Source: an uncultured Thermoleophilia bacterium
Lineage (GTDB): Bacteria > Actinomycetota > Thermoleophilia > UBA2241
Assembly: GCA_963767505.1 (NCBI GenBank)
Contig: CAVYDV010000008.1
Location: 166,937 to 230,936 of the forward strand
Length of the DNA stretch: 64,000 nt
Reading direction: 5' to 3'
Each line of letters opens with the position of its first letter. Position 1 is the first letter of the stretch. Below are positions 1 to 64,000 of the stretch, one piece after another. A model generated the notes under the pieces. That model ran no database searches and was not told where the DNA came from. It saw only the letters and a program-made list of their open reading frames with translations. A program made the translations under genes and the position numbers.

Positions 1-702
1 GACGGCGGAGACGGTGTCGACGCCGAAGGGCACCGTGAATGTGTCGTAGCCGAGCTGGATGCCCTCTTCCTGGAGCTGATGGATGATGCTGCGGCCGTTG
101 ACATTGCCACTGAGGAAGATCAGGATGCCACGGCTCTGCAGCTCGCGGACGATCTTGACCGCGACCTCGTTGCTCTTGGCGCACCCGACGATGGCGCAGA
201 AGCCGGGCATGCGGCCGTCGACCAGCTGGATGCCCCAGGCACGGAGCTGGATGTCGTCGATGGGGCCGTTGAGCTTCATCTTGTCGCCGTGGGCCGTCAG
301 GGCGCCGGGGGTGAAACGCTCGCCGTGCTCTTGACCGTTGCCGAGCTTGATGATCTGAGGCTCCTGCTTACGCACGAAGCGCACCCCCTCGATCACCTCC
401 TCGGCGAAGAGGGTGGCGACGCCGCTGTCGAGGGTCTCGCCGAGGTAGGGCAGCCACATGGAGTCGGCGGGCAGGGGGTGGAGGAGAGACCTGGCCCGCT
501 CGAGGACGGGCGGCAGGTCGCCGAGGGTCTCGACCTTGCGTCCGGTGAAGGCGTAGACGACGGGCAGGAAGTAGGCGGTGTTGGTGAACGCGACGGGGGT
601 CTCTGGTCCGAACTCCTCGATGGCATCGTTGACCATCGCCTCAGCCTCGGCGACGATGGCGCCGGCGCCGCGGATGGCGCGCTTGGCGATGTAGCGGCTC
701 AT
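1..702 (-). CDS. acsB: Acetyl-CoA synthase subunit (AcsB) of CODH/ACS, N-terminal 234 codons; gene continues beyond the left edge
   Basis: Not in the ORF track because there is no stop inside the window. My minus-strand translation from ATG 702-700 reads MSRYIAKRAIRGAGAIVAEAEAMVNDAIEEFGPETPVAFTNTAYFLPVVYAFTGRKVETLGDLPPVLERARSLL...GCAKSNEVAVKIVRELQSRGILIFLSGNVNG. I recognise this as the N-terminal domain of bacterial AcsB. The ATG overlaps the cooS TGA (ATGA at 699-702), indicating translational coupling. Confidence 0.8.
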   Translation of the reverse strand, partial: MSRYIAKRAIRGAGAIVAEAEAMVNDAIEEFGPETPVAFTNTAYFLPVVYAFTGRKVETLGDLPPVLERARSLLHPLPADSMWLPYLGETLDSGVATLFAEEVIEGVRFVRKQEPQIIKLGNGQEHGERFTPGALTAHGDKMKLNGPIDDIQLRAWGIQLVDGRMPGFCAIVGCAKSNEVAVKIVRELQSRGILIFLSGNVNGRSIIHQLQEEGIQLGYDTFTVPFGVDTVSAV

Positions 703-2780
703 CGATCTTCTCCCTCGGCGTGGGTGTGACCGGGCCCGTGGTCGTGCGAGTGCCCGTCGGCCAGCGGATAGACCGCCGATCCGACGGTCTCGACTTCGTC
801 CTGCGCCGTGAGGTACTCGCGGATGGCGGCGAAGTACGGTGTGTCGCCGCTGTCGCCGAATTGCGATGGATCGTATGGCTTGAGCTTGAGCGCGGCGCGC
901 TTGCCGTCGATCAGCTCGAGCGAGCGGGCGAGCATCTCGTTCCAGTCCGGGATGAACTCGAGGTCGCCGCCGACCATCTCCTCCCAGCCCTCCGTCATCA
1001 GGCGAGTCGCCACGGTGGAGGCCTTCACCGGGCTGCTCACGCCGAAGACGACGTGCGCGCCCGAGGCCGCGAAGTAGGTGCCGATGGCGATCGCCTTCTC
1101 GCACATCCACTCTGGGCAGAGACCGACGGCGGGCAGCTCGTCGATGTCGTCGCCGAGGCCGCCCTCGGTGGCGATCTGCGTGAGGACGGTGAGGATGCGG
1201 GAGTTGTCTACGCAGGAGCCGAGATGGAGCACCGGCGGGATGCCGATCGCCTCCATGACCTCGCGCAGGCCCGGACCGGCGGCATCGAGGATCTCGGGGC
1301 TCAGGAAGCCGGCTTTCGCGCCGGCGGTCGCAGCGCAGCCGGTGACCACGACCATGACGTCGCGCGCGATGAACTCCTTGATCATCGTGACGATGCCCTC
1401 GTCCTGCGTGACGCGCACGTTGTTGCAGCCGACGACGCCGGCGAGGCCGCGGATGCGGCCGGCGATGACGGAGTCGTTGAGCGGCCGGAAGGACCCGCGA
1501 TGGAAGCCGCCCTGCATGTAGTTCAGGTACTCGTGGCTGAAGCCGGCGACCAGGGGTTCGTGGTAGTCGGGGATGTGGATGGGGCCGCGGTTCTTGTAGT
1601 TGGCGATCGCCATCCGCACGATCTCGGCGGCCGTCTCCGGGGCGCGACGCTCGTCGAACTCGACGTGGACCGCGCCGGGGATCTTCGCCTTCGGCGAGGT
1701 GGTGATGAGCTGGGTGTGGAAGCGCTGCGAGAGCGGCCCGAGCGCCTGCATGATGCACTGCACATCGACGACCATGGCCTCGACGGCGCCCGTGAGCACG
1801 GCCAGTTCCTGGTGCAGGAAGTTGCCCGCCGGCGGGATGCCGTAGCGCATGAGGATCTCGTTGCTGGTGCAGCAGATGCCGGCCAGATTGATGCCCTCGG
1901 CGCCGGCCGCCTTGGCCTCGGCGATCAGCTCGGGGTCGCGCGAGGCCTCGACGAGCATCGCCGACAGCGTCGGCTCGTGGCCGTGCACGACGACGTTGAC
2001 CTGGTCGCTCTTGAGCACGCCCAAGTTGACCTCGCTGGAGAGCGGCGACGGTGTGCCGAAGAGGATATCGCTGATGTCGGTGCTCAGCATGGCGCCGCCC
2101 CAGCCATCCGCCAGCGAGCAGCGCAGGGCGCTCTTGAGGATGTTCTCGGCGTCGAGGTCGACGCCCTCGTGGGTGCGGTGGAGGACCTCGGCGATCTCGC
2201 GGTCGATGGCGCGCGGCGTGAGCTTCAGCTTCTTCCACAGCTCCTGGCGCTTGGGCGTGGCGCGCCGCGTGTAGACGATCTCGCCGAAGGGCTGGCCGAA
2301 CTGCTCCAGGGCCTTCTCGGAGACGTCGAGGGCGATGTCGTTGACCTCGCGGCCGGCGGTGGGGATGTCCATATGGCCGGCGACGGCCATCAGCTTCTGC
2401 TCGTCCTTGATCGTGTAGCCCGGCGCCTGCCCGCTGGCCACCGCGTGCAGCGTCATGGCCATGTCGCGGCCGTGGTCCGAGTGGGCGGCGACGCCGCCCG
2501 CGACCTGGCGGGCGAAGTGGCGCGCTGCGATGGTGGGCAGGTCGGCGCCGCAGATGCCCACCTTGCTCTCGGCGTCCTTGCCGACCAGGCGGCACGGGCC
2601 CATCGAACAGATGCGGCAGCAGGCGCCGGTCTCGCCGATGGGGCAAGGCTTCATGTGGTCGGCGCGACCGAAAGCGGTCTCGATGCCGCAGTCGTCTGCG
2701 TGCAGCAGCATCTCGAGAGCGGCGGGATCGATGCTCTTCGGTGTCTCGGCCTTGACGTCCTCGCTCTTCACGTCATCCAT
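699..2780 (-). CDS. cooS: Anaerobic Ni-dependent carbon monoxide dehydrogenase catalytic subunit (CooS/AcsA)
   Basis: Track ORF 699..2780(-), 693 aa, with no frame breaks. It has the N-terminal Cys cluster KPCPIGETGACCRICSMGPCR and the later CCTSNE, GCNNV and GSCVDN blocks typical of CooS/AcsA. AAGGAG lies 7 nt upstream of the ATG. The C-terminus is His-rich (HSHDHGPGHTH). Confidence 0.95.
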   Translation of the reverse strand: MDDVKSEDVKAETPKSIDPAALEMLLHADDCGIETAFGRADHMKPCPIGETGACCRICSMGPCRLVGKDAESKVGICGADLPTIAARHFARQVAGGVAAHSDHGRDMAMTLHAVASGQAPGYTIKDEQKLMAVAGHMDIPTAGREVNDIALDVSEKALEQFGQPFGEIVYTRRATPKRQELWKKLKLTPRAIDREIAEVLHRTHEGVDLDAENILKSALRCSLADGWGGAMLSTDISDILFGTPSPLSSEVNLGVLKSDQVNVVVHGHEPTLSAMLVEASRDPELIAEAKAAGAEGINLAGICCTSNEILMRYGIPPAGNFLHQELAVLTGAVEAMVVDVQCIMQALGPLSQRFHTQLITTSPKAKIPGAVHVEFDERRAPETAAEIVRMAIANYKNRGPIHIPDYHEPLVAGFSHEYLNYMQGGFHRGSFRPLNDSVIAGRIRGLAGVVGCNNVRVTQDEGIVTMIKEFIARDVMVVVTGCAATAGAKAGFLSPEILDAAGPGLREVMEAIGIPPVLHLGSCVDNSRILTVLTQIATEGGLGDDIDELPAVGLCPEWMCEKAIAIGTYFAASGAHVVFGVSSPVKASTVATRLMTEGWEEMVGGDLEFIPDWNEMLARSLELIDGKRAALKLKPYDPSQFGDSGDTPYFAAIREYLTAQDEVETVGSAVYPLADGHSHDHGPGHTHAEGEDR

Positions 2781-2902
2781 GGGTCAGCTCCTTCGGTCGC
2801 GGCCTCCGCCTGATGGGCTCGGGCGCACGGCGATGTCGGTCTCCGCGTGGGCGGCGACGGCAGCGCTGTCGACGAGGTGCTCATTCGGTGTCGGGCGCTG
2901 CG

Positions 2903-3226
2903 TCAGTACTTGCGGTGGTCTCCGGACATGATCAGATCGGTCGGGTCTGTGGCGGTGGCGCGCACGCCGGACGTCGCCCATGCGGGCTTGTCGGTCGGCG
3001 GTGCTGCTGCCTCCTGGCGCTCGCCGGAAGGATAGCCGCCCTCGCTGAGGCGCGTGGCTATCTGCTCCGGGTTCGTCAGTGCGGGGTCGTAGGCGACACG
3101 GACGGCGGTGTCGCGGGCGCTGGCCACGATCGACGAGATGCCGGCGTCCTGTTTGAGCACATCCCGCACGGAGATCACGTGGTGATCGGCCCACATGCCC
3201 GGGACGGCGAGGGTCAACTCTTCCAT
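2903..3226 (-). CDS. Small HMA-fold (heavy-metal-associated-like) protein lacking the CxxC motif; first gene of the cooS-acsB transcription unit
   Basis: Track ORF 2903..3265(-). I place the start at the internal ATG 3226 because AAGGAG lies 6 nt upstream of it. MEELTLAVPGMWADHHVISVRDVL...VRVAYDP...IATRLSEGGYP aligns by eye with the CopZ-type pattern xTLxVxGMxCxxCVxxV...VxVxFD...IxxAIxxxGY. GMWADHH replaces GMSCxHC. Confidence 0.6.
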   Translation of the reverse strand: MEELTLAVPGMWADHHVISVRDVLKQDAGISSIVASARDTAVRVAYDPALTNPEQIATRLSEGGYPSGERQEAAAPPTDKPAWATSGVRATATDPTDLIMSGDHRKY

Positions 3227-3284
3227 CGACAACTCCTTATCCCGTCCCAGCGCGATCTGAGGCACCTATCGCGTGGACGAGGAT

Positions 3285-3300
3285 TGTGGTTTCTTGCACA
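3285..3300. promoter_or_regulatory. CRP/FNR-type palindrome TGTGG-N6-GCACA upstream of the HMA-cooS-acsB unit
   Basis: TGTGGTTTCTTGCACA has the GTG-N8-CAC spacing of CRP-family sites (consensus TGTGA-N6-TCACA). It is centred about 66 bp upstream of ATG 3226. Confidence 0.3.
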
Positions 3301-3316
3301 AGAGTAGTGCTTGCTC

Positions 3317-3345
3317 ACTGTACAGGATGGAGGGTACGCGAGCAA
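3317..3345 (-). promoter_or_regulatory. Candidate sigma-70-type promoter, TTGCTC-N17-TACAGT on the minus strand
   Basis: On the plus strand, gagcaa (3340-3345) and actgta (3317-3322) are separated by 17 nt. The site lies between tRNA-Ser and the HMA-like gene. It was found by eye only. Confidence 0.3.
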
Positions 3346-3420
3346 TGGGGTTTGAGGCGTGTCACGAGCTCGGAGCGGGTGGCGAGAAGCCGATAGGCGC
3401 TCGCGGATCGGCGTCGATGC

Positions 3421-3510
3421 TGGCGGAGGGGGTGGGATTCGAACCCACGAACGACTCGCGCCGTTGCCGGTTTTCAAGACCGGTGCGATCGACCTCTCTG
3501 CCACCCCTCC
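3421..3510 (-). tRNA. tRNA-Ser (anticodon UGA), long variable arm, CCA encoded
   Basis: The reverse complement is GGAGGGGTGGCAGAGAGGTCGATCGCACCGGTCTTGAAAACCGGCAACGGCGCGAGTCGTTCGTGGGTTCGAATCCCACCCCCTCCGCCA. It has a 7-bp acceptor stem, anticodon loop CTTGAAA, and T-arm GTGGG-TTCGAAT-CCCAC. Confidence 0.95.
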
Positions 3511-3521
3511 GAGGCTCTAGT

Positions 3522-4236
3522 CTACCTCGCGCGCGGGGCAGGCGGAGGAGCGGAGACGAGCTTCGCGAGTTGCTCGAGGATGCGGGCTTCCAGTCCGCGA
3601 AGGGCGTCCGCCTGAGTGCGCAACTCCTCGAGCGACGCGCCGGGATGCTCCTCTCCCACGGACGCGTCGATGCCGCCCGGCGGGAGGCTCCGCGCTTCGA
3701 CACCTTGGCGCCGGCGAGGGCCTTGTACTCCTCTGAGGTGTTCAGCTCCTTCAGGGCAGCTAGCAGTCCTCTGCAGCCGGGTCGACCCTTCAGCTTCTTC
3801 ACTACGCGGGCCAGGGTGCAGCGCCTCTTCCTCACGCCCAGGGTCAGCGCGCTGTCGACGAGCTCTGCGAGCAGGTCGCCCGAGGCGTGGAGATAGTGCA
3901 CGGTCGATTCCCGCGAGAACGCGTTCTGGCGCCGCGCGGCGAGCGTGATCCTGGACGTGATGAGTTCGGCCTGCGCCAGACCTGCGAGGGGATTCTGCCG
4001 CACCAAGTCTCGTCACTGACGATAGCGCTCGCAACGTGCGTCAGCTCCCGGGCGGATGCCATCATCTCGAAGCCCATCGCGGGAGCGTCTGCGAGGCTCC
4101 ACCAGAGCGCCTCGAGCAGAGCTGCCGCATGCTTGGTGGCGCACGCCTCGAGAGCCGTCCGGAGTCTGTCGCGTGCGGCAGCCAGATCCGCCATAACCGC
4201 ATCGCCGCGGGCGACCAACCCGCCGTTCGTCGTCAT
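3522..4236 (-). CDS. Hypothetical protein, frame-disrupted (2 apparent frameshifts)
   Basis: Start is ATG 4236, with GAGGGGG 7 nt upstream. Coding-looking segments sit in three track ORFs: 3844..4584 (MTTNGGLVARGDAVMADLAAARDRL...), 3362..4006 (...LITSRITLAARRQNAF...VVKKLKGRPGC...) and 3522..4034 (...SLEELRTQADALRGLEARILEQLAKLV). I do not recognise a family. Confidence 0.4.
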
Positions 4237-4414
4237 CGTGAGCCCCCTCATCCCATGATTGACTGGACTAGTGTACGTCGACGACGCCCTGCCCGCTCGA
4301 CATCTGCTTCTCAGCCTTTCGACGGGAGCTGCCGATAGCTGCCCCAGAGTGATGGCCGAGCAATTCTGCGAAGTGGTGGTCCTGATGAGATCCACCCTGG
4401 CATACTCCGGCGCG

Positions 4415-4826
4415 ATGAAGGTACTGATCGTCGCCTGTTCGGACGGTCGCATCGCCGGACCGCTCAGCACGCTCCAGGAGGAGCTCGGCGAGACCGACGC
4501 CGACCGCATCCTCCTGCCGGGGGGGCCGCTTCTGTTCACGCGCTCAGGGGCGGAGCGCCGCGTCGCCCTCGACTGTGTCCGCACCCATCATCGAGATGCA
4601 CGGCAACCAGGCCATCCACCTCGTATCACACCAGGAGTGCGGAGCCTACGAGCGCGCGCTCGGCGGCCTGGGCTTCGATCAGCAGGAACTGCTCGCGCGC
4701 GACCTGCGCCGGGCCAGGACCCTGCTCGAGAACGCTCATTCCGGCGTCGACGTCTACGCGTACATCATCCCCTGGCGGGAGAACGGCCGCGGGCCGGGGT
4801 TCGGACCGGCGGAGCCTGTGGACTAG
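4415..4826 (+). CDS. Small beta-carbonic-anhydrase-like protein (CxDxR ... HxxC zinc motif), one apparent frameshift near 4580
   Basis: MKVLIVACSDGRIAGPL... comes from the start of track ORF 4259..6217. It joins to IIEMHGNQAIHLVSHQECGAYERAL... (track ORF 4575..4826). CSDGR and HQECG are about 64 residues apart, as in beta-CA, but the protein is much shorter than a canonical beta-CA. An alternative start is ATG 4385. Confidence 0.45.
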
Positions 4827-6139
4827 CGTCGGGCTCCACCCGTCGCAGCCCTGCGCGGGTGGTTCGTCTCGACCGCGTTCAGCGTGCGATCACGTCCTTT
4901 GCCCATCCGCGAGCGCAGGGCTTCGGGGACCGCGATGCTGCCGTCGGGCTGCTGGTAGTTCTCCATGATGGCGATGATCGTGCGGCCGAGGGCGATGGCC
5001 GTGCCGTTCAGGGTGTGCACGAAGCGTGGCCCCTTCTCGGTGCGGTAGCGGCAGTTGAGGCGCCGGGCCTGGTAGTCGGTGCAGTTGGAGCAGCTGGTCA
5101 CCTCGCGGTACTGCTGCTGGCCGGGCAGCCAGGCCTCGCAGTCGAGCTTCTGCGCCGCGGGGGCGCCGAGGTCGCCGGCTGCGATGTTGACGACGCGGTA
5201 GGGGATGCCCAGGCCCTGCAGGATCGTCTCCTCCGCCGAGAGGATGCGCTGGTGCTCGGCGGCGGCTTGCTCGGGCAGGCAGAAGCTGAACATCTCGAGC
5301 TTGTCGAACTGGTGGACGCGCAGGATGCCGCGCGTGTCGCGGCCGGCGGCGCCCGCCTCGCGGCGGAAGCAGGTGGAGTAGCCGGCGTAGCGGAGGGGCA
5401 GATCGGCAGCCTCGAGGAACTCGCCCATGTGCAGGGCGGCCAGCGGTACCTCGCTCGTGCCCACCAGGCAATCGCCGTCCAGCGTCTCGTAGATCTGCGC
5501 CCGGTCGGTGGGGAAGAAGCCGGTGCCGTACATCGCCTCCTCACGCACGAGCACTGGGGGCACGACGGGGCGGAAGCCCTGGCCGCAGACGATCTCGAGG
5601 GCGTAGCCCACGAGGGCGAACTGCAGAAGCACGAGATCGCCCTTGAGGTAGGCGAAGCGCGATCCGCTGACCTTGGCGGCGCGCTCCATGTCGATGACGT
5701 CGAGGGCCAGACCGAGGTCGAGGTGGTCCTTGGCCTCGAAGTCGAAGCGGGGAGGCTCGCCGACCGAGCGCAGCACCACCGCGTCGGCGGCGCCGCCCGG
5801 GGGGACGTCGTCGAGCACGAGGTTGGGGATCTCGAGGAGCTGCGCGCGCAGATCCTCGTCGATCTCCGCCAGCTCGGCCTCGCCCTGCTTGATGGTGTCG
5901 CCCAGAGCGCGCATGGCGGCGATCGCCTGCTCGGCTTCGCCGCCGCCCTTCTTGACGGCGGCGATCTCGTCGCTCGTCCGCTTGCGCTCGGCGCGCATCG
6001 TCTCGACCTGGGTGAGCAGCTTGCGGCGCCGGCGCTCGACCGCGAGGAACTCGTCGAGCGACGACGCGGACGCGCCGCGGCGTGCCAAAGCCTCGCGGAC
6101 CTCGTCCGGGTTGGAGCGCAGCATCTTCACGTCGAGCAT
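4823..6139 (-). CDS. serS: Seryl-tRNA synthetase
   Basis: Track ORF 4823..6139(-), 438 aa. It has the N-terminal coiled-coil arm and class II motifs (FRREAGAAGRDTRGILRVHQFDKLE, GTAIALGRTIIAIMENYQQ). GGAGG lies 6 nt upstream of the ATG. The stop shares CTAG with the convergent upstream gene. Confidence 0.95.
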   Translation of the reverse strand: MLDVKMLRSNPDEVREALARRGASASSLDEFLAVERRRRKLLTQVETMRAERKRTSDEIAAVKKGGGEAEQAIAAMRALGDTIKQGEAELAEIDEDLRAQLLEIPNLVLDDVPPGGAADAVVLRSVGEPPRFDFEAKDHLDLGLALDVIDMERAAKVSGSRFAYLKGDLVLLQFALVGYALEIVCGQGFRPVVPPVLVREEAMYGTGFFPTDRAQIYETLDGDCLVGTSEVPLAALHMGEFLEAADLPLRYAGYSTCFRREAGAAGRDTRGILRVHQFDKLEMFSFCLPEQAAAEHQRILSAEETILQGLGIPYRVVNIAAGDLGAPAAQKLDCEAWLPGQQQYREVTSCSNCTDYQARRLNCRYRTEKGPRFVHTLNGTAIALGRTIIAIMENYQQPDGSIAVPEALRSRMGKGRDRTLNAVETNHPRRAATGGARR

Positions 6140-6265
6140 CGCGAGCCTCCGGGTGGCTTCGTGACTGGATACACATCGTACCGCAATGGCTCGACCGTCG
6201 CGGCGCGCTCATGCTAGGCTCGCGCTGCGCAGCGCGCCGTCCCCGTGGGGAGGAAGGAGCCACTG

Positions 6266-7591
6266 ATGGATAGGGTCACACCGAAGGGCAGGCCACGCGT
6301 CCGTGGCCGGCGGGTGATTCCACTTGCCGCGGTGCTTCTGGCGCTCACGGCGGTTCTGCCTGTCGCCTCGGCCAGTCCGTCGGAGGCGAGTCCGAGCCGA
6401 GTCCGAGCCCGGGGGAGAGCCTGCTCACCGCAAGGCCTGGATCCTCGCCTTCGACCAGCGTCGAGCCGTCGCCCACACCGAGCATCGAGCCGTCGCCTCT
6501 CCGCAGCGTGTCTTGCGTCCTCTCTCAGACGAAGGTCATCTACGGGTCCGTCGTCACCGTCTCCGGCGTCGTCTCGCCGGCATCCGAGGGACAGGAGGTC
6601 GCCATCGCTCTGGCGGGGACGGACGTCGGGACGGTCGCGCGGGCGCCGATGGGCGGTTCAGCGCCGACATCCGGCCGAAGCGTGGTGGAGCGGTGGTCGC
6701 ACGCTCTGGTCGCCGACGGTACGGCTCAGCCCGGCGCGCCAGCTGGTCGTGAAGCCCTGGGCTACGACCAGCTATGGCACGCCCATCCCGTTCCTCAGTC
6801 TGCGCTACGTGGTCCGGGTCAAGCCGAGCAGCTACGCGGCCTCGATCACGACTTCGGTCTGGCACAACGGCAAGCGCATCGCCACGCACAGGAAGCGGGT
6901 GCGCGACGGCAGAGCCATCTTCGCGCTGCCGATGCGCGGCGTCGGTCTGTTCACGGTGAAGTCGTCCTACCAGGCCTTCGCCGGTCTGGGCCTGCGGAAC
7001 ACTTCGAAGGGTCTCCGGACGCGGGGGGCTACGCTCAGGGTGGGCTCCAGAGGTCTGCGCGTGCGCGGCTTCCTCACGGGTCTGCGCAGGCTTCAGATCC
7101 GCGTCCCCTCGGTCGGCGACACGCTGACCAGGGGTGGCGCCGACGCCGTCATGGCGTTCCAGAAGGCGTACCGGCTGCCGCGTACCTACGTCGTCAGCGG
7201 CGACGACTGGCGAAAGCTCGACGTCGCGAAGACGGTCCGGCCGCGCTACTCCAGTCCCTACGACCATCTGGAGGTCGACAAACGGCGGCAGATCATGATG
7301 CTCGTCCAGGGTGGCGCCGTGCGCGCTCTCATCGCCATCTCCACGGGGGCGACCGGCAACACGCCGGAGGGCCGCTTCCGCATCCAGCAGAAGCATGCCT
7401 TCACCTTGTCTTTCTCAGGCGGCGCAGTTCTGTACCGCACGATGGGGTTCTACGGGAACTTCGCCATTCACGGATATCCCTCGGTCCCGCCCTATCCCGC
7501 GAGTCATGGCTGCGTGCGCGAGCCGATGTGGGTCGCCGACTGGGTCTACGATCGCTCCTTCGTCGGCGAGCGCGTGTACGTCTACCGCTGA
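6266..7591 (+). CDS. L,D-transpeptidase (YkuD domain) with PG-binding domain and Pro/Ser-rich N-terminal linker; frame-disrupted (3 or more shifts between 6400 and 6760)
   Basis: The C-terminal part of track ORF 6245..7591 contains DAVMAFQKAYRLP (PG_binding-like) and HLEVDKRRQIMMLV...GNFAIHGYPSVPPYPASHGCVR (YkuD catalytic His/Cys). Middle segments lie in ORFs 6508..8070 and 6324..6752. GGAGGAAGGAG lies upstream of ATG 6266. A signal-anchor IPLAAVLLALTAVLPVASA is present. Confidence 0.8.
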   Translation: MDRVTPKGRPRVRGRRVIPLAAVLLALTAVLPVASASPSEASPSRVRARGRACSPQGLDPRLRPASSRRPHRASSRRLSAACLASSLRRRSSTGPSSPSPASSRRHPRDRRSPSLWRGRTSGRSRGRRWAVQRRHPAEAWWSGGRTLWSPTVRLSPARQLVVKPWATTSYGTPIPFLSLRYVVRVKPSSYAASITTSVWHNGKRIATHRKRVRDGRAIFALPMRGVGLFTVKSSYQAFAGLGLRNTSKGLRTRGATLRVGSRGLRVRGFLTGLRRLQIRVPSVGDTLTRGGADAVMAFQKAYRLPRTYVVSGDDWRKLDVAKTVRPRYSSPYDHLEVDKRRQIMMLVQGGAVRALIAISTGATGNTPEGRFRIQQKHAFTLSFSGGAVLYRTMGFYGNFAIHGYPSVPPYPASHGCVREPMWVADWVYDRSFVGERVYVYR

Positions 7592-7601
7592 GATCCGGAC
7601 G

Positions 7602-8505
7602 CTACGGTCGGGCTACGCTCGCCACCATCATCATGGTCGCGAGACCGGCGGCGCGCGTGGTCGTGTCATCGGCTCCGCCTGGTGTGAACGACGTAAGGGA
7701 GAGCGCCTCGACCCTGAAGCGAGCTGCGACCATATCGATGGCGGCGAGCAGTTCAGCCAGGGTGAAGCCGCCCGGCGCCGGGAAGGCGACGCTGGGCGCG
7801 ACGGTCGGGTCGAGGACGTCGATGTCGACGTGCAGGTGCGCGGGCGGGAGGTCCGCGCGTCCGTCCTTCGTCCTCTGCGCCAACTCGTCCAGCCCCGGTC
7901 TCAGCGCGTCGCCGAGCCCGCGGTCGCGAACGGCGCTGCCGCTCACGACGATCACCCGTGACGACGACAGAGCGGCGGCTTCGCCTGGGTCCAAGTCTCT
8001 TCCCCCGGCGTGCAGTGCGAGACGCTCGTCCAGCGGTGCGCCGCCGAGCCGCTGCCAGAGGGTGGGGTAGGCGCGGTTCGTGAGCATCGCCAAGGGCATG
8101 CCGTCCAGGTAGCCTGTGCGGGTCGTCAAAGGCGTGTTGAAGTCGCCGTGGGCGTCGAGCCAGACGATCGTGGCGCCGTCCGGCTCGCCGGCCGGCGCCG
8201 ATGCGGCGAGTAGCCCGGAGCGTACGCCGAGCGTCACGTTGCAGTTGCCGGCCAGCACCAGAGGCAAGCGGCCTGCCCCTACGGCTGCCGCAACCTGAGC
8301 GGCCACGGCGGCGTCCACATCGAGCACCGCATCCAGCTCGCTGGTGAAGGCGCCGCTGCGCCTGACGGTCACCACCTCGACCTCGTGCCCCCGGGCGCGC
8401 AGCGCCTCTGGCCGCGCCGCCGTCAAGGTAGGCCTGCGGCCCTCGTCCGCTGCCGACGTTCTCGCGCCCCAGGTCGTAGGGTACGAGGACGAGGGTCAGG
8501 TCCAC
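7602..8505 (-). CDS. Arginase/agmatinase/formiminoglutamase-family ureohydrolase; one apparent frameshift near 8430
   Basis: Track ORF 7602..8426 carries the Mn-binding motifs DAHGDFNTP and HVDIDVLDP. The N-terminus (V)DLTLVLVPYDLGRENVGSGRGP is in ORF 7753..8505, with a GTG start at 8505. Confidence 0.8.
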
Positions 8506-8512
8506 GGGGGGC

Positions 8513-8980
8513 TCAGGGTTCGACGACGGGCAGGCGCTTGACGACGCTGAGCAGCTCCGGCCGACGGTCGTCTTCAGAGGCCATGAAGCCGTGGCTGCGG
8601 TAGAGCTCCAGCGACTGGCGGTCGGCCGGCGGCACGTGCGCGACCAGTCGATCGAGCCTGCGGTTCACGGCCAGCCCCTCGGCCCATTCGAGCAGTCGGT
8701 CGGCCACGTCGCTGTCTTCGAATCCGGGATTGACGCAGAGGCAGCGCAGGGCGAGTCCGGTCTCTTCGCCCTCCACGGCCATGAACCCGGCGATCTCAGC
8801 CTCGATCTCGCCGACGAAGACGTCGGCGCGGTCGAGCAGATTGAGGAGCTCCGAGGCGTGGTAGCGCTCGGGGTGGCCGGCTCCGGTCGCCAGCGGATGC
8901 AGCGTCTCCTCGGCGAGCAGCAGAAGCATACTGCGGTCGGCGTCGAGAGCGCTGCGGATGTCGCACTTGGCATTGTGCAT
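8513..8980 (-). CDS. GNAT-family N-acetyltransferase
   Basis: Track ORF, 155 aa, intact. The GFMAVEGEE...LRCLCVNPGFEDSDVADRLLEWAE...LYRSHGF pattern matches the GNAT fold. GGGAGG lies upstream of the ATG. Confidence 0.75.
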   Translation of the reverse strand: MHNAKCDIRSALDADRSMLLLLAEETLHPLATGAGHPERYHASELLNLLDRADVFVGEIEAEIAGFMAVEGEETGLALRCLCVNPGFEDSDVADRLLEWAEGLAVNRRLDRLVAHVPPADRQSLELYRSHGFMASEDDRRPELLSVVKRLPVVEP

Positions 8981-9007
8981 GATCGCCTCCCGTGGTGACG
9001 TGGACCG

Positions 9008-9850
9008 TTACGTCGGGAAAGAGCCGAACACCTTGACCCAGGGCAGCTTGCAGGCCAGGCACTTGAGCGCCTGCTCAATAGCCGGGTCGGTGAGACGGCC
9101 CTCCATGTCGAGAAAGAACATGTACTTGCCGAGGCCCTCTCGCGACGGCCGCGACTCCACTCTCGTGAGGTTCACGTAGCGGTGGGCGAACTCCGAGAGG
9201 ATGAGGAGCAGGCTGCCAGGCTGATCGGCGCCGATCGTGCAGACGAGGCTCGTCTTGTAGCGCGCCTCGAGGTCCTGTGGCGCCGTCTCCTTGCTGAGGT
9301 AGACGAAGCGCGTCTGGTTCTCGGCGGAGTCCTCGATGTCGTCGCGCAGCACGAGGCATTCGTACATCTCCGCGGCCAGCTTCGTCCCGATCGCCGCCCA
9401 CGGGCGATCGACGCGACTCACCGTCCGCACGGCGTCGGCCGTCGAGTTGGCGGCCTCGTGCTCGACGCCGGGGAGGTGCTCGTCGAGGAACTGGCGGCAC
9501 TGACCGTAGGCGTGCGGATGGCTGATGACCTTGGTGATCCTCGCCAGGTCCATCGGCGCTCGCGTGATGAGCTGGTGGCGGATCGGATGCACCGCCTCGC
9601 GCACGATGAAGAGATCGTCGAAGTCGAACGCCAGGAGGTCGAGGGTCAGGGCCACAGAGCCCTCGAGGGAGTTCTCGATGGGGACGATGCCAAGCGCCGC
9701 CTCACCGTCGCGCACGGCGAGCATGACTTCGCGGATCGAGGGGTGAGGGAAGGGGATCAACCCCTCGTCCGGCGGATCGGCCAGGAGGGCTTCCTCGGTG
9801 AACGTCCCCTCGGGTCCGAGGAAGGCTACCCGCTTGCTCCCTGCCGCCAA
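9008..9850 (-). CDS. pheA: Prephenate dehydratase
   Basis: Within track ORF 9008..10009(-): VAFLGPEGTFTEEA...PIENSLEGSV...TRF...ESRPS and a C-terminal ACT domain. I prefer the TTG start at 9850 (GGGAGA 5 nt upstream), because the longer ORF would overlap the upstream gene. The start is uncertain. Confidence 0.85.
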   Translation of the reverse strand: MAAGSKRVAFLGPEGTFTEEALLADPPDEGLIPFPHPSIREVMLAVRDGEAALGIVPIENSLEGSVALTLDLLAFDFDDLFIVREAVHPIRHQLITRAPMDLARITKVISHPHAYGQCRQFLDEHLPGVEHEAANSTADAVRTVSRVDRPWAAIGTKLAAEMYECLVLRDDIEDSAENQTRFVYLSKETAPQDLEARYKTSLVCTIGADQPGSLLLILSEFAHRYVNLTRVESRPSREGLGKYMFFLDMEGRLTDPAIEQALKCLACKLPWVKVFGSFPT

Positions 9851-9896
9851 CTCGTCTCCCGCGCTCGCCGCCTGATTCCCGTGCGTGCCAAGGGTA

Positions 9897-10565
9897 TCAG
9901 GTGCCCGGGCGGTCGTCGCCGTCCTCGCGCCGTGGACCCTCCGGGCGCGACGCAGGCCCACCGGCGAGGCGCTCGAATGCCGCTCGTTGGGACGGGGAAC
10001 CGCCGGCATAGCGAGCTTCCGGCGGCGATGGCGGAGGCTCGGCCGGCCTAGGCTCGTCGAGCTGGAGAACGCCCTCGAGGGGTCGAGGCACCGCGGCGGC
10101 GATCACCTCCTGCTCTTCCGGTGAGAGATCGCGGTCGGCGACCCCCTCGCGCAGGTACTTCACGTACACGCGGGCGAAGTCGCGCGCGGCGATCGTGCTG
10201 ACCACGACTCCGGAACGGTGATCGTCGAGCAGCGCGAGCGAGGCGCTCTGCTCGCCTCCGGCGTCACGGAAGGCGTCGTAGCGCACGATGGCCCGGTGGG
10301 TGATGGTGTGATCGAGTCGGGCTCGCTGGTCTCGCAGGTCGCCGGTGAGAGCCTCGACTGCCTCGCGCATGTCGCCCACCTGCGAGTCGAGGCTGACTAC
10401 GTGGGCGACGACGTCGGTCTGTTCGTGCTGCCCGAGGACGAGGGTCTGCGCGCGGCGCAACCGGCGGATGCTGATCCAGAGCGCGATGACGGCGACGAGC
10501 AGGATGAGCGCGAGGGCGACACCGGCCAAGGCTGCGTACGGAGCGATGTCGCGCAGGGCGTCCAT
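9897..10565 (-). CDS. DUF4446-like membrane-anchored protein
   Basis: Track ORF, 222 aa. It has an N-terminal TM helix followed by AIVRYDAFRDAGGEQSASLALLDDHRSGVVVSTI..RDFARVYVK, a pattern I associate with DUF4446 of Actinomycetota and Firmicutes. Confidence 0.65.
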   Translation of the reverse strand: MDALRDIAPYAALAGVALALILLVAVIALWISIRRLRRAQTLVLGQHEQTDVVAHVVSLDSQVGDMREAVEALTGDLRDQRARLDHTITHRAIVRYDAFRDAGGEQSASLALLDDHRSGVVVSTIAARDFARVYVKYLREGVADRDLSPEEQEVIAAAVPRPLEGVLQLDEPRPAEPPPSPPEARYAGGSPSQRAAFERLAGGPASRPEGPRREDGDDRPGT

Positions 10566-10571
10566 GCCCGG

Positions 10572-11669
10572 CTACTCGAGCTTGAACTGGATCTTGTAGG
10601 AGCCGGAGTTGTTGGTCGCCACGCGTTCACCGGGCACGGGGCCGGCAGTCAACTTGAGGGTCGAGACCTTGCCGCTGAGAGCTTCGGCGGGGATGTTGAA
10701 CCCCGTGAGGGCGGCGCTCTGGGTCTGGCCTGCGGTGATGGTCTCGATGGCGGTCGTTCGCGTGAGTACCTCGCCTCCCGAAATCGTGAGCTCTCCCTTG
10801 ACGGTGACGTTCTCCTCGGTGACGCTTCCCTGATTCATCACGCTGACGTCGAAGCCGAGGTCTGGGGTGGCCGCGATCTCGGTGGTCTTGCCGCTCTGCA
10901 GTCCCACATCCTTGGGCTGCACGGCCACGCCGACGAGCGCGACGCCGTGGGTTCCGGAGAGCTTGGTGGACTTGCCGACGCTGCTCAGCATGGTCTCGAT
11001 GGTCGCGCGGTCGAAGGGCCTCCACGTGAGGTAGTACGTGGCGGTGGGTACCGGCACGTCCGAGACGCCCTCCTCGCTCATGACGTTGCGCGTCTGCGTG
11101 TAGAAGCGGCTCATGTAGTACGCATCCGGACCGGAGAAGTAGCCCCCGAGCGCGGCGACTTCCCCAGGGCGGACCGTCTCGTTGTCGAGACTGGCGAGCA
11201 GCACGGCCTGTAACTGCTTGAAGCCCTCGGCGCGCACTCTCATGCCTTCGACGAAGACGGCCTGCTCGGTGCTGAGGGTGCTGGGCGGTTCGAAGCCCTC
11301 GGCGCGCGCGGCGATCTCGTTCTGCATGACCATCAGCTCATCCAGCTTGGCGACGAACTCCTTGCGGGAGAACTTGGTGGGGTTGGTGAAGATCTGGTTG
11401 AGCTGCTTGCCGAGCGTAGCGGAATCCTCGATCGCCGCGGAGACGCCTTCGAGGTAGGTCCGGTACGCGTCGACCTTGCGGCTCTGCTGGCAGCTCCGCG
11501 CTCCCCAGGCCAGCGCGAACACGATCACGAAGAGGATGATCGCCAGGATGGCGATGCGCTGCCTGCGTGTGCGCTTGCGATCGGGGCGGCGGCGCTGGCG
11601 GGGGGGAGGAGTCGAGCCGGTGGACTCTGGCGGGGAGCTTCCGGGGGTGCCGGTCTCGGGACGATCCAC
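10572..11669 (-). CDS. Membrane-anchored hypothetical protein with a C-terminal CARDB/Ig-like beta domain
   Basis: Track ORF, 365 aa, GTG start, intact. It has a basic N-terminus and a TM helix (IAILAIILFVIVFALAW). The C-terminal 110 aa are beta-rich (DVSVMNQGSVTEENVTVKGELTISGG...). The domain call is tentative. Confidence 0.6.
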   Translation of the reverse strand: MDRPETGTPGSSPPESTGSTPPPRQRRRPDRKRTRRQRIAILAIILFVIVFALAWGARSCQQSRKVDAYRTYLEGVSAAIEDSATLGKQLNQIFTNPTKFSRKEFVAKLDELMVMQNEIAARAEGFEPPSTLSTEQAVFVEGMRVRAEGFKQLQAVLLASLDNETVRPGEVAALGGYFSGPDAYYMSRFYTQTRNVMSEEGVSDVPVPTATYYLTWRPFDRATIETMLSSVGKSTKLSGTHGVALVGVAVQPKDVGLQSGKTTEIAATPDLGFDVSVMNQGSVTEENVTVKGELTISGGEVLTRTTAIETITAGQTQSAALTGFNIPAEALSGKVSTLKLTAGPVPGERVATNNSGSYKIQFKLE

Positions 11670-11696
11670 TCGGCGGACTCCTGTTCACTATGAGAC

Positions 11697-11783
11697 TGGT
11701 GGGCGAGGCGGGACTTGAACCCGCATGCACGTAAGTGCACTAGACCCTGAACCTAGCGCGTCTGCCAATTCCGCCACTCGCCC
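11697..11783 (-). tRNA. tRNA-Leu (anticodon CAG), long variable arm, CCA encoded
   Basis: The reverse complement is GGGCGAGTGGCGGAATTGGCAGACGCGCTAGGTTCAGGGTCTAGTGCACTTACGTGCATGCGGGTTCAAGTCCCGCCTCGCCCACCA. The anticodon loop is TTCAGGG. Confidence 0.95.
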
Positions 11784-11853
11784 AGCGCTCGTACAGGGAT
11801 GGGATTGTACCACACCGAATATCGAGGAAACCGAAAGTGATCGGACCCTCTCC

Positions 11854-13554
11854 ATGGCCGTCGCAGCCCAAAGTACAGCACCTCTGAACGCCGACTGGCG
11901 CGAGCGCTACGAACTGATCGAGAAGATCGGGAGCGGCGGGTTCGCCCACGTCTACGAAGCCTTCGACCTGACCCTCGGGCGGCGCGTGGCGGTGAAGATC
12001 GTGCCGGAGGGGCGCGACATGTCGGCTCGCGTCCTGCGCGAGGTGCAGGCCGCGGCCGCTCTGACTCACCCGAATATCGTCGCCCTGTACGACTGGTTCG
12101 GTGACGGGGAGCGCAGCTTCATCGTCTGGGAGCTCGTCGAGGGCGACTCTCTGGACCACCTGTCCAAGGGGCTGAACGACGCCGACGTGGTCGCGGTGGG
12201 CGCCGAGCTTCTGGAGGCGCTCGCCTTCGCACACAGCCAGGGCATCGTGCATCGCGACATCAAGCCGCAGAACGTGATGCTCGATCACGAGGGACACGTC
12301 AAGGTGATGGACTTCGGCATCGCCCTCCTCCTCGATGCCGATACGCTCACCCACGACGGCGACGTCGTCGGCACGGTGGCCTACATGTCGCCCGAGCAGG
12401 CCGCCGGACGCCGTGTCGGGACGCCCAGCGACGTGTACTCGTCGGGCATGATGCTCTACGAGTTGCTCGCCGGAGAGCATCCCCTGCGCGGGGAGACGCC
12501 GGCCGAGACGCTGGCGAACGTTGCCGCGGCGCGCCTGCCGTCCATGGCCGACCTGCGGCCAGACCTGCCGGACGATCTCATCGATCTGATCGGCGACGCC
12601 TGCGCCGCTCGCCCCGCGGATCGTCCCACGGCGGCCGAGTTCTCGGAAGAGCTGCGAGAGATCCTCGAGAGCGGCAGTCTGTACGCCCGCCGCTGGCGGC
12701 GGGTGCAAGGGCTCACGCGGCCACTCACGCGGGTCGGCGCGAACGCCGAGCGTGTCGGCGGCGCCGCCCTCGCGACGGTGGGCGCAGGCGTCGTCCTCCA
12801 GTCCCTGCCGGCCTATCCGCAGAGCTGGACGCTGCCGCTCCTGGCGATCGGCGCCGCGACCTGGGTCGTCGCGCCGCGGCTGGGTCTGGCCTGGCTGCTC
12901 GGGATGCTCGCCTTTCCCCTGTTCAACGTGTCGTCGAGCGTGGGGGTGACGTATCTGGTGCTCGCGCTGGCGGCGTTTCTGCTGGCCGGCTCGCGGCCTG
13001 TGGTCGTGGTATGGCCGGTGCTCGCGCTGGTGCTCGCACCGCTGTACCTCACCCTGTTGGCGCCCGCCGCGGCCGTCGTTCTCGGCCGCGTGCGCGGCCC
13101 CATCGCGGCCGCGTGGGCCGGCGTCGCCACGCTTCTGTACCTCATGCTGGTGCGCGACCCCGGACCGTTCAGCCAGTACGAGGCACGCCCCGCGCTGGCC
13201 AGGATCCTCTCCCGGGAGGGCGATCCGCTCGCCGTCGCGTCTCTTCTGTTCGAGGTCGTCATCTCGCCCGCCGGTCTTCTCCAGATGGCCGTCTGGGCGG
13301 GTTTGGCCGCGGTGCTGGGCCTCGCCTTCGCCCAGCGCTCTCTCGAGCGCCGCTTCTGGCTCTGGGCGCTGGGCTTCTCCGGCGTGTACCTGGCCTATAC
13401 CGTCGTGCCCGCCGTCGCGTGGGACACAGTCGTGTCCCTGACGACGGCGCTGCTCAGCGTGGTCGCGGCAGCCTGCGTGATACTCTTGCCGTTGGCGCTG
13501 TGGGCGGGCAGCCGGCCGGAGGAGCCAGACGATGAGCATCTTCAAGGGGATTGA
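11854..13554 (+). CDS. Ser/Thr protein kinase fused to a polytopic (about 8 TM) C-terminal membrane domain
   Basis: Within track ORF 11725..13554, starting at ATG 11854 and clear of tRNA-Leu. Hanks motifs are present: GSGGFAHVY, VAVK, HRDIKPQN, DFG, SPEQ. The C-terminal 280 aa is a series of hydrophobic helices. There are no frame breaks. The 3' end overlaps the fhaA start by 23 nt. Confidence 0.9.
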   Translation: MAVAAQSTAPLNADWRERYELIEKIGSGGFAHVYEAFDLTLGRRVAVKIVPEGRDMSARVLREVQAAAALTHPNIVALYDWFGDGERSFIVWELVEGDSLDHLSKGLNDADVVAVGAELLEALAFAHSQGIVHRDIKPQNVMLDHEGHVKVMDFGIALLLDADTLTHDGDVVGTVAYMSPEQAAGRRVGTPSDVYSSGMMLYELLAGEHPLRGETPAETLANVAAARLPSMADLRPDLPDDLIDLIGDACAARPADRPTAAEFSEELREILESGSLYARRWRRVQGLTRPLTRVGANAERVGGAALATVGAGVVLQSLPAYPQSWTLPLLAIGAATWVVAPRLGLAWLLGMLAFPLFNVSSSVGVTYLVLALAAFLLAGSRPVVVVWPVLALVLAPLYLTLLAPAAAVVLGRVRGPIAAAWAGVATLLYLMLVRDPGPFSQYEARPALARILSREGDPLAVASLLFEVVISPAGLLQMAVWAGLAAVLGLAFAQRSLERRFWLWALGFSGVYLAYTVVPAVAWDTVVSLTTALLSVVAAACVILLPLALWAGSRPEEPDDEHLQGD

Positions 13555-14349
13555 GAACAAGCTGGAAGGCCTGGTCGAGGGTGGCTTCGGGCGCGCCTTC
13601 AAGGCGAGCGTGCAGCCGGTCGAGTTGGCCCACAAGCTCGCCAAGGAGATGGGCGATCACAAGAGAGTGGGCGTCGCCAACGTCTACGTGCCCAACGAGT
13701 TCGACATCTATCTTGGGCGAGACGACCACAAGCAGCTCTCGTCTTACGCCGATTCGCTGAAAGAGGAGCTCTCCAGCTACGTCATCGCGTTCGCGCGACG
13801 CGAAGGCTGGACTCTCGTCGCGCCACCGCGCATCGACCTGCACGAGGACGGTGACTTGCACCTGGGCGAGTTCGGCATCGGCACGCGCACGGTGAGTGAG
13901 CCGCCGGCCGCTGAGTCTGCCCCCGCGCCGCCGTCCGCCGAGCTGCCCCCGCGCCGCCCGTAGCGCCCGCGGCCGCCGCCGCCGCGGCAGCCGGGCCTGC
14001 GATCGACCAGACCGTGCTCTACCAGGGAGCGCGACCGCCGGCCGCCCCGGTGCCGCCTGGCCCGGGAGCCTTGCGCGCGGTGCTGCGCGGCCCCCAGGGC
14101 CAGTGGGAGCTGCACGACGCCGTGACGGTGATCGGGCGCAGTCGCCGCTGCGACATCGTCGTGGACGATCCCAATGTCTCTCGGCAGCATGCCGAGCTGC
14201 GCAGTCAGAACGACGGCTACATGCTGCGCGACCTGGACTCCACCAACGGGGTGCGCGTGAACCGCCGCCCGGTCAAGCAGGCCGTGCTGCAGCACGGCGA
14301 TCGAATCGAGATGGGCTCGACTGAGCTAGTCTTCGAGAGGCTGCTGTGA
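13532..14349 (+). CDS. fhaA: FhaA-type protein (DUF3662 N-domain + C-terminal FHA domain); one apparent frameshift in the Pro/Ala linker (about 13940-14010)
   Basis: Track ORF 13532..13963 (MSIFKGIENKLEGLVEGGFGRAF...VYVPNEFDIYL) joins ORF 14014..14349 (VTVIGRSRRCDIVVDDPNVSRQHAEL...LRDLDSTNGVRVN). Confidence 0.85.
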
Positions 14350-14412
14350 GGCGAGGTTCGAGGTGAGCGCGGCGTGCGCGCAGGTTGCGCGCGCGGCGCG
14401 CGGGAGTCGCCG

Positions 14413-14961
14413 GTGATCGACATCGATATCGTCTTGCTGATCCTCAAGATCGGCATCGTCGTGCTCCTCTACATCTTCATCTGGAGACTCGTGAGAGCGG
14501 CGGTCGGCAATGTCAGGGGAGAGGTCGGCGCAGCGTCGGCTCCCGATGTCGCCCTTCCGGCGGCGGCGCCGGCGATGGTGCCGTTCACGCCCGAGGAGCG
14601 CGAGACCCGGCGGGAGCAGCGGGCCAGCGACCGCTCGATGGACGGCGAGAGCTTGGATTTCCGGACACACATCGACCCGAGACTGGTCGTCGAGCAGAGT
14701 CCCATCGTGCCCGCCGGCGTGGTCTTTCCGCTCGAGGGATGGATCACGGTGGGGCGTGCGGCCTCAAGCAACATACTGCTCGATGAGGACTTCGTCTCCG
14801 GTGCTCACGCTCGTCTTGTGCCGCGGGGGCAGTTCTACTTCGTCGAGGACCTGGGCAGCACCAACGGCACGTTCGTCAACGACAGGCGGGTGACAGAAGC
14901 TCAGCTGAAGTACGAGAGCCGGCTGCGCATCGGCGAGACCGTCTTCCGCTACGAGGAGTGA
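14413..14961 (+). CDS. fhaB: FhaB/FipA-type membrane-anchored FHA-domain protein
   Basis: Within track ORF 14374..14961. The GTG start at 14413 has GGGAG 5 nt upstream. It has an N-terminal TM helix and a C-terminal FHA domain (ITVGRAASSNILLDEDFVSGAHARL...VEDLGSTNGTFVN). Confidence 0.85.
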   Translation: MIDIDIVLLILKIGIVVLLYIFIWRLVRAAVGNVRGEVGAASAPDVALPAAAPAMVPFTPEERETRREQRASDRSMDGESLDFRTHIDPRLVVEQSPIVPAGVVFPLEGWITVGRAASSNILLDEDFVSGAHARLVPRGQFYFVEDLGSTNGTFVNDRRVTEAQLKYESRLRIGETVFRYEE

Positions 14962-14968
14962 TCCCGCG

Positions 14969-16131
14969 GTGACGCTTGTCGCCCGACACAGCGCGCTGAG
15001 CGATATCGGCCTCCGCCGCAAGACGAACGAGGACACCTTCGTTGCGGCCCCGCCCCTCTTCGCCGTCTGCGACGGAATGGGTGGCGCGCAGGCCGGCGAG
15101 GTCGCCAGTCGACTCGCCGCCGAGGCGCTCACCGCCGGTGTCGCCAACGGATCGACGCTGCTGGTCGCCGCGGACCAGGCCAACGCCGTGGTGTTCGCCC
15201 GCGCCGGCGAAGACGAAGGTCACACCGGCATGGGCACGACGCTCACCGCGGCGCTGCTCGAGGAGGACACGGGCCACTTCGTGCACATCGGCGACAGCCG
15301 GGCCTACCTGCTACGCGACGGAGAGCTCACGCAGGTGAGCGAGGACCATTCGCTGGTCGCCGAGATGGTGCGCGACGGGCGGCTTACCGAGGAGGAAGCG
15401 GCCGCTCACCCTCACCGCAGCGTTCTGAGTCGGGCACTGGGCACGGATGAGTCGGTGGACCTCGACGAGTTCGCCGTCGACCTGCGCCCGGGCGACGTTC
15501 TGCTGCTGTGCAGCGATGGGCTCAGCGGCCCCGTGACCGATCGGGCCATCGCTGAGGCGCTCGGCCTCGAGGATCCCGATGAGGCGGTCGCGACGCTGAT
15601 CGCCGAGGCGCGCCGGCACGGGGGGCCAGACAACATCACCGCGATCGTGCTGCGCTTCGAGGAAGGACCCGCCGCGGCGAGTCTGGAGTGGCGCTCGGCG
15701 ACGAGGCTGCCGAGGGTCCGGCTGAAGACGGGCAGAATCCGGACGGCGGGCTTGCCGCCGACGCGGATGAGCCCGGGGCCGCTGCCGCTCCGGCGCAGTC
15801 GTCGAAGGAGTCCGCCGGGGATGCGAGCAAGGCAGGCGCCCGGCGTCTCGGCTGTCTCGCCGGCCTCCTGGCGCTCCTGGTCGGCGCCGGTCTCGTGGGC
15901 GCCGTAGTCCTCAGTTCGGTGTTCTACGTGTCCGTGGACGAGGACAGACTGACGCTCTACAGCGGGGTACCGGTCGAGGTGGGTCCCGTGCCGCTGCACG
16001 TCGTCTATCGCTCGAGTTCGCGTACGTACACGTCGCTGACCGACGCTCAGCGAGAGCTCGTGGACGGACGCGACCTGATGAGCAAGGACAGCGCTCTCGA
16101 TCTTGCCCGCGACCTGGAGATGTGGCAGTGA
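14969..16131 (+). CDS. pstP: PP2C-family Ser/Thr phosphatase with C-terminal TM segment (PstP-type); one apparent frameshift near 15690
   Basis: Track ORF 14969..15907 (SDIGLRRKTNEDTF...CDGMGG...DNITAIVL) joins ORF 15688..16131 (TM helix LAGLLALLVGAGLVGAVVL and an extracellular tail). Confidence 0.9.
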
Positions 16132-17465
16132 GCAGGCGCAACACCGAGCTCGTCTTTCTGGCTGTCGCCGGGGCCATCAGCACCATGGCCTACGTGTCCG
16201 TCTACGCCGGGCGCTATCGGGAGATCAGCCGGGTGTCGCTCGTCTACGGGCTGGTCTTCGCGGCGATCTTCCTCGGCCTGCACCTGCTCGTGCGTTTCGT
16301 GCTTCCGCAGGCCGACGCCTTCCTTCTGCCCATCACCGCGCTGCTGGCGGCCGTCGGCCTCGCGGAGATCTTCCGCATCCGTCCGGCCCTCGCCCTCCTT
16401 CAGGGGCAGTGGCTGCTGGTCGGCGCCGGCCTGTTCGTCATCACCGTGCTCCTGGTCCGCGACTACATGAGGCTCGATCGCTACCGCTACATCATGGGGG
16501 CGCTGGGGCTTGCGCTCCTGGTCATCACCATCGCTGCTGGGGACCACCATCAACGGCGCCAAGCTGTGGATCCACGCCTTCGGCTTCTCCATCCAGCCGT
16601 CGGAGTTCGCGAAGCTGGCCATCGTCATCTTCCTTGCCGGCTATCTCAACGACAAGAAGATGCTCCTCTCGGTGCCCACGCGGCATGTGCTCGGCGTGCC
16701 CGTGCCGGCGACCAAGTACTTCGGACCTCTTCTCGTCATGTGGGTGCTGTCGCTGGCGATGCTGGTGTTCATGAAGGACTTCGGCATGTCGCTGCTCTTC
16801 ATGGCGATCTTCGTCTCGCTGATGTACATGGCGACGGCGCGCATCGTGTACGTCGTGCTGGGCGGAGGCTTGTTCCTGGTCGCCGCCGCCATCTCGGTCG
16901 CCGTCGTGCCGCATGTGCAGGATCGCTTCGGCGTGTGGCTGGACCCCTGGCCGTACGCGACGACCACCGGGTACCAGCTGCTGCAGTCGCTGTTCACGAT
17001 CGCCGACGGCGGCGTCCTCGGGGCGGGGTTCGGCCGGGGCTTTCTGCTGTACGCGAACCGGCAGCCGGTGGTCCCCGACCTGCAGACGGACTTCATCTTC
17101 GCCGCCATCGCCAACGAGATGGGCCTGCTCGGCGCGATCGGCGTCGTGCTTCTCTTCCTGCTCTTCATCTGGCGCGGCTTCCGCATCGCGGTCGGCGCAC
17201 CGGATGGCTTCTCGAAGCTGCTGGCCGGCGGACTCGCCGTCGCCTTCGGACTGCAGACCTTCATCATCCTCGGCGGCGTGACCCGCATGATCCCGCTGAC
17301 CGGCATCACCCTGCCCTTCGTGAGCTACGGCGGCAGCTCAATCACGGCGAATCTCATGCTCGTCGCCCTGCTGCTCATGGTCTCGCACCGCTCTCACGTT
17401 GTGCGCGAGGGCGACGGAGCTCGAGCGCCGGCGGCTGGCGGGGAGAGGGTAGGGGGTCGGGGTGA
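16122..17465 (+). CDS. rodA: SEDS-family peptidoglycan glycosyltransferase (RodA/FtsW); frameshift near 16535 and possibly a second near the 3' end
   Basis: The N-terminal 138 aa are in track ORF 16122..17465. The core (TTINGAKLWIHAFGFSIQPSEFAKL...PDLQTDFIFAAIANEMG...LPFVSYGGSS) is in ORF 16510..17868. The likely start is a GTG overlapping the pstP stop (GTGA, 16128-16131). The stop at 17463-17465 overlaps the pbpA GTG (GTGA), but the C-terminal frame is unresolved. Confidence 0.9.
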   Translation: MAVSRRNTELVFLAVAGAISTMAYVSVYAGRYREISRVSLVYGLVFAAIFLGLHLLVRFVLPQADAFLLPITALLAAVGLAEIFRIRPALALLQGQWLLVGAGLFVITVLLVRDYMRLDRYRYIMGALGLALLVITIAAGDHHQRRQAVDPRLRLLHPAVGVREAGHRHLPCRLSQRQEDAPLGAHAACARRARAGDQVLRTSSRHVGAVAGDAGVHEGLRHVAALHGDLRLADVHGDGAHRVRRAGRRLVPGRRRHLGRRRAACAGSLRRVAGPLAVRDDHRVPAAAVAVHDRRRRRPRGGVRPGLSAVREPAAGGPRPADGLHLRRHRQRDGPARRDRRRASLPALHLARLPHRGRRTGWLLEAAGRRTRRRLRTADLHHPRRRDPHDPADRHHPALRELRRQLNHGESHARRPAAHGLAPLSRCARGRRSSSAGGWRGEGRGSG

Positions 17466-18984
17466 ACAAGGCCATCTCGCGACTCTTCATGGTCGGCGTC
17501 GTGTTGTTCCTGGCGCTGATCGTGAACCTGACCTGGATCATGGTCGTGCGCGCCGACTGGTATGCCGACCGACCCGAGAACAAGCAGAATCTCGCCAAGG
17601 AGCTCAGAATCGAGAGAGGCGACATCACCGGGTTCGATGGGTCGGTCATCGCCAGCTCGCGGCGACGCTCCGGCTACTACCAGCGCGAGTACCCCCAGGG
17701 CACCGTGGCTCCGCAGCTGGTCGGCTACGACAGCGCGCAGTACGGGCGCAGCGGCCTCGAGCGGCAGTACAACGACGAGCTCACCGGCCAGACCGGGGCG
17801 CTAGGGCTGGAGAACTGGGCCGACTGGGTGCTGGGGCGAAAGCCGGTGGGCGCCGACGTGCGAGCTGACGCTGGTCCCGGCGGTGCAGAAGGCGGCTCAG
17901 CAGGGGCTCAGGGGAAAGAAGGGCGCGATCGTGGCCCTCGACCCGAAGACGGGAGCGTTGATCGCCTCCGCTTCGGCCCCCACCTACGACCCGGCGCGCC
18001 TCGAAGACACGTGGCAGCGGCTCAGCCAGGACGCGGAGGCTCCGCTGCTGAATCGGCCGACGCAGGGGCTCTACGCGCCGGGCTCGTCGTTCAAGGTCGT
18101 CACATCCGCGTCTGGTATCTGGAGACGGCAAGGTGACTCCGGACACCGAGTTCATCGATACCGGAACCTACGTCGTCTTCGGCGGCAAGGTCACGAACTA
18201 CGGCGACGCCGTCTTCGGCGCCCACGACTTCTCGACGGCCCTCACGTACTCCATCAACACGACCTTCGGCAAGGTGGGCAACAAGCCTCGGGCGCAAGCG
18301 CCTCACGGCCTCGATGCAGGGCTTCGGGTTCTACGAGGTGCCGCCTCTCGCTCTGCCCAAGGGCGAGGTGGTGGCCAGCGGACGCTATGGAGAGGATGGG
18401 CTGCTCGCGCCCGACGCGTTCATGGATCCCCTGGCCGTCGCCTGGGCGGCATGTGGGCAGGAGCAGGTCCTGGCCACGCCGTCTGCAGATGGCGCTCGTC
18501 GCCGGCGCCGTGGCCAACGGTGGGCGTGTGATGAGGCCGTACGTGATGGAGGAGATCGTGTCGCCGTCGGGCGAGACGCTGCAGAAGGCATCGCCGGAGG
18601 AGTGGCTCACCGCCATGGAGCCCGCGACCGCTGCTACGCTGACCACCATGATGCAGCGGGTGGTCTCCTCGGGGACGGGCACTGCGGCGGCGCTCGAGGG
18701 CATCGCGGTCGCCGGCAAGAGCGGGACCGCGGAGCGAGGGGACGGGACGAATCTGGCCTGGTTCATCGCCTTCGCGCCGGCCGAGCGACCCCACGGTCGC
18801 CGTAGCGGTCGTGGTCGAGGACAGCCTGTCGACCGGCGGGGAGACGGCTGCGCCGCTCGCCGCCGCCGTGCTCAGGGAGGCTCTGGCGCAGGCGGCTCTG
18901 CCCGTGAGGCGCAGACGGCAAGGGAGGGCATCGGGCGAGTCGACGGTCTGCCAGGCGAGAGGGAGAGAAGGTGACGAGTCGTGA
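17462..18984 (+). CDS. pbpA: Class B penicillin-binding protein / transpeptidase (PbpA-type); about 5 apparent frameshifts
   Basis: Assembled from track ORFs 17462..18136, 17883..18974, 18133..18531 and 18314..18805. Motifs are GSSFKV (SxxK), YSINT (SxN) and KSGTAE (KTG-like). The stop in the last frame overlaps the pknB GTG (GTGA, 18981-18984). Confidence 0.9.
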
Positions 18985-20696
18985 GTGACGCGTTTCAGCC
19001 AGACCAGGTGATCGGCGGCCGCTATCGCGTGGTCCGCAAGATCGGCGGCGGCGGCATGGCCGATGTCTACCTCTGTGAGGACCTCACGCTCGGCCGCCAA
19101 GTGGCCGTCAAGGTGCTGTTGGAGCGACTGTTGCACGACCCGACGTTCGTCGAGCGCTTCCGGCGAGAAGCGAAGGCAGCCGGGGGCCTCAGCAACGCCA
19201 ACATCGTCAGTGTGTACGACTGGGGCGAACTCGAGGGCGCCTACTACATCGTCATGGAGTACGTGGAGGGTGAGACCCTCAAGGACCTCGTGCGCCGCGA
19301 GGGTCGCCTCGGGGGGGCTGAGGCCGCACGCATAGCACTCCAGCTCCTGTCGGCGTTGTCGTTCGCTCATCGTCGCGGTATCGTCCACCGTGACATCAAG
19401 CCGCAGAACGTGATGCTGGACGGCGAGGGCAACGTCAAGGTCATGGACTTCGGCATCGCCCGCGCCGGCGACTCGGGCATGACCGAGGTCGGGTCGGTCC
19501 TCGGCACGGCTCAGTACCTTGCGCCCGAACAGGCGAAGGGGCTCCAGGTCGACGAGCGCTCCGACCTCTACTCGGTCGGGATCGTGCTGTACGAGATGCT
19601 GACCGGAGCGGTGCCGTTCAAGGGCGACACGGCTGTGACGGTGGCGCTCAAGCACGTCAATGAGATGCCGGCTGAGCCCTCAGAGCTCGTGCCCGGCATG
19701 CCCTACGCGCTCAACCAGATCGTACTCAAGGCGATCGCCAAGGACCGCGGCGAGCGATATCAGACGAGCGAGGAGTTCGCGCGCGATCTGAGATCGGCGC
19801 AGGCCGGGGGCCCTATCGGTGCCGCAGCCTTCGATTCCGAGCGCGGAGCGGACTCGCGTCATGGGCGTGCCTGTCGCTACGACCGCGGTGATAGCCGCAC
19901 AGCCCCTGGAGGAGAGCGTCTCGGAACGTCCTCCGAAACGCCGTGCCTGGCTGACCATCCTTCTGGTCGTCGCTCTTCTGCTGGCCATCGCTGGTGTCGC
20001 CTGGGGTCTGATGAGCGTCTTCGGCGGCGGCGAGACTGTGCCCTCGGTGGTGGGCAAGGGCAGGGCAGCAGCCATCGCCCAGCTCGAACAGAGCGGCTTC
20101 ACAGCCAACGTCGCCGGAGAGGAGTTCTCGGACGAGTACGCCGAGGGTCAGGTGGTGCGCCAGGCGCCTGAGGCTGGTACGGAGTTGCGCAAGGGCGAGC
20201 CCGTCGAACTGTGGGTGAGCAAGGGACCCGAGGCAGTGAGTCTCGCGGACTTCAAGGGCTGGTCGGTCGACGAGGTCCGGGAGTGGCTCAAGGAGAACGG
20301 GCTGAGCGGGGTGGAGAAGTCGGGCAAGTCGGGCGCCGTCGCTCAGGGCGAGGTCTTCAAGCAAGACCCGGAATCCGGGGCCAAGGTGAAGCGCGGCGAC
20401 TCCGTCACCTACTGGGTGAGCAGCGGTGAGCCACAGGCCACGGTGCCGGATCTCACGAACATGACGCCGGTCGCCGCCGAGGACGCGATCGCTGCGGCGA
20501 AGCTCAAGCTCGGCGCGGTGACCTCCGAGATCAGCACGACCGTGCCGGCGGGATTGGTGATCCGGCAGGACCCGCCTGCGGGCACCAAGGTGGAGAAGGG
20601 TTCGAAGGTCAGCTTCGTCGTCTCGAGCGGGCCTCCGGCGCCCACCCCGACGCCTACACCACGCCCACCCCGACGCCCACGCCTTCGTCCAGCTGA
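18981..20696 (+). CDS. pknB: Ser/Thr protein kinase with TM helix and three PASTA domains (PknB-type); about 2 apparent frameshifts (about 19830 and 20660)
   Basis: Track ORF 18981..20171 holds the kinase domain (GGGGMADVY, VAVK, HRDIKPQN, DFG, APEQ). ORF 19819..20790 holds the TM helix and PASTA repeats. The 3' end is set at TGA 20694-20696 after the (PT)n tail and is uncertain. Confidence 0.9.
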
Positions 20697-20908
20697 GTCG
20701 CCGGGCTCGGCGTCCATCCTCAAGCGTGGACCATGGACGCCAGCCCGGCGGCGGCGCAGCCGGGACTGGCCGGGTCTTGGTTCGCTGTGAGGCCGAAGGA
20801 CGGCGCACATCGCTGCGGGATGGCGACGCGGCCACCCCGGACGCCGGAGCGGGCGGGCAGCTGCGTTCCAGGGTGGTGCCCGCGATTGCCAGGCAGGGCC
20901 GCACCTTG

Positions 20909-20937
20909 TTGACGACCGTCGGGCCGCCGAGTATCCT
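20909..20937 (+). promoter_or_regulatory. Candidate promoter TTGACG-N17-TATCCT
   Basis: The hexamers sit at 20909-20914 and 20932-20937, 35-50 nt upstream of the possible starts of the MgtE-N/CBS gene. Found by eye only. Confidence 0.35.
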
Positions 20938-20971
20938 CGCGGCCCGCGTCAAGGCACGTGTGAGAAGGGAT

Positions 20972-22246
20972 GTGCGTCTGCCGGTGGACGACGAACCTGG
21001 TTCGTTGGCCCTATCTGAGCTTGAGGACATGAGCGTCATCGATAGCGGCGGCATCGCTGTGGGCGACCTTCTGGACGTGGTCGCTCGCTCGATTTCCGCG
21101 ACTCCCCTCGTCACCGGCTTCTTCGTCGAGTGCGGCGACGATCAGCTGCGCGTCTCGTGGGAGCAGGTCTCCGAGATCGACGTCGACAACGATGTCTTGC
21201 GGCTCGGTTGCCTGGCCGCCGAGCTGGAGCCGGCCTCGCTGGGCGGAGACGAGCTGGCGCTCGTCGACTCAGTCTTGGACAATCAGGTGCTGGACATGCG
21301 CCGCAGGGTCTTCGTGCGCGTGCAGGACGTCCAGCTCGCGGCGCGCGACGGGAACCTCGTGGTCACGGGCGTCGATGCCGGCTCGGCGGCTCTGGCGCGG
21401 CGCATCGGTCTCGGCTTCCTATCGCGCCGCCTGTCGCGGCGCGAGGGCGACAACGTGCCGTGGGAGGACGTGAATCTCATCGCTCTGCGGCTCTCGCGGC
21501 TGAGCTTCGTCGAGGCCTTCGCCGAGCTCACAGAGCTGCACCCCGTGGACATCGCCGACATCGTCAGCCAGGTCGGCCCGCGGGAGCGCGCCGCCGTGCT
21601 GGCCGCGCTCCAGACCGGGCTTGCTGCCGACACGCTCCAGGAGATGGATGCGTCGCTGTGCAGCGCGGCGATCCAGGAGATGTCGCTCGAGCGCGCCGTC
21701 GCCGTCCTCGAGATGGTCGAGGCGGACCGCGCCGCAGACATCCTCAGCGATCTTCCGGACGACCTCTCCCAGGAGCTTCTGGCGCGACTGCCCGACGAGC
21801 GCGAGGAGGATCTGCGCGAGCTCGCCAGTCACCGCGAGCACACCGCCGGGTCTCTGATGACGACCGACTTCGTCACCCTTCCGGTGAGTTCGAGCGCCGC
21901 CGCCGCGCTGGAATGGATCCGGCGCGAGCGGCCCGAACCGCATGCGATGACGTACCTCTACCTCGTCGATGCCACGCAGCGACTGGCGGGCATCACCACC
22001 CTGCGCGACGTGGTCCTGGCCGAGACCGACACGTCTCTCGCGGAGATCATGGACGACTCCGTCGTGGAGATCGCGGCCGATGCGGACGAAGAAGAGGTCG
22101 GCCGCATCATGACGAAGTACGATCTGCTCGCCATCCCCGTCGTCGACGAGGAGCATCGGCCGCTCGGTATCGTCACTCTGGATGACGCGCTCGACGGCGT
22201 ATTGCCCGAGGACTGGAAGCAACGGCTGCCGCGGTTCTTCCCGTAA
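20972..22246 (+). CDS. PRC-barrel + MgtE N-terminal domain + CBS-pair protein (no transporter TM domain)
   Basis: Within track ORF 20726..22246. It contains the MgtE_N-like segment HPVDIADIVSQV...AADILSDLPDDLSQELLARL and a tandem CBS region (SLMTTDFVTLP...YLYLVD...LLAIPVVDEEHRPLGIVT). The start is uncertain: GTG 20972, GTG 20984 or ATG 21029. Confidence 0.8.
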   Translation: MRLPVDDEPGSLALSELEDMSVIDSGGIAVGDLLDVVARSISATPLVTGFFVECGDDQLRVSWEQVSEIDVDNDVLRLGCLAAELEPASLGGDELALVDSVLDNQVLDMRRRVFVRVQDVQLAARDGNLVVTGVDAGSAALARRIGLGFLSRRLSRREGDNVPWEDVNLIALRLSRLSFVEAFAELTELHPVDIADIVSQVGPRERAAVLAALQTGLAADTLQEMDASLCSAAIQEMSLERAVAVLEMVEADRAADILSDLPDDLSQELLARLPDEREEDLRELASHREHTAGSLMTTDFVTLPVSSSAAAALEWIRRERPEPHAMTYLYLVDATQRLAGITTLRDVVLAETDTSLAEIMDDSVVEIAADADEEEVGRIMTKYDLLAIPVVDEEHRPLGIVTLDDALDGVLPEDWKQRLPRFFP

Positions 22247-22286
22247 GCGGTCCGTGGTGGTGTCGCTGGGTGCCGGCGTTTGCTTC

Positions 22287-22889
22287 TCAGACGGGCTGAA
22301 CGGACACCGCGCCCTCGGCCTGCCTCTGCCAGACCATGCTGTGGCGCGGGGCCGCGACGATCGTCGCGAGTTCGAGGCGGAATCGCGCCACCCCACCTCT
22401 GACCTGCACGGCGCGGAAGCCGCCTCCTTCGAGGACCTCGGGGTGGAAGAGGTTCTGCTCGCGGAGGTAGCCCCGGAACCGGTCGCCAGGACGGGAGCGC
22501 CGTAGGCCGAAGGCCTCGAGGGCCGTGACCCGCCGGAGCTTGAGAGCCGCCTCCAGCTCCATGAGGAGGAGCTGGAAACCGTGGAGGTACTCCTCGTCGT
22601 GGAAATAGGAGCAGGTGAGGACGTAGGCGTCCGGGGAGGGGGGGCCAGCCGGCAGGCATTGGCCGCGAGGGACGAGGCGTGCGGCGGCGGCATGCATGTA
22701 GCCGATGACTGCGTCGCCCTCGACAAGGGCGCGCCCGAAGAAGCCGGCCTCCGCCTCCGCCTCATGCTCCCACGAGCGGCGCAGGTCGGGTCCGGCGGGA
22801 GCGTCGTCTCGGCTCTGCCACCAGACACAATCGCGGCAGACCGGGGCGAGAAGGTCCCGGGTCGCGGTGTTGAGGTCGATCGCTCTCAA
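22287..22889 (-). CDS. Conserved hypothetical protein (possible acetyltransferase-like fold), N-terminal CxxCxWW motif
   Basis: Track ORF, 200 aa, intact, TTG start with AGGA 8 nt upstream. I do not recognise a family with confidence. Confidence 0.55.
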   Translation of the reverse strand: MRAIDLNTATRDLLAPVCRDCVWWQSRDDAPAGPDLRRSWEHEAEAEAGFFGRALVEGDAVIGYMHAAAARLVPRGQCLPAGPPSPDAYVLTCSYFHDEEYLHGFQLLLMELEAALKLRRVTALEAFGLRRSRPGDRFRGYLREQNLFHPEVLEGGGFRAVQVRGGVARFRLELATIVAAPRHSMVWQRQAEGAVSVQPV

Positions 22890-23062
22890 TGAGCACGTCC
22901 TGTTCCGGACTCCACGATCGCCAAGGACCTGCGTTGTGCGCTGACCTGCTGGCGTATGGAGCCCGCTGTGATCTGTGTGGCCTGCGGCGTGTGGTCTGGG
23001 TTACTCTGCAGGGACTACGCTGTACCTAGCTTCGTGTGCCTCGAGGGGGACTCCCGCGGCGT

Positions 23063-23092
23063 TTGCCACCTCTCGATGGGCTCCCCTATACT
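23063..23092 (+). promoter_or_regulatory. Candidate promoter TTGCCA-N18-TATACT
   Basis: The hexamers sit at 23063-23068 and 23087-23092, about 50 nt upstream of ATG 23143. Found by eye only. Confidence 0.35.
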
Positions 23093-23142
23093 CGGCCACG
23101 CGGCGGGGTCCGCGCAAGGCATCAACGACATCGGACAGGACG

Positions 23143-24585
23143 ATGGCAGCCAGCAACGACATGACGATCTACCGAGCCGACTGGGTCATTCCCGTGTCGG
23201 CGCCGGCCGTGGCCGACGGAGCCGTCGCCGTGAGTGGCGAGAGGATCCTCGGCGTTGGCCCTTCCGCCGATCTGCTCGCCGCCCATCCCGCGGCAACCGT
23301 GGTCGACGTTGGGCCAGCGATCATCATGCCGGGCTTCGTCAACTGTCACAGCCACATCGAGTACTCGTCGCTGCGCGGTATTCTCGACGATCGAGGAGTT
23401 CGGCGACTGGATCGTCAGCCTCATCGACGTGAAGGCGGCGCTGACGCCCGACGAGTATCTGGTGAGCGCGCGGCTGGGCGCCGTCGAGGCGATCGCGTCG
23501 GGGATCACGACGCTCGCCGACACGAGCTACGGCGGCGCGGCGCTGGAGGCCCTCACCGAGGCAGGCCTGCGCGGACGCGTCTACCTGGAGATCTTCGGCA
23601 TCGACGACGCGCGCATCGACGAGACCATGGCCGAAGTCGAGCGTCGCCTGGCCGAGGTGCGCAAGCTGGCGCCCGCCGCGGCTGGATGTCGGGCTGTCCC
23701 CGCACTCTCCCTACGCAGTATCGAGCCGCCTGTACCAGGCGATCTCAAAGCTGGCCCGCGAGCGGGGCCTCAGAGTGATGAGCCACGTCGCCGAGAGCAG
23801 GGACGAGTTGACCTACGTGCGCTCCGGCTCCGGCAAGCTGGCGCACGACTTCCGCGAGAAGATGGGCTGGGAGCGTATGCTCGTTCAGCCATTCGGCGTC
23901 ACACCCATCAAGTACCTGCTGCAGTGGGACGTCTTCGATTCGGACTTCCTCGCCGTGCACTGCGTCCAGGTGACGATCGACGACATCCGCACCTTGAAGG
24001 CGAAGCGGGTCGCGGTCGCCCACTGCCCCAAGAGCAACGCCAAGCTGGGCTGCGGGGTGGCGCCCGTGACCGACATGCTCCACGAGGGAGTCCGAGTCGG
24101 TCTGGGCACCGACAGCCCCGCCTCCAGCAACATCATGGACATGTTCGGCGAGATGCGCACGATGCTCTTCTTGCAGCGCGCCGTCGAACGCGACGTCACC
24201 GTCCTCGACGCGGAGCAGTGCGTGCGCATCGCCACGCTGGGCGGGGCCGAGGCGCTCGGGATGCAGGAGGACGTGGGCAGTCTCGAGCCGGGCAAGCTCG
24301 CGGACTTCATCGCCGTCGACGTCTCGAAATCCCACCTCACGCCTATCGGCAACCCCTACTCGGCGCTGGTCTACGGCGCCAACCAGGACGACATCCTCCT
24401 CACGGTCGTGGGTGGCCGAGAACTCTATCGGGACGGCCGATTCACGGGTCTCGATGCGGAGGCCATTCGCAACTCGGCTTCCGAGGTCCGGGGGCAGTTG
24501 CGGGCGCGTGTCCGCGCCGGGGACGTGCAGGTCGGCGCCGCCGACGTCGGGCTGGTGGCAGACGCCCGGGGAGGCGACACACTAA
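23143..24585 (+). CDS. Amidohydrolase-superfamily deaminase (MtaD / SAH-MTA-deaminase-like); about 3 apparent frameshifts, 3' end uncertain
   Basis: Assembled from track ORFs 22975..23778 (MPGFVNCHSHIEYS), 23234..24673 and 23775..25034 (MSHVAESRDE...HCVQV...AHCPKSNAKLG...GLGTDSPASSN...GKLADFIAVD). The end is placed at TAA 24583-24585, which needs one further frame change. Confidence 0.75.
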
Positions 24586-25198
24586 GTGCTGCTCGATCGC
24601 AGTCGTGTCAAGCGGTGGCAGAAGTGGGTGTTCGGATTCATGGCCGTGGTCATGGTCGGCTTCCTGGTCATGATCCCCTTGAGTGGCAACCTCGCCTGCG
24701 GTGGCAGCCTCGGCTGAGGACGAGATCGCCGAGGACATCGCAGCGTACGAGTCGGCTCTCGAGGCCGACCCCAAGGACGTGGTCGCGCTTCGGGGCCTCG
24801 CCGACACGTACGTCGTGCGCGCCAACCAGCAGGCGCCCGGCTCGGATGCGCAGCTGGCCGACTGGCGCACGGCCGCGGAGCTGTACGAGAAGGCCGCCGC
24901 CGTGCTCGCCAAGCAGAAAGGCGCCGAGGCAAGGCAGGAGGCGGCCGAGGTGCTCGAACAGCTCGTGGACGTCCATCTCTTTCTCGGCGAGTACGCTGAA
25001 GCTGCCGGCGTCTATGCGCAGATCACGTCCCTGACGCCCGACGACGCGCAGGCGTACTTCGACTGGGCGAACGTTGCGATCAACGCCGGGGACACCAAGA
25101 CGGCGGCGCTTGCGTTCGAGAAGTACCTCGAGCTCGACCCTGACTCGCCAGAGGCGGCCGAGGTGAGGGAATGGATCGAGCAGAACGCGGCCAAGTAG
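24586..25198 (+). CDS. TM-anchored TPR-repeat protein; one apparent frameshift near 24680
   Basis: A GTG at 24586 opens (V)LLDRSRVKRWQKWVFGFMAVVMVGFLVMIPL (not in the track). It continues in track ORF 24683..25198 with TPR-like repeats (ALRGLADTYV..., YAQITSLTPDDAQAYFDWANVAINAGD...). Confidence 0.6.
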
Positions 25199-25233
25199 GC
25201 GGAGTCGCCGAAGGCGACGAGGGAGTCCGGCCC

Positions 25234-25584
25234 ATGCCTGATATGTTCAGCGTCTTCAGCGAGCGGAGTGATGGCGCCTACGGCGTCGTCGTTCTCGCCG
25301 GCGAAGTGGACATCTACACGGCGCCGCGCTTCAAGGAGTGCATGCTCGAACTGCTCGACACGGGTGTCGAGAGGCTCGTCGTCGACCTGAGCGGCGTCAC
25401 GTTCATAGACTCCACAGCTCTCGGCGTGCTCATCGGCGGGCTGCGTCGGGTGCACGATGTCGATGGAGCGATGGTGCTGGTCGTGACGACCTCTGTCGTC
25501 GAGCGGGTCTTGTCGATCACGGGCCTGGATCAGGTCTTCGCCATCCAGGCCACGCGCGCCGCCGCCGGCGAGGCACTCGCCTGA
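25234..25584 (+). CDS. STAS-domain anti-sigma-factor antagonist
   Basis: Within track ORF 25171..25584. ATG 25234 has GGGAG upstream. VVVLAGEVDIYTAPRFKECMLELL...LVVDLSGVTFIDSTALGVLIG...ITGLDQVF is the SpoIIAA/RsbV pattern. Confidence 0.85.
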   Translation: MPDMFSVFSERSDGAYGVVVLAGEVDIYTAPRFKECMLELLDTGVERLVVDLSGVTFIDSTALGVLIGGLRRVHDVDGAMVLVVTTSVVERVLSITGLDQVFAIQATRAAAGEALA

Positions 25585-25673
25585 CGCGGTAGCGCGTCGA
25601 TCATCACGGCGGGGCCGCAGGACCTGTCTCCCGGAGACGCCGCTCCGCCGGCCACGTCAGTCGAGGTAGACGC

Positions 25674-27946
25674 TTGAGACTGATCGTCACCGAGAAGGAC
25701 TCCGCAGCCCGCAAGATCGCAGAGATCCTGGGCGGGACGGTCACGGTCAAGGAGCACGGGCGTGGCCGCCAGAAGGTGAACTCCTACCACTTCGAGCATG
25801 GCGACGACGAAGCCGTCGCCGTCGGGCTCCGCGGTCACGTGATGGAGACGGTGTTCCCCAAGTCGTATCGAAGGTGGAGTCTCAAGCACCTCGGCGAGAT
25901 GATCGACGATCCCGATCTCGCCTGGGTGGTCGGTGGCGGCACCGCCACCACGCTGCTGGCGCTGCGCAGCGCCGCCAAGGGTGCCACCGAGGTCGTCATC
26001 GCGACCGACTACGATCGCGAAGGCGAACTCATCGGGCACGAGGCGCTCGAGATCCTGCGCGGGGACGCGCTCAAGCGCCACCCGCACGACAAGCCCGACA
26101 AGAAGAGGACGAAGCCGAGCAGCGGTCGCCACGGGCCGCGGCAAGGCGCGCGCGTCTCTCGCCGCCTCCGGCGGCAACGGCGATCTGCGCGTGAGGCCGA
26201 TGGTGGACGCCGTGGCGGTCGACCGCCATGTCCGCGTCCGCTACTCGGCACTGACGCAGGAAGAGGTCCGCGCGGCCTTCGCCAAGCCGGCGACCGTCGA
26301 CTTCAACCTCGCCGAGGCGGCGCGCACGCGCCAGGACATCGACCTCATCTGGGGCGCCGTCCTCACGCGATTCATGTCGCTGGCGTCCTACCGCGTTGGC
26401 TCCGAGCACCTGTCGCTCGGGAGGGTGCTGACTCCGACGCTGCGCCTGATCGTGGACAGGGAGCTCGTGCGCCGGGCCTTCGTGCCGGTCCCCTATTGGG
26501 AGATCAAGGCCATGCTCGGGGCGGACGACGAGGAGCTGGAGGCCGCACACGCCAAGGGGCGTTTCTCCACTCCTGAGGGCATGGAGACGGTTCTGGCTCG
26601 GGCGACGGCGACGAGTGCCGTCGTCAGCGCCTGCAAGGCGCAGCCGTGCAGGGTCAAGCCGCCCGCGCCCTTCAACACGACGGCGCTCATGAGCGCGGCC
26701 GCCAACGCCGGCGTGTCCCCCGCGTGTGCCATGCGCGCGGCGGAGTCCCTCTACCTGGACGGTCTCATCAGCTATCCGCGCACCGACAACACGGTCTACC
26801 CGCCGTCGCTCGACCTGCACGGCAGCCTGGAGCTGCTGGCGACCTGGCCGCCGGTCGCGGCATCGGCGGCACGTCTGGCGCACCAGGCGAAGCTCACCCC
26901 GACAAAGGGCAAGAGGCGGACCACCGACCATCCGCCGGTCTACCCGGTGGGCGTGCCGCGCGGCGAGCTCGGCGGCGATCAGGCGAAGGTGTACGAGCTG
27001 GTCGTGCGCCGCTTCCTCGCGACGCTGCTGCCGGCGGCCGTGGTCGAGAGCCAGCGCCTGGACATGACCGTCGGCGAAGAGCCCTTCCTGGCGCGCGGCA
27101 GCCGCGTCGCTTCCGCAGGGTTCCTCGAGGTGTACGAGGAGTTCGCGGCCAAGCGCGACCGGACCCTGCCGTCGATGGAGGTCGGGCGACGTCCTCGCGG
27201 TGCGAAGGGTGTTCGGGGAGCGCGGGGAGACGCAGCCGCCACCTCGCTACGGCCAGGGGGCGTTGATCGAGCAGATGGAAGAGCTTGGTCTGGGCACCAA
27301 GGCGACGAGGGCCAACTTGATCCAGCACCTCTACGACCGCAACTACGTGCGCGACGATCCGATGGAGCCCACAGAGCTGGGTGTGGCGGTCATCGCGGGC
27401 TTCGACGTCGCCATGAAGGAGGCGCCGCTCGACATCTCCTCCGGCGAGATGTCCGCGGAGCTCGAGGCCGAGATGGATCGTATCGGCGAGGGCGCCATGA
27501 GGCGCGAGGAGGTGGTGCACGAGAGCCAGGTGATGCTCAAGCAAGCCTGGCGGCTTCTCGACGGCCACATCGACGACATCCGAGAGCGCGTGAAGGGCAG
27601 CGTGCGCGAGGACCTCGCGCTGGGTGAGTGCAAGCACTGCGGGGGCGAGCTCCGGGTCATACGCGGGCGCACGGGCAAGCGCTTCGTCGCCTGCGTGGGC
27701 AGAGAAGGCGAGACTCCGCGGCCGCCCGCAGCGAAGGCCGAGCGTCCGCGCCGCGGTTGCGGACAGACGTTCCCCCTGCCGCAGCGGGGCACCATCACTC
27801 CGACCAGCAGGAGCTGCGGTTGGTGCGGATGGCCAGAGATCAGGGTCGTCGGCGGCGGAGGGCGAGGACGCCCGTGGGTGCTATGCGTCGATATCGACTG
27901 CCCGAGCAAGGAGAAGTACCGCAAGCATCGCACGAAGAGGGCCTGA
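25674..27946 (+). CDS. topA: Type IA DNA topoisomerase with C-terminal zinc ribbons; 2 or more apparent frameshifts (about 26100-26200 and 27190)
   Basis: The TTG start has GAGG 8 nt upstream. Assembled from track ORFs 25674..26576 (Toprim: MRLIVTEKDSAARKIAEIL...ATDYDREGE), 25933..27627 (YPRTDN with the catalytic Tyr; core) and 27200..27946 (GTKATRA, CKHCGGEL..., CGWCGWPE...CVDIDC). It sits directly upstream of tmk-holB, as in Streptomyces. Confidence 0.9.
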
Positions 27947-27985
27947 CGTCGTGCGCGGCTCCGCGGATGAAGCAAGGAGCGACCG

Positions 27986-28648
27986 GTGACCGAACGGGGT
28001 GGATTCCTCATCACCCTCGAGGGCTGCGACGGCTGCGGTAAGACCACGCAGGCGCGCCTTCTGTGTGACCGCCTGGCGGCCGCGGGTCTGCCCGTCGGAC
28101 CCGCCGAGGCGCCCGGCTCCGTCGTCCGCGAGCCGGGCGGAACCCCGGTCGGCGAGGCCATCCGCGACGCGCTCCTGCACGGGCCGCACCATCCTGACCC
28201 CTGGACGGAGGCCTTGTTGTACGCAGCTGCCCGCGCGGAGCTCGTGGCTCGCGTGCTGCTCCCGGAGCTCGCCCGCGGAAGGGTGGTCGTGCTCGATCGC
28301 TTCGTCGATTCGTCCCTCGCCTATCAGGGGTACGCCTGCGGGCTTGGTGTCGACACCGTTCTGGCCGTGAACCGACCGGGCCTGCGCGGCCTGCTGCCGG
28401 ATCTCACCGTGGTTCTCGACGTGGATCCCGTCCTCGGCATGAGCCGCATCGAGGGCTCGCCCGACCGCATCGAGGCCCAAGGGATCGACTTCCAGAGGCG
28501 CGTGCGGCGGGGGTTCGCGACCGTCGCGCAGAGCTTCCCGGAGCGCGTGCATGTCGTCGATGGTTCCGGCGACATCCGTGCGGTGGCCCGCGACGTCGAG
28601 GCGGTGGTGCGCGGAGTCATCGCGGACGCCGGCCTCGTCGTCTCCTGA
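27986..28648 (+). CDS. tmk: Thymidylate kinase
   Basis: Track ORF, 220 aa, intact, GTG start with AAGGAG 7 nt upstream. It has the P-loop LEGCDGCGKTTQ and the DRFVDSSLAYQG motif. Confidence 0.95.
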   Translation: MTERGGFLITLEGCDGCGKTTQARLLCDRLAAAGLPVGPAEAPGSVVREPGGTPVGEAIRDALLHGPHHPDPWTEALLYAAARAELVARVLLPELARGRVVVLDRFVDSSLAYQGYACGLGVDTVLAVNRPGLRGLLPDLTVVLDVDPVLGMSRIEGSPDRIEAQGIDFQRRVRRGFATVAQSFPERVHVVDGSGDIRAVARDVEAVVRGVIADAGLVVS

Positions 28649-28656
28649 GGCGTACG

Positions 28657-29788
28657 ATGCTCGAGAAGATAGCCGGCCAGCAGCGGGTCAAGGAGCGTTT
28701 CGCGCGGGCGCTTCGTGAGGGAACCTTGAGCCATGCCTATCTGTTCACCGGGCGCGAAGGTCTCGCGAAGACGGCCTTCGCTCGCGAGCTGGCGGTCGCC
28801 CTCGTCAGCTCGTGCGGTGCCTGCGGCGCCTGCCCCGAGTGCGAGCGCGCGCGTCAGGGCCTTCATCCGAACCTCCATGTGCTGGAACGCGAGGGCGATG
28901 TCATCCGCGTCGATCAGGTGGAGCCGCTGATCGCCGATCTCAGCCTCAAGCCCTTCGGGGCCGGCTCTCGCGTGTGGGTGATTCCCGAGGTCGAGTCCCT
29001 GCATCCGGCGGCCGCCAACAGGCTGCTCAAGAGCATCGAGGAGCCGCCTCGTTTCGTGCACTTCATTCTCGTCACGGACCACCTCGAGCGCGTGCTCCCG
29101 ACCATCGTGTCTCGTTGCCGGCAGATCGAGTTCCGACCGCTGAGCGACGGCGAGGTGATCGCCTATCTCCAGACGGAGCACGGTCTCGAGGGAGCGACGG
29201 CCGAGGCCCTGGCGCGGCTGGCGTCTGGCTCAGTCGAAAGCGCCGAGCGGCTGGCGAGCGACGCGCTCGGACCTGCCCGACGCAGCGAGTACCTGAGGCA
29301 GGCGGCGATCCTGGCGGCCGGGAGGAGCTCCGGCACGGAGGCGGCGGAGGCGGCGTTCATCGACGCTCTCCAGCGCCACAAGGCGCGAATCAGGGAGACC
29401 AGCCAGGCAGACCTCGGCGCGTCGCATGAGCGACCTTGAGCAGCAGTTCCAGGAGAAGCGCGAGCTCAAGTGGCAGCAGGACAGCGCCGCGGCGCGAGCC
29501 CGGAGGGAGGAGGCGCGCCTCGGCCGCCTCGCGGCGCACGACGCCGTCGACGTGCTGGGATCGTGGCTGCGCGACCTGTGGGTGGTCGCCTGCGGGGCAT
29601 CCGAGGTACTCTGTAATTGCGACCGCGAAGCGGAGCTCGTCGATTCGGCCGTGGCCGCGCCAGAGCACTACGCGCGTCTGTTGTCGGTCGTGGCGCGGAC
29701 TCGCAAGGACCTGTATCTGAACGTCGATCAGAAGCTCGCGCTGCAGGCGTTGTTCGCGCGCTTCGAGGAGGTCTCAGGGAGTGCCTAG
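28657..29788 (+). CDS. holB: DNA polymerase III delta-prime subunit; one apparent frameshift near 29420
   Basis: Track ORF 28657..29439 (SHAYLFTGREGLAKT, CGACGACPEC, SRC motif TIVSRC) joins ORF 29426..29788 for the C-terminal domain. Confidence 0.9.
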
Positions 29789-30830
29789 GATCGGGAGCGT
29801 GGTGTTCCGTAGCGGCGGCAGGGTCCATGAGTTCGACGCCGGCAAGATGGAGCTCCGACTGGGCGACCGGGTCGTCGTCGACACCACGAAGGGGGCCGAT
29901 CTCGGCCGCCTGGTCAAGGGTCCCGAGGAGGTGCCGGCCGATCGGGCGCCACGGAGCCTCAAGAGGATCATCCGCAGGGCAACGCCAGACGATGAGCGTC
30001 TCGTCGAGTCGTATCGCCACATCGAGTGCGAGGCGAAGCGCGCCTGTCGCGACCTCGTCGCCGAGCTGGGGCTCGACATGAAGATCGTGGAGGCGCGCCA
30101 GGCTTTCGACGGAGGCAAGCTTACGATCACCTTCTTCGCGGAGGAGCGAGTCGACTTCCGCGGGCTCGTGAGTCGCCTGAACGAGCGGATCAAGCGTCGC
30201 GTCGAGCTGAGGCAGGTCAGCGCTCGCGAGGAGTCGCGGATGGTCGGCGGGTTCGGTCAGTGTGGTCGCAGCCTGTGTTGCGCCACGTTCGCCGGCAACC
30301 AGGAGCCCGTCTCCATCCGCATGGCCAAGGACCAGAGCCTGCCTCTCAACCCCACCAAGATCTCCGGCTGTTGCGGCCGTCTCATGTGCTGTCTCAAGTA
30401 CGAGCATCCGGTGTATGTGTCGTTCCGCAAGCGCGCCCCCAAGCGCGGGGCGATTGTCGCGACGCCCGGCGGGGAAGGAAGAGTCACGGACCTCCTGGCT
30501 CCGGTCGAGAGCGTCACTGTCGACCACGGCGAGGGGTGTTCCGCCACCTATCGGCTGGAGGATCTCGATCTCCCCGCTCGCCGAGAAGGAGTGACGATGA
30601 CCGCGACACAGGCGATCCTGGACGTGCCCGCCATCTCGTGTTCCCACTGCAAGATGGCCATCGAGGGCGCCGTCGGCGCCGTGGCCGGCGTCCAGCAGAC
30701 CGTCGTCGATGTGAGCGAGAAGAGCGTCACGATCGATTTCGACGCCGACCAGGTCACGCTCGACGCTCTGGAGGCCGCCGTGCGCGACGAGGGCTACGAA
30801 GTGGCTGGTCGGCGCGTGGTCGATCTCTGA
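29781..30830 (+). CDS. PSP1/RicT (YaaT)-domain protein continuous with a C-terminal HMA (CxxC) module; may be two genes (boundary at 30597)
   Basis: Track ORF, 349 aa. It has the PSP1 core with the Cys-rich block GQCGRSLCCATF...GCCGRLMCCLKYE. From ATG 30597, which is preceded by AAGGAG at 5 nt, it reads MTATQAILDVPAISCSHCKMAIEGAV...EGYEV, a CopZ-like HMA domain. A TGA in the +1 frame lies just before that ATG. Confidence 0.8.
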   Translation: MPRIGSVVFRSGGRVHEFDAGKMELRLGDRVVVDTTKGADLGRLVKGPEEVPADRAPRSLKRIIRRATPDDERLVESYRHIECEAKRACRDLVAELGLDMKIVEARQAFDGGKLTITFFAEERVDFRGLVSRLNERIKRRVELRQVSAREESRMVGGFGQCGRSLCCATFAGNQEPVSIRMAKDQSLPLNPTKISGCCGRLMCCLKYEHPVYVSFRKRAPKRGAIVATPGGEGRVTDLLAPVESVTVDHGEGCSATYRLEDLDLPARREGVTMTATQAILDVPAISCSHCKMAIEGAVGAVAGVQQTVVDVSEKSVTIDFDADQVTLDALEAAVRDEGYEVAGRRVVDL

Positions 30831-30899
30831 GTCGTGTCCCGCCCGCCGCGACGTTTGGCAAGACCGTGGCGGGCTGGTACGATGGCGCCCCGCGCACGT

Positions 30900-30975
30900 G
30901 GGCCGTTAGCTTAGCTGGTAGAGCAGGGGACTCTTAATCCCAAGGTCGAAGGTTCGAATCCTTCACGGCCCACCA
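30900..30975 (+). tRNA. tRNA-Lys (anticodon CUU), CCA encoded
   Basis: GGGCCGTTAGCTTAGCTGGTAGAGCAGGGGACTCTTAATCCCAAGGTCGAAGGTTCGAATCCTTCACGGCCCACCA. The anticodon loop is CTCTTAA. Confidence 0.95.
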
Positions 30976-31002
30976 GCCTCTCGCGAAGCTCCTGCAGACG
31001 AG

Positions 31003-31317
31003 CTACTTCCGGGGTGCCGGGCCGCATGCCCCGGAGGGCCGGGGCGTGCGTCCATCCTGCTGAGCTTCAGAGTGCGACCGGCGCCAGCGCTCAGCGGCTG
31101 CGGGGTGTGCCGGGCAGAGGGTCACCTGCTCCCCCTCGGCGTCGATGACGCGGTAGTCACGCGGGGCCGTCGCTCGAGGTCCGATGCCGCGATTGCTGCC
31201 GTCGAGCGCCAGAGCGACAGCCATGGCCACAGCCTCTTGGCGAGTCTCATACTCAGTCGGCAACGTCTTCCATCCGAGCGTGAGCTCGATCGACTTCTCC
31301 TGCAGTCTGTAGGTCAT
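31003..31317 (-). CDS. Orphan hypothetical ORF immediately downstream of the integrase fragment
   Basis: This is the 104-codon tail of track ORF 31003..31632(-), starting at ATG 31317, 2 nt after the integrase-fragment stop. I find no recognisable family. Coding status is uncertain. Confidence 0.25.
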   Translation of the reverse strand: MTYRLQEKSIELTLGWKTLPTEYETRQEAVAMAVALALDGSNRGIGPRATAPRDYRVIDAEGEQVTLCPAHPAAAERWRRSHSEAQQDGRTPRPSGACGPAPRK

Positions 31318-31319
31318 GA

Positions 31320-31541
31320 TCAGGCCCTCCCATCCGCAGGCGCCGCCACCATCTCCGCCGCCGACTCCTGCATGTCTGGGAGGACGTGACCGAACGTATG
31401 CATCGTGATGACGGTACTTGCGTGTCCGAGCCGTTCCTGGACGATCTGCGGATGGACGGCGGCACGCAGAGCGAGCGTCGCCCACGTGTGTCGCAGCTCG
31501 TGCAGCCTGAGCGGCGGCCTGTCGGCAGAGGGGCGTAGCAT
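31320..31541 (-). pseudogene. 3' fragment of a tyrosine recombinase (phage-type integrase)
   Basis: Track ORF 31320..31541(-) reads ...PPLRLHELRHTWATLAL...VQERLGHASTVITMHTFGHV, the C-terminal catalytic region (HxLRH ... LGH-x5-T-x3-Y-x-H). The position of the catalytic Tyr reads Phe. The frame is closed by a TGA just upstream and no N-terminal or core domain is present. It lies 345 nt from tRNA-Lys. Confidence 0.7.
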
Positions 31542-31694
31542 AGCCGTGGGTCAAGCGAAGAGCAACGGCGATGGTACGCGATCGCCGACCTCGGGCTGCC
31601 GACTGTGCGCGCACCGGCCATGCGGATATCATGCGGACTGGAGCGGATGGGGAGCGGCCGCAGCGCTCCCAGCGACGATGGAGGACCGCAGAGC

Positions 31695-31900
31695 ATGGAT
31701 GATGTGCTGGGAGTGATCGTGCAGGTGGCGGCCCTCGTGTTCGTGGTCTCCTCCATGCTGGCGATGGGCCTGAGCCTCACGATCACGCAGATCGTCGCCC
31801 CGCTCAAGAAGCTCAGGCTGGTGGTCGTGGCCCTGGTGCTCAACTTCGCCCTCGCCCCGCTGCTCGTCTGGGCCATCCAGGCGCTGCTCACCGTCGACGA
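31695..31900 (+). pseudogene. N-terminal fragment (about 70 codons) of a bile-acid:sodium symporter (BASS/SBF)-family transporter
   Basis: Within track ORF 31605..31976. GGAGG lies 10 nt before ATG 31695. MDDVLGVIVQVAALVFVVSSMLAMGLSLTITQIVAPLKKLRLVVVALVLNFALAPLLVWAI matches the first two helices of SBF-like transporters. The similarity then stops abruptly. Confidence 0.5.
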
Positions 31901-32474
31901 AGCCGGTGCCGATGTCATCGCCCCAGATGAACTCGACTACGCGTTCGATAGCACCGACGTAAGAGCAACGCCATGAAGCCTGCCCCCGTCGCGCCGGACC
32001 CAGAACCACTTCGAACGCGCGAAAGGCTGTCTGCCTCCGTTAGGACGTCCTCCGCGGTCGCATCGCTTGGCTGTGTTCGAGCATTCTGGCATATGCGCAA
32101 CCTCTGCACCACTGAGGAACAGCGCGGAGCCGTGGATGCTCGTCCGGGGTCGACCCCTGCTCCTCGTGCCTGCGCGGGGAGACCAACGGGTCTGGACAAG
32201 CTCCGCCCGAAATCGGGTAGGAGTGGGCAGAAGGAAGCGAGCGCACTCCAGGGAAGAGTAGGCTCAGATGAGACGAGAGCCGGACAGGGTAGGAGCCGAC
32301 GCAACGACCGTGGCCCATCCCTGACCTCGTGGTCGCGGGCGCGGATACATCTCGGCCTGCACCGGTCCGGTCTGGGGCCCTCGTTCGAGGCGGTCGTCAG
32401 TTGCCCGCCCGTTCGCCCCTCTGCTATCGTCTGTCGAGATATGGTGATGGTCGTGCAACCGCTGTGAGCAAGGC

Positions 32475-33293
32475 ATGGACGTGTCGGACAGGCAAATAGG
32501 CCCAACGGTGGGTCCGTACTTGGACGACACGCGCTTCTCGATCACCCCACGCGCCGCGGAGGACGTCCTTCGCCAGGGATTCCTGATGCTCGCCACCTAC
32601 GCCGCCTACGACTTCTCGCGGACGCTCGTCAAGGGTCGCCAGACGGTCGCCATGGAGAACGGCACCTTCTTCATGAATCTCGAGAAGGCCCTGGGCATGT
32701 ACTGGGAGCCGTGGATCCAGGCGCGGATCAGCGCCGTCGATCCGCTCATGAGCTTCCTCATCTGGGCCTACGACAGCTTCCATCTGCCGTTCATCATCGG
32801 GTCCCTGATATGGGTGTTCACGCAGCATCGCGATCGCTGGACGCTCTTCCGCAACTGGTTCCTGGGGATGAACTTCATGGCCCTCGTGATGTTCTACCTG
32901 CTGCCCACCGCGCCACCGCGGATGATCTTCACCTCGGGCATGGTCGATAGTCACTATCTGCACGGGGTGCGCTCCGAGATCTTCGACAACGGCATCTTGG
33001 GGAACCCGTACGCCGCCATGCCCAGCCTGCACTTCGGCTACGCGCTCTTCGTGGCGCTGATCCTCTGCCTGCTCGTTCGTCAGCGCTGGCTGCGCTGGGG
33101 AGCGTTCGCGTATCCGGTCCTCGTGCTGGTGAGCATCGTGGCGACCGGCAATCACTTCATCATCGACGCAGTCGCGGGCGGACTGGTGGTGCTGGCCGCG
33201 TACGTCTTCGCCGTGAACCTGCGGGCCGGCCAGTCCGGCAAGCTGATCGAGCCCGAACCGGCGGTCGTCCCTGTGCACGAACGCGACGGCTGA
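32475..33293 (+). CDS. PAP2-superfamily membrane protein (PAP2_3 / inositol-phosphotransferase-like)
   Basis: Track ORF, 272 aa, intact. It is polytopic, with APPRM...PSLHFGYALF...ATGNHFIIDAVAG, a PAP2-like phosphatase motif set (SxH ... NH..D). Confidence 0.75.
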   Translation: MDVSDRQIGPTVGPYLDDTRFSITPRAAEDVLRQGFLMLATYAAYDFSRTLVKGRQTVAMENGTFFMNLEKALGMYWEPWIQARISAVDPLMSFLIWAYDSFHLPFIIGSLIWVFTQHRDRWTLFRNWFLGMNFMALVMFYLLPTAPPRMIFTSGMVDSHYLHGVRSEIFDNGILGNPYAAMPSLHFGYALFVALILCLLVRQRWLRWGAFAYPVLVLVSIVATGNHFIIDAVAGGLVVLAAYVFAVNLRAGQSGKLIEPEPAVVPVHERDG

Positions 33294-33294
33294 C

Positions 33295-33903
33295 GTGACG
33301 GATCTCAAGACGCGCTACACGGACGGAGCTCGTCGCCGCTTCTTCAAGGTCGGCGTCGTGCTCGCCGGTCTCGGCGTCACGGCCGACATGCTCACCATCA
33401 CCGGCCTTCTTCTGCACGCCGTGGCGGTGCCGTTCATCGTCACCGGGCACTTCGTCACGGCGGCGGTCATCTCGGTCATCGCCGGCGTCTGCGATGCACT
33501 CGACGGCGCTGTGGCTCGGGCCGGGATCGGCGCCAGCAAGGCCGGGGCCTTCCTCGATTCGACCACCGATCGCATGTCCGAGATGCTGATCTGGGGCGCC
33601 CTGGTCATCTACATGGCCCGCCACGAACGCTGGTACGAGTGTGTCGCGGTGCTCGTCGCCATGGGGGCCGCCCAGCTCGTCTCGTACACGCGAGCCCGCG
33701 CCGAGGCGCTGGGCGTCGAATGCAAGGTCGGCCTGATGTCGCGTCCGGAGCGGATCGTCGTGCTCAACGTGGGGTTCCTGTTCTCCGCATGGTCCATCGG
33801 CGGTGTGAGCATCCTCACTATCGCCATCTACGCTCTCGCCGTGCTCACATCGGTGACCGTAGCTCAGCGGATGCGCCACGTCATGGGCACGCTGCGTCCC
33901 TGA
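33295..33903 (+). CDS. CDP-alcohol phosphatidyltransferase (phosphatidylinositol-phosphate synthase-like)
   Basis: Track ORF, 202 aa, intact. The GTG start is 1 nt after the PAP2 stop. It has the signature DALDGAVAR...GAFLDSTTDRMSE (D-x2-D-G-x2-A-R ... G-x3-D-x3-D). Confidence 0.85.
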   Translation: MTDLKTRYTDGARRRFFKVGVVLAGLGVTADMLTITGLLLHAVAVPFIVTGHFVTAAVISVIAGVCDALDGAVARAGIGASKAGAFLDSTTDRMSEMLIWGALVIYMARHERWYECVAVLVAMGAAQLVSYTRARAEALGVECKVGLMSRPERIVVLNVGFLFSAWSIGGVSILTIAIYALAVLTSVTVAQRMRHVMGTLRP

Positions 33904-34068
33904 GGACGATGCCCTCCGGCTGACGCGGAGGCCTGCGGCGTGCGCCACACGGCCCGTGATATACTCTCGCGCGTTGGCGCGAGCTCGCCCGGATCGTTCT
34001 GAGATCCCGCGAGCTCTGCGCATGAAGGCGGCCACTGAACGGCCGCAGAGAGCGGAGGTACACCAGTC

Positions 34069-35172
34069 TTGGGCAATCCAGTACGCGTGGCGATCATCGG
34101 CGTCGGCAACTGTGCGTCGTCGTTCGTGCAGGGCGTGGACTTCTACAAGAACGCCAGGAAGACGGACTTCGTCCCCGGCCTCATGCACCCCGTGGTCGGG
34201 GGCTATCACGTCCGCGACATCGAGTTCGTGGCGGCCATCGACATCGACAAGAACAAGGTCGGGAAGGACCTCAGCGAGGCCATCTTCACGAAGCCGAACA
34301 ACACCGTGAAGTTCTGCGACGTCCCCAAGAAGGACGTCAAGGTGGCCAGGGGCATGACGCACGACGGGCTCGGCAAGTACCTCTCGGAGATCATCGAGAA
34401 GGCTCCCGGCCCGACCGCCGACATCGTCGGCATCCTTCGCGAGACCCAGGCCGACGTGGTCGTCAACTACCTGCCCGTCGGCAGCGAAGAAGCCACGAAG
34501 TGGTACACGGAGCAGATCCTCACCGCGGGTTGCGCGATGGTCAATTGCATTCCCGTGTTCATCGCGCGCGAGCCGTACTGGCAGAAGCGCTTCGTCGAGG
34601 CCGGCGTCCCGGTGATCGGCGACGACATCAAGAGCCAGGTCGGCGCCACCATCGTCCATCGCGTACTCACGCGCCTCATGCGCGAGCGTGGCGTGCGGCT
34701 CGAGCGCACCAGCCAGCTCAACGTGGGTGGCAACACCGACTTCCTCAACATGCTCGAGCGCGAGCGGCTGGAGTCCAAGAAGATCAGCAAGACCAACGCC
34801 GTCACGAGCCAGCTCGACTACGACATGGGCGCCAAGAACGTCCACATCGGCCCGAGCGACTACGTGGAGTGGCTCGACGACCGCAAGTGGGCCTACATCC
34901 GCATGGAGGGCCGTACCTTCGGCGACGTTCCGCTCAACATCGAGCTCAAGCTCGAGGTGGTCGACTCGCCCAACTCTGCGGGCATCGTCATCGACGCGGT
35001 CCGCTGCGCCAAGATCGGCATGGACCGCGGCCTGGCGGGGGCGCTCGAGGGGCCGAGCAGCTACTTCATGAAGTCGCCGCCGGTGCAGCATCCGGACGAC
35101 CAGTGCCGCCAGATGACCGAGGGCTTCATACGCGGCGAGGGTCCCGGGGCGACCGCCGTCTGCCAGGGCTGA
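34069..35172 (+). CDS. ino1: myo-Inositol-1-phosphate synthase
   Basis: Track ORF, 367 aa, intact. The TTG start has GGAGG 10 nt upstream. [18 protein letters not shown]...VNYLPVGS...[12 protein letters not shown]...[11 protein letters not shown]... is typical of the short bacterial/archaeal MIPS. Confidence 0.95.
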
Positions 35173-35183
35173 GTCCCTCGCGA

Positions 35184-35218
35184 TACCGCAGCGCAGCCTC
35201 GTGCGTGGCGCTGCGGTA
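35184..35218 (+). other. Perfect 11-bp GC-rich hairpin between the ino1 stop and the pimA-PHP start
   Basis: TACCGCAGCGC (35184-35194), a 13-nt loop, then GCGCTGCGGTA (35208-35218). The right arm ends 2 nt before ATG 35221. There is no U-tract. Confidence 0.5.
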
Positions 35219-35220
35219 GC

Positions 35221-37203
35221 ATGGCGGTCATGAGGCGCAAGATAGGCATCCTGACGCCGTTCGTCTGGACGGCGCCGTCCGGCGTGAACCGCCAGGTGAG
35301 GGACCTGGCCGCTCGGCTCGTGGCGCGCGGGCACGTGGTGACCGTCATCGCCCCCAGCGCCGATCTCGCCCAGGTCGAGGACGCCAGGCGGCGCGTGGAG
35401 GCCGTGCTCACCGGGGAGCGCGAGTCGGTGTTCCTCGCCGACGAGCCGTCGCCGCGGTACTTCTTCGCGGGGGCCACGTACGGGGTGCGCTACAGCAGCA
35501 GCATCAAGCTGATCGCGGCACCCGCCGATCTGATGGCCAACATCGACGTCCTTCTTGAGGCGGAGGACTTCGACGTGCTGCACCTCATCGAGCCGTTCGT
35601 ACCCGGTCTGGGCTGGACCACCGTGCGCAATGCAAGCTGCCCACTGGTGGCGACGTTCCACGCCAATCCGGAACCCCTCACGCCCTTCTGGGCCACCCGG
35701 CCGCAGTTGCGCCGCCTGTTCGACTCGCTCGATGCTCCCATCGCCTCCTCGCAGGCGTCGCGTGACGCGGCAGCGACCGTCTTTCCGGGCGCCTATCGCG
35801 TGATCCCGCCGGGCGTCGATCTGGAGCGCTTCCGGCCCGGCGGCGCGAGAGAGCCGGGCCCGATGCGCCTGCTGTTCGCCGCCGCGGAATCGCGCCGCAA
35901 GGGACTGGGCGTGCTCCTGCGCGCCCTTCGCCTCCTCGAGGACCGCGCCGGTGAGCTCACGCTCGACGTCTGCGGCGCAGACAGCCAGATCCGGCGCTAT
36001 GCGCGTCTCGTCCCGCCGGCCTTCGAGGGGAGCGTGGTCTTCCACGGTCGCGTCTCGGAGGAGGGCATGGCGGATCTGTACCGGCGCGCGGACGTCTTCT
36101 GTGCTCCGTCGCTGGGCCCGGAGACGGCCGGCATGGCTCTGCTGGAGGCCATGGCCAGTGGTGACGCGGTCGTGGCCTCGCGCGTGCGCGGCTTCGATGA
36201 GGTGGTCCACGACGAGGTGGAAGGACTGCTCGTGGTGCCGCGCCGGCCGCGCTCTCTGGCGGCAGCTCTGCGGCGCCTGCTCGACGAGCCGTCCCTCTGC
36301 GCGAGCCTTGCTGGAGAGGGGTTGCGCAGCGTGCGCAAGTACGACTGGGACCGGGTCGCGGGCGCCATCGAGAGCGTGTACGAGGAGGTCGCGGCGCGCA
36401 GGCGCCAGCCGCTGCCGCGCCGCCGTCGCCAGCAGCGCGAGGTGTTCGCGGATTTCCACATCCACTCCCATCACAGCAAGGACTGCGTGATGCAGGTCGC
36501 CGACATCCTCGAGCGGGCCCGTGAGGTCGGACTCGACGTGATCGCGATCACCGACCACGACACGGCCGAGGGCGGTCTGGAGGCGCGCGAAGTAGCGGAT
36601 CGCTACGGAGTGCGCGTCATCGTTGGAGAGGAGGTCAAGACCAGCGAAGGGGAGGTCGTCGGCCTCTTCCTCGAGAAGACCATCCCCGGGGGGATGACGT
36701 TCGCGGCGACCATCGAGGCGATCAAGGAGCAGGGCGGCATCGTCTATGTGCCGCACCCGTTCGACCGTCTGCACACGATCCCCAGCCCTCGCGTGCTGCG
36801 CGCCAACGTTGCGGGCATCGACGTGCTCGAGGTGTTCAACTCGCGTCTGGCCTTCCCGGGGTTCAACGAGCTGGCGGAACGCTTCGCCCAGCGCTATCGG
36901 ATCCCGGCGGCGGCGGGCAGCGACTCGCACGTGCTGCCGGGCATCGGCACGGCTCTCTGCGGAATGGACGACTTCGAAGGACCGCACGATTTCGTCGCGG
37001 CTCTGGCCGAGAGCCGGATCGTGCGGCGGCCGCGCAGCCGGCTGTATCTGCAGTCCCTGAAGCTCCTTCAGACGACGATCGTCGGGACCAGGCAAGGCCG
37101 GCGAAGACCAAGAGCCGCCCGGATAGGCCGGACCCGCGCCGAAGTCGGTGGACGAGTCCGACAGCGCGCGAGGGATTTGCCGGCCTGGCGGCGAACTACC
37201 TAG
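35221..37203 (+). CDS. GT4 glycosyltransferase (PimA-like phosphatidylinositol mannosyltransferase) fused to a C-terminal PHP-family phosphoesterase domain
   Basis: Track ORF, 660 aa, no frame breaks. The N-terminal 400 aa has FDVLHLIEPFVP, PLVATFHAN, IPPGVD and FCAPSLGPETAGMALLEAMASGDAVVAS (the GT-B EX7E region), matching the PimA pattern. The C-terminal 240 aa has FADFHIHSHHSKD...VIAITDHDT...VYVPHPFD...GSDSH, the PHP metal-binding motifs. Confidence 0.85.
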   Translation: MAVMRRKIGILTPFVWTAPSGVNRQVRDLAARLVARGHVVTVIAPSADLAQVEDARRRVEAVLTGERESVFLADEPSPRYFFAGATYGVRYSSSIKLIAAPADLMANIDVLLEAEDFDVLHLIEPFVPGLGWTTVRNASCPLVATFHANPEPLTPFWATRPQLRRLFDSLDAPIASSQASRDAAATVFPGAYRVIPPGVDLERFRPGGAREPGPMRLLFAAAESRRKGLGVLLRALRLLEDRAGELTLDVCGADSQIRRYARLVPPAFEGSVVFHGRVSEEGMADLYRRADVFCAPSLGPETAGMALLEAMASGDAVVASRVRGFDEVVHDEVEGLLVVPRRPRSLAAALRRLLDEPSLCASLAGEGLRSVRKYDWDRVAGAIESVYEEVAARRRQPLPRRRRQQREVFADFHIHSHHSKDCVMQVADILERAREVGLDVIAITDHDTAEGGLEAREVADRYGVRVIVGEEVKTSEGEVVGLFLEKTIPGGMTFAATIEAIKEQGGIVYVPHPFDRLHTIPSPRVLRANVAGIDVLEVFNSRLAFPGFNELAERFAQRYRIPAAAGSDSHVLPGIGTALCGMDDFEGPHDFVAALAESRIVRRPRSRLYLQSLKLLQTTIVGTRQGRRRPRAARIGRTRAEVGGRVRQRARDLPAWRRTT

Positions 37204-37227
37204 CAGCAACTCGAGCCGAGGTATCGC

Positions 37228-37830
37228 GTGGCGCAACCCAACGAGATCTACGACAAGTACTTGACCCGAGCCATCTCGGAGATCAACGAGCTGACCGGCG
37301 AGATCCTGAGGTGCTCCCGCTGCCGCCACGCACGAGTCATGCCGGTGATCGGCTCGGGTCACCCGATGGCCGACATCTTCCTCCTCAAGTATCAGGCGCG
37401 TCCCTCCGAACTGCACGAGGGCGTGGCGTTCTTCGGTCGGAGCGGCGCCGCCCTCATGAAGAGCTGCCAGCGGCTGAAGATAGACCCGCTTCAGCTGTAC
37501 GGCACGAACGTCGTCAAGTGCGGAGACGTGCAGGAGACGCGACCGGAGAGCAAATGCCTGGAGCATCTTCACCGCGAACTGGCGGCCGTGAACCCCAAGC
37601 TCATCGTGGCGATGGGGGAGGAGACGGTGGCGGCCCTGAACGACGCGGACGTACCGATCGGTCGGCAGCTCGAGTACAGACCCGGCGAGATCCTCGACTT
37701 CACGCCGGGCACCCAGGCTCTCATCACCCCGGACATCGATGCATCTCTCGACGAGCAGCGCCTCAAAGCCGAGTTCTGGCAAGCCTTCCGCAGGCTCGGT
37801 GAGTGGTACGAGAGCATCCCGCCGTACTGA
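37228..37830 (+). CDS. Uracil-DNA glycosylase superfamily protein (family 4/5-like)
   Basis: Track ORF, 200 aa, GTG start, intact. It contains CSRC...GSGHPMADIFLL...GVAFFGRSGAAL...NVVKC... Confidence 0.75.
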   Translation: MAQPNEIYDKYLTRAISEINELTGEILRCSRCRHARVMPVIGSGHPMADIFLLKYQARPSELHEGVAFFGRSGAALMKSCQRLKIDPLQLYGTNVVKCGDVQETRPESKCLEHLHRELAAVNPKLIVAMGEETVAALNDADVPIGRQLEYRPGEILDFTPGTQALITPDIDASLDEQRLKAEFWQAFRRLGEWYESIPPY

Positions 37831-37855
37831 GGCGGGGAGCCGCCTCGCGCTTGCC

Positions 37856-38588
37856 GTGAGCGCGGGCGTCCTCCTCGTCGTCTGGGGCTTCGCCAGCCGA
37901 CTGCTGCCGGCGCTGCCCGTCAGTCTCAACGTGCATGCTCTCCTCGGCTATCTCACTGACGCTCATGGCGGCGATCGTGTGGGGCCTTGTGCCCTCTGGC
38001 CGCGCTCGGCAGGCGACTGCTGCTGATCGTCGCCGTGGCCTTGCCCTTGGCGATGCTTCTTGTGTGGCTCGGAGCGGTCCCGTTCGCCAACCTCGCCAAG
38101 ATCGTGGCCGCCGCCGCTTTCGGACTCTGGATCGCCGCCGAGATCGAACGGGTCAGCTGGATCATCGTCGTGGCCGTGGTCTCCGCCGTGACCGACATCG
38201 TGAGCGTCGCCATCGGGCCGACGCAGGAAGATCCTGGATGACGGGCCGGTGCTCATCGGCTATTTCGCCGTGATCATGACGTGGTTCGGGTACGCGTGGA
38301 GCGAGGCTCACTCCGCCATCGGCATGAGCGACGTCATCTTCTTCGCGCTCTATCTGGGGGCGGCACGGAGCTTCGGGCTGCGCGAACGACTGAGCGCCGT
38401 GGTCATGATCGCCTCGTTCCTCGTGACCCTGGCCGTGGCGATGTGGTGGACGGCACTACCGGCGCTGCCGCTGCTCTCGCTCTCGTTCCTGGCCGTGAAC
38501 GCCGATCTGCTGTGGCGCGGCGCGAGGCCCGGCGCCGACGCGCGCGCCGCCGGCCTTCCGCAGAGCTCGCGAACAGCCTCAGTCCTGA
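37856..38588 (+). CDS. Polytopic membrane protein with TD / GMSD / PAL motifs (possible GxGD-type intramembrane protease); 3 or more apparent frameshifts, both ends uncertain
   Basis: Hydrophobic segments are spread over track ORFs 37739..38026, 37935..38273, 37987..38241 (...VVAVVSAVTDIVSVAIGPT) and 38249..38989 (...HSAIGMSDVIFFALYLGAA...WWTALPALPLLSLSF...). Beyond about 38580 the open frame is antisense to the rlmD-like gene. Confidence 0.45.
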
Positions 38589-39965
38589 CGGACGAAGAGC
38601 GCCACCGTCTCGACGTGGTGCGTCTGCGGGAACATGTCGACGGGTGCGACGCGCTCGAGGCGGTAGCCGTGCTCGCACAGCTCCGCCCCGTTGCCGGCCA
38701 GCGTCGTGGGGTTGCACGACACGTAGACGAAGCGGTCGGCGCCGAGGGCGGCGGCACGCTGCAGCGCCTTGCGGGCCATGCCCGCGCGCGGCGGATCGAC
38801 GATCACCACGGATGGACGCTCGGCCGTTCGCTGGCGCTCGGCGTCCAGCGTGGGGTGGGGAGGGAACCTGAGCAACGGCCGCACGTCCTTCGCATGGAAG
38901 TCGGCGTTGAGGACTCCGTTGAGCGAGGCGTTGACGCGCGCCGCCGCGATCGCCTCGTCCTGGATCTCGACGGCCTGCACGGTCCGTAGCGATGAGCGCC
39001 AGCGGGAGGCTGAGAGAGCCGATGCCGCAGTAGAGGTCGACGGCGGGGCGGGCTCCGTCCGGAGAGGCGAACTCGAGCGCCGTCGCGTAGAGGACTTCGC
39101 ACATCTCGCTGTTCGTCTGCAGGAAGGCCGTCGCGGGCACTCGGAGGTCGACGCCGGCAAGCGTCTCGTGCAGGTACGGCTCTCCCAGGAGCATGAAGGG
39201 GCCGTCGCCGACAGCGGCGTCGGCGGGGGTGGAGTTGACGGTGACGCCGAACGACGTGCAGCCGGACTCGGCCGCGACTCTCTCGAGCAGCTCCTCCTCC
39301 TCGGAGAAGCGGGACTTCACGAACAGGTTGAGCAGCAGGTCGCCGCCGCTTCCTTCGCGCACGACGAGGTGCCTGAGCAGTCCCGTGGCGTCGTCGCGCG
39401 AGTATGGCGGCAGGTCCAGGGCGCGACAGGCTTCGGCAACGGCAGTGCGGGCTCGCACCATGCGCTCCGAGGCGATCCGACAGGCCGACGTCTCGACGAT
39501 CTCGTTCCAGGAGCCGCGGCGGTGCAGGCCGAGCAGCAGCTCGCCGCCGGGAGTCTGACCGAACGAGAACTCCATCTTGTTGCGGTAGCGCCACGGATCG
39601 TCCATGCGGCGGATCGGGTCGAGCGCGTAGCCCTCGAGGCGCCCGATGTGCTGCAGAGACTCGACCACCTGGCGCTGCTTGAACTCGAGCTGGGCGTCGT
39701 ACGACAAGGTCTGCCACTCGCAGCCGCCGCACTCCGCGGCGTGGGCGCAGAGCGGCGGGACGCGTCGTGGGGAGGGGGTGAGCGTCTCGATGACCCGCGC
39801 CTCGGCATGGCTGCGTTTGCGCTTGGTCACCCGTGCCCGGACGCGATCGCCCGGGACGGCGCCGCGGACGAAGACGACGAAGTCGTCGAGTCGTGCGACG
39901 CCCTGCCCGCCGTAGGCGAGCGAGTCGACGTCGAGTTCGACGATGTCTCCGGTGCGTGGCGGCAT
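38579..39965 (-). CDS. 23S rRNA (uracil-C5)-methyltransferase, RlmD/TrmA family, with TRAM domain and 4-Cys cluster; one apparent frameshift near 38990
   Basis: Track ORF 38403..39965 holds TRAM (GDIVELDVDSLAYGGQGVARL), the Cys cluster (CAHAAECGGCEWQ) and DLYCGIGSLSLPLA. ORF 38579..39160 holds VIVDPPRAGM...YVSCNPTTLA...DMFPQTHHVE. Confidence 0.85.
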
Positions 39966-40125
39966 TCACCGAGTGTATCCGCTGCCGACTGCGGCAGCGA
40001 ACCGCGGCGATTGTCCACCACACAGCAACGCCAAGGCCTGCGCATGCGGTTCGCGAACTGGTACAGTGGCTTCCGCGGCCACTGGCGGCTTGGCGCCGCT
40101 ATCATCGTTGCTCAAGGAGAGACTC

Positions 40126-41626
40126 GTGACGATGCTCGATCTCGAACGCTACCGGCAGCGCGCCGAGGAGTTCATCGGCGCGCTCGACAAGGAGGGCTAC
40201 GAGCACTACTCGGGCCGGAAGGCCGTCTGCGACACGGCAGCTGTGTACGATCGCTACCCGGATCTCTTCACGCGCGAGGCCATCGCTCAGCTCAACCAGC
40301 TCTACGACGCGGCCGTGGACGACGAGAAGCGTCGCCTGGCCTACCTTCTGGCGTTCACCGTAGACGGCTACATGGGCGAGGAGACGAAGCACCTCGGCGA
40401 CGAGCTCGCGAACACCGAAGGCCAGGCCACGATCGTCGTGGACGGGGAGACCATCAGTCTGCGGCAGGCGGGCGTGGCGCAGGCCAATGAGGCCGACTTC
40501 GGGCGGCGCGAGCGCATCCAGGAGGCTCGTCTCGCGGCGGTCTCAGCACAGCTCAATCCGCTGCTCGACCGGCTGTGGCGCCGCTGCCACGACCTCGCGG
40601 TCGATCTCGGCTATCCCAACTACCTCGAGCTGTACGAGGAGGTCCAGGGCATCGACTACGGCCGCCTGCGCGCCGAGCTCGAGGGCTTCCTGAGCGACAC
40701 CGCCGGCCTGTACGAGCGCGTCATGGACAACCTCGTCCGGGAGCGTCTCGGCATCCCGATGAGCAAGCTGCGCTACGCCGACCTGCCCTACCTGTGGCGG
40801 GCTCCCGACTACGACCATGTCTTCCGGGCCGACCGGCTGGTGCCGACGCTCAAGAGTACGCTCGCCGGGCTCGGCATCGACCTCGATGCGCAGGGCAACG
40901 TCCACCTGGACACCGAGGTCCGCGAGCTCAAGTCACCACGGGCGTTCTGCTCTCCGGTGCGCGTGCCCGAGGAGATCTACCTCGTGGTCCTCCCCCACGG
41001 CGGGCAGGACGACTACTCGGCGCTCCTGCACGAGGCGGGGCACGCCGAGCACTTCGCCCACGTGCGCCCGGACCTCCCGTTCGAGTACCGCTTTCTCGGC
41101 GACAACGCCGTCACCGAGGCATTCGCCTTCCTGTTCGAGCATCTGCTGCTCAACCGGCGCTGGCTCGACGAGTTCCCTGGGGTTCACGGATGCCGACGAG
41201 TATCTTCGCTTCGCGAACGCGAACGACCTCTTCTTCATGCGCCGCTATATCGCGAAGCTGGCCTACGAGACGGAGCTGCACGTCCAGACGGGCCCGCTCG
41301 ACACCATGGCCGCTGCGTACTCCAGGCGCCTCAGCACGGCTCTCATGATCGACGTGCCGCCGCAGAGCTACCTTGCCGACGTCGATGACGGCTTCTACTG
41401 CGCGAGCTACCTCCGCGCCTGGCTGTTCGAGGGCGCCCTGCGCATGATGCTGCAGGATCGGTACGGCATGGACTGGTTCCGTCAGCCCGACGCGGCCGCC
41501 TGGATCAACGAGCTCTGGTCGCAGGGGCAGCACTACCCCGCCGAGCGCCTGCTGCTGAAGCACGGTGGTGGCAGGCTCGACGCGGATCCGCTCAAGCATC
41601 ACATCGAGCGCGCCCTCGGCCGCTAG
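40126..41626 (+). CDS. M3-family (oligoendopeptidase F-like) zinc metallopeptidase; one apparent frameshift near 41170
   Basis: Track ORFs 39943..41388 and 40817..41626. The zinc motif is LLHEAGHAEH. AAGGAGA precedes GTG 40126 / ATG 40132. Confidence 0.75.
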
Positions 41627-41642
41627 CCGGAGTCGCGGAACG

Positions 41643-42042
41643 TCAGTTCCCGGCCAGGGCGCTGACGAGCACGCGGCGTCGCCGAGGACCGTCGAACTCG
41701 GCGAAGTAGACGCCCTGCCAGGTCCCGAGCTGGAGCCGGCCGTCCACGACGGGAATGGTCACGCTGCTCCCCATGAGGCTGGCCTTGACGTGAGCGTCGG
41801 AGTTGCCCTCGCTGTGGGCGAAGGCCAGCGTGTCGGGCACCATGCGGTCGAGTGCCATCTCCATGTCGGAGCGCACCGTCGGGTCGGCGTTCTCGTTGAT
41901 CGTGATGCCGGCGGTCGTGTGCGGCACGTAGGCCACGAGAGCTCCGCTCGTCACTCCGAGTGACCGCGCGACGGCCATGAGTCGCGGCGTGATGTCGACG
42001 AACGCTGACGCGCCGATCGGTGTGCACCTCGAACGACTCCAT
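41643..42042 (-). CDS. YjbQ/UPF0047-family protein (secondary thiamine-phosphate synthase-like); one apparent frameshift near 41990
   Basis: Track ORF 41643..41978 reads ...VPHTTAGITINENADPTVRSDM...HSEGNSDAHVKASLMGSSVTIPV..GRLQLGTWQGVYF.EFDGPR.R. The N-terminus MESFEVHTDRR is in another frame, starting at ATG 42042 with GGAGG 5 nt upstream. Confidence 0.8.
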
Positions 42043-42050
42043 ACGGCCTC

Positions 42051-42705
42051 CTAGAAGATGCCGAGTCCGCGCCTCCTGCGAGGCGCCCCGGTGCGGTGTG
42101 GGACGGTGAGCCGCTGCTTGATGGCGGTCACCACGTCCTCGGTGGAGCGCACGGGGTCGGGGACCTCCGTGTAGCACGCCATCAGCCGCGTCACTTCGTG
42201 TGCGTCGCTGCCCCCCGTACGCGCCACGCCCAGCTCGGCGGCGATCGCGTCGGCGGACTGGACGTACTGATCGCCCAGCCAGTTGCCGTTGTAGACCTCG
42301 ACGGCGTCGACGACGTCCGCGACGAGGGCTTCCATGCCGGGCGAGTACGCAGACCGGCTGCGGCCGCCACCGGCCGCCGGATGTACCCACACGAGGGCCG
42401 CGTGATCTGCGAGTTCTCCCGGAACGGGCACGTCCTGGACGGTCGCGAAAGCCGTCGAGGTAGTCGAGGTCGGGCGAGAACACGACGAAGTCGCCTAGCG
42501 GCGTGCTTATCTCCACTCCGTGGATGAGCAGCACCCCATCGGCGCGCAGGGCGCCCTCGAGTCGTCGGGCGTCGCCGGTGTCGCCGTGGTTGGTGAGGGC
42601 GATCGCCTCGACCCGATGCTGATAGCACCAGGTGACGTAGTCCCGGTAGCTGATCCGCGAGCAGCTCGACGCCGGATACGTATGAGTGTGGAGGTCGACG
42701 TTCAT
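42051..42705 (-). CDS. PHP-domain metal-dependent phosphoesterase; one apparent frameshift near 42440
   Basis: The N-terminus MNVDLHTHTYPASSCS...IALTNHGD is at the start of track ORF 41623..42705. The C-terminus is in ORF 42051..42431 (...GGSDAHE...). There is no SD sequence. A perfect TATAAT lies 8 nt upstream of the ATG. Confidence 0.8.
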
Positions 42706-42713
42706 CGTCTTGG

Positions 42714-42721
42714 ATTATAGA
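42714..42721. promoter_or_regulatory. Shared AT-rich core (ATTATAGA) of a 27-nt divergent intergenic region: -10 TATAAT for the minus-strand PHP gene, TATAGA for the plus-strand DUF4388 gene
   Basis: The minus-strand TATAAT is the complement of 42714-42719 and ends 8 nt before ATG 42705. This implies a leaderless or 1-2-nt-leader mRNA. The plus-strand TATAGA (42716-42721) lies 11 nt before ATG 42733. Confidence 0.4.
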
Positions 42722-42732
42722 CTCGGACGACG

Positions 42733-43565
42733 ATGGAGGGCACGCTCGATACATTTGGCGTGGTCGAGATGCTCCAGACACTCGGCCGGACGAAGCTGTC
42801 CGGCACGCTCCACATCGAATGCCCGCAGCGCCTCATCGACGTCCACTTCGTGCGTGGGCGCATCGCCGAGACGCGGGACTCCACACGCGTCGCCGTCGGC
42901 TCCGGTGATCGGCCGCCGCCTCGTCGAGAAGGCGCTCATCGCCGAGCCCCAGCTGACGCAAGCGCTCGTCCAGCAGGAGGTTCACCCGCGGCCCCTCGGA
43001 ACACTGCTCGTCGAGCGTGGCTTCGTGGCCGAGAGCGACCTGCGTGAGGTGCTGTCCCGGCAGGTCGCCAACACGCTGATCGCCGCACGCGTCGAGACGA
43101 GCGGCGAGTTCCTGTTCATCACGGACCACCAGCCGCCCGGACGCGGACTTCATCACCATCGATACGCAGGCCGTGCTCATCGACATCTCGTACCTCGGCG
43201 AGGAGTTCTGCCGCGCCGTCGAGGTGCTGGGGCAGGACGACACGGTGCTCGTGCGCAACGCCTACCATCCGCAGGCCGAGGATCTCGCCTCAGGCGGACG
43301 CGACGAGGCGTGGGTGCTCGCCCAGGTCGATGGCCGGCGCACGGTGCGCGACATCGTCACGGCCTCGCGGCTTGAGGAGATCACCGGGATCAGCATGCTG
43401 GGCGGACTCGTCGAGTCCGGGATGCTTCTCGTCAAGGTCGGACTGCGGGAGGCGGCGGAGCCGGACGCCGTGCTGAAGGCGCACCGCGACACGGTGTGGG
43501 CAGAGGTCAGCCGCCTGTTCGATGCCGCTGGCGAGGGACAGATCGCGGGGCCGGAGACCCCCTGA
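42733..43565 (+). CDS. DUF4388-domain protein with a GspE-N/MshEN-like middle domain; 2 apparent frameshifts (about 42890 and 43150)
   Basis: Track ORFs 42733..43047 (MEGTLDTFGVVEMLQTLGRTKLSGTLHIE), 42686..43375 (LGTLLVERGFVAESDLREVLSRQ) and 43173..43565. Confidence 0.6.
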
Positions 43566-43771
43566 ACCCAGGGCTCGGCGTCGCGTCGATCTCGCTCCGC
43601 GCAGCAGCCCCGCGTGGGCAGTCTCGCTTCCAGGTATCGCCTCTTCCGGCCAAGCCCTCTGCTGGGCTGCCCTGTTCCGGGAACGCCCCAGGACAGCGGG
43701 CCTGCCGCGTCGTGTGGCCGGCGCTCCTGGCTGCGACACGCGCTCCAGGGTGTCGCTCCGCGGTCGCCCAT

Positions 43772-43847
43772 GATATGATACGATGGCACTCAGATATGAG
43801 GGCGCGGTGAGGTTTGAGAGGAGCCGCGCCGTGGTAAGATATGATAC
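43772..43847 (+). promoter_or_regulatory. dnaK leader/promoter region with three copies of GATATGA (two as GATATGATAC)
   Basis: The copies start at 43772, 43793 and 43838. Each contains a TATGAT or TATGAG -10-like hexamer. This is the only AT-rich patch in the 335-nt intergenic region. The imperfect palindrome CACTCAGATATGAGGG lies at 43787-43802. Confidence 0.35.
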
Positions 43848-43900
43848 TCACACGCTCAGGTATTCCGCGTGTCATTCCGTGATTCCCAAGGAGGAGCTCT

Positions 43901-45790
43901 ATGGGCAAGGTAATCGGCATCGACCTCGGCACGACCAACAGCTGCATGGGCGTGCTCGAGGGCGGCGAACCGACGGTGATACCGAACAGCGAGGGTGGGC
44001 GCACGACTCCGTCGGTGGTCGCCTTCTCGAAGAGCGGCGAGCGTCTCGTCGGCAGCGTCGCCCGGCGTCAGGCGGTGACCAACCCCGAGAACACCGTGTT
44101 CTCGATCAAGCGCTTCATGGGTCGCAAGTTCGGGGACGTCGCCGAAGAGATGACGATCGTGCCGTACCACGTGAAGGCCGCCGCGAACGGCGACGCCGCC
44201 GTGGACGTCAGCGGTAATTCATACACGCCGCCCGAGATTTCGGCGATGATCCTGCAGAAGCTCAAGCGCGACGCGGAGGAGTACCTCGGAGAGAAGGTCA
44301 CGGAGGCGGTCGTCACCGTGCCGGCCTACTTCAACGACTCCCAGCGCCAGGCCACGAAGGACGCCGGCAAGATCGCAGGACTCGACGTCAAGCGCATCAT
44401 CAACGAGCCGACCGCGGCGGCACTCGCCTACGGTCTCGACAAGGAGCACGACCAGACCATCCTCGTCTTCGACCTCGGCGGCGGGACGTTCGACGTGTCG
44501 ATCCTCGACCTCGGCGACGGTGTCTTCGAGGTGCGCTCGACCAACGGCGACACCCACCTCGGAGGCGACAACTTCGACAAGGCGATCGTCGATTGGATGG
44601 TGGCCGAGTTCAAGCAGAGCCAGGGCATCGACCTCGGCAAGGACAAGATGGCCCTTCAGCGCCTGTACGAGGCTGCCGAGAAGGCCAAGATCGAGCTGTC
44701 GACGACTGCCACGACGAGCGTGAACCTGCCGTTCATCACGGCCGACGAGAACGGACCCAAGCATCTTGACCTCACGCTCTCGCGGGCGAAGTTCGACGAG
44801 CTCACGCATGACCTGGTCGAGCGCGTCGTCGCTCCGGTGAACAGCGCCATCGCCGATGCGGGCCTCAAGGCCTCCGACATCGACCATGTCATCCTGGTCG
44901 GCGGCATGACGCGCACGCCTGCGGTCCAGGAGCGTGTCCGTCAGCTCATCGGCAAGGACCCGCACAAGGGTGTGAACCCGGACGAGGTCGTGGCCGTGGG
45001 CGCAGCCATCCAGGGCGGCGTGCTGGCCGGCGACGTCAAGGACGTCCTGCTTCTGGACGTCACTCCGCTGAGTCTCGGCATCGAGACCAAGGGCAACGTC
45101 TTCACCAAGCTCATCGAGCGCAACACCACCATCCCGACGAAGCGCAGCGAGACGTTTAGTACCGCCGACGACAATCAGACCAGCGTCGAGATCCACGTGC
45201 TCCAGGGCGAGCGCGAGATGGCCCGCTACAACAAGACCTTGGGCAAGTTCCAGCTGGTGGGCATTCCGCCGGCGCCGCGCGGCATCCCGCAGATCGAGGT
45301 CACGTTCGACATCGACGCCAACGGCATCGTCCACGTGAGCGCGAAGGACCTCGGGACCGGCAACGAGCAGAAGATCACGATCACCGCCAGCAGCGGACTC
45401 GACGAGAAGGACATCGAGCGCATGATGCAGGACGCTGAGGCGCACGCCGACGAGGACCGGAAGGCGCGCGAGACGGTCGAGATCAAGAACAACGCCGAGA
45501 ACCTGCTCTACAGCACGGAGAAGTCTCTGCGTGACATGGGCGACAAGGTCGACGAGTCCACCAAGACGGAGATCGAGGCGGCTGCCGCGGAGCTCAGGAC
45601 GGCGCTCGAGGGCGACGACCAGGAAGTCATCAAAGAGAAGACGGACGCCCTCATGCAGGCCTCGCACAAGCTGGCCGAGGCCGTGTACCAGCAGGCTCAA
45701 CAGCAGCAGCCTCCTCAGGGAGACGGCGGCGACGATGAGCACGTCGAGGAGGGCGACTACGAGGTCATCGACGAAGAAGAGAACGAGTGA
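43901..45790 (+). CDS. dnaK: Molecular chaperone DnaK (Hsp70)
   Basis: Track ORF, 629 aa, intact. GGAGGAG lies 4 nt upstream of the ATG. Canonical [17 protein letters not shown] and EEVD-like acidic tail. Confidence 0.98.
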
Positions 45791-45812
45791 ACCTGTACGC
45801 AGGAGGTAGACC

Positions 45813-46298
45813 ATGGCGGTCATCAGATGGGATCCGTTTCGCGAGATGACGCAGCAGACCCAGAGCCAGATCAACAAGCTGGTCGATCAGGTCTGGGGCG
45901 GGCGTCAGGAGAGCTGGCTGCCGGCGATCGACGTCTTCGATACCAAGGACGCCGTCGTGCTCAAGGCGGAGCTTGCGGGGATGAACCCCGACGATATCCA
46001 GATCGAAGTCGAGGACAACGTCCTCACCGTGAAGGGTGAACGTCGCTTCGAGGAGGCGGTCGACGAGGAGCGCTACTACAGAGTCGAGCGGCGCTTCGGC
46101 AGCTTCCAGCGCAGCCTGGCCCTTCCTCAGGGGGTCAGGGCCGAGGACATCTCGGCCAGCTACGAGGACGGCATCCTCACGATCTCGGTGCCCAAGGTCG
46201 AAGAGGAGAAGCCGAAGCGCATCGAGGTGAAGGCGACGAAGCCTGTCGACACGACCAAGACCGTCGACACGCAGGGCCTCGAGGACGATCAGGCGTAG
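45813..46298 (+). CDS. Small heat-shock protein (Hsp20/alpha-crystallin family)
   Basis: Track ORF, 161 aa, intact. It contains the alpha-crystallin domain (AIDVFDTKDAVVLKAELAGMNPDDIQIEVEDNVLTVKGER...GILTISVPK). Confidence 0.9.
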   Translation: MAVIRWDPFREMTQQTQSQINKLVDQVWGGRQESWLPAIDVFDTKDAVVLKAELAGMNPDDIQIEVEDNVLTVKGERRFEEAVDEERYYRVERRFGSFQRSLALPQGVRAEDISASYEDGILTISVPKVEEEKPKRIEVKATKPVDTTKTVDTQGLEDDQA

Positions 46299-46321
46299 GT
46301 CGGAACACCCAAACGAGACGT

Positions 46322-46360
46322 GGGGGACGCGCGGAGCGCCAGGCGCGCTGCGCGTCCCCC
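46322..46360 (+). other. Perfect 11-bp GC hairpin between hsp20 and grpE
   Basis: GGGGGACGCGC (46322-46332), a 17-nt loop that is itself partly self-complementary, then GCGCGTCCCCC (46350-46360). There is no U-tract. Confidence 0.5.
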
Positions 46361-46384
46361 CGATCGAGGAGCACAAGGACAGCT

Positions 46385-46963
46385 ATGGCGGAGATGAAGC
46401 AAGGCCAGGAGAGCCCGCTCGAGTCCGACCCTGCAGCGGCAGAGGGCGGGGAGGGAGGGATGTCGGCGGAAGTGCCGGCGACCGGAGAGGTCGCGCTCGA
46501 GAGTGCCGAGCACGAGGACGAGTTCGCTCGCGTGACCCGCGAGCGTGACGAGTACCTCGACCACCTCCAGCGCCTTCAGGCGGAGTTCGACAACTACCGC
46601 AAGCGGGTGCAGCGCGACGGCGAGGCGGCGCGGCTGCGTGCAGCCGAAGTCGTCGTCGAGTCCCTGCTGCCTGTCGTCGACAATCTCGCGAGGGCGCTCG
46701 AGGCGGCCGACCAGCACGATCAGGGTCAGCTGACGGAGGGCCTCCAGCTAGTGGCCGAGCAACTGCGCTCTGCGCTCGCGGCACACGGCCTCGAGGAGCT
46801 GGAGGTCGCGGTCGGCATGCAGTTCGACCCCGCCGTCCACGAAGCTGTCCTGACGCAGGAGTCCGAGAGCGAGGAGGAGGGCACGGTGGTCCAGGTCCTG
46901 GAACGTGGCTACCTGCTGCACGGCAGGCTGTTGCGCCCGGCCAAGGTCATCGTGGCCCGCTGA
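46385..46963 (+). CDS. grpE: Nucleotide exchange factor GrpE
   Basis: Track ORF, 192 aa, intact. It contains RLQAEFDNYRKR, the beta C-terminal domain, and RPAKV.V. Confidence 0.9.
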   Translation: MAEMKQGQESPLESDPAAAEGGEGGMSAEVPATGEVALESAEHEDEFARVTRERDEYLDHLQRLQAEFDNYRKRVQRDGEAARLRAAEVVVESLLPVVDNLARALEAADQHDQGQLTEGLQLVAEQLRSALAAHGLEELEVAVGMQFDPAVHEAVLTQESESEEEGTVVQVLERGYLLHGRLLRPAKVIVAR

Positions 46964-46966
46964 CGC

Positions 46967-48085
46967 ATGGGCGATTTCTACCAGACACTCGGAGTCTCGA
47001 GGAATGCCACCCAGGACGACCTCAAGAAGGCCTTTCGCAATCTCGCTCGCGAGCATCACCCGGACAAGAACCCGGGCGACAAGGTGGCCGAGGAGAAGTT
47101 CAAGGAGGTCAGCCAGGCGTACGAGACGCTCTCCGATCCAGAGAAGCGCAAGCAGTACGACGAGATGAGCCGTCTCGGCGCATTCGGTCCGGGTGCTGGC
47201 GGCTACAGGCCCGACGGGGCCCCGGGCGGGTTCGACCCGAGCATGTTCGGGCAGGGCGGCGCCCAGTTCGACGTGGGCGACCTGAGCGACATCCTCGGTA
47301 ACCTGTTCGGCGGTGGCGCCGGGCGCGCCCGGCGCCAGGGCCCCGAACGCGGGGACGACCTGCAGGTCGCGGTGACGCTGACCTTCGAGGACTCCCTGCA
47401 TGGCGCCACCGTGCGCGTGCCCGTGGAGAAGCCGGTGGCTTGCGAGACCTGCCACGGCAGCGGCGCCAAGCCCGGCACGACCCCCGAGGTCTGCCCGGAG
47501 TGCGAGGGCCGCGGCGTCGTGGCTCGCAATCAGGGCCCGTTCGCGCTTTCGCAGAGCTGCCCCCGCTGCCAGGGCCAGGGCACGATCATCCCCCACCCGT
47601 GCCGCACGTGCCGAGGCACGGGCGTCGAGCACAAGACCCGCCGCTACTCGGTCAAGATCCCCCCGGGGGTCAAGGACGGCAACAAGATCCGCGTCAAGGG
47701 CAAGGGCGAGGCCGGACCTCGCGGTGGACCGGCGGGAGACCTGTACGTCATCGTCCAGGTGGAGGAAGACGAGCTGTTCGAGCGCAGCGGCGACGATGTG
47801 GTCCTCGAGCTGCCGATCACGGTCGCCGAGGCGACCCTGGGCACGCGCGTGAAGGTCCCCACTCCGGGAGGCGGCAGGGTCGCTCTCAAGGTGCCGTCCG
47901 GAACCCAGGATGGGCGCACCCTACGTCTGCGCGGCAAGGGCGCACCGAAGCTCAAGGGCGGCCACGGCGATCTTCACGTGCGCCTGCGTCTGCAGGTGCC
48001 CGACAAGCTGACCAAGGAGCAGCGCGAGCTCTTCGAGAACCTCGCAGAGATCCTCCCTGATCCGCGCGCCGAGGCGTTTGGGTAG
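46967..48085 (+). CDS. dnaJ: Co-chaperone DnaJ
   Basis: Track ORF, 372 aa, intact. It has the J domain (HPDKNPG), a G/F region and four CxxCxGxG repeats. Confidence 0.95.
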
Positions 48086-48088
48086 GCC

Positions 48089-48529
48089 ATGGCACGACGT
48101 ACGAAAGGAATCCCGCGAGGGCAGAACGACGAGAGCCAGCGGCCGCTGTTCCTGATCTCGGCCGCCGCCGAGCTCGCCGGCATGCACCCTCAGACGATGC
48201 GGCTGTACGAACGCCGCGGTCTTGTGTGCCCGCAACGTACGGCCAAGAACACGCGGCGCTACTCGGCGAGAGACCTCGAGCGCTTGCGGCGAATCCAGGA
48301 GCTCACAGACATGGGCCTCAACCTGGCGGGAGTCGAGCGCGTCCTGACCATGGAGGCCGAGGCGGAGGCCTTGGCACGCGAGGTCGAGCGCCTGCGTGCG
48401 GGCCTCGAAGAGGCTGCACTCCTGATGCGTCGCGAAGTCGAGCGCGTCGAGAGGGAGCATCGGCTCGAGCTGGTTCCTGTGACCAAGACGCAGATCACCC
48501 CGGTCGGCCGGCGCCAGCGTCGCGGGTGA
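48089..48529 (+). CDS. hspR: MerR-family heat-shock repressor HspR
   Basis: Track ORF, 146 aa, intact. It has the [38 protein letters not shown]. Its position after dnaJ matches actinobacterial dnaK operons. Confidence 0.85.
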
Positions 48530-48551
48530 TCTGGCAGGAGGGACGATAGTC

Positions 48552-50958
<2,407 letters not shown>

Positions 50959-51248
50959 CGTCACTATAGTGGGTCCATGGGCAGGGGCCGCATTCCGGTA
51001 GACAGCACCGCCGTCGGCGCGGCCTTGGCCGCGCTGCTCGGGCGGCGCTTCGGGCGGGCTCGGCGCGTCTCCTTCCCACGACTGCGAGGCTCCTCTCGCT
51101 CGGGCGACGGGTCGCTCGCGTCCTTCGGCGGCACGCCGTGCTCGCGGCTCGGGCGAGACTCCGGGGGTCGTGAGGCGCCGTCACGTCCGGCGCCGAGCCC
51201 CACTGAGCCGACCTCGCGGCCTCCCGGCGCCGCCGGCCCGACCGGCAG

Positions 51249-51962
51249 TTGAGACGGCATAGCCAGGCGGTGGCGTCGTTCAGCGTCGACCTGCTGATCC
51301 CGACGGCACGCTTCGTGTTCAGCGTCGAGGGCGGGCGTGTCGATGTCTCGCCGGAACACCGCTCGCCCGAGGCCTTCGTCGAGTATGCGCGCCGGCGGCG
51401 CGAGAAGGCGGTCACGGGCATGACCACCTTTCCGAACAGCCTGTTGGTGCGAGGACCTTCCAGCTTCCTTGTGGACCCCGGTCCTCAAATGCAGAACGCG
51501 CCCATCGTGCGCGCGTTGGAGGAGCGCGGGCTGGATGACGGAGATCTTGCATTCGCCGCGTTGACGCACGCCCACGACGACCATGCGGCGGCGCTCGCCG
51601 ACCTCTCGCTCCCGGTTGTGGTCCATGAGCGCGAGACCAGCGCCGGCCACTGGCCCGCTCTTGGGGCGCTCCTCGCGGAGCGCGAGGTCAGAGTGCTACG
51701 CGGTACGGGCGGCGAGCTCGTCCCGGGCGTGCGATGGGCCCTCACCGAGGGGCATACGCCGGGCAGCGTGAGCTACGCGGTGGACACTTCGGCTGGCGTG
51801 GTCGTGGTCTGTGGCGACCTTGTGGGTCCGTCGCGCCGGCCCTTCGATGACATGGCTCCGGAGGGCATCGATGCGGCGCGACTGCTGGACTCCTGGCGGC
51901 GCATCCGTGCCTGGCGACCAGGGCTCATCATCGCTGGGCATCTGCCGCCGTTCGCGCCGTGA
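51249..51962 (+). CDS. MBL-fold metallo-hydrolase
   Basis: Track ORF, 237 aa, with LTHAHDDHAA (HxHxDH). The start is uncertain (TTG 51249 or GTG 51276). Confidence 0.7.
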   Translation: MRRHSQAVASFSVDLLIPTARFVFSVEGGRVDVSPEHRSPEAFVEYARRRREKAVTGMTTFPNSLLVRGPSSFLVDPGPQMQNAPIVRALEERGLDDGDLAFAALTHAHDDHAAALADLSLPVVVHERETSAGHWPALGALLAEREVRVLRGTGGELVPGVRWALTEGHTPGSVSYAVDTSAGVVVVCGDLVGPSRRPFDDMAPEGIDAARLLDSWRRIRAWRPGLIIAGHLPPFAP

Positions 51963-52063
51963 GCCGCGCTGAGATGGCGAAGCCCTCGCGCTGGGCTTGG
52001 GCCAGCCGCGCAGAGCCCCTGTGCTACACTTAGCTTTCGTCGATCACGTAGAGGAGCATGTGC

Positions 52064-52444
52064 GTGCCTTTCTATGAGTATCAGTGCACCGAGTGCGGCA
52101 CCGTCCAGGAATCGTTCCAGAAGATGAGTGACGCTCCGCTCGAGAAGTGCGAGAAGTGCGGGGGCAAGCTGCGCGAGGTCCTCCATCCCGTGGCCATACA
52201 CTTCAAGGGGTCTGGCTTCTACACGACGGACTATGGAAAGGGCAAGAAGAAGGGGTCCGACGGTCCCGACGGCTACTCGGTTCTCCAGCAGGAGAAGGAA
52301 CGTCGTGCGGAGAAGGGGGATCCTGTCGCCGTCCGCGCGATCGAGGGAGATTCTCGCTACACCGGTAGCGGCGCGTCGGCATCGTCGTCGGGCAGCTCTT
52401 CTCGGAAGGACGACAAACCCAAGGAGAAGCAGAAGGCGACCTGA
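52064..52444 (+). CDS. FmdB-family zinc-ribbon protein with a Lys/Ser-rich tail
   Basis: Within track ORF 52058..52444. (V)PFYEYQCTECG...EKCEKCGG...FKGSGFY is the CxxC..CxxC pattern. GTG 52064 has GAGGAG 7 nt upstream. Confidence 0.8.
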   Translation: MPFYEYQCTECGTVQESFQKMSDAPLEKCEKCGGKLREVLHPVAIHFKGSGFYTTDYGKGKKKGSDGPDGYSVLQQEKERRAEKGDPVAVRAIEGDSRYTGSGASASSSGSSSRKDDKPKEKQKAT

Positions 52445-52461
52445 GCTTCGGGGGCCGGGCG

Positions 52462-53861
52462 GTGAGCAGCGTGCAGCGACCTAGTGACGACTCCTTGCGC
52501 AAGGCGCGTACCAGCTTGCGCAGCCTCGTCAGCGATGGGCCCTCCCATTTCCCCTCCCTGAACCTCGTTGCCGACGCTATCCGCGTACAGCTCGATAAGC
52601 GCGGCAGGGTCGCGATCCTTTACGTGCATCTCGAGAACTACGGCCGTCTCGAGCCGATGTTCGGCTGGCGCATCTTCGCCGACATCCTCGATGCGGTGGC
52701 CGCCAGCCTCGAAGGCATGGCCGGGAGCACCCTGCGGCAGCTCGACGCCGTGAGCGACTTCACGCTCACGGACGATGCCTTCATCGTGCTCCTCTCGCCG
52801 CCACGAACAGGCGATATCATCAGCGACTACGACCTTGCGGCCGTGACGCGCAGGGTGTACGAGCGCCTGCAGTCGCTCCTGCTCAACGACCTGGCTCCCG
52901 GAGTCTACGATCGTGTGCATCCAACGGTGGGCGCCGCGGTCCTCAGCAGTGACGATGCAGATCACATTCGAACAGAGCCTCGAACGAGGCATCGCGCTTG
53001 CCATGCAGGCGGCCGACGATCAGGCGACGGCCTACCATGCGGAGCTGGAGAGGACTCTCGCCGACTGCATTGATCGCGGCGAGCTCGAGCCACTCTTCGA
53101 GCCGGTCGTCGATGCCGAGGCGGAGACCGTGATCGGGTACCGCAGCAGCGTGCGCGGGCCCTTCCACTCGCCCCTGCGCCTGCCGGATGTGCTCCTCGAC
53201 GTCGCCCAGCACTCCACGCTGCTTCCTTCCTACGGCGTGGTAGCGCGCATGGCCACGGTTAGCGCGGCCTCGGGATTGCGCCCCGACGATCTGCTGTTCC
53301 TCGGCTGCGCCGCGGCAGAGCTGCCCAACGCAGCCGTGGTGGCTCTCAGCGAGTTCTACGCACTCAACTCGGCGCTCGTGCCGCAGCACGTCGTCTTCGA
53401 GCTCGACGCGGACGAGCTGGCCGTGAACACGGCGTCGACGCTACGGACGCTGGCCGATGTGCGTGGCATGGGGTTCCAGCTGTGCTTCTCGGGCCTCGGC
53501 GCACAGTACGCGATGCTCGAGCTCATCGCCGAGGCCCGGCCGGAGTTCCTGCGCCTCGACCCTGTGCTCGCTGACGAGTCTCGGGGGCGATCCGACCGCC
53601 GTCGACGTCATGCAGCTCCTCGTGCGTTTCGGCGATCGCGTCGGCGCCCAGCTGATCGCCACGGGCGTGCAGGACGCCGAGCACCAGCAACTCCTTGCGC
53701 GCAGCGGGGTCGAGCTCTTCTGCGGGGAGCACTACGCGCGGTCCGACACGCGCCTGCCCTCGTGTGTCGTTCAGGCGCTGAGGCTCGCCGCCCGGCGCTG
53801 CCGGGCCGGGGCGCCGGTGTGGATCGTCACCCGGTTGCGGCCTCTCCGCTTCGACTCGTAG
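52462..53861 (+). CDS. Degenerate GGDEF-like domain + EAL-like domain protein; about 2 apparent frameshifts (about 52950 and 53580), 3' end uncertain
   Basis: Track ORFs 52462..53073 (VAILYVHLENYGRLEPMFGW...DAFIVLL, with no GGDEF motif visible), 52913..54208 (ELEPLFEPVVDAEAETVIGYRS...QLCFSGLG) and 53457..53861 (LIATGVQDAEHQQLL...GVELFCGEHY). Confidence 0.65.
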
Positions 53862-54675
53862 AGCGCGTCGTCGGAGTGCTCCACAAGCTCAGCCTCGGCG
53901 GCCGCTCCGTCGGGGTAGGTGGCTATGCCCGCCGAGATGGTAGTGGAGGCGAGCTGACCACCCCTGACCGTGACCGCGATGTCTTCGATTGCGCGCCGCA
54001 GCCGCTGGGCGAGCTCAAAGGCATGGACCTCGTCACCGCGGATGAGCACGGCGAACTCCTCGCCTCCGTAGCGGGCGGCGATGTCGGCATCGCGCAGGTG
54101 GACGTCCAGCGCCGCGCCGACCTTGCCGAGCAGGTCGTTGCCGGCCTCGTGCCCGTACTGGTCGTTGAATTGCTTGAAGTGGTCGAGGTCGAGCATGATC
54201 AGAGCTGATCTCTCCGCCGTAGCGGTCCACGTTGGTGACCTCGCGGTGCAGGTGGTCGACGAAGGAGCCGTAGTTGTAGAGACCGGTGAGGCGGTCGGTG
54301 AGCGAGGAGGCGGTCAGTCGTGCGTTCGCCTCGCGACTCCTGCGCTGGTTCCTTCCGAGGAGCAGGCCGGCGAGGAGGAACAGGGCCGTCCCGAGGGCCA
54401 GCCTCATATATGCGGGCGGACGTGAAGGCAGCTCCGAACCCATAGGACAGCACGAAGAAATTGCCCAGCCAGAACGTTACGAGGAGGCTGCCGGGCTCGT
54501 AGAAGAAGACGGCGGCCAGGAAGAGTGGGAACACGAAGAGAGGCCAGACGTAGGCGGGTCCCGCGACCGTCGCGAGAATCGAGGCACCGACCAAGGCAGC
54601 GACGAGGGCGACGATACGGCGCAGGACGACTCGTCGGCCGTAGAGACTGCTCGCAACAGGATGCGCCGCTGGCAT
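53771..54675 (-). CDS. Membrane-anchored diguanylate cyclase (GGEEF); 2 apparent frameshifts (about 54200 and 54410)
   Basis: Track ORFs 54199..54675 (TM helices), 54033..54443 (LTDRLTGLYNYGSF) and 53771..54196 (MLDLDHFKQFNDQYGHEAGNDLL...RYGGEEFAVL...ALYESKRRGRNRV). Confidence 0.8.
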
Positions 54676-54769
54676 GGGTGTCCTCGTCGACTCGCCTTCC
54701 TCAGGGCATATCTACGACGTCGGGCCGTGTCGTCCTGCCTGACTGCGAGGCGTCAGATAGAATGAGTCG

Positions 54770-55590
54770 ATGAGCACGCGTATCCTTCTCACCAACGACG
54801 ACGGAATCGAGTCTCCCGGCATCGCGGTGCTGCGCCGGGCCGTCGAGGGCCTGGGGGCGGTCACGACCATCGCTCCGGCGAGCAACAACAGCGGGGTGGC
54901 GAGGAGCATCACGATCGACCGGGCTCTCCACCTCGCCCCAGTCGCCTTCGGTGGCGGTTGGGAGGGCACGTCCTGCGACGGCACGCCGGCGGACTGCGTG
55001 AGGGTCGGCTTCCTCGGGATCGATGCCCCGCTGCCCGACCTGGTCGTCGCGGGCATCAACATGGGCCCCAATCTGGGTTCAGACGTCAGCTACTCCGGGA
55101 CGGTCGGGGCCGCTTTCGAGGCGGCGCTGCGCGGTCGTCCGGGCATCGCATTCTCCGTCCACAGCAGGCGGCCGGGTTGGCTGGAGGAAGCTGCGCCTCT
55201 TGCGCGCGTCATCGTAGAGCGTGTGATCGCCCACGGTCTTCCGCCTTGCTCGGTCCTCAACGTCAATCTGCCGGACATGCCTCTCAGCGAGGTCGCCGGC
55301 ATCCGTCCGGCCCGCCTCAGCGGCGCGAGCTGCCACGACAGGGTGTTCCTGAGTGGCGACGGCGACGGACACGTGCCGCTCTCCGGCGCGAGCCTCGGCG
55401 CCGCCGATGCGCCTCCCGCAGCGTCCGCGTGCTCGCAGGGGTCTCGCGACGAGCCGGGTCGGAGAGCTGGCCGATGACACTGCTCTGATCGGCGAAGGGT
55501 ACGTCGCCGTGACGCCGCTGCGCTACGATCTCCTCGACGCCGCGCTGCTGCGCGACCTCGATTCCTGGGACCTCGAGCTGGAGCATCTGC

Positions 55591-55598
<8 letters not shown>
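54770..55598 (+). CDS. surE: 5'/3'-nucleotidase SurE; 1-2 apparent frameshifts (55330-55470)
   Basis: Track ORF 54770..55477 (ILLTNDDGIESPGI...GINMGPNLGSDVSYSGTVGAA) joins ORF 55353..55598 (GTD-like ...DDTALIGEGYVAVTPL). Confidence 0.9.
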
Positions 55599-58521
<2,923 letters not shown>

Positions 58522-58584
58522 CGTAGCGTGGTTTCCGTAGCCATGCCTACTCGACTACACTTGCAGGAATCGCTTGGGGAGCGG

Positions 58585-58660
58585 GCCGGCGTAGCTCAGG
58601 TGGCAGAGCAGCCGCCTTGTAAGCGGCAGGTCGGCGGTTCGATTCCGCCCGCCGGCTCCA
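58585..58660 (+). tRNA. tRNA-Thr (anticodon UGU), CCA encoded
   Basis: GCCGGCGTAGCTCAGGTGGCAGAGCAGCCGCCTTGTAAGCGGCAGGTCGGCGGTTCGATTCCGCCCGCCGGCTCCA. The anticodon loop is CTTGTAA. Confidence 0.95.
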
Positions 58661-59026
58661 TTAGGCTCGAGAATGGCCACAGAAGGATCCCCTGCATGGC
58701 CATCTGTACTCCCTCTGTGTTCCTGTACTGACGGACTACTCTTCGAGCGACGCAAGCTCGCCTGCAGCGATGGCGGGGGACGAGCCCCGTGGCTGACTCC
58801 TGCCTGTCGGGCGCCAGATGACTGCGCGTGTCCAACATGGGCGCAACGCCAGGGAACGCGCAGGCGGCGGCACAGGCTCCCCCATCGGCGATGGATGGGC
58901 GTGCTCAGGTCCGCGGTCTTCGTGTCCCGTTCGGTTGGGATGTCGATGATGCGCTGCAAGCCACCATGCGGGCAAGCGCGCGATTCCGGATGGGAACGGC
59001 GCTTCCGCCTCCTCGGAGAGGCGATC

Positions 59027-59323
59027 ATGATTCTCATCGTTCAGCACCAGGTACGTGACTACGACGCACGGAAGCGGATCTTCGACGAAACCTGGCCGTG
59101 CGCGCACGTCACGGCGCGACCGGCCACGAGCTCTGCCGGAGCCTCGGCGATTCCCACGAGCATCACCCCCGTCAGACATCTCCCTTCAAGAGAGCAGGCT
59201 GAGGCGTTCGCCGCCGACCCGGCCCTCAAAGAAGCGATGGACCTCGCCGGTGCAATCAGCAAGCCGTGCTTCACCTGGGCCGAAGAGACCGAAGCGGTCG
59301 ACTACACGGCGAAGGCCGCCTGA
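59027..59323 (+). CDS. Small hypothetical protein (about 98 aa), frame-disrupted in the middle
   Basis: ATG 59027 has GGAGAGG 6 nt upstream. MILIVQHQVRDYDARKRIFDE... and ...REQAEAFAADPALKEAMDLAGAISKPCFTWAEE are in the frame of track ORF 58673..59323. The middle reads better in another frame. The family is not confidently recognised. Confidence 0.4.
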   Translation: MILIVQHQVRDYDARKRIFDETWPCAHVTARPATSSAGASAIPTSITPVRHLPSREQAEAFAADPALKEAMDLAGAISKPCFTWAEETEAVDYTAKAA

Positions 59324-59823
59324 GTCGAGCCGTCTGGGCTGGCGGGATGGGCGGTGCGCGCAGTCGCGGCCGCCGGCGCGCAGCCGGGCGGTCCCGTGGC
59401 CGTGCGCGAGGCGGAGCCAGAGAGGTGCGAAGGACATGCCGGACTGGACACGTCACCGCCTCCGCGGACTCCCTCGGCGGGCCGTATCCGCAGGGCCGAC
59501 CAAGTCTCGTCGACACTCACGTTGGCCACGAGGGTGAGGGAGACGGTGCGTGCGGACCTCCACACGGTGTCACGGCTGAGGTCGTGTCCCGCCGCCTTCG
59601 AGCTCTTCGGATAGGCGAGCCAGGCGAGCATCGTCGAGGAGATATGGGGAGCCAGCGCCGTGAGGGCTGCCTCTGCCTCCGCTTCGGTCGTGACCACGTC
59701 GAGGACGAACTCGGCGTCAGCGGGATCGTCAACGAGGACTACTCCAGCGGGGACGCCGAGTCGCTCCCGGAGGTCTGTCGGCATGTGCAGCAGAGCGGCC
59801 GTCATTCCTGGCTTGAGCCGCAT
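59302..59823 (-). CDS. Conserved hypothetical protein; the true 3' end is probably earlier (about 59470)
   Basis: Track ORF, 173 aa. The first 115 aa look coding (MRLKPGMTAALLHMPTDL...LAWLAYPKSSKAAGHDLSRDTVW...VSVDETWSALRIRP). The tail is low-complexity. Confidence 0.4.
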   Translation of the reverse strand: MRLKPGMTAALLHMPTDLRERLGVPAGVVLVDDPADAEFVLDVVTTEAEAEAALTALAPHISSTMLAWLAYPKSSKAAGHDLSRDTVWRSARTVSLTLVANVSVDETWSALRIRPAEGVRGGGDVSSPACPSHLSGSASRTATGPPGCAPAAATARTAHPASPDGSTQAAFAV

Positions 59824-59945
59824 CTTGGCTGCGGGGGTCCTGTCGAGTCATCGCGAGGTCATGGTAGCAGGAGGACCACTGCGGTCGTCAGTGCCTGCCG
59901 GGCGCTGCTGTGAGGGTCGAACTGGCGAACCGCCGAGCCTGCCAC

Positions 59946-59984
59946 AGAAAAGCCTCCCGCCGCCGAAAAATTGGCGCGGGAGGC
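59946..59984 (-). terminator. Rho-independent terminator downstream of ppk2
   Basis: A 9-bp stem is formed by GCCTCCCGC (59952-59960) and GCGGGAGGC (59976-59984). On the minus strand it is followed by TTTTCT (complement of 59946-59951). Confidence 0.6.
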
Positions 59985-60042
59985 CTCGTGCCGGTAGTGC
60001 GGCTACCGCAGCCATTATGTACCCACTATTCGGTGGCGGCAA

Positions 60043-60923
60043 TCAGTCGCGGAGTCGGTTTGCAGCCGGGCCGGACGACGGAAACCGCGTCGGCACGAAG
60101 TTGTACGTCGAGAAGTCGGGCGGCAGATAGTCGCCCGGCCTTCTGGCGCGGCGGGAGCTCCAATGGCGTCGGGCGTGAGGTCGCGATAGGGGACCTGGCT
60201 GAGCAGATGCGAGATGATGTTGAGCCGAGCGTGCCGTTTGACGTTGGCATCGACGATGTACCACGGCGCATGGGGGGTGCTCGTCTCGGCAAGCATCGCG
60301 TCGCGAGCCCGTGAATAGTCGACCCAGCGCGAGCGAGCCTCCAGGTCCATGGGGCTTAGCTTCCAGCGCTTGCGCGGATCTTCGATCCGCTGCTGGAAAC
60401 GCTCCTCCTGTGTCTCGTCGGCGATGTCGAGCCAGTATTTGAGCAGGATGGTGCCCGAGCGGGTCAGTGCGTTCTCGAAGCCGCTGACGGTGGCCATGAA
60501 CTCGGCCAGCTCATCGTCGGTGCAGAAGCCCATGACGCGCTCGACACCGGCGCGGTTGTACCAGCTGCGGTCGAAAAGCACCATCTCGCCCGCGGATGGG
60601 AGGTGCGGCACGTAGCGCTGGAAGTACCACTGGGACTTCTCTTGACTCGTCGGGGACTGCAGGGCTACGATGCGTACGGTTCGAGGGCTCATCCGGTAGG
60701 TGATGCGCTTGATGACGCCGCCCTTGCCCGCCGAGTCACGTCCCTCGAAGATGATCGCGATCTTCAGGCTCTCCCGCTTGATCCAGCCTTGGAGCTTGAC
60801 GAGCTCCACCTCTAGTCTTGCCAGCTCGCGCTCATAGACCTTGCGCTTCATCTTCTTCGCGTCTCTCCCGTACCACACGAGCGGCGACTGCGCATCGCTC
60901 GTCCTCCGCCACCGCTTGCTCAT
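60043..60923 (-). CDS. ppk2: Polyphosphate kinase 2 (PPK2); 2 apparent frameshifts in the last 40 codons
   Basis: Track ORF 60015..60923 has the Walker A FEGRDSAGKGG, FDRSWYNRAG and RWKLSPMD. The C-terminus continues through ORFs 60026..60292 and 60043..60264 (..ELPPRQKAG/DYLPPDFSTYNFVP..). AGGAGA lies 5 nt upstream of the ATG. Confidence 0.9.
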
Positions 60924-61124
60924 GACGTTCTCCTATCTGCTCGGTCTGCTGCAGTCGCTAGTGGCTCCTACGTGCTCACGAAGCCGAGCGAACCTGCCTC
61001 CATCCCGCCCGGGGCCCGGCCCTTGAGCCTGGGGAGCGGTCGCGCATCAGGCAGACCATGAGTACGTCGGCGATTCGGTTTCGTCCGCCGATGCACGGTC
61101 GCGGTCGTTGCGGACCGGGTTGCG

Positions 61125-62304
61125 TCAGGGTGCGAGCGGGCTCGCCGAAGGGTCCGCCAAGCCGTCGGCGACCAGATCGACGGTGCCCAGATTCTGGCTA
61201 TCCGCCTTGTAGGCGATGCTGCCAAGCTTCGTGCCGGCCGCCGGCATGCGTGCCAGTGGCGGCGCGGCCAGCAGCGAGACGCGCACCTGCGCCTCGGCGG
61301 CGCGCCGTACGGTCTTGGTCAGGGAGGTCTTGGCGACCGCGCGCACTGCGCCACCTCCGCGCAAGGGTACGGTGGTCACGAGGTCGCCAGCACTGATGAT
61401 GAGGCGCTGTTCGTACTGAGCGTCGCCCCACTTGAACATCGCGACGGCATCCTTCTCCTCCTGGTCGCGCGTCGGCTGCTTCAGTGTGACCAGGATGAGA
61501 CTGCGGCGGTCGTACTTGCCGGAACCCAGCAGGCACTTGCCCGACTGGGAGGTCGCGCCCGTCTTGATGCCGTTGGCCCAGTCGTAGTTGAGGAGGCGAT
61601 TGCGGGACTCCACGCGCACCGCATGGCCGGGCCACTTGATGACGGCCGTCTGGCGCTTGCAGAGGCCACGGAACTTGGCGTTCCTCATCGCGTAGCGGCT
61701 GAGTCGGGCGAGGTCATCGGCCGACATGTAGTGGCCGCTCACGGGTCTGCCGCGCGAGTTCTTGAACTTCGTGTCGTCGAGACCGAGAGAGCGGGCCTTG
61801 GCGTTCATGAGGCGCACGAAAGCGGTCTCGCTGCCGGCGACCCGGTAGGCCAAGGTGACGCAGGCGTCGTTGGCGCTCTTCACGATCGTGGCACGCAGCG
61901 CCTGACGGACCGTGATGCGGTCTCCCGGCCTCAGCCCGACGGAGTTGCCGAGGTCTTTGGCGACGGCTCTCGGCGCCGTGCACTTGGAGTTCAGGTTGCG
62001 GACTCTCTCGAGCACGATGATGGCGGTCATCACCTTGGTGAGAGACGCCGGCGCTCTGCGCTGGTTCGGGTTCTTCTTCCAGAGCACCTTCCGGTGGAGC
62101 GGTCTATCAGGATGCCGGCCGCCGCCTTGACGCTTGGGGGCGGGCGCCGTCGCAAGGACGGCCGGCGCCACCGACTCTTCGGCGACGCTATCGCCGCATC
62201 CCACTGTCGCGCCTCGCGATGAGGGCGACCGCCGTGAAGACGGCGAGTAGGCGCCAGTGAGGGCGCTTGGCGAGGCGGGAGACGACACTGCGGAGCGGAT
62301 GCAT
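61125..62304 (-). CDS. D-alanyl-D-alanine carboxypeptidase (S11, PBP5-like); 2 apparent frameshifts (about 62100 and 62200)
   Basis: Track ORF 61125..62543 has SLTKVMT (SxxK), SANDA (SxN-like) and KTGAT (KTG). The upstream part, VKAAAGILIDRSTGR, is in ORF 62030..62311. The N-terminus MHPLRSVVSRLAKRPHWRLLAVFTAVALIA starts at ATG 62304. Confidence 0.85.
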
Positions 62305-62415
62305 GGCGCAAGCATACTAGCTGGCTTCGCCTCGTCCAGCTGCTGTATGGTTGATGGGAGACTCGGCTGTCGGGTGGTGACGGCCGATGGAGGAGAGTCC
62401 GAGGAGGTGGTGTCG

Positions 62416-63805
62416 TTGGAGGCCAGCGTCCCTACTCGCATGGGCGACGGATCGCTCATCGAGATGACTCGCTCCGAGATCCGGGCCGATCTCGAGGCGG
62501 GCACGCAGATAGCGGCCAAGAAGGCCAAGGTCCCGGAGCTCACGCAGGACGAACTCGACCATCTTCTCGAGATCTACGGGTCGTCGGCACGCTTCACGGC
62601 TGTGGACATCGGCGACGAGGTCGTCCTGTCCAACGACGGTACCGGGCTCCAAGCACATCGGCAATCGCGTGCAGGACCTGCAGTCGTACGAGGCGCTGAT
62701 CGGTGTCGACATCGTCGAGCTCTGGCAGATCGACTACTCCTACAAGGCCATCAAGACCAACGTGGCCCACGAGGGGCAGTCGATGAAGATCGCCCAGGCC
62801 CTGCTCACCAATCCGGTCCAGTACGGGGCGATGCCCGACCTGGGCCGCTACTCGACGCCGGACGGCCCTATCCCGAACTGGTCGGAGCTCCTGCCCCTGG
62901 GCAAGATCGACGAGGCCCGGCAGGCGCAGGAAGAGGCTGCCGCGATGCTCGTCGACGACATCAACTTCGTCGCCGACCACCTGGTCGCCGCGGGCGCCGA
63001 CGGCATCGATTTCGACACGACCGGAGCGGCCGGCGACGCCGACTTCCTCGCCGGCCTCGAAGCGTGCCGCATGTTGCGCGAGAAGTACCCCTGGCTGGGC
63101 ATCGAGATCGGCATGGCCAGCGAGTTCGTGCTCGGCATGCACGGCCAGCTCACCTTCGACGGCGAGCGTCTGGCCGGCATGTGGCCCAAGGACCAGTTGC
63201 GCATGGTGCAGGCGGCCGGCGCCAGCATCTACGGGCCGGCCGTCAACATCAACACGGGCAAGTCGACCGCCTGGAACATCGCCCGCGCCATCACGTTCAT
63301 CAAGCCGGCCATGGAGATCGCCGAGATCCCCGTCCACGTGAACGTGGGCATGGGCGTCGGCGGCGTGCCGACGTGCGTCTACCCGCCGGCCGACGCCACC
63401 TCGCGAGCCTCCAAGGCCTTCGTCGAGATCCTCAAGATCGACGGCTACTAGGCGGGCACCGGCGACTCCCTTGGTATGGAGTCTGCTCACACGCAGGCTT
63501 CGGGCATGGGCGGGATGCGAGCGGCTGGAGATCTGGTCGCACGTATGCAAATGACCCGGAGGATGCGTCTCAAGGAAGCGAAGCAGTACGTGGCCGACAA
63601 GCTCGGCTGCGGCACGCGAGACCTCAGCGACCCCGTGGCGATGGAGCAGATCCGCATCGAGAAGGGGCTGGGGATCCTGCCGTTCACCTCGTCGGTGCGC
63701 CCCGACGACGCGGGCATGATGGAGGCCAAGTTCAACATCGCGCGGACGCTCGACATCCCCATCAACTGCGTCGAGCGCTTCAAGGCCCGCGCCGGATTGG
63801 CGTAA
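62416..63805 (+). CDS. mtbB: Dimethylamine:corrinoid methyltransferase (MtbB family) with one in-frame TAG (candidate pyrrolysine codon) and one apparent 1-nt indel near 62644
   Basis: The N-terminus is in track ORF 62257..63879. A TTG at 62416 has GGAGG 8 nt upstream and gives (M)EASVPTRMGDGSLIEMTRSEI... The core is ORF 62669..63451 (GAMPDLGRYSTPDGP, DFDTTGAAGD, GMGVGG). ORF 63476..63805 ([13 protein letters not shown]...) is in the same frame. The only interruption is TAG 63449-63451, and the 24 nt after it are open. The stop is TAA at 63803-63805. Confidence 0.85.
63449..63451 (+). other. In-frame UAG inside the mtbB frame (candidate Pyl codon)
   Basis: ...atc gac ggc tac TAG gcg ggc acc ggc gac tcc ctt ggt atg gag... 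reads ...[17 protein letters not shown]..., with family similarity on both sides. Confidence 0.7.
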
Positions 63806-63814
63806 GGAGGGACC

Positions 63815-64000
63815 CTACTCGAGCAGCATGCGGTCGACGGCGAAGGCCTCGCCGGCGACCGCATGGAACTTCTCGATGAGCGCCGCCACGGTGAGCGTCT
63901 TCTTGTGTTCGGCGCCCACGTCGAGCACGACGCGTCCGCCGTGCATCATGATGAGCCGGTCGCCGTAGCGCAGCGCCAGCTCCATGTTGTGTGTGACCAT
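63815..64000 (-). CDS. ABC-transporter ATP-binding protein, C-terminal 61 codons; gene continues beyond the right edge
   Basis: Track ORF 63815..64000(-) reads ..VTHNMELALRYGDRLIMMHGGRVVLDV.., the H-loop region of an ABC ATPase. The Met at the window edge is not the true start. Confidence 0.7.
   Translation of the reverse strand: MVTHNMELALRYGDRLIMMHGGRVVLDVGAEHKKTLTVAALIEKFHAVAGEAFAVDRMLLE

Follow-up and report, generated by a model that had tools for sequence, protein, structure and literature searches.

In the mycobacterial PI/PIM locus phosphatidylinositol (PI) is made through phosphatidylinositol phosphate (PIP), which requires a phosphatase, and the genes pgsA1-patA-pimA (Rv2612c-Rv2610c) link a PIP synthase (PIPS) to a PimA-family GT4 glycosyltransferase. 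The actinobacterial PIP phosphatase was still described as unidentified in July 2026, with EphE no more than a proposed candidate (bioRxiv 10.64898/2026.07.15.738315), so that the remark of an earlier sequence-only reading of the DNA studied here, that this step is not firmly assigned, remains current. Among bacteria, a PIP phosphatase has been identified genetically only once, as the PgpA-type BT_1525, whose knockout accumulates PIP and whose assignment its authors qualify with 'most probably' (PMC9246714). It belongs to the B. thetaiotaomicron cluster BT_1522-BT_1526, which encodes MIPS, a PIP synthase, the PAP2-like inositol-phosphotransferase BT_1522 (PI-dihydroceramide synthase) and the PIP phosphatase (Heaver et al. 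2022, PMC9246714). Since PI predominates among the polar lipids of Conexibacter (PMC3035278) and Solirubrobacter is reported to contain both PI and PIM (PMC10722151), these organisms must have a PIP phosphatase.

A phosphatidylinositol synthesis operon in Thermoleophilia

The window, a stretch of 64,000 nucleotides from an uncultured Thermoleophilia bacterium, holds a PI synthesis operon. As first read, it comprises four co-directional ORFs on the + strand (Table 1), separated by 1 nt (a TGA-C-GTG junction between the PAP2_3 and PIP synthase genes), 165 nt (PIP synthase to ino1) and 48 nt (ino1 to the fusion). Their GC3 lies between 0.87 and 0.94. An Rfam search of positions 30000-39000 returned no match, and a UDG gene for DNA repair is a conserved downstream neighbour of the operon. 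For comparison we used 41 relatives from seven families and 80 other species-level Thermoleophilia genomes; residue counts refer to 94 fusions.

Table 1. Features of the operon, in positions of the window
Feature	Position	Strand	Basis
PAP2_3 integral membrane protein, 272 aa	32475..33293	+	Pfam PF14378, 152 bits
Phosphatidylinositol-phosphate synthase (CDP-alcohol phosphatidyltransferase), 202 aa	33295..33903	+	PF01066 CDP-OH_P_transf, 54 bits
GGAGG ribosome-binding site	34054..34058	+	10 nt 5' of ino1 TTG start, from sequence
myo-Inositol-3-phosphate synthase Ino1, 367 aa	34069..35172	+	PF01658 Inos-1-P_synth, 129 bits
Perfect 11-bp inverted repeat TACCGCAGCGC...GCGCTGCGGTA	35184..35218	+	between ino1 stop and fusion ATG, from sequence
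GT4::PHP fusion ORF	35221-37203	+	GT4 N and C, PHP and PHP_C (Pfam), all in a single frame
PimA-like GT4 (GT-B) domain, fusion residues 1-395	35221..36405	+	Pfam GT4 N and C domains
Arg-rich interdomain linker QPLPRRRRQQREVF	36406..36447	+	follows R393 and R394 at the GT4 domain's end
Compact PHP + PHP_C metal-dependent phosphoesterase domain, residues 410-600	36448..37020	+	PF02811, PF13263
Conserved C-terminal helix R-x-x-S-x-x-Y-L-Q-S-L-K-L-L-Q-T	37021..37086	+	alignments A1, A4
1-nt insertion (A at 37087), then out-of-frame Arg-rich tail	37087..37203	+	comparison with P0005, three-frame translation

The CDP-alcohol transferase carries the signature noted earlier, D67-x2-D70-G71-x2-A74-R75...D88-x3-D92, and proved to be of the PIP-synthase type. 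Its top PDB matches are M. tuberculosis PgsA1 (6h53, E 3e-19) and the PIP synthases of M. kansasii and R. salmoninarum, whereas a DIPP synthase matches at only 1e-4. Against NCBIfam it scores 142 bits as AIP synthase and 128 bits as PIP synthase, both under the respective cut-offs. The gene adjoins the fusion in 40/41 relatives. Ino1 reaches 551 bits on TIGR03450 (cut-off 638) and is 69-95 % identical to its orthologues across all related loci.

Here, as in the mycobacterial locus, a PIP synthase of PgsA1 type is linked to a GT4 of the PimA family, but the operon includes ino1 and an attached PAP2_3 gene, its GT4 is a PimA paralogue bearing a PHP domain, and the PatA-type acyltransferase (PF03279) occurs in only one of the 41 relatives. 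Similarly, the functional set clustered in BT_1522-BT_1526 is the same, but a PHP domain occupies the slot corresponding to the PgpA-family BT_1525, and the window's PAP2_3 protein scores 25 bits on the BT_1522-type model (cut-off 480). A search for the PgpA-type family, in which control genomes do score, found it in none of the 41 relatives. IMPase-family genes are present in 39/41, so a soluble inositol-phosphatase role is already covered.

A class-wide fusion of GT4 and PHP domains

The GT4::PHP protein is a single ORF in all 41 relatives from the seven families and in 79 of the 80 further genomes, and more than 120 protein clusters of ~630 aa have the same Pfam set. An assembly or indel artefact joining two genes, a concern voiced with the sequence-only reading and one for which the single indel in the window at 37087 would speak, is refuted by these counts from many independent assemblies and retains practically no probability; the indel also lies 3' of both domains.

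The two-domain model is confident (pTM 0.82), and prediction of transmembrane segments on the fusion found none. R393 is invariant and R394 nearly so (alignments A1 and A2), and every family has a basic linker. PIPS-Ino1 almost always precedes the fusion, a linkage found in every family sampled and in 79/80 of the further genomes. In one lineage of Gaiellales (>100 protein clusters) the genes run PAP2_3-PIPS-Ino1-PHP-UDG; PHP stands alone there, at 224-226 aa, and the GT4 domain is absent, which makes PHP the constant partner.

In the SPS-SPP and TPS-TPP fusions, for example, a single chain combines a glycosyltransferase with the phosphatase of the adjoining step; that phosphatase belongs to the HAD type, and soluble substrates are used. 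In the Thermoleophilia fusion a PHP domain would instead take this role, and in the proposed scheme dephosphorylation may come before glycosylation.

The glycosyltransferase half

The GT4 domain has the GT-B fold and matches best, by sequence (128 bits) and by fold (TM 0.82-0.85), the 2gej structure of M. smegmatis PimA (2gej/4n9w), the GDP-mannose:PI alpha-1,2-mannosyltransferase; MshA is the second-best family on both counts (56-66 bits by sequence). The earlier equation of this half with PimA itself did not hold up. The PHP-fused domains form a clade of their own (96 % SH-aLRT), and M. smegmatis PimA falls outside it together with the stand-alone PimA-like genes that these genomes also carry, which on sequence grounds makes the domain a PimA paralogue, not an orthologue; a stand-alone PimA is also present in most relatives.

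The roles of PimA residues were reportedly described by Guerin and colleagues in 2007. Equivalents of PimA G16, H118, K202, E274 and E282 are present in the window's domain, and its donor-site residues G21, K227, E301 and E309 are intact, whereas R196, N97 and the basic membrane-binding helix (R77/K78/K80/K81) have no conserved equivalents. Because R196 is not conserved, glycosyltransferase activity of the domain is uncertain. K227, E301 and E309 are retained in 15-21 of the 94 fusions, and the K/E/E residues only in the window's own family (12/94 sequences). With the donor residues lost elsewhere and the domain absent from the Gaiellales lineage, fusion to a PI-consuming enzyme can no longer serve as the core argument, as it originally did. 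Another PimA-like gene is absent from G007 (100 % complete), G010 and G021.

The GT4 half also bears on a different substrate. A glycosyltransferase-then-phosphatase architecture matches known two-step pathways, and a fusion encoded directly after ino1, with MshA as its runner-up family, might act as a sugar-phosphate synthase/phosphatase on soluble inositol-3-phosphate (comparable to MshA plus the unidentified MshA2, or to SPS/SPP) and yield a glycosyl-inositol solute or thiol precursor. We regard this as very unlikely, since the PimA score is twice that of MshA, the nearest relatives are PimA-like, PIPS is always part of the operon, and PHP stays beside PIPS even though most lineages show a decayed GT4 donor site and the Gaiellales one lacks the domain.

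The PHP half

Alignments identify PHP as the constrained half of the fusion: distant members match the window at 53 % identity in PHP, against 30-32 % in GT4. The motifs first read in the translation (HIHSHHS, DHD, HPFD, GSDSH) are legible there, and the ligands H413, H415, D421, H446, E471, H512, D568 and H570 are retained in 92/94 fusions and intact in the stand-alone Gaiellales proteins. The AF2 model of the domain (pLDDT 92.5) has TM0559, RNase AM, PsfC and Cv1693 as fold neighbours. With TM0559 (2anu), the RNase AM PHP (7ug9, 9etk), the pAp phosphatase Cv1693 (2yb1) and BAD_1165 (3e0f) it shares the PHP barrel and the HxH/D/H/E/H/D-x-H ligands, but it has E478 at a position aligning beside a His of Cv1693, and it differs from compact PHP phosphoesterases in its own C-terminal helix, the missing insertion domain and the lipid-synthesis context. 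The helix, predicted at residues 607-622 and only moderately amphipathic (muH 0.43-0.54), does not occur in the stand-alone PHPs of actinobacteria from other classes; its YLQSLK motif, DRxH..P and NPR form the signature of the operon subfamily.

No PHP enzyme, including those with solved folds, is known to act on a lipid, and the nearest folds are nucleotide/RNA phosphoesterases or uncharacterised. Close stand-alone homologues lie beside purine or LCP genes in other actinobacterial classes and in the order aroQ-pepP-efp-PHP in 80/80 metagenome loci; the family overall is therefore not dedicated to inositol lipids. In this context the domain might be a nucleotide or RNA phosphoesterase (of RNase AM or pAp-phosphatase type, or a CMP/CDP-related hydrolase) whose place in the operon is unrelated to PIP dephosphorylation, as its nearest characterised relatives RNase AM, Cv1693 and BAD_1165, the housekeeping contexts of related compact PHPs and the conserved downstream UDG would suggest. 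The subfamily signature, the tie to PIPS-Ino1 in hundreds of genomes, fused and unfused, and, by length comparison, the lack of the insertion domain of the ~290-aa RNase AM/Cv1693 enzymes make this unlikely.

Family f2 counts against the PHP domain as PIP phosphatase. It retains PIPS and Ino1, yet in G025, G035 and G040 the PHP ligands are lost (HxH to RxR, DH to AP/SP, D..H to A..A) and in G030 the entire domain is gone. G035 is also without PAP2_3, so some other PIP phosphatase must exist, at least there. As both f2 halves look dead while the gene still follows PIPS-Ino1, the fusion could mainly be a non-catalytic partner or regulator of PIP synthase, its catalysis dispensable; with the eight ligands so widely kept in fused and stand-alone proteins, and with the complete PHP loss in G030 suggesting decay in f2 in place of a conserved scaffold, we hold this to be more improbable still than a soluble substrate.

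The original proposal of PHP as a PIP phosphatase candidate thus stands in that the domain is the most constant, intact and best conserved partner of PIPS-Ino1, and is weakened by f2. From its sequence record the domain is the best candidate for PIP dephosphorylation, a step without an assigned actinobacterial gene, and we lean slightly towards its being a PIP 3-phosphatase, bifunctional with PI glycosylation in the window's lineage.

The PAP2_3 protein

Pfam PAP2_3 was founded on yeast Aur1 (IPC synthase) and Ipt1, which align with the first protein of the operon at P-x-A-P-P-[RW], P-S-[LM]-H and H-x-x-x-D, and APPR, PSxH and NHxxxD are invariant across 33 orthologues. The window's type has Arg for the Trp of AUR1 in APP[RW], and the orthologue profile matches AUR1 best in the PDB, though only at E 0.028, with LpxE at 0.046. 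At least four hydrophobic segments are predicted, the catalytic loops and the basic loops falling on opposite sides, so the protein is probably outward-facing. It lies upstream of PIPS in ~60/80 loci and is present in 31/41 relatives; the 10/41 without it, some 93-100 % complete, retain PIPS. Paralogues occur as partners of other GT4 genes or fused to them.

The sequence-only reading had named this protein as the alternative PIP phosphatase, which would then work like PgpB on PGP and leave PHP some other task. Lipid-phosphate phosphatases do occur in the PAP2 superfamily, the gene is translationally coupled to PIPS by the 1-nt gap and is also found in the Gaiellales operon, the invariant R149 of APPR is reminiscent of the Arg that binds phosphate in PAP2 motif C1, and LpxE is a near-equal weak match. 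Against this stand the relatives that have PIPS and no PAP2_3, the Aur1/Ipt1 transferase family with AUR1 on top, the GT4-associated paralogues, and catalytic loops predicted opposite the cytoplasmic basic loops when PIP is made on the cytoplasmic face; we judge it quite unlikely. The second suggestion made for it, an inositol-phosphotransferase, fits better, and by its profile the protein is most likely an Aur1/Ipt1-type transferase.

A proposed pathway

Gene content, synteny, conservation, folds and the lack of a PgpA-type enzyme are observations; the substrates and activities in the following scheme are all inferred. Ino1 would supply inositol-3-phosphate, which the PIP synthase would join with CDP-diacylglycerol to phosphatidylinositol-3-phosphate at the cytoplasmic membrane face. 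The fusion, putatively soluble and peripheral and devoid of transmembrane segments, could be recruited to the inositol-lipid headgroup at the membrane by its N-terminal PimA-derived GT-B domain, and the PHP domain, a multinuclear metal phosphoesterase, would remove the 3-phosphate from PIP or glycosylated PIP to give PI. In the window's family, where the GT-B domain keeps its nucleotide-sugar site and some complete genomes of the genus encode no second PimA, a further step is probable: glycosylation of PI by this domain to a PIM1-like lipid, which would make the protein bifunctional. PAP2_3 may then transfer phosphoinositol from PI to another acceptor at the outer face.

The C-terminal tail

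The in-frame GT4/PHP fusion reported as a 660-aa ORF is real, but its length results from the extra A at 37087; the native protein has ~634 aa. P0005, 98 % identical to the window's fusion up to residue 622, lacks the tail of the 660-aa product and, as other relatives do, stops ~12 residues past TTIVG. The ancestral tail GPGKAGEDQEPPG* is legible in another frame of the window, with its TAG stop at 37124-37126. The insertion touches only the unconserved tail, which is predicted to be disordered in the window (pLDDT <50 from residue 623).

Spread of the GT4::PHP fusion

The fusion of a PimA-like GT4 domain to a PHP domain is a class-level character of the Thermoleophilia. Searched against 5.8 billion proteins, the fusion has more than 120 matching clusters of about 630 aa that share its Pfam set and are 57-98 % identical; those members that are named come from MAGs of Thermoleophilia or Actinomycetota. 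Whole-genome searches recovered the fusion in 41 of 41 relatives, comprising the window's genus (fusion identity 74-81 %) and six other Thermoleophilia families (28-42 %), and the frame is unbroken in all fetched loci. With each species represented by a single genome, a scan gave at least 597 matches, of which the top 80 all come from Thermoleophilia (Solirubrobacterales, Thermoleophilaceae and others), with the fused frame uninterrupted in 79. In a sample of 151 genomes from across the phylum, a PHP of this type inside a long frame is found in Thermoleophilia only. The sequence-only reading had allowed for a fusion confined to this assembly; the survey of homologues shows a class-wide fused architecture, and an assembly or indel artefact is excluded by the clusters, the complete set of relatives and the uninterrupted frames among the best 80 matches. 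No paper describing the GT4::PHP fusion was found in the searchable literature. The finding is real and conserved, and bears on the open question of how phosphatidylinositol phosphate (PIP) is dephosphorylated.

Operon layout and the inositol-phosphate enzymes

The four ORFs of the operon hold as originally described, with GC3 values of 0.87-0.94 that are typical of real genes in this window of 68 % GC. The PAP2_3/PIPS junction reads TGA-C-GTG, the PIPS-ino1 spacer measures 165 nt, and a GGAGG precedes the TTG start of ino1. The following 48-nt spacer contains a hairpin, outside whose stem the fusion gene has no Shine-Dalgarno sequence. Rfam searches of the 165-nt spacer and the surroundings of the hairpin gave no match to a known RNA or riboswitch. 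The order PIPS-Ino1-GT4::PHP is kept in every family examined, and PIPS occurs in 40 of the 41 relatives, always at this locus, the exception being genome G030.

The upstream flank is of a housekeeping kind (topA, tmk, holB, a PSP1-domain gene and tRNA-Lys). The stretch of about 1.5 kb from tRNA-Lys to PAP2_3 (31000-32474) holds no convincing gene: ORF 31605-31976 matches SBF (bile-acid/Na+ symporter) weakly, over profile positions 3-52 of 191, and ORFs 31973-32467, 31003-31632(-) and 31915-32505(-) have no Pfam match. A promoter region and the remains of a transporter gene may make up this stretch. Directly downstream of the fusion lies a UDG-family gene, and in several Thermoleophilia families the gene 3' of the fusion, or of the PHP where it stands alone, is again of the UDG superfamily; a functional tie to inositol lipids is not apparent.

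Features of the operon in the window, and recurrent gene neighbourhoods in fetched loci (L) of relatives' genomes (G) and metagenome contigs
Feature	Sequence	Position	Strand	Basis or note
PAP2_3	window	32475-33293	+	Pfam PF14378, 152 bits
CDP-OH_P_transf (PIPS)	window	33295-33903	+	Pfam
Inos-1-P_synth (ino1)	window	34069-35172	+	Pfam PF01658, 129 bits
Perfect 11-bp inverted repeat, 13-nt loop	window	35184-35218		sequence; between ino1 stop and fusion ATG
GT4 N + C, then PHP + PHP_C, single frame	window	35221-37203	+	Pfam
UDG-family gene	window	37228-37830
UDG-superfamily neighbour	L029	8867-9514
UDG-superfamily neighbour	L142	9407-10084
UDG-superfamily neighbour	L250	7790-8449
GT4/PAP2_3 pair	G030:C1 (L143)	475860-477656
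GT4/PAP2_3 pair	G030:C1 (L144)	1467885-1469713
GT4/PAP2_3 pair	G025:C26	12657-14563
aroQ-pepP-efp-PHP string	L158, L159, L168, L172, L192, L210			metagenome contigs

The CDP-alcohol transferase, already proposed to make PIP, is confidently predicted to be a PIP synthase. Its motif D-x2-D-G-x2-A-R...G-x3-D-x3-D is complete (D67-D92), and its top solved relatives are M. tuberculosis PgsA1 (6h53, best, E 3e-19), M. kansasii PIPS and R. salmoninarum PIPS, within E 3e-19 to 5e-15; the PIPS structure 5d92 matches at E 1.6e-15. DIPP synthase 4mnd is far weaker (E 1.4e-4 only), and the pgsA and pssA models for PGP and PS synthase score about 24 bits, so that PDB ranking and NCBIfam scores exclude an identity as DIPP, PGP or PS synthase. 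The protein stays under the equivalog cut-offs of both NF045883 (PIPS; 128 bits versus 170) and NF040950 (archaetidylinositol-P synthase; 142 versus 180). Similarly, Ino1 misses the equivalog cut-off of TIGR03450 (551 bits versus 638) and covers positions 1-355 of 355; as predicted from this match, its identity is unambiguous.

The PHP domain as a candidate PIP phosphatase

PI synthesis in bacteria passes through PIP. The actinobacterial enzyme that dephosphorylates PIP has been known to be missing since 2010, and a July 2026 preprint still calls it unidentified, with EphE proposed as a candidate only (bioRxiv 10.64898/2026.07.15.738315). PI is the main polar lipid of Conexibacter (PMC3035278) and occurs together with PIM in Solirubrobacter (PMC10722151); since cultured Thermoleophilia contain PI, PIP must be dephosphorylated in them. 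Genetic evidence has singled out just one PIP phosphatase in bacteria, BT_1525 of B. thetaiotaomicron, a member of the PgpA family (PMC9246714). PgpA (PF04608) was detected in none of the 41 genomes, the window's own included, by a search in which control genomes, B. thetaiotaomicron among them, did score. Genes of the IMPase family are present in 39 of 41 relatives, so a soluble inositol-monophosphatase is not the missing activity.

The PHP half (Pfam PF02811 and PF13263) gives a model with pLDDT 92.5 whose top fold matches are all PHP enzymes, the closest being TM0559 (uncharacterised), RNase AM, PsfC, BAD_1165 and the pAp phosphatase Cv1693. By sequence it resembles solved relatives weakly (E 1e-8 at best), and we know of no solved PHP enzyme that acts on a lipid. 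The metal ligands H413, H415, D421, H446, E471, H512, D568 and H570 are conserved in 92-94 of the 94 fusions. Identity to the window is 87 % for the PHP versus 64-74 % for the GT4 lobes within the family, and 53 % versus 30-32 % in distant members.

PIPS and PimA act at the cytoplasmic face. The fusion protein has an Arg-rich linker, no transmembrane segment and a confident two-domain model (pLDDT 84.7, pTM 0.82), which together fit a peripheral enzyme of that face. The C-terminal helix was considered as a strong amphipathic membrane anchor and rejected, its hydrophobic moment (muH) being moderate here (0.43-0.54) and weak in other families (0.16-0.28).

The operon PHP subfamily is fused to GT4 in most Thermoleophilia and stands alone in a Gaiellales lineage. 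An exhaustive search recovered P0288, a 226-aa cluster representative encoded directly 3' of an ino1 fragment, whose family of 224-226-aa proteins spans more than 100 clusters, with named members from Gaiellales. Long Gaiellales contigs carry the order PAP2_3 - PIPS - Ino1 - PHP - UDG, in which the PHP begins 4 nt past ino1 and has intact metal ligands, and GT4 is nowhere in the locus. Because the PHP is retained there without GT4, the constant partner of PIPS and Ino1 is shown to be the PHP and not the glycosyltransferase. The inositol-lipid cluster of Bacteroides contains the same functional set, namely MIPS, PIPS, a PAP2-like transferase and a phosphatase, with the phosphatase slot held by the PgpA-family BT_1525, whereas the Thermoleophilia operon has the PHP in this place. 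The proposal that the PHP domain is a candidate for removing the phosphate from PIP, first argued from the fusion itself, is supported by evidence that is stronger and partly of a different nature.

The PAP2_3 protein

The sequence-only reading had named the PAP2 protein as the alternative PIP phosphatase. It lies upstream of PIPS in about 60 of the 80 loci that are the best of at least 597 matches, and in 33 orthologues the motifs APPR, PSxH and NHxxxD as well as H186, H227 and D231 are invariant. The PAP2_3 family was founded on Aur1/Ipt1. A single-sequence search of the PDB with the PAP2_3 protein had no match; a profile of the 33 orthologues finds yeast AUR1 as the best, weak match (E 0.028, three motifs aligned), nearly equalled by the phosphatase LpxE (E 0.046). 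Its score against the bacterial PI-DHC synthase model NF052609 is 25 bits, for a cut-off of 480. PAP2_3 is present in 31 of the 41 relatives; the ten without it include three members of the window's own genus, G007 (100 % complete), G010 (95 %) and G015 (93 %), and all three f6 genomes sampled (G029, G034 and G039). Hydropathy and the positive-inside rule roughly suggest that its catalytic loops, opposite the basic loops, are on the outer face. A role as PIP phosphatase is weakened by this dispensability, the predicted outer-face loops and the weak match to AUR1, and we read PAP2_3 as an accessory inositol-phosphotransferase using PI.

Paralogues of PAP2_3 adjoin PimA-like GT4 genes in genomes G030 and G025 (Table), and one of the G030 pairs shares an open frame of 1024 aa and is apparently a GT4-PAP2_3 fusion, which suggests that the glycosyltransferase/inositol-phosphotransferase module is recurrent. 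The PatA-type acyltransferase PF03279, a sign of the mycobacterial AcPIM pathway, was found in only one of 41 relatives; this lone gene (G036:C1:376701-378160, L225) lies immediately upstream of a PAP2_3 paralogue.

The GT4 half and its donor site

The assignment of the GT4 half to PimA held in part. PimA is the PI alpha-1,2-mannosyltransferase of family GT4, which uses GDP-Man to mannosylate O-2 of the inositol, and the fused half shares its GT-B fold. Its top sequence match is PimA 2gej (128 bits, E 4e-36), MshA-type entries reach 56-66 bits, and Foldseek ranks 4n9w and 2gej first (TM 0.82-0.85). Orthology is what failed. Most relatives have a second, stand-alone PimA-like gene, 35-39 % identical to the fused domain, and that of G002 (L035), a genome of the window's genus, matches 2gej over its full length with 214 bits, the fused domain with 128. 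The ML tree groups the stand-alone genes with M. smegmatis PimA and sets the fused domains apart as a single clade (96 % SH-aLRT), within which the window's family has diverged least. As judged from similarity and phylogeny, the fused half is PimA-like and not a PimA orthologue. The region of G002 with the stand-alone PimA orthologue (G002:C9; L035 2068-6230) is a lipid cluster of GT4 - LPG_synthase_TM - PlsY - PimA-like.

For conservation, 94 fusions were aligned with PimA, whose donor-site residues are G16, R196, K202, E274 and E282. The donor site is mostly lost: K227 (K202) and E301 (E274) are each kept in 15 of 94 and E309 (E282) in 21, and H147 (PimA H118) and N23 (Q18) persist in 91 and 88. 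With the donor residues lost and H147 and N23 kept, the GT4 half looks in most Thermoleophilia like a pseudo-glycosyltransferase retaining its acceptor-side lobe. R77, K78, K80 and K81 of PimA belong to a basic amphipathic membrane-binding helix; the counterpart in the fused GT4, ANIDVLLEAE, has no basic residue.

K227, E301 and E309 occur together only in the window's family (12 sequences, at least 62 % identical to the window). The window's own domain has G21 in addition; its R196 equivalent is Ala, with an extra Arg in SRRKG, and apart from this reservation it looks catalytically competent. Three genomes of the window's genus, G007 (100 % complete), G010 and G021, lack any other PimA-like gene, which is consistent with a competent GT4 half; none was found in the window's genome either, though at 78 % completeness only.

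Lineages and homologues that limit the reading

Family f2 retains PIPS and Ino1. In its genomes G025, G035 and G040 the PHP ligands are replaced by RxR, AP/SP and A..A, and Pfam recognition of the domain is lost. Their fusions (L030, L029 and L028, respectively) have also lost the GT4 K/E residues and kept the position after PIPS-Ino1; each may be a double pseudoenzyme or a decaying gene. The locus of G030 reads PIPS - GT4 (N-lobe only) - UDG, with the PHP wholly absent, and G035 is also without PAP2_3. A replacement phosphatase was looked for beside the f2 operon and none was found. With the PHP dead or absent, PAP2_3 missing from G035 and no substitute nearby, there, at least, PIP is either dephosphorylated by a different enzyme or left unprocessed.

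A general link of compact PHPs with inositol-lipid genes beyond Thermoleophilia was not reproduced. In other actinobacterial classes the homologues that stand alone (38-43 % identical) have purD/purB/purQ or LCP genes as neighbours, and the compact PHP P0328 adjoins a MurJ-like gene. In a metagenome scan with an alignment of 5 sequences, all 80 of 80 loci of the P0319 type lacked PIPS, Ino1 and GT4 within 6 kb, their context being aroQ-pepP-efp-PHP-formyltransferase-HAD-PfkB. Taken as a whole, the PHP family is not tied to inositol. PHPs of the aroQ-pepP-efp subgroup have about 215-220 aa, a basic C-terminal helix and a formyltransferase-like neighbour.

Implications of a possible bifunctional enzyme

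That the operon-linked PHP is the PIP 3-phosphatase of Thermoleophilia and that, jointly, the GT4 of the window's lineage is still active is a combined reading we advance only tentatively. Since its GT4 half still looks active, the window protein is plausibly a bifunctional PIP phosphatase/PI glycosyltransferase. If the operon-linked PHP has this role, the PHP superfamily would gain its first lipid-phosphate phosphatase and, with it, a lipid substrate; the subfamily would also stand in for the PgpA-type Bacteroides enzyme by non-orthologous replacement. In the window's lineage one polypeptide would then perform two successive membrane-surface steps, PIP -> PI -> glycosyl-PI. Confirmation of the activity would also document a glycosyltransferase turned substrate-targeting pseudoenzyme. 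As the PHP subfamily was found only in Thermoleophilia among the 151 genomes sampled, such confirmation would not in itself solve the mycobacterial case. The locus offers a concrete, easily cloned candidate, soluble, about 225 aa in its stand-alone form and conserved across hundreds of genomes, with natural controls in dead-PHP lineages, GT4-less lineages and lineages with an intact or decayed GT4 site.

The C-terminal tail of the window's fusion

The window protein and P0005, a relative 98 % identical to it, diverge exactly past residue 622. The P0005 tail, GPGKAGEDQEPPG-stop, can be read in another frame of the window, which points to an extra A at 37087, either a real mutation or an assembly error. 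Through this insertion the last 12 or so codons are shifted and an Arg-rich stretch of 26 codons is added, which turns an ORF of about 634 codons into one of 660; the other frame still has the ancestral tail with its TAG stop (37124-37126) intact. The insertion lies downstream of both the GT4 and the PHP domain and affects neither.
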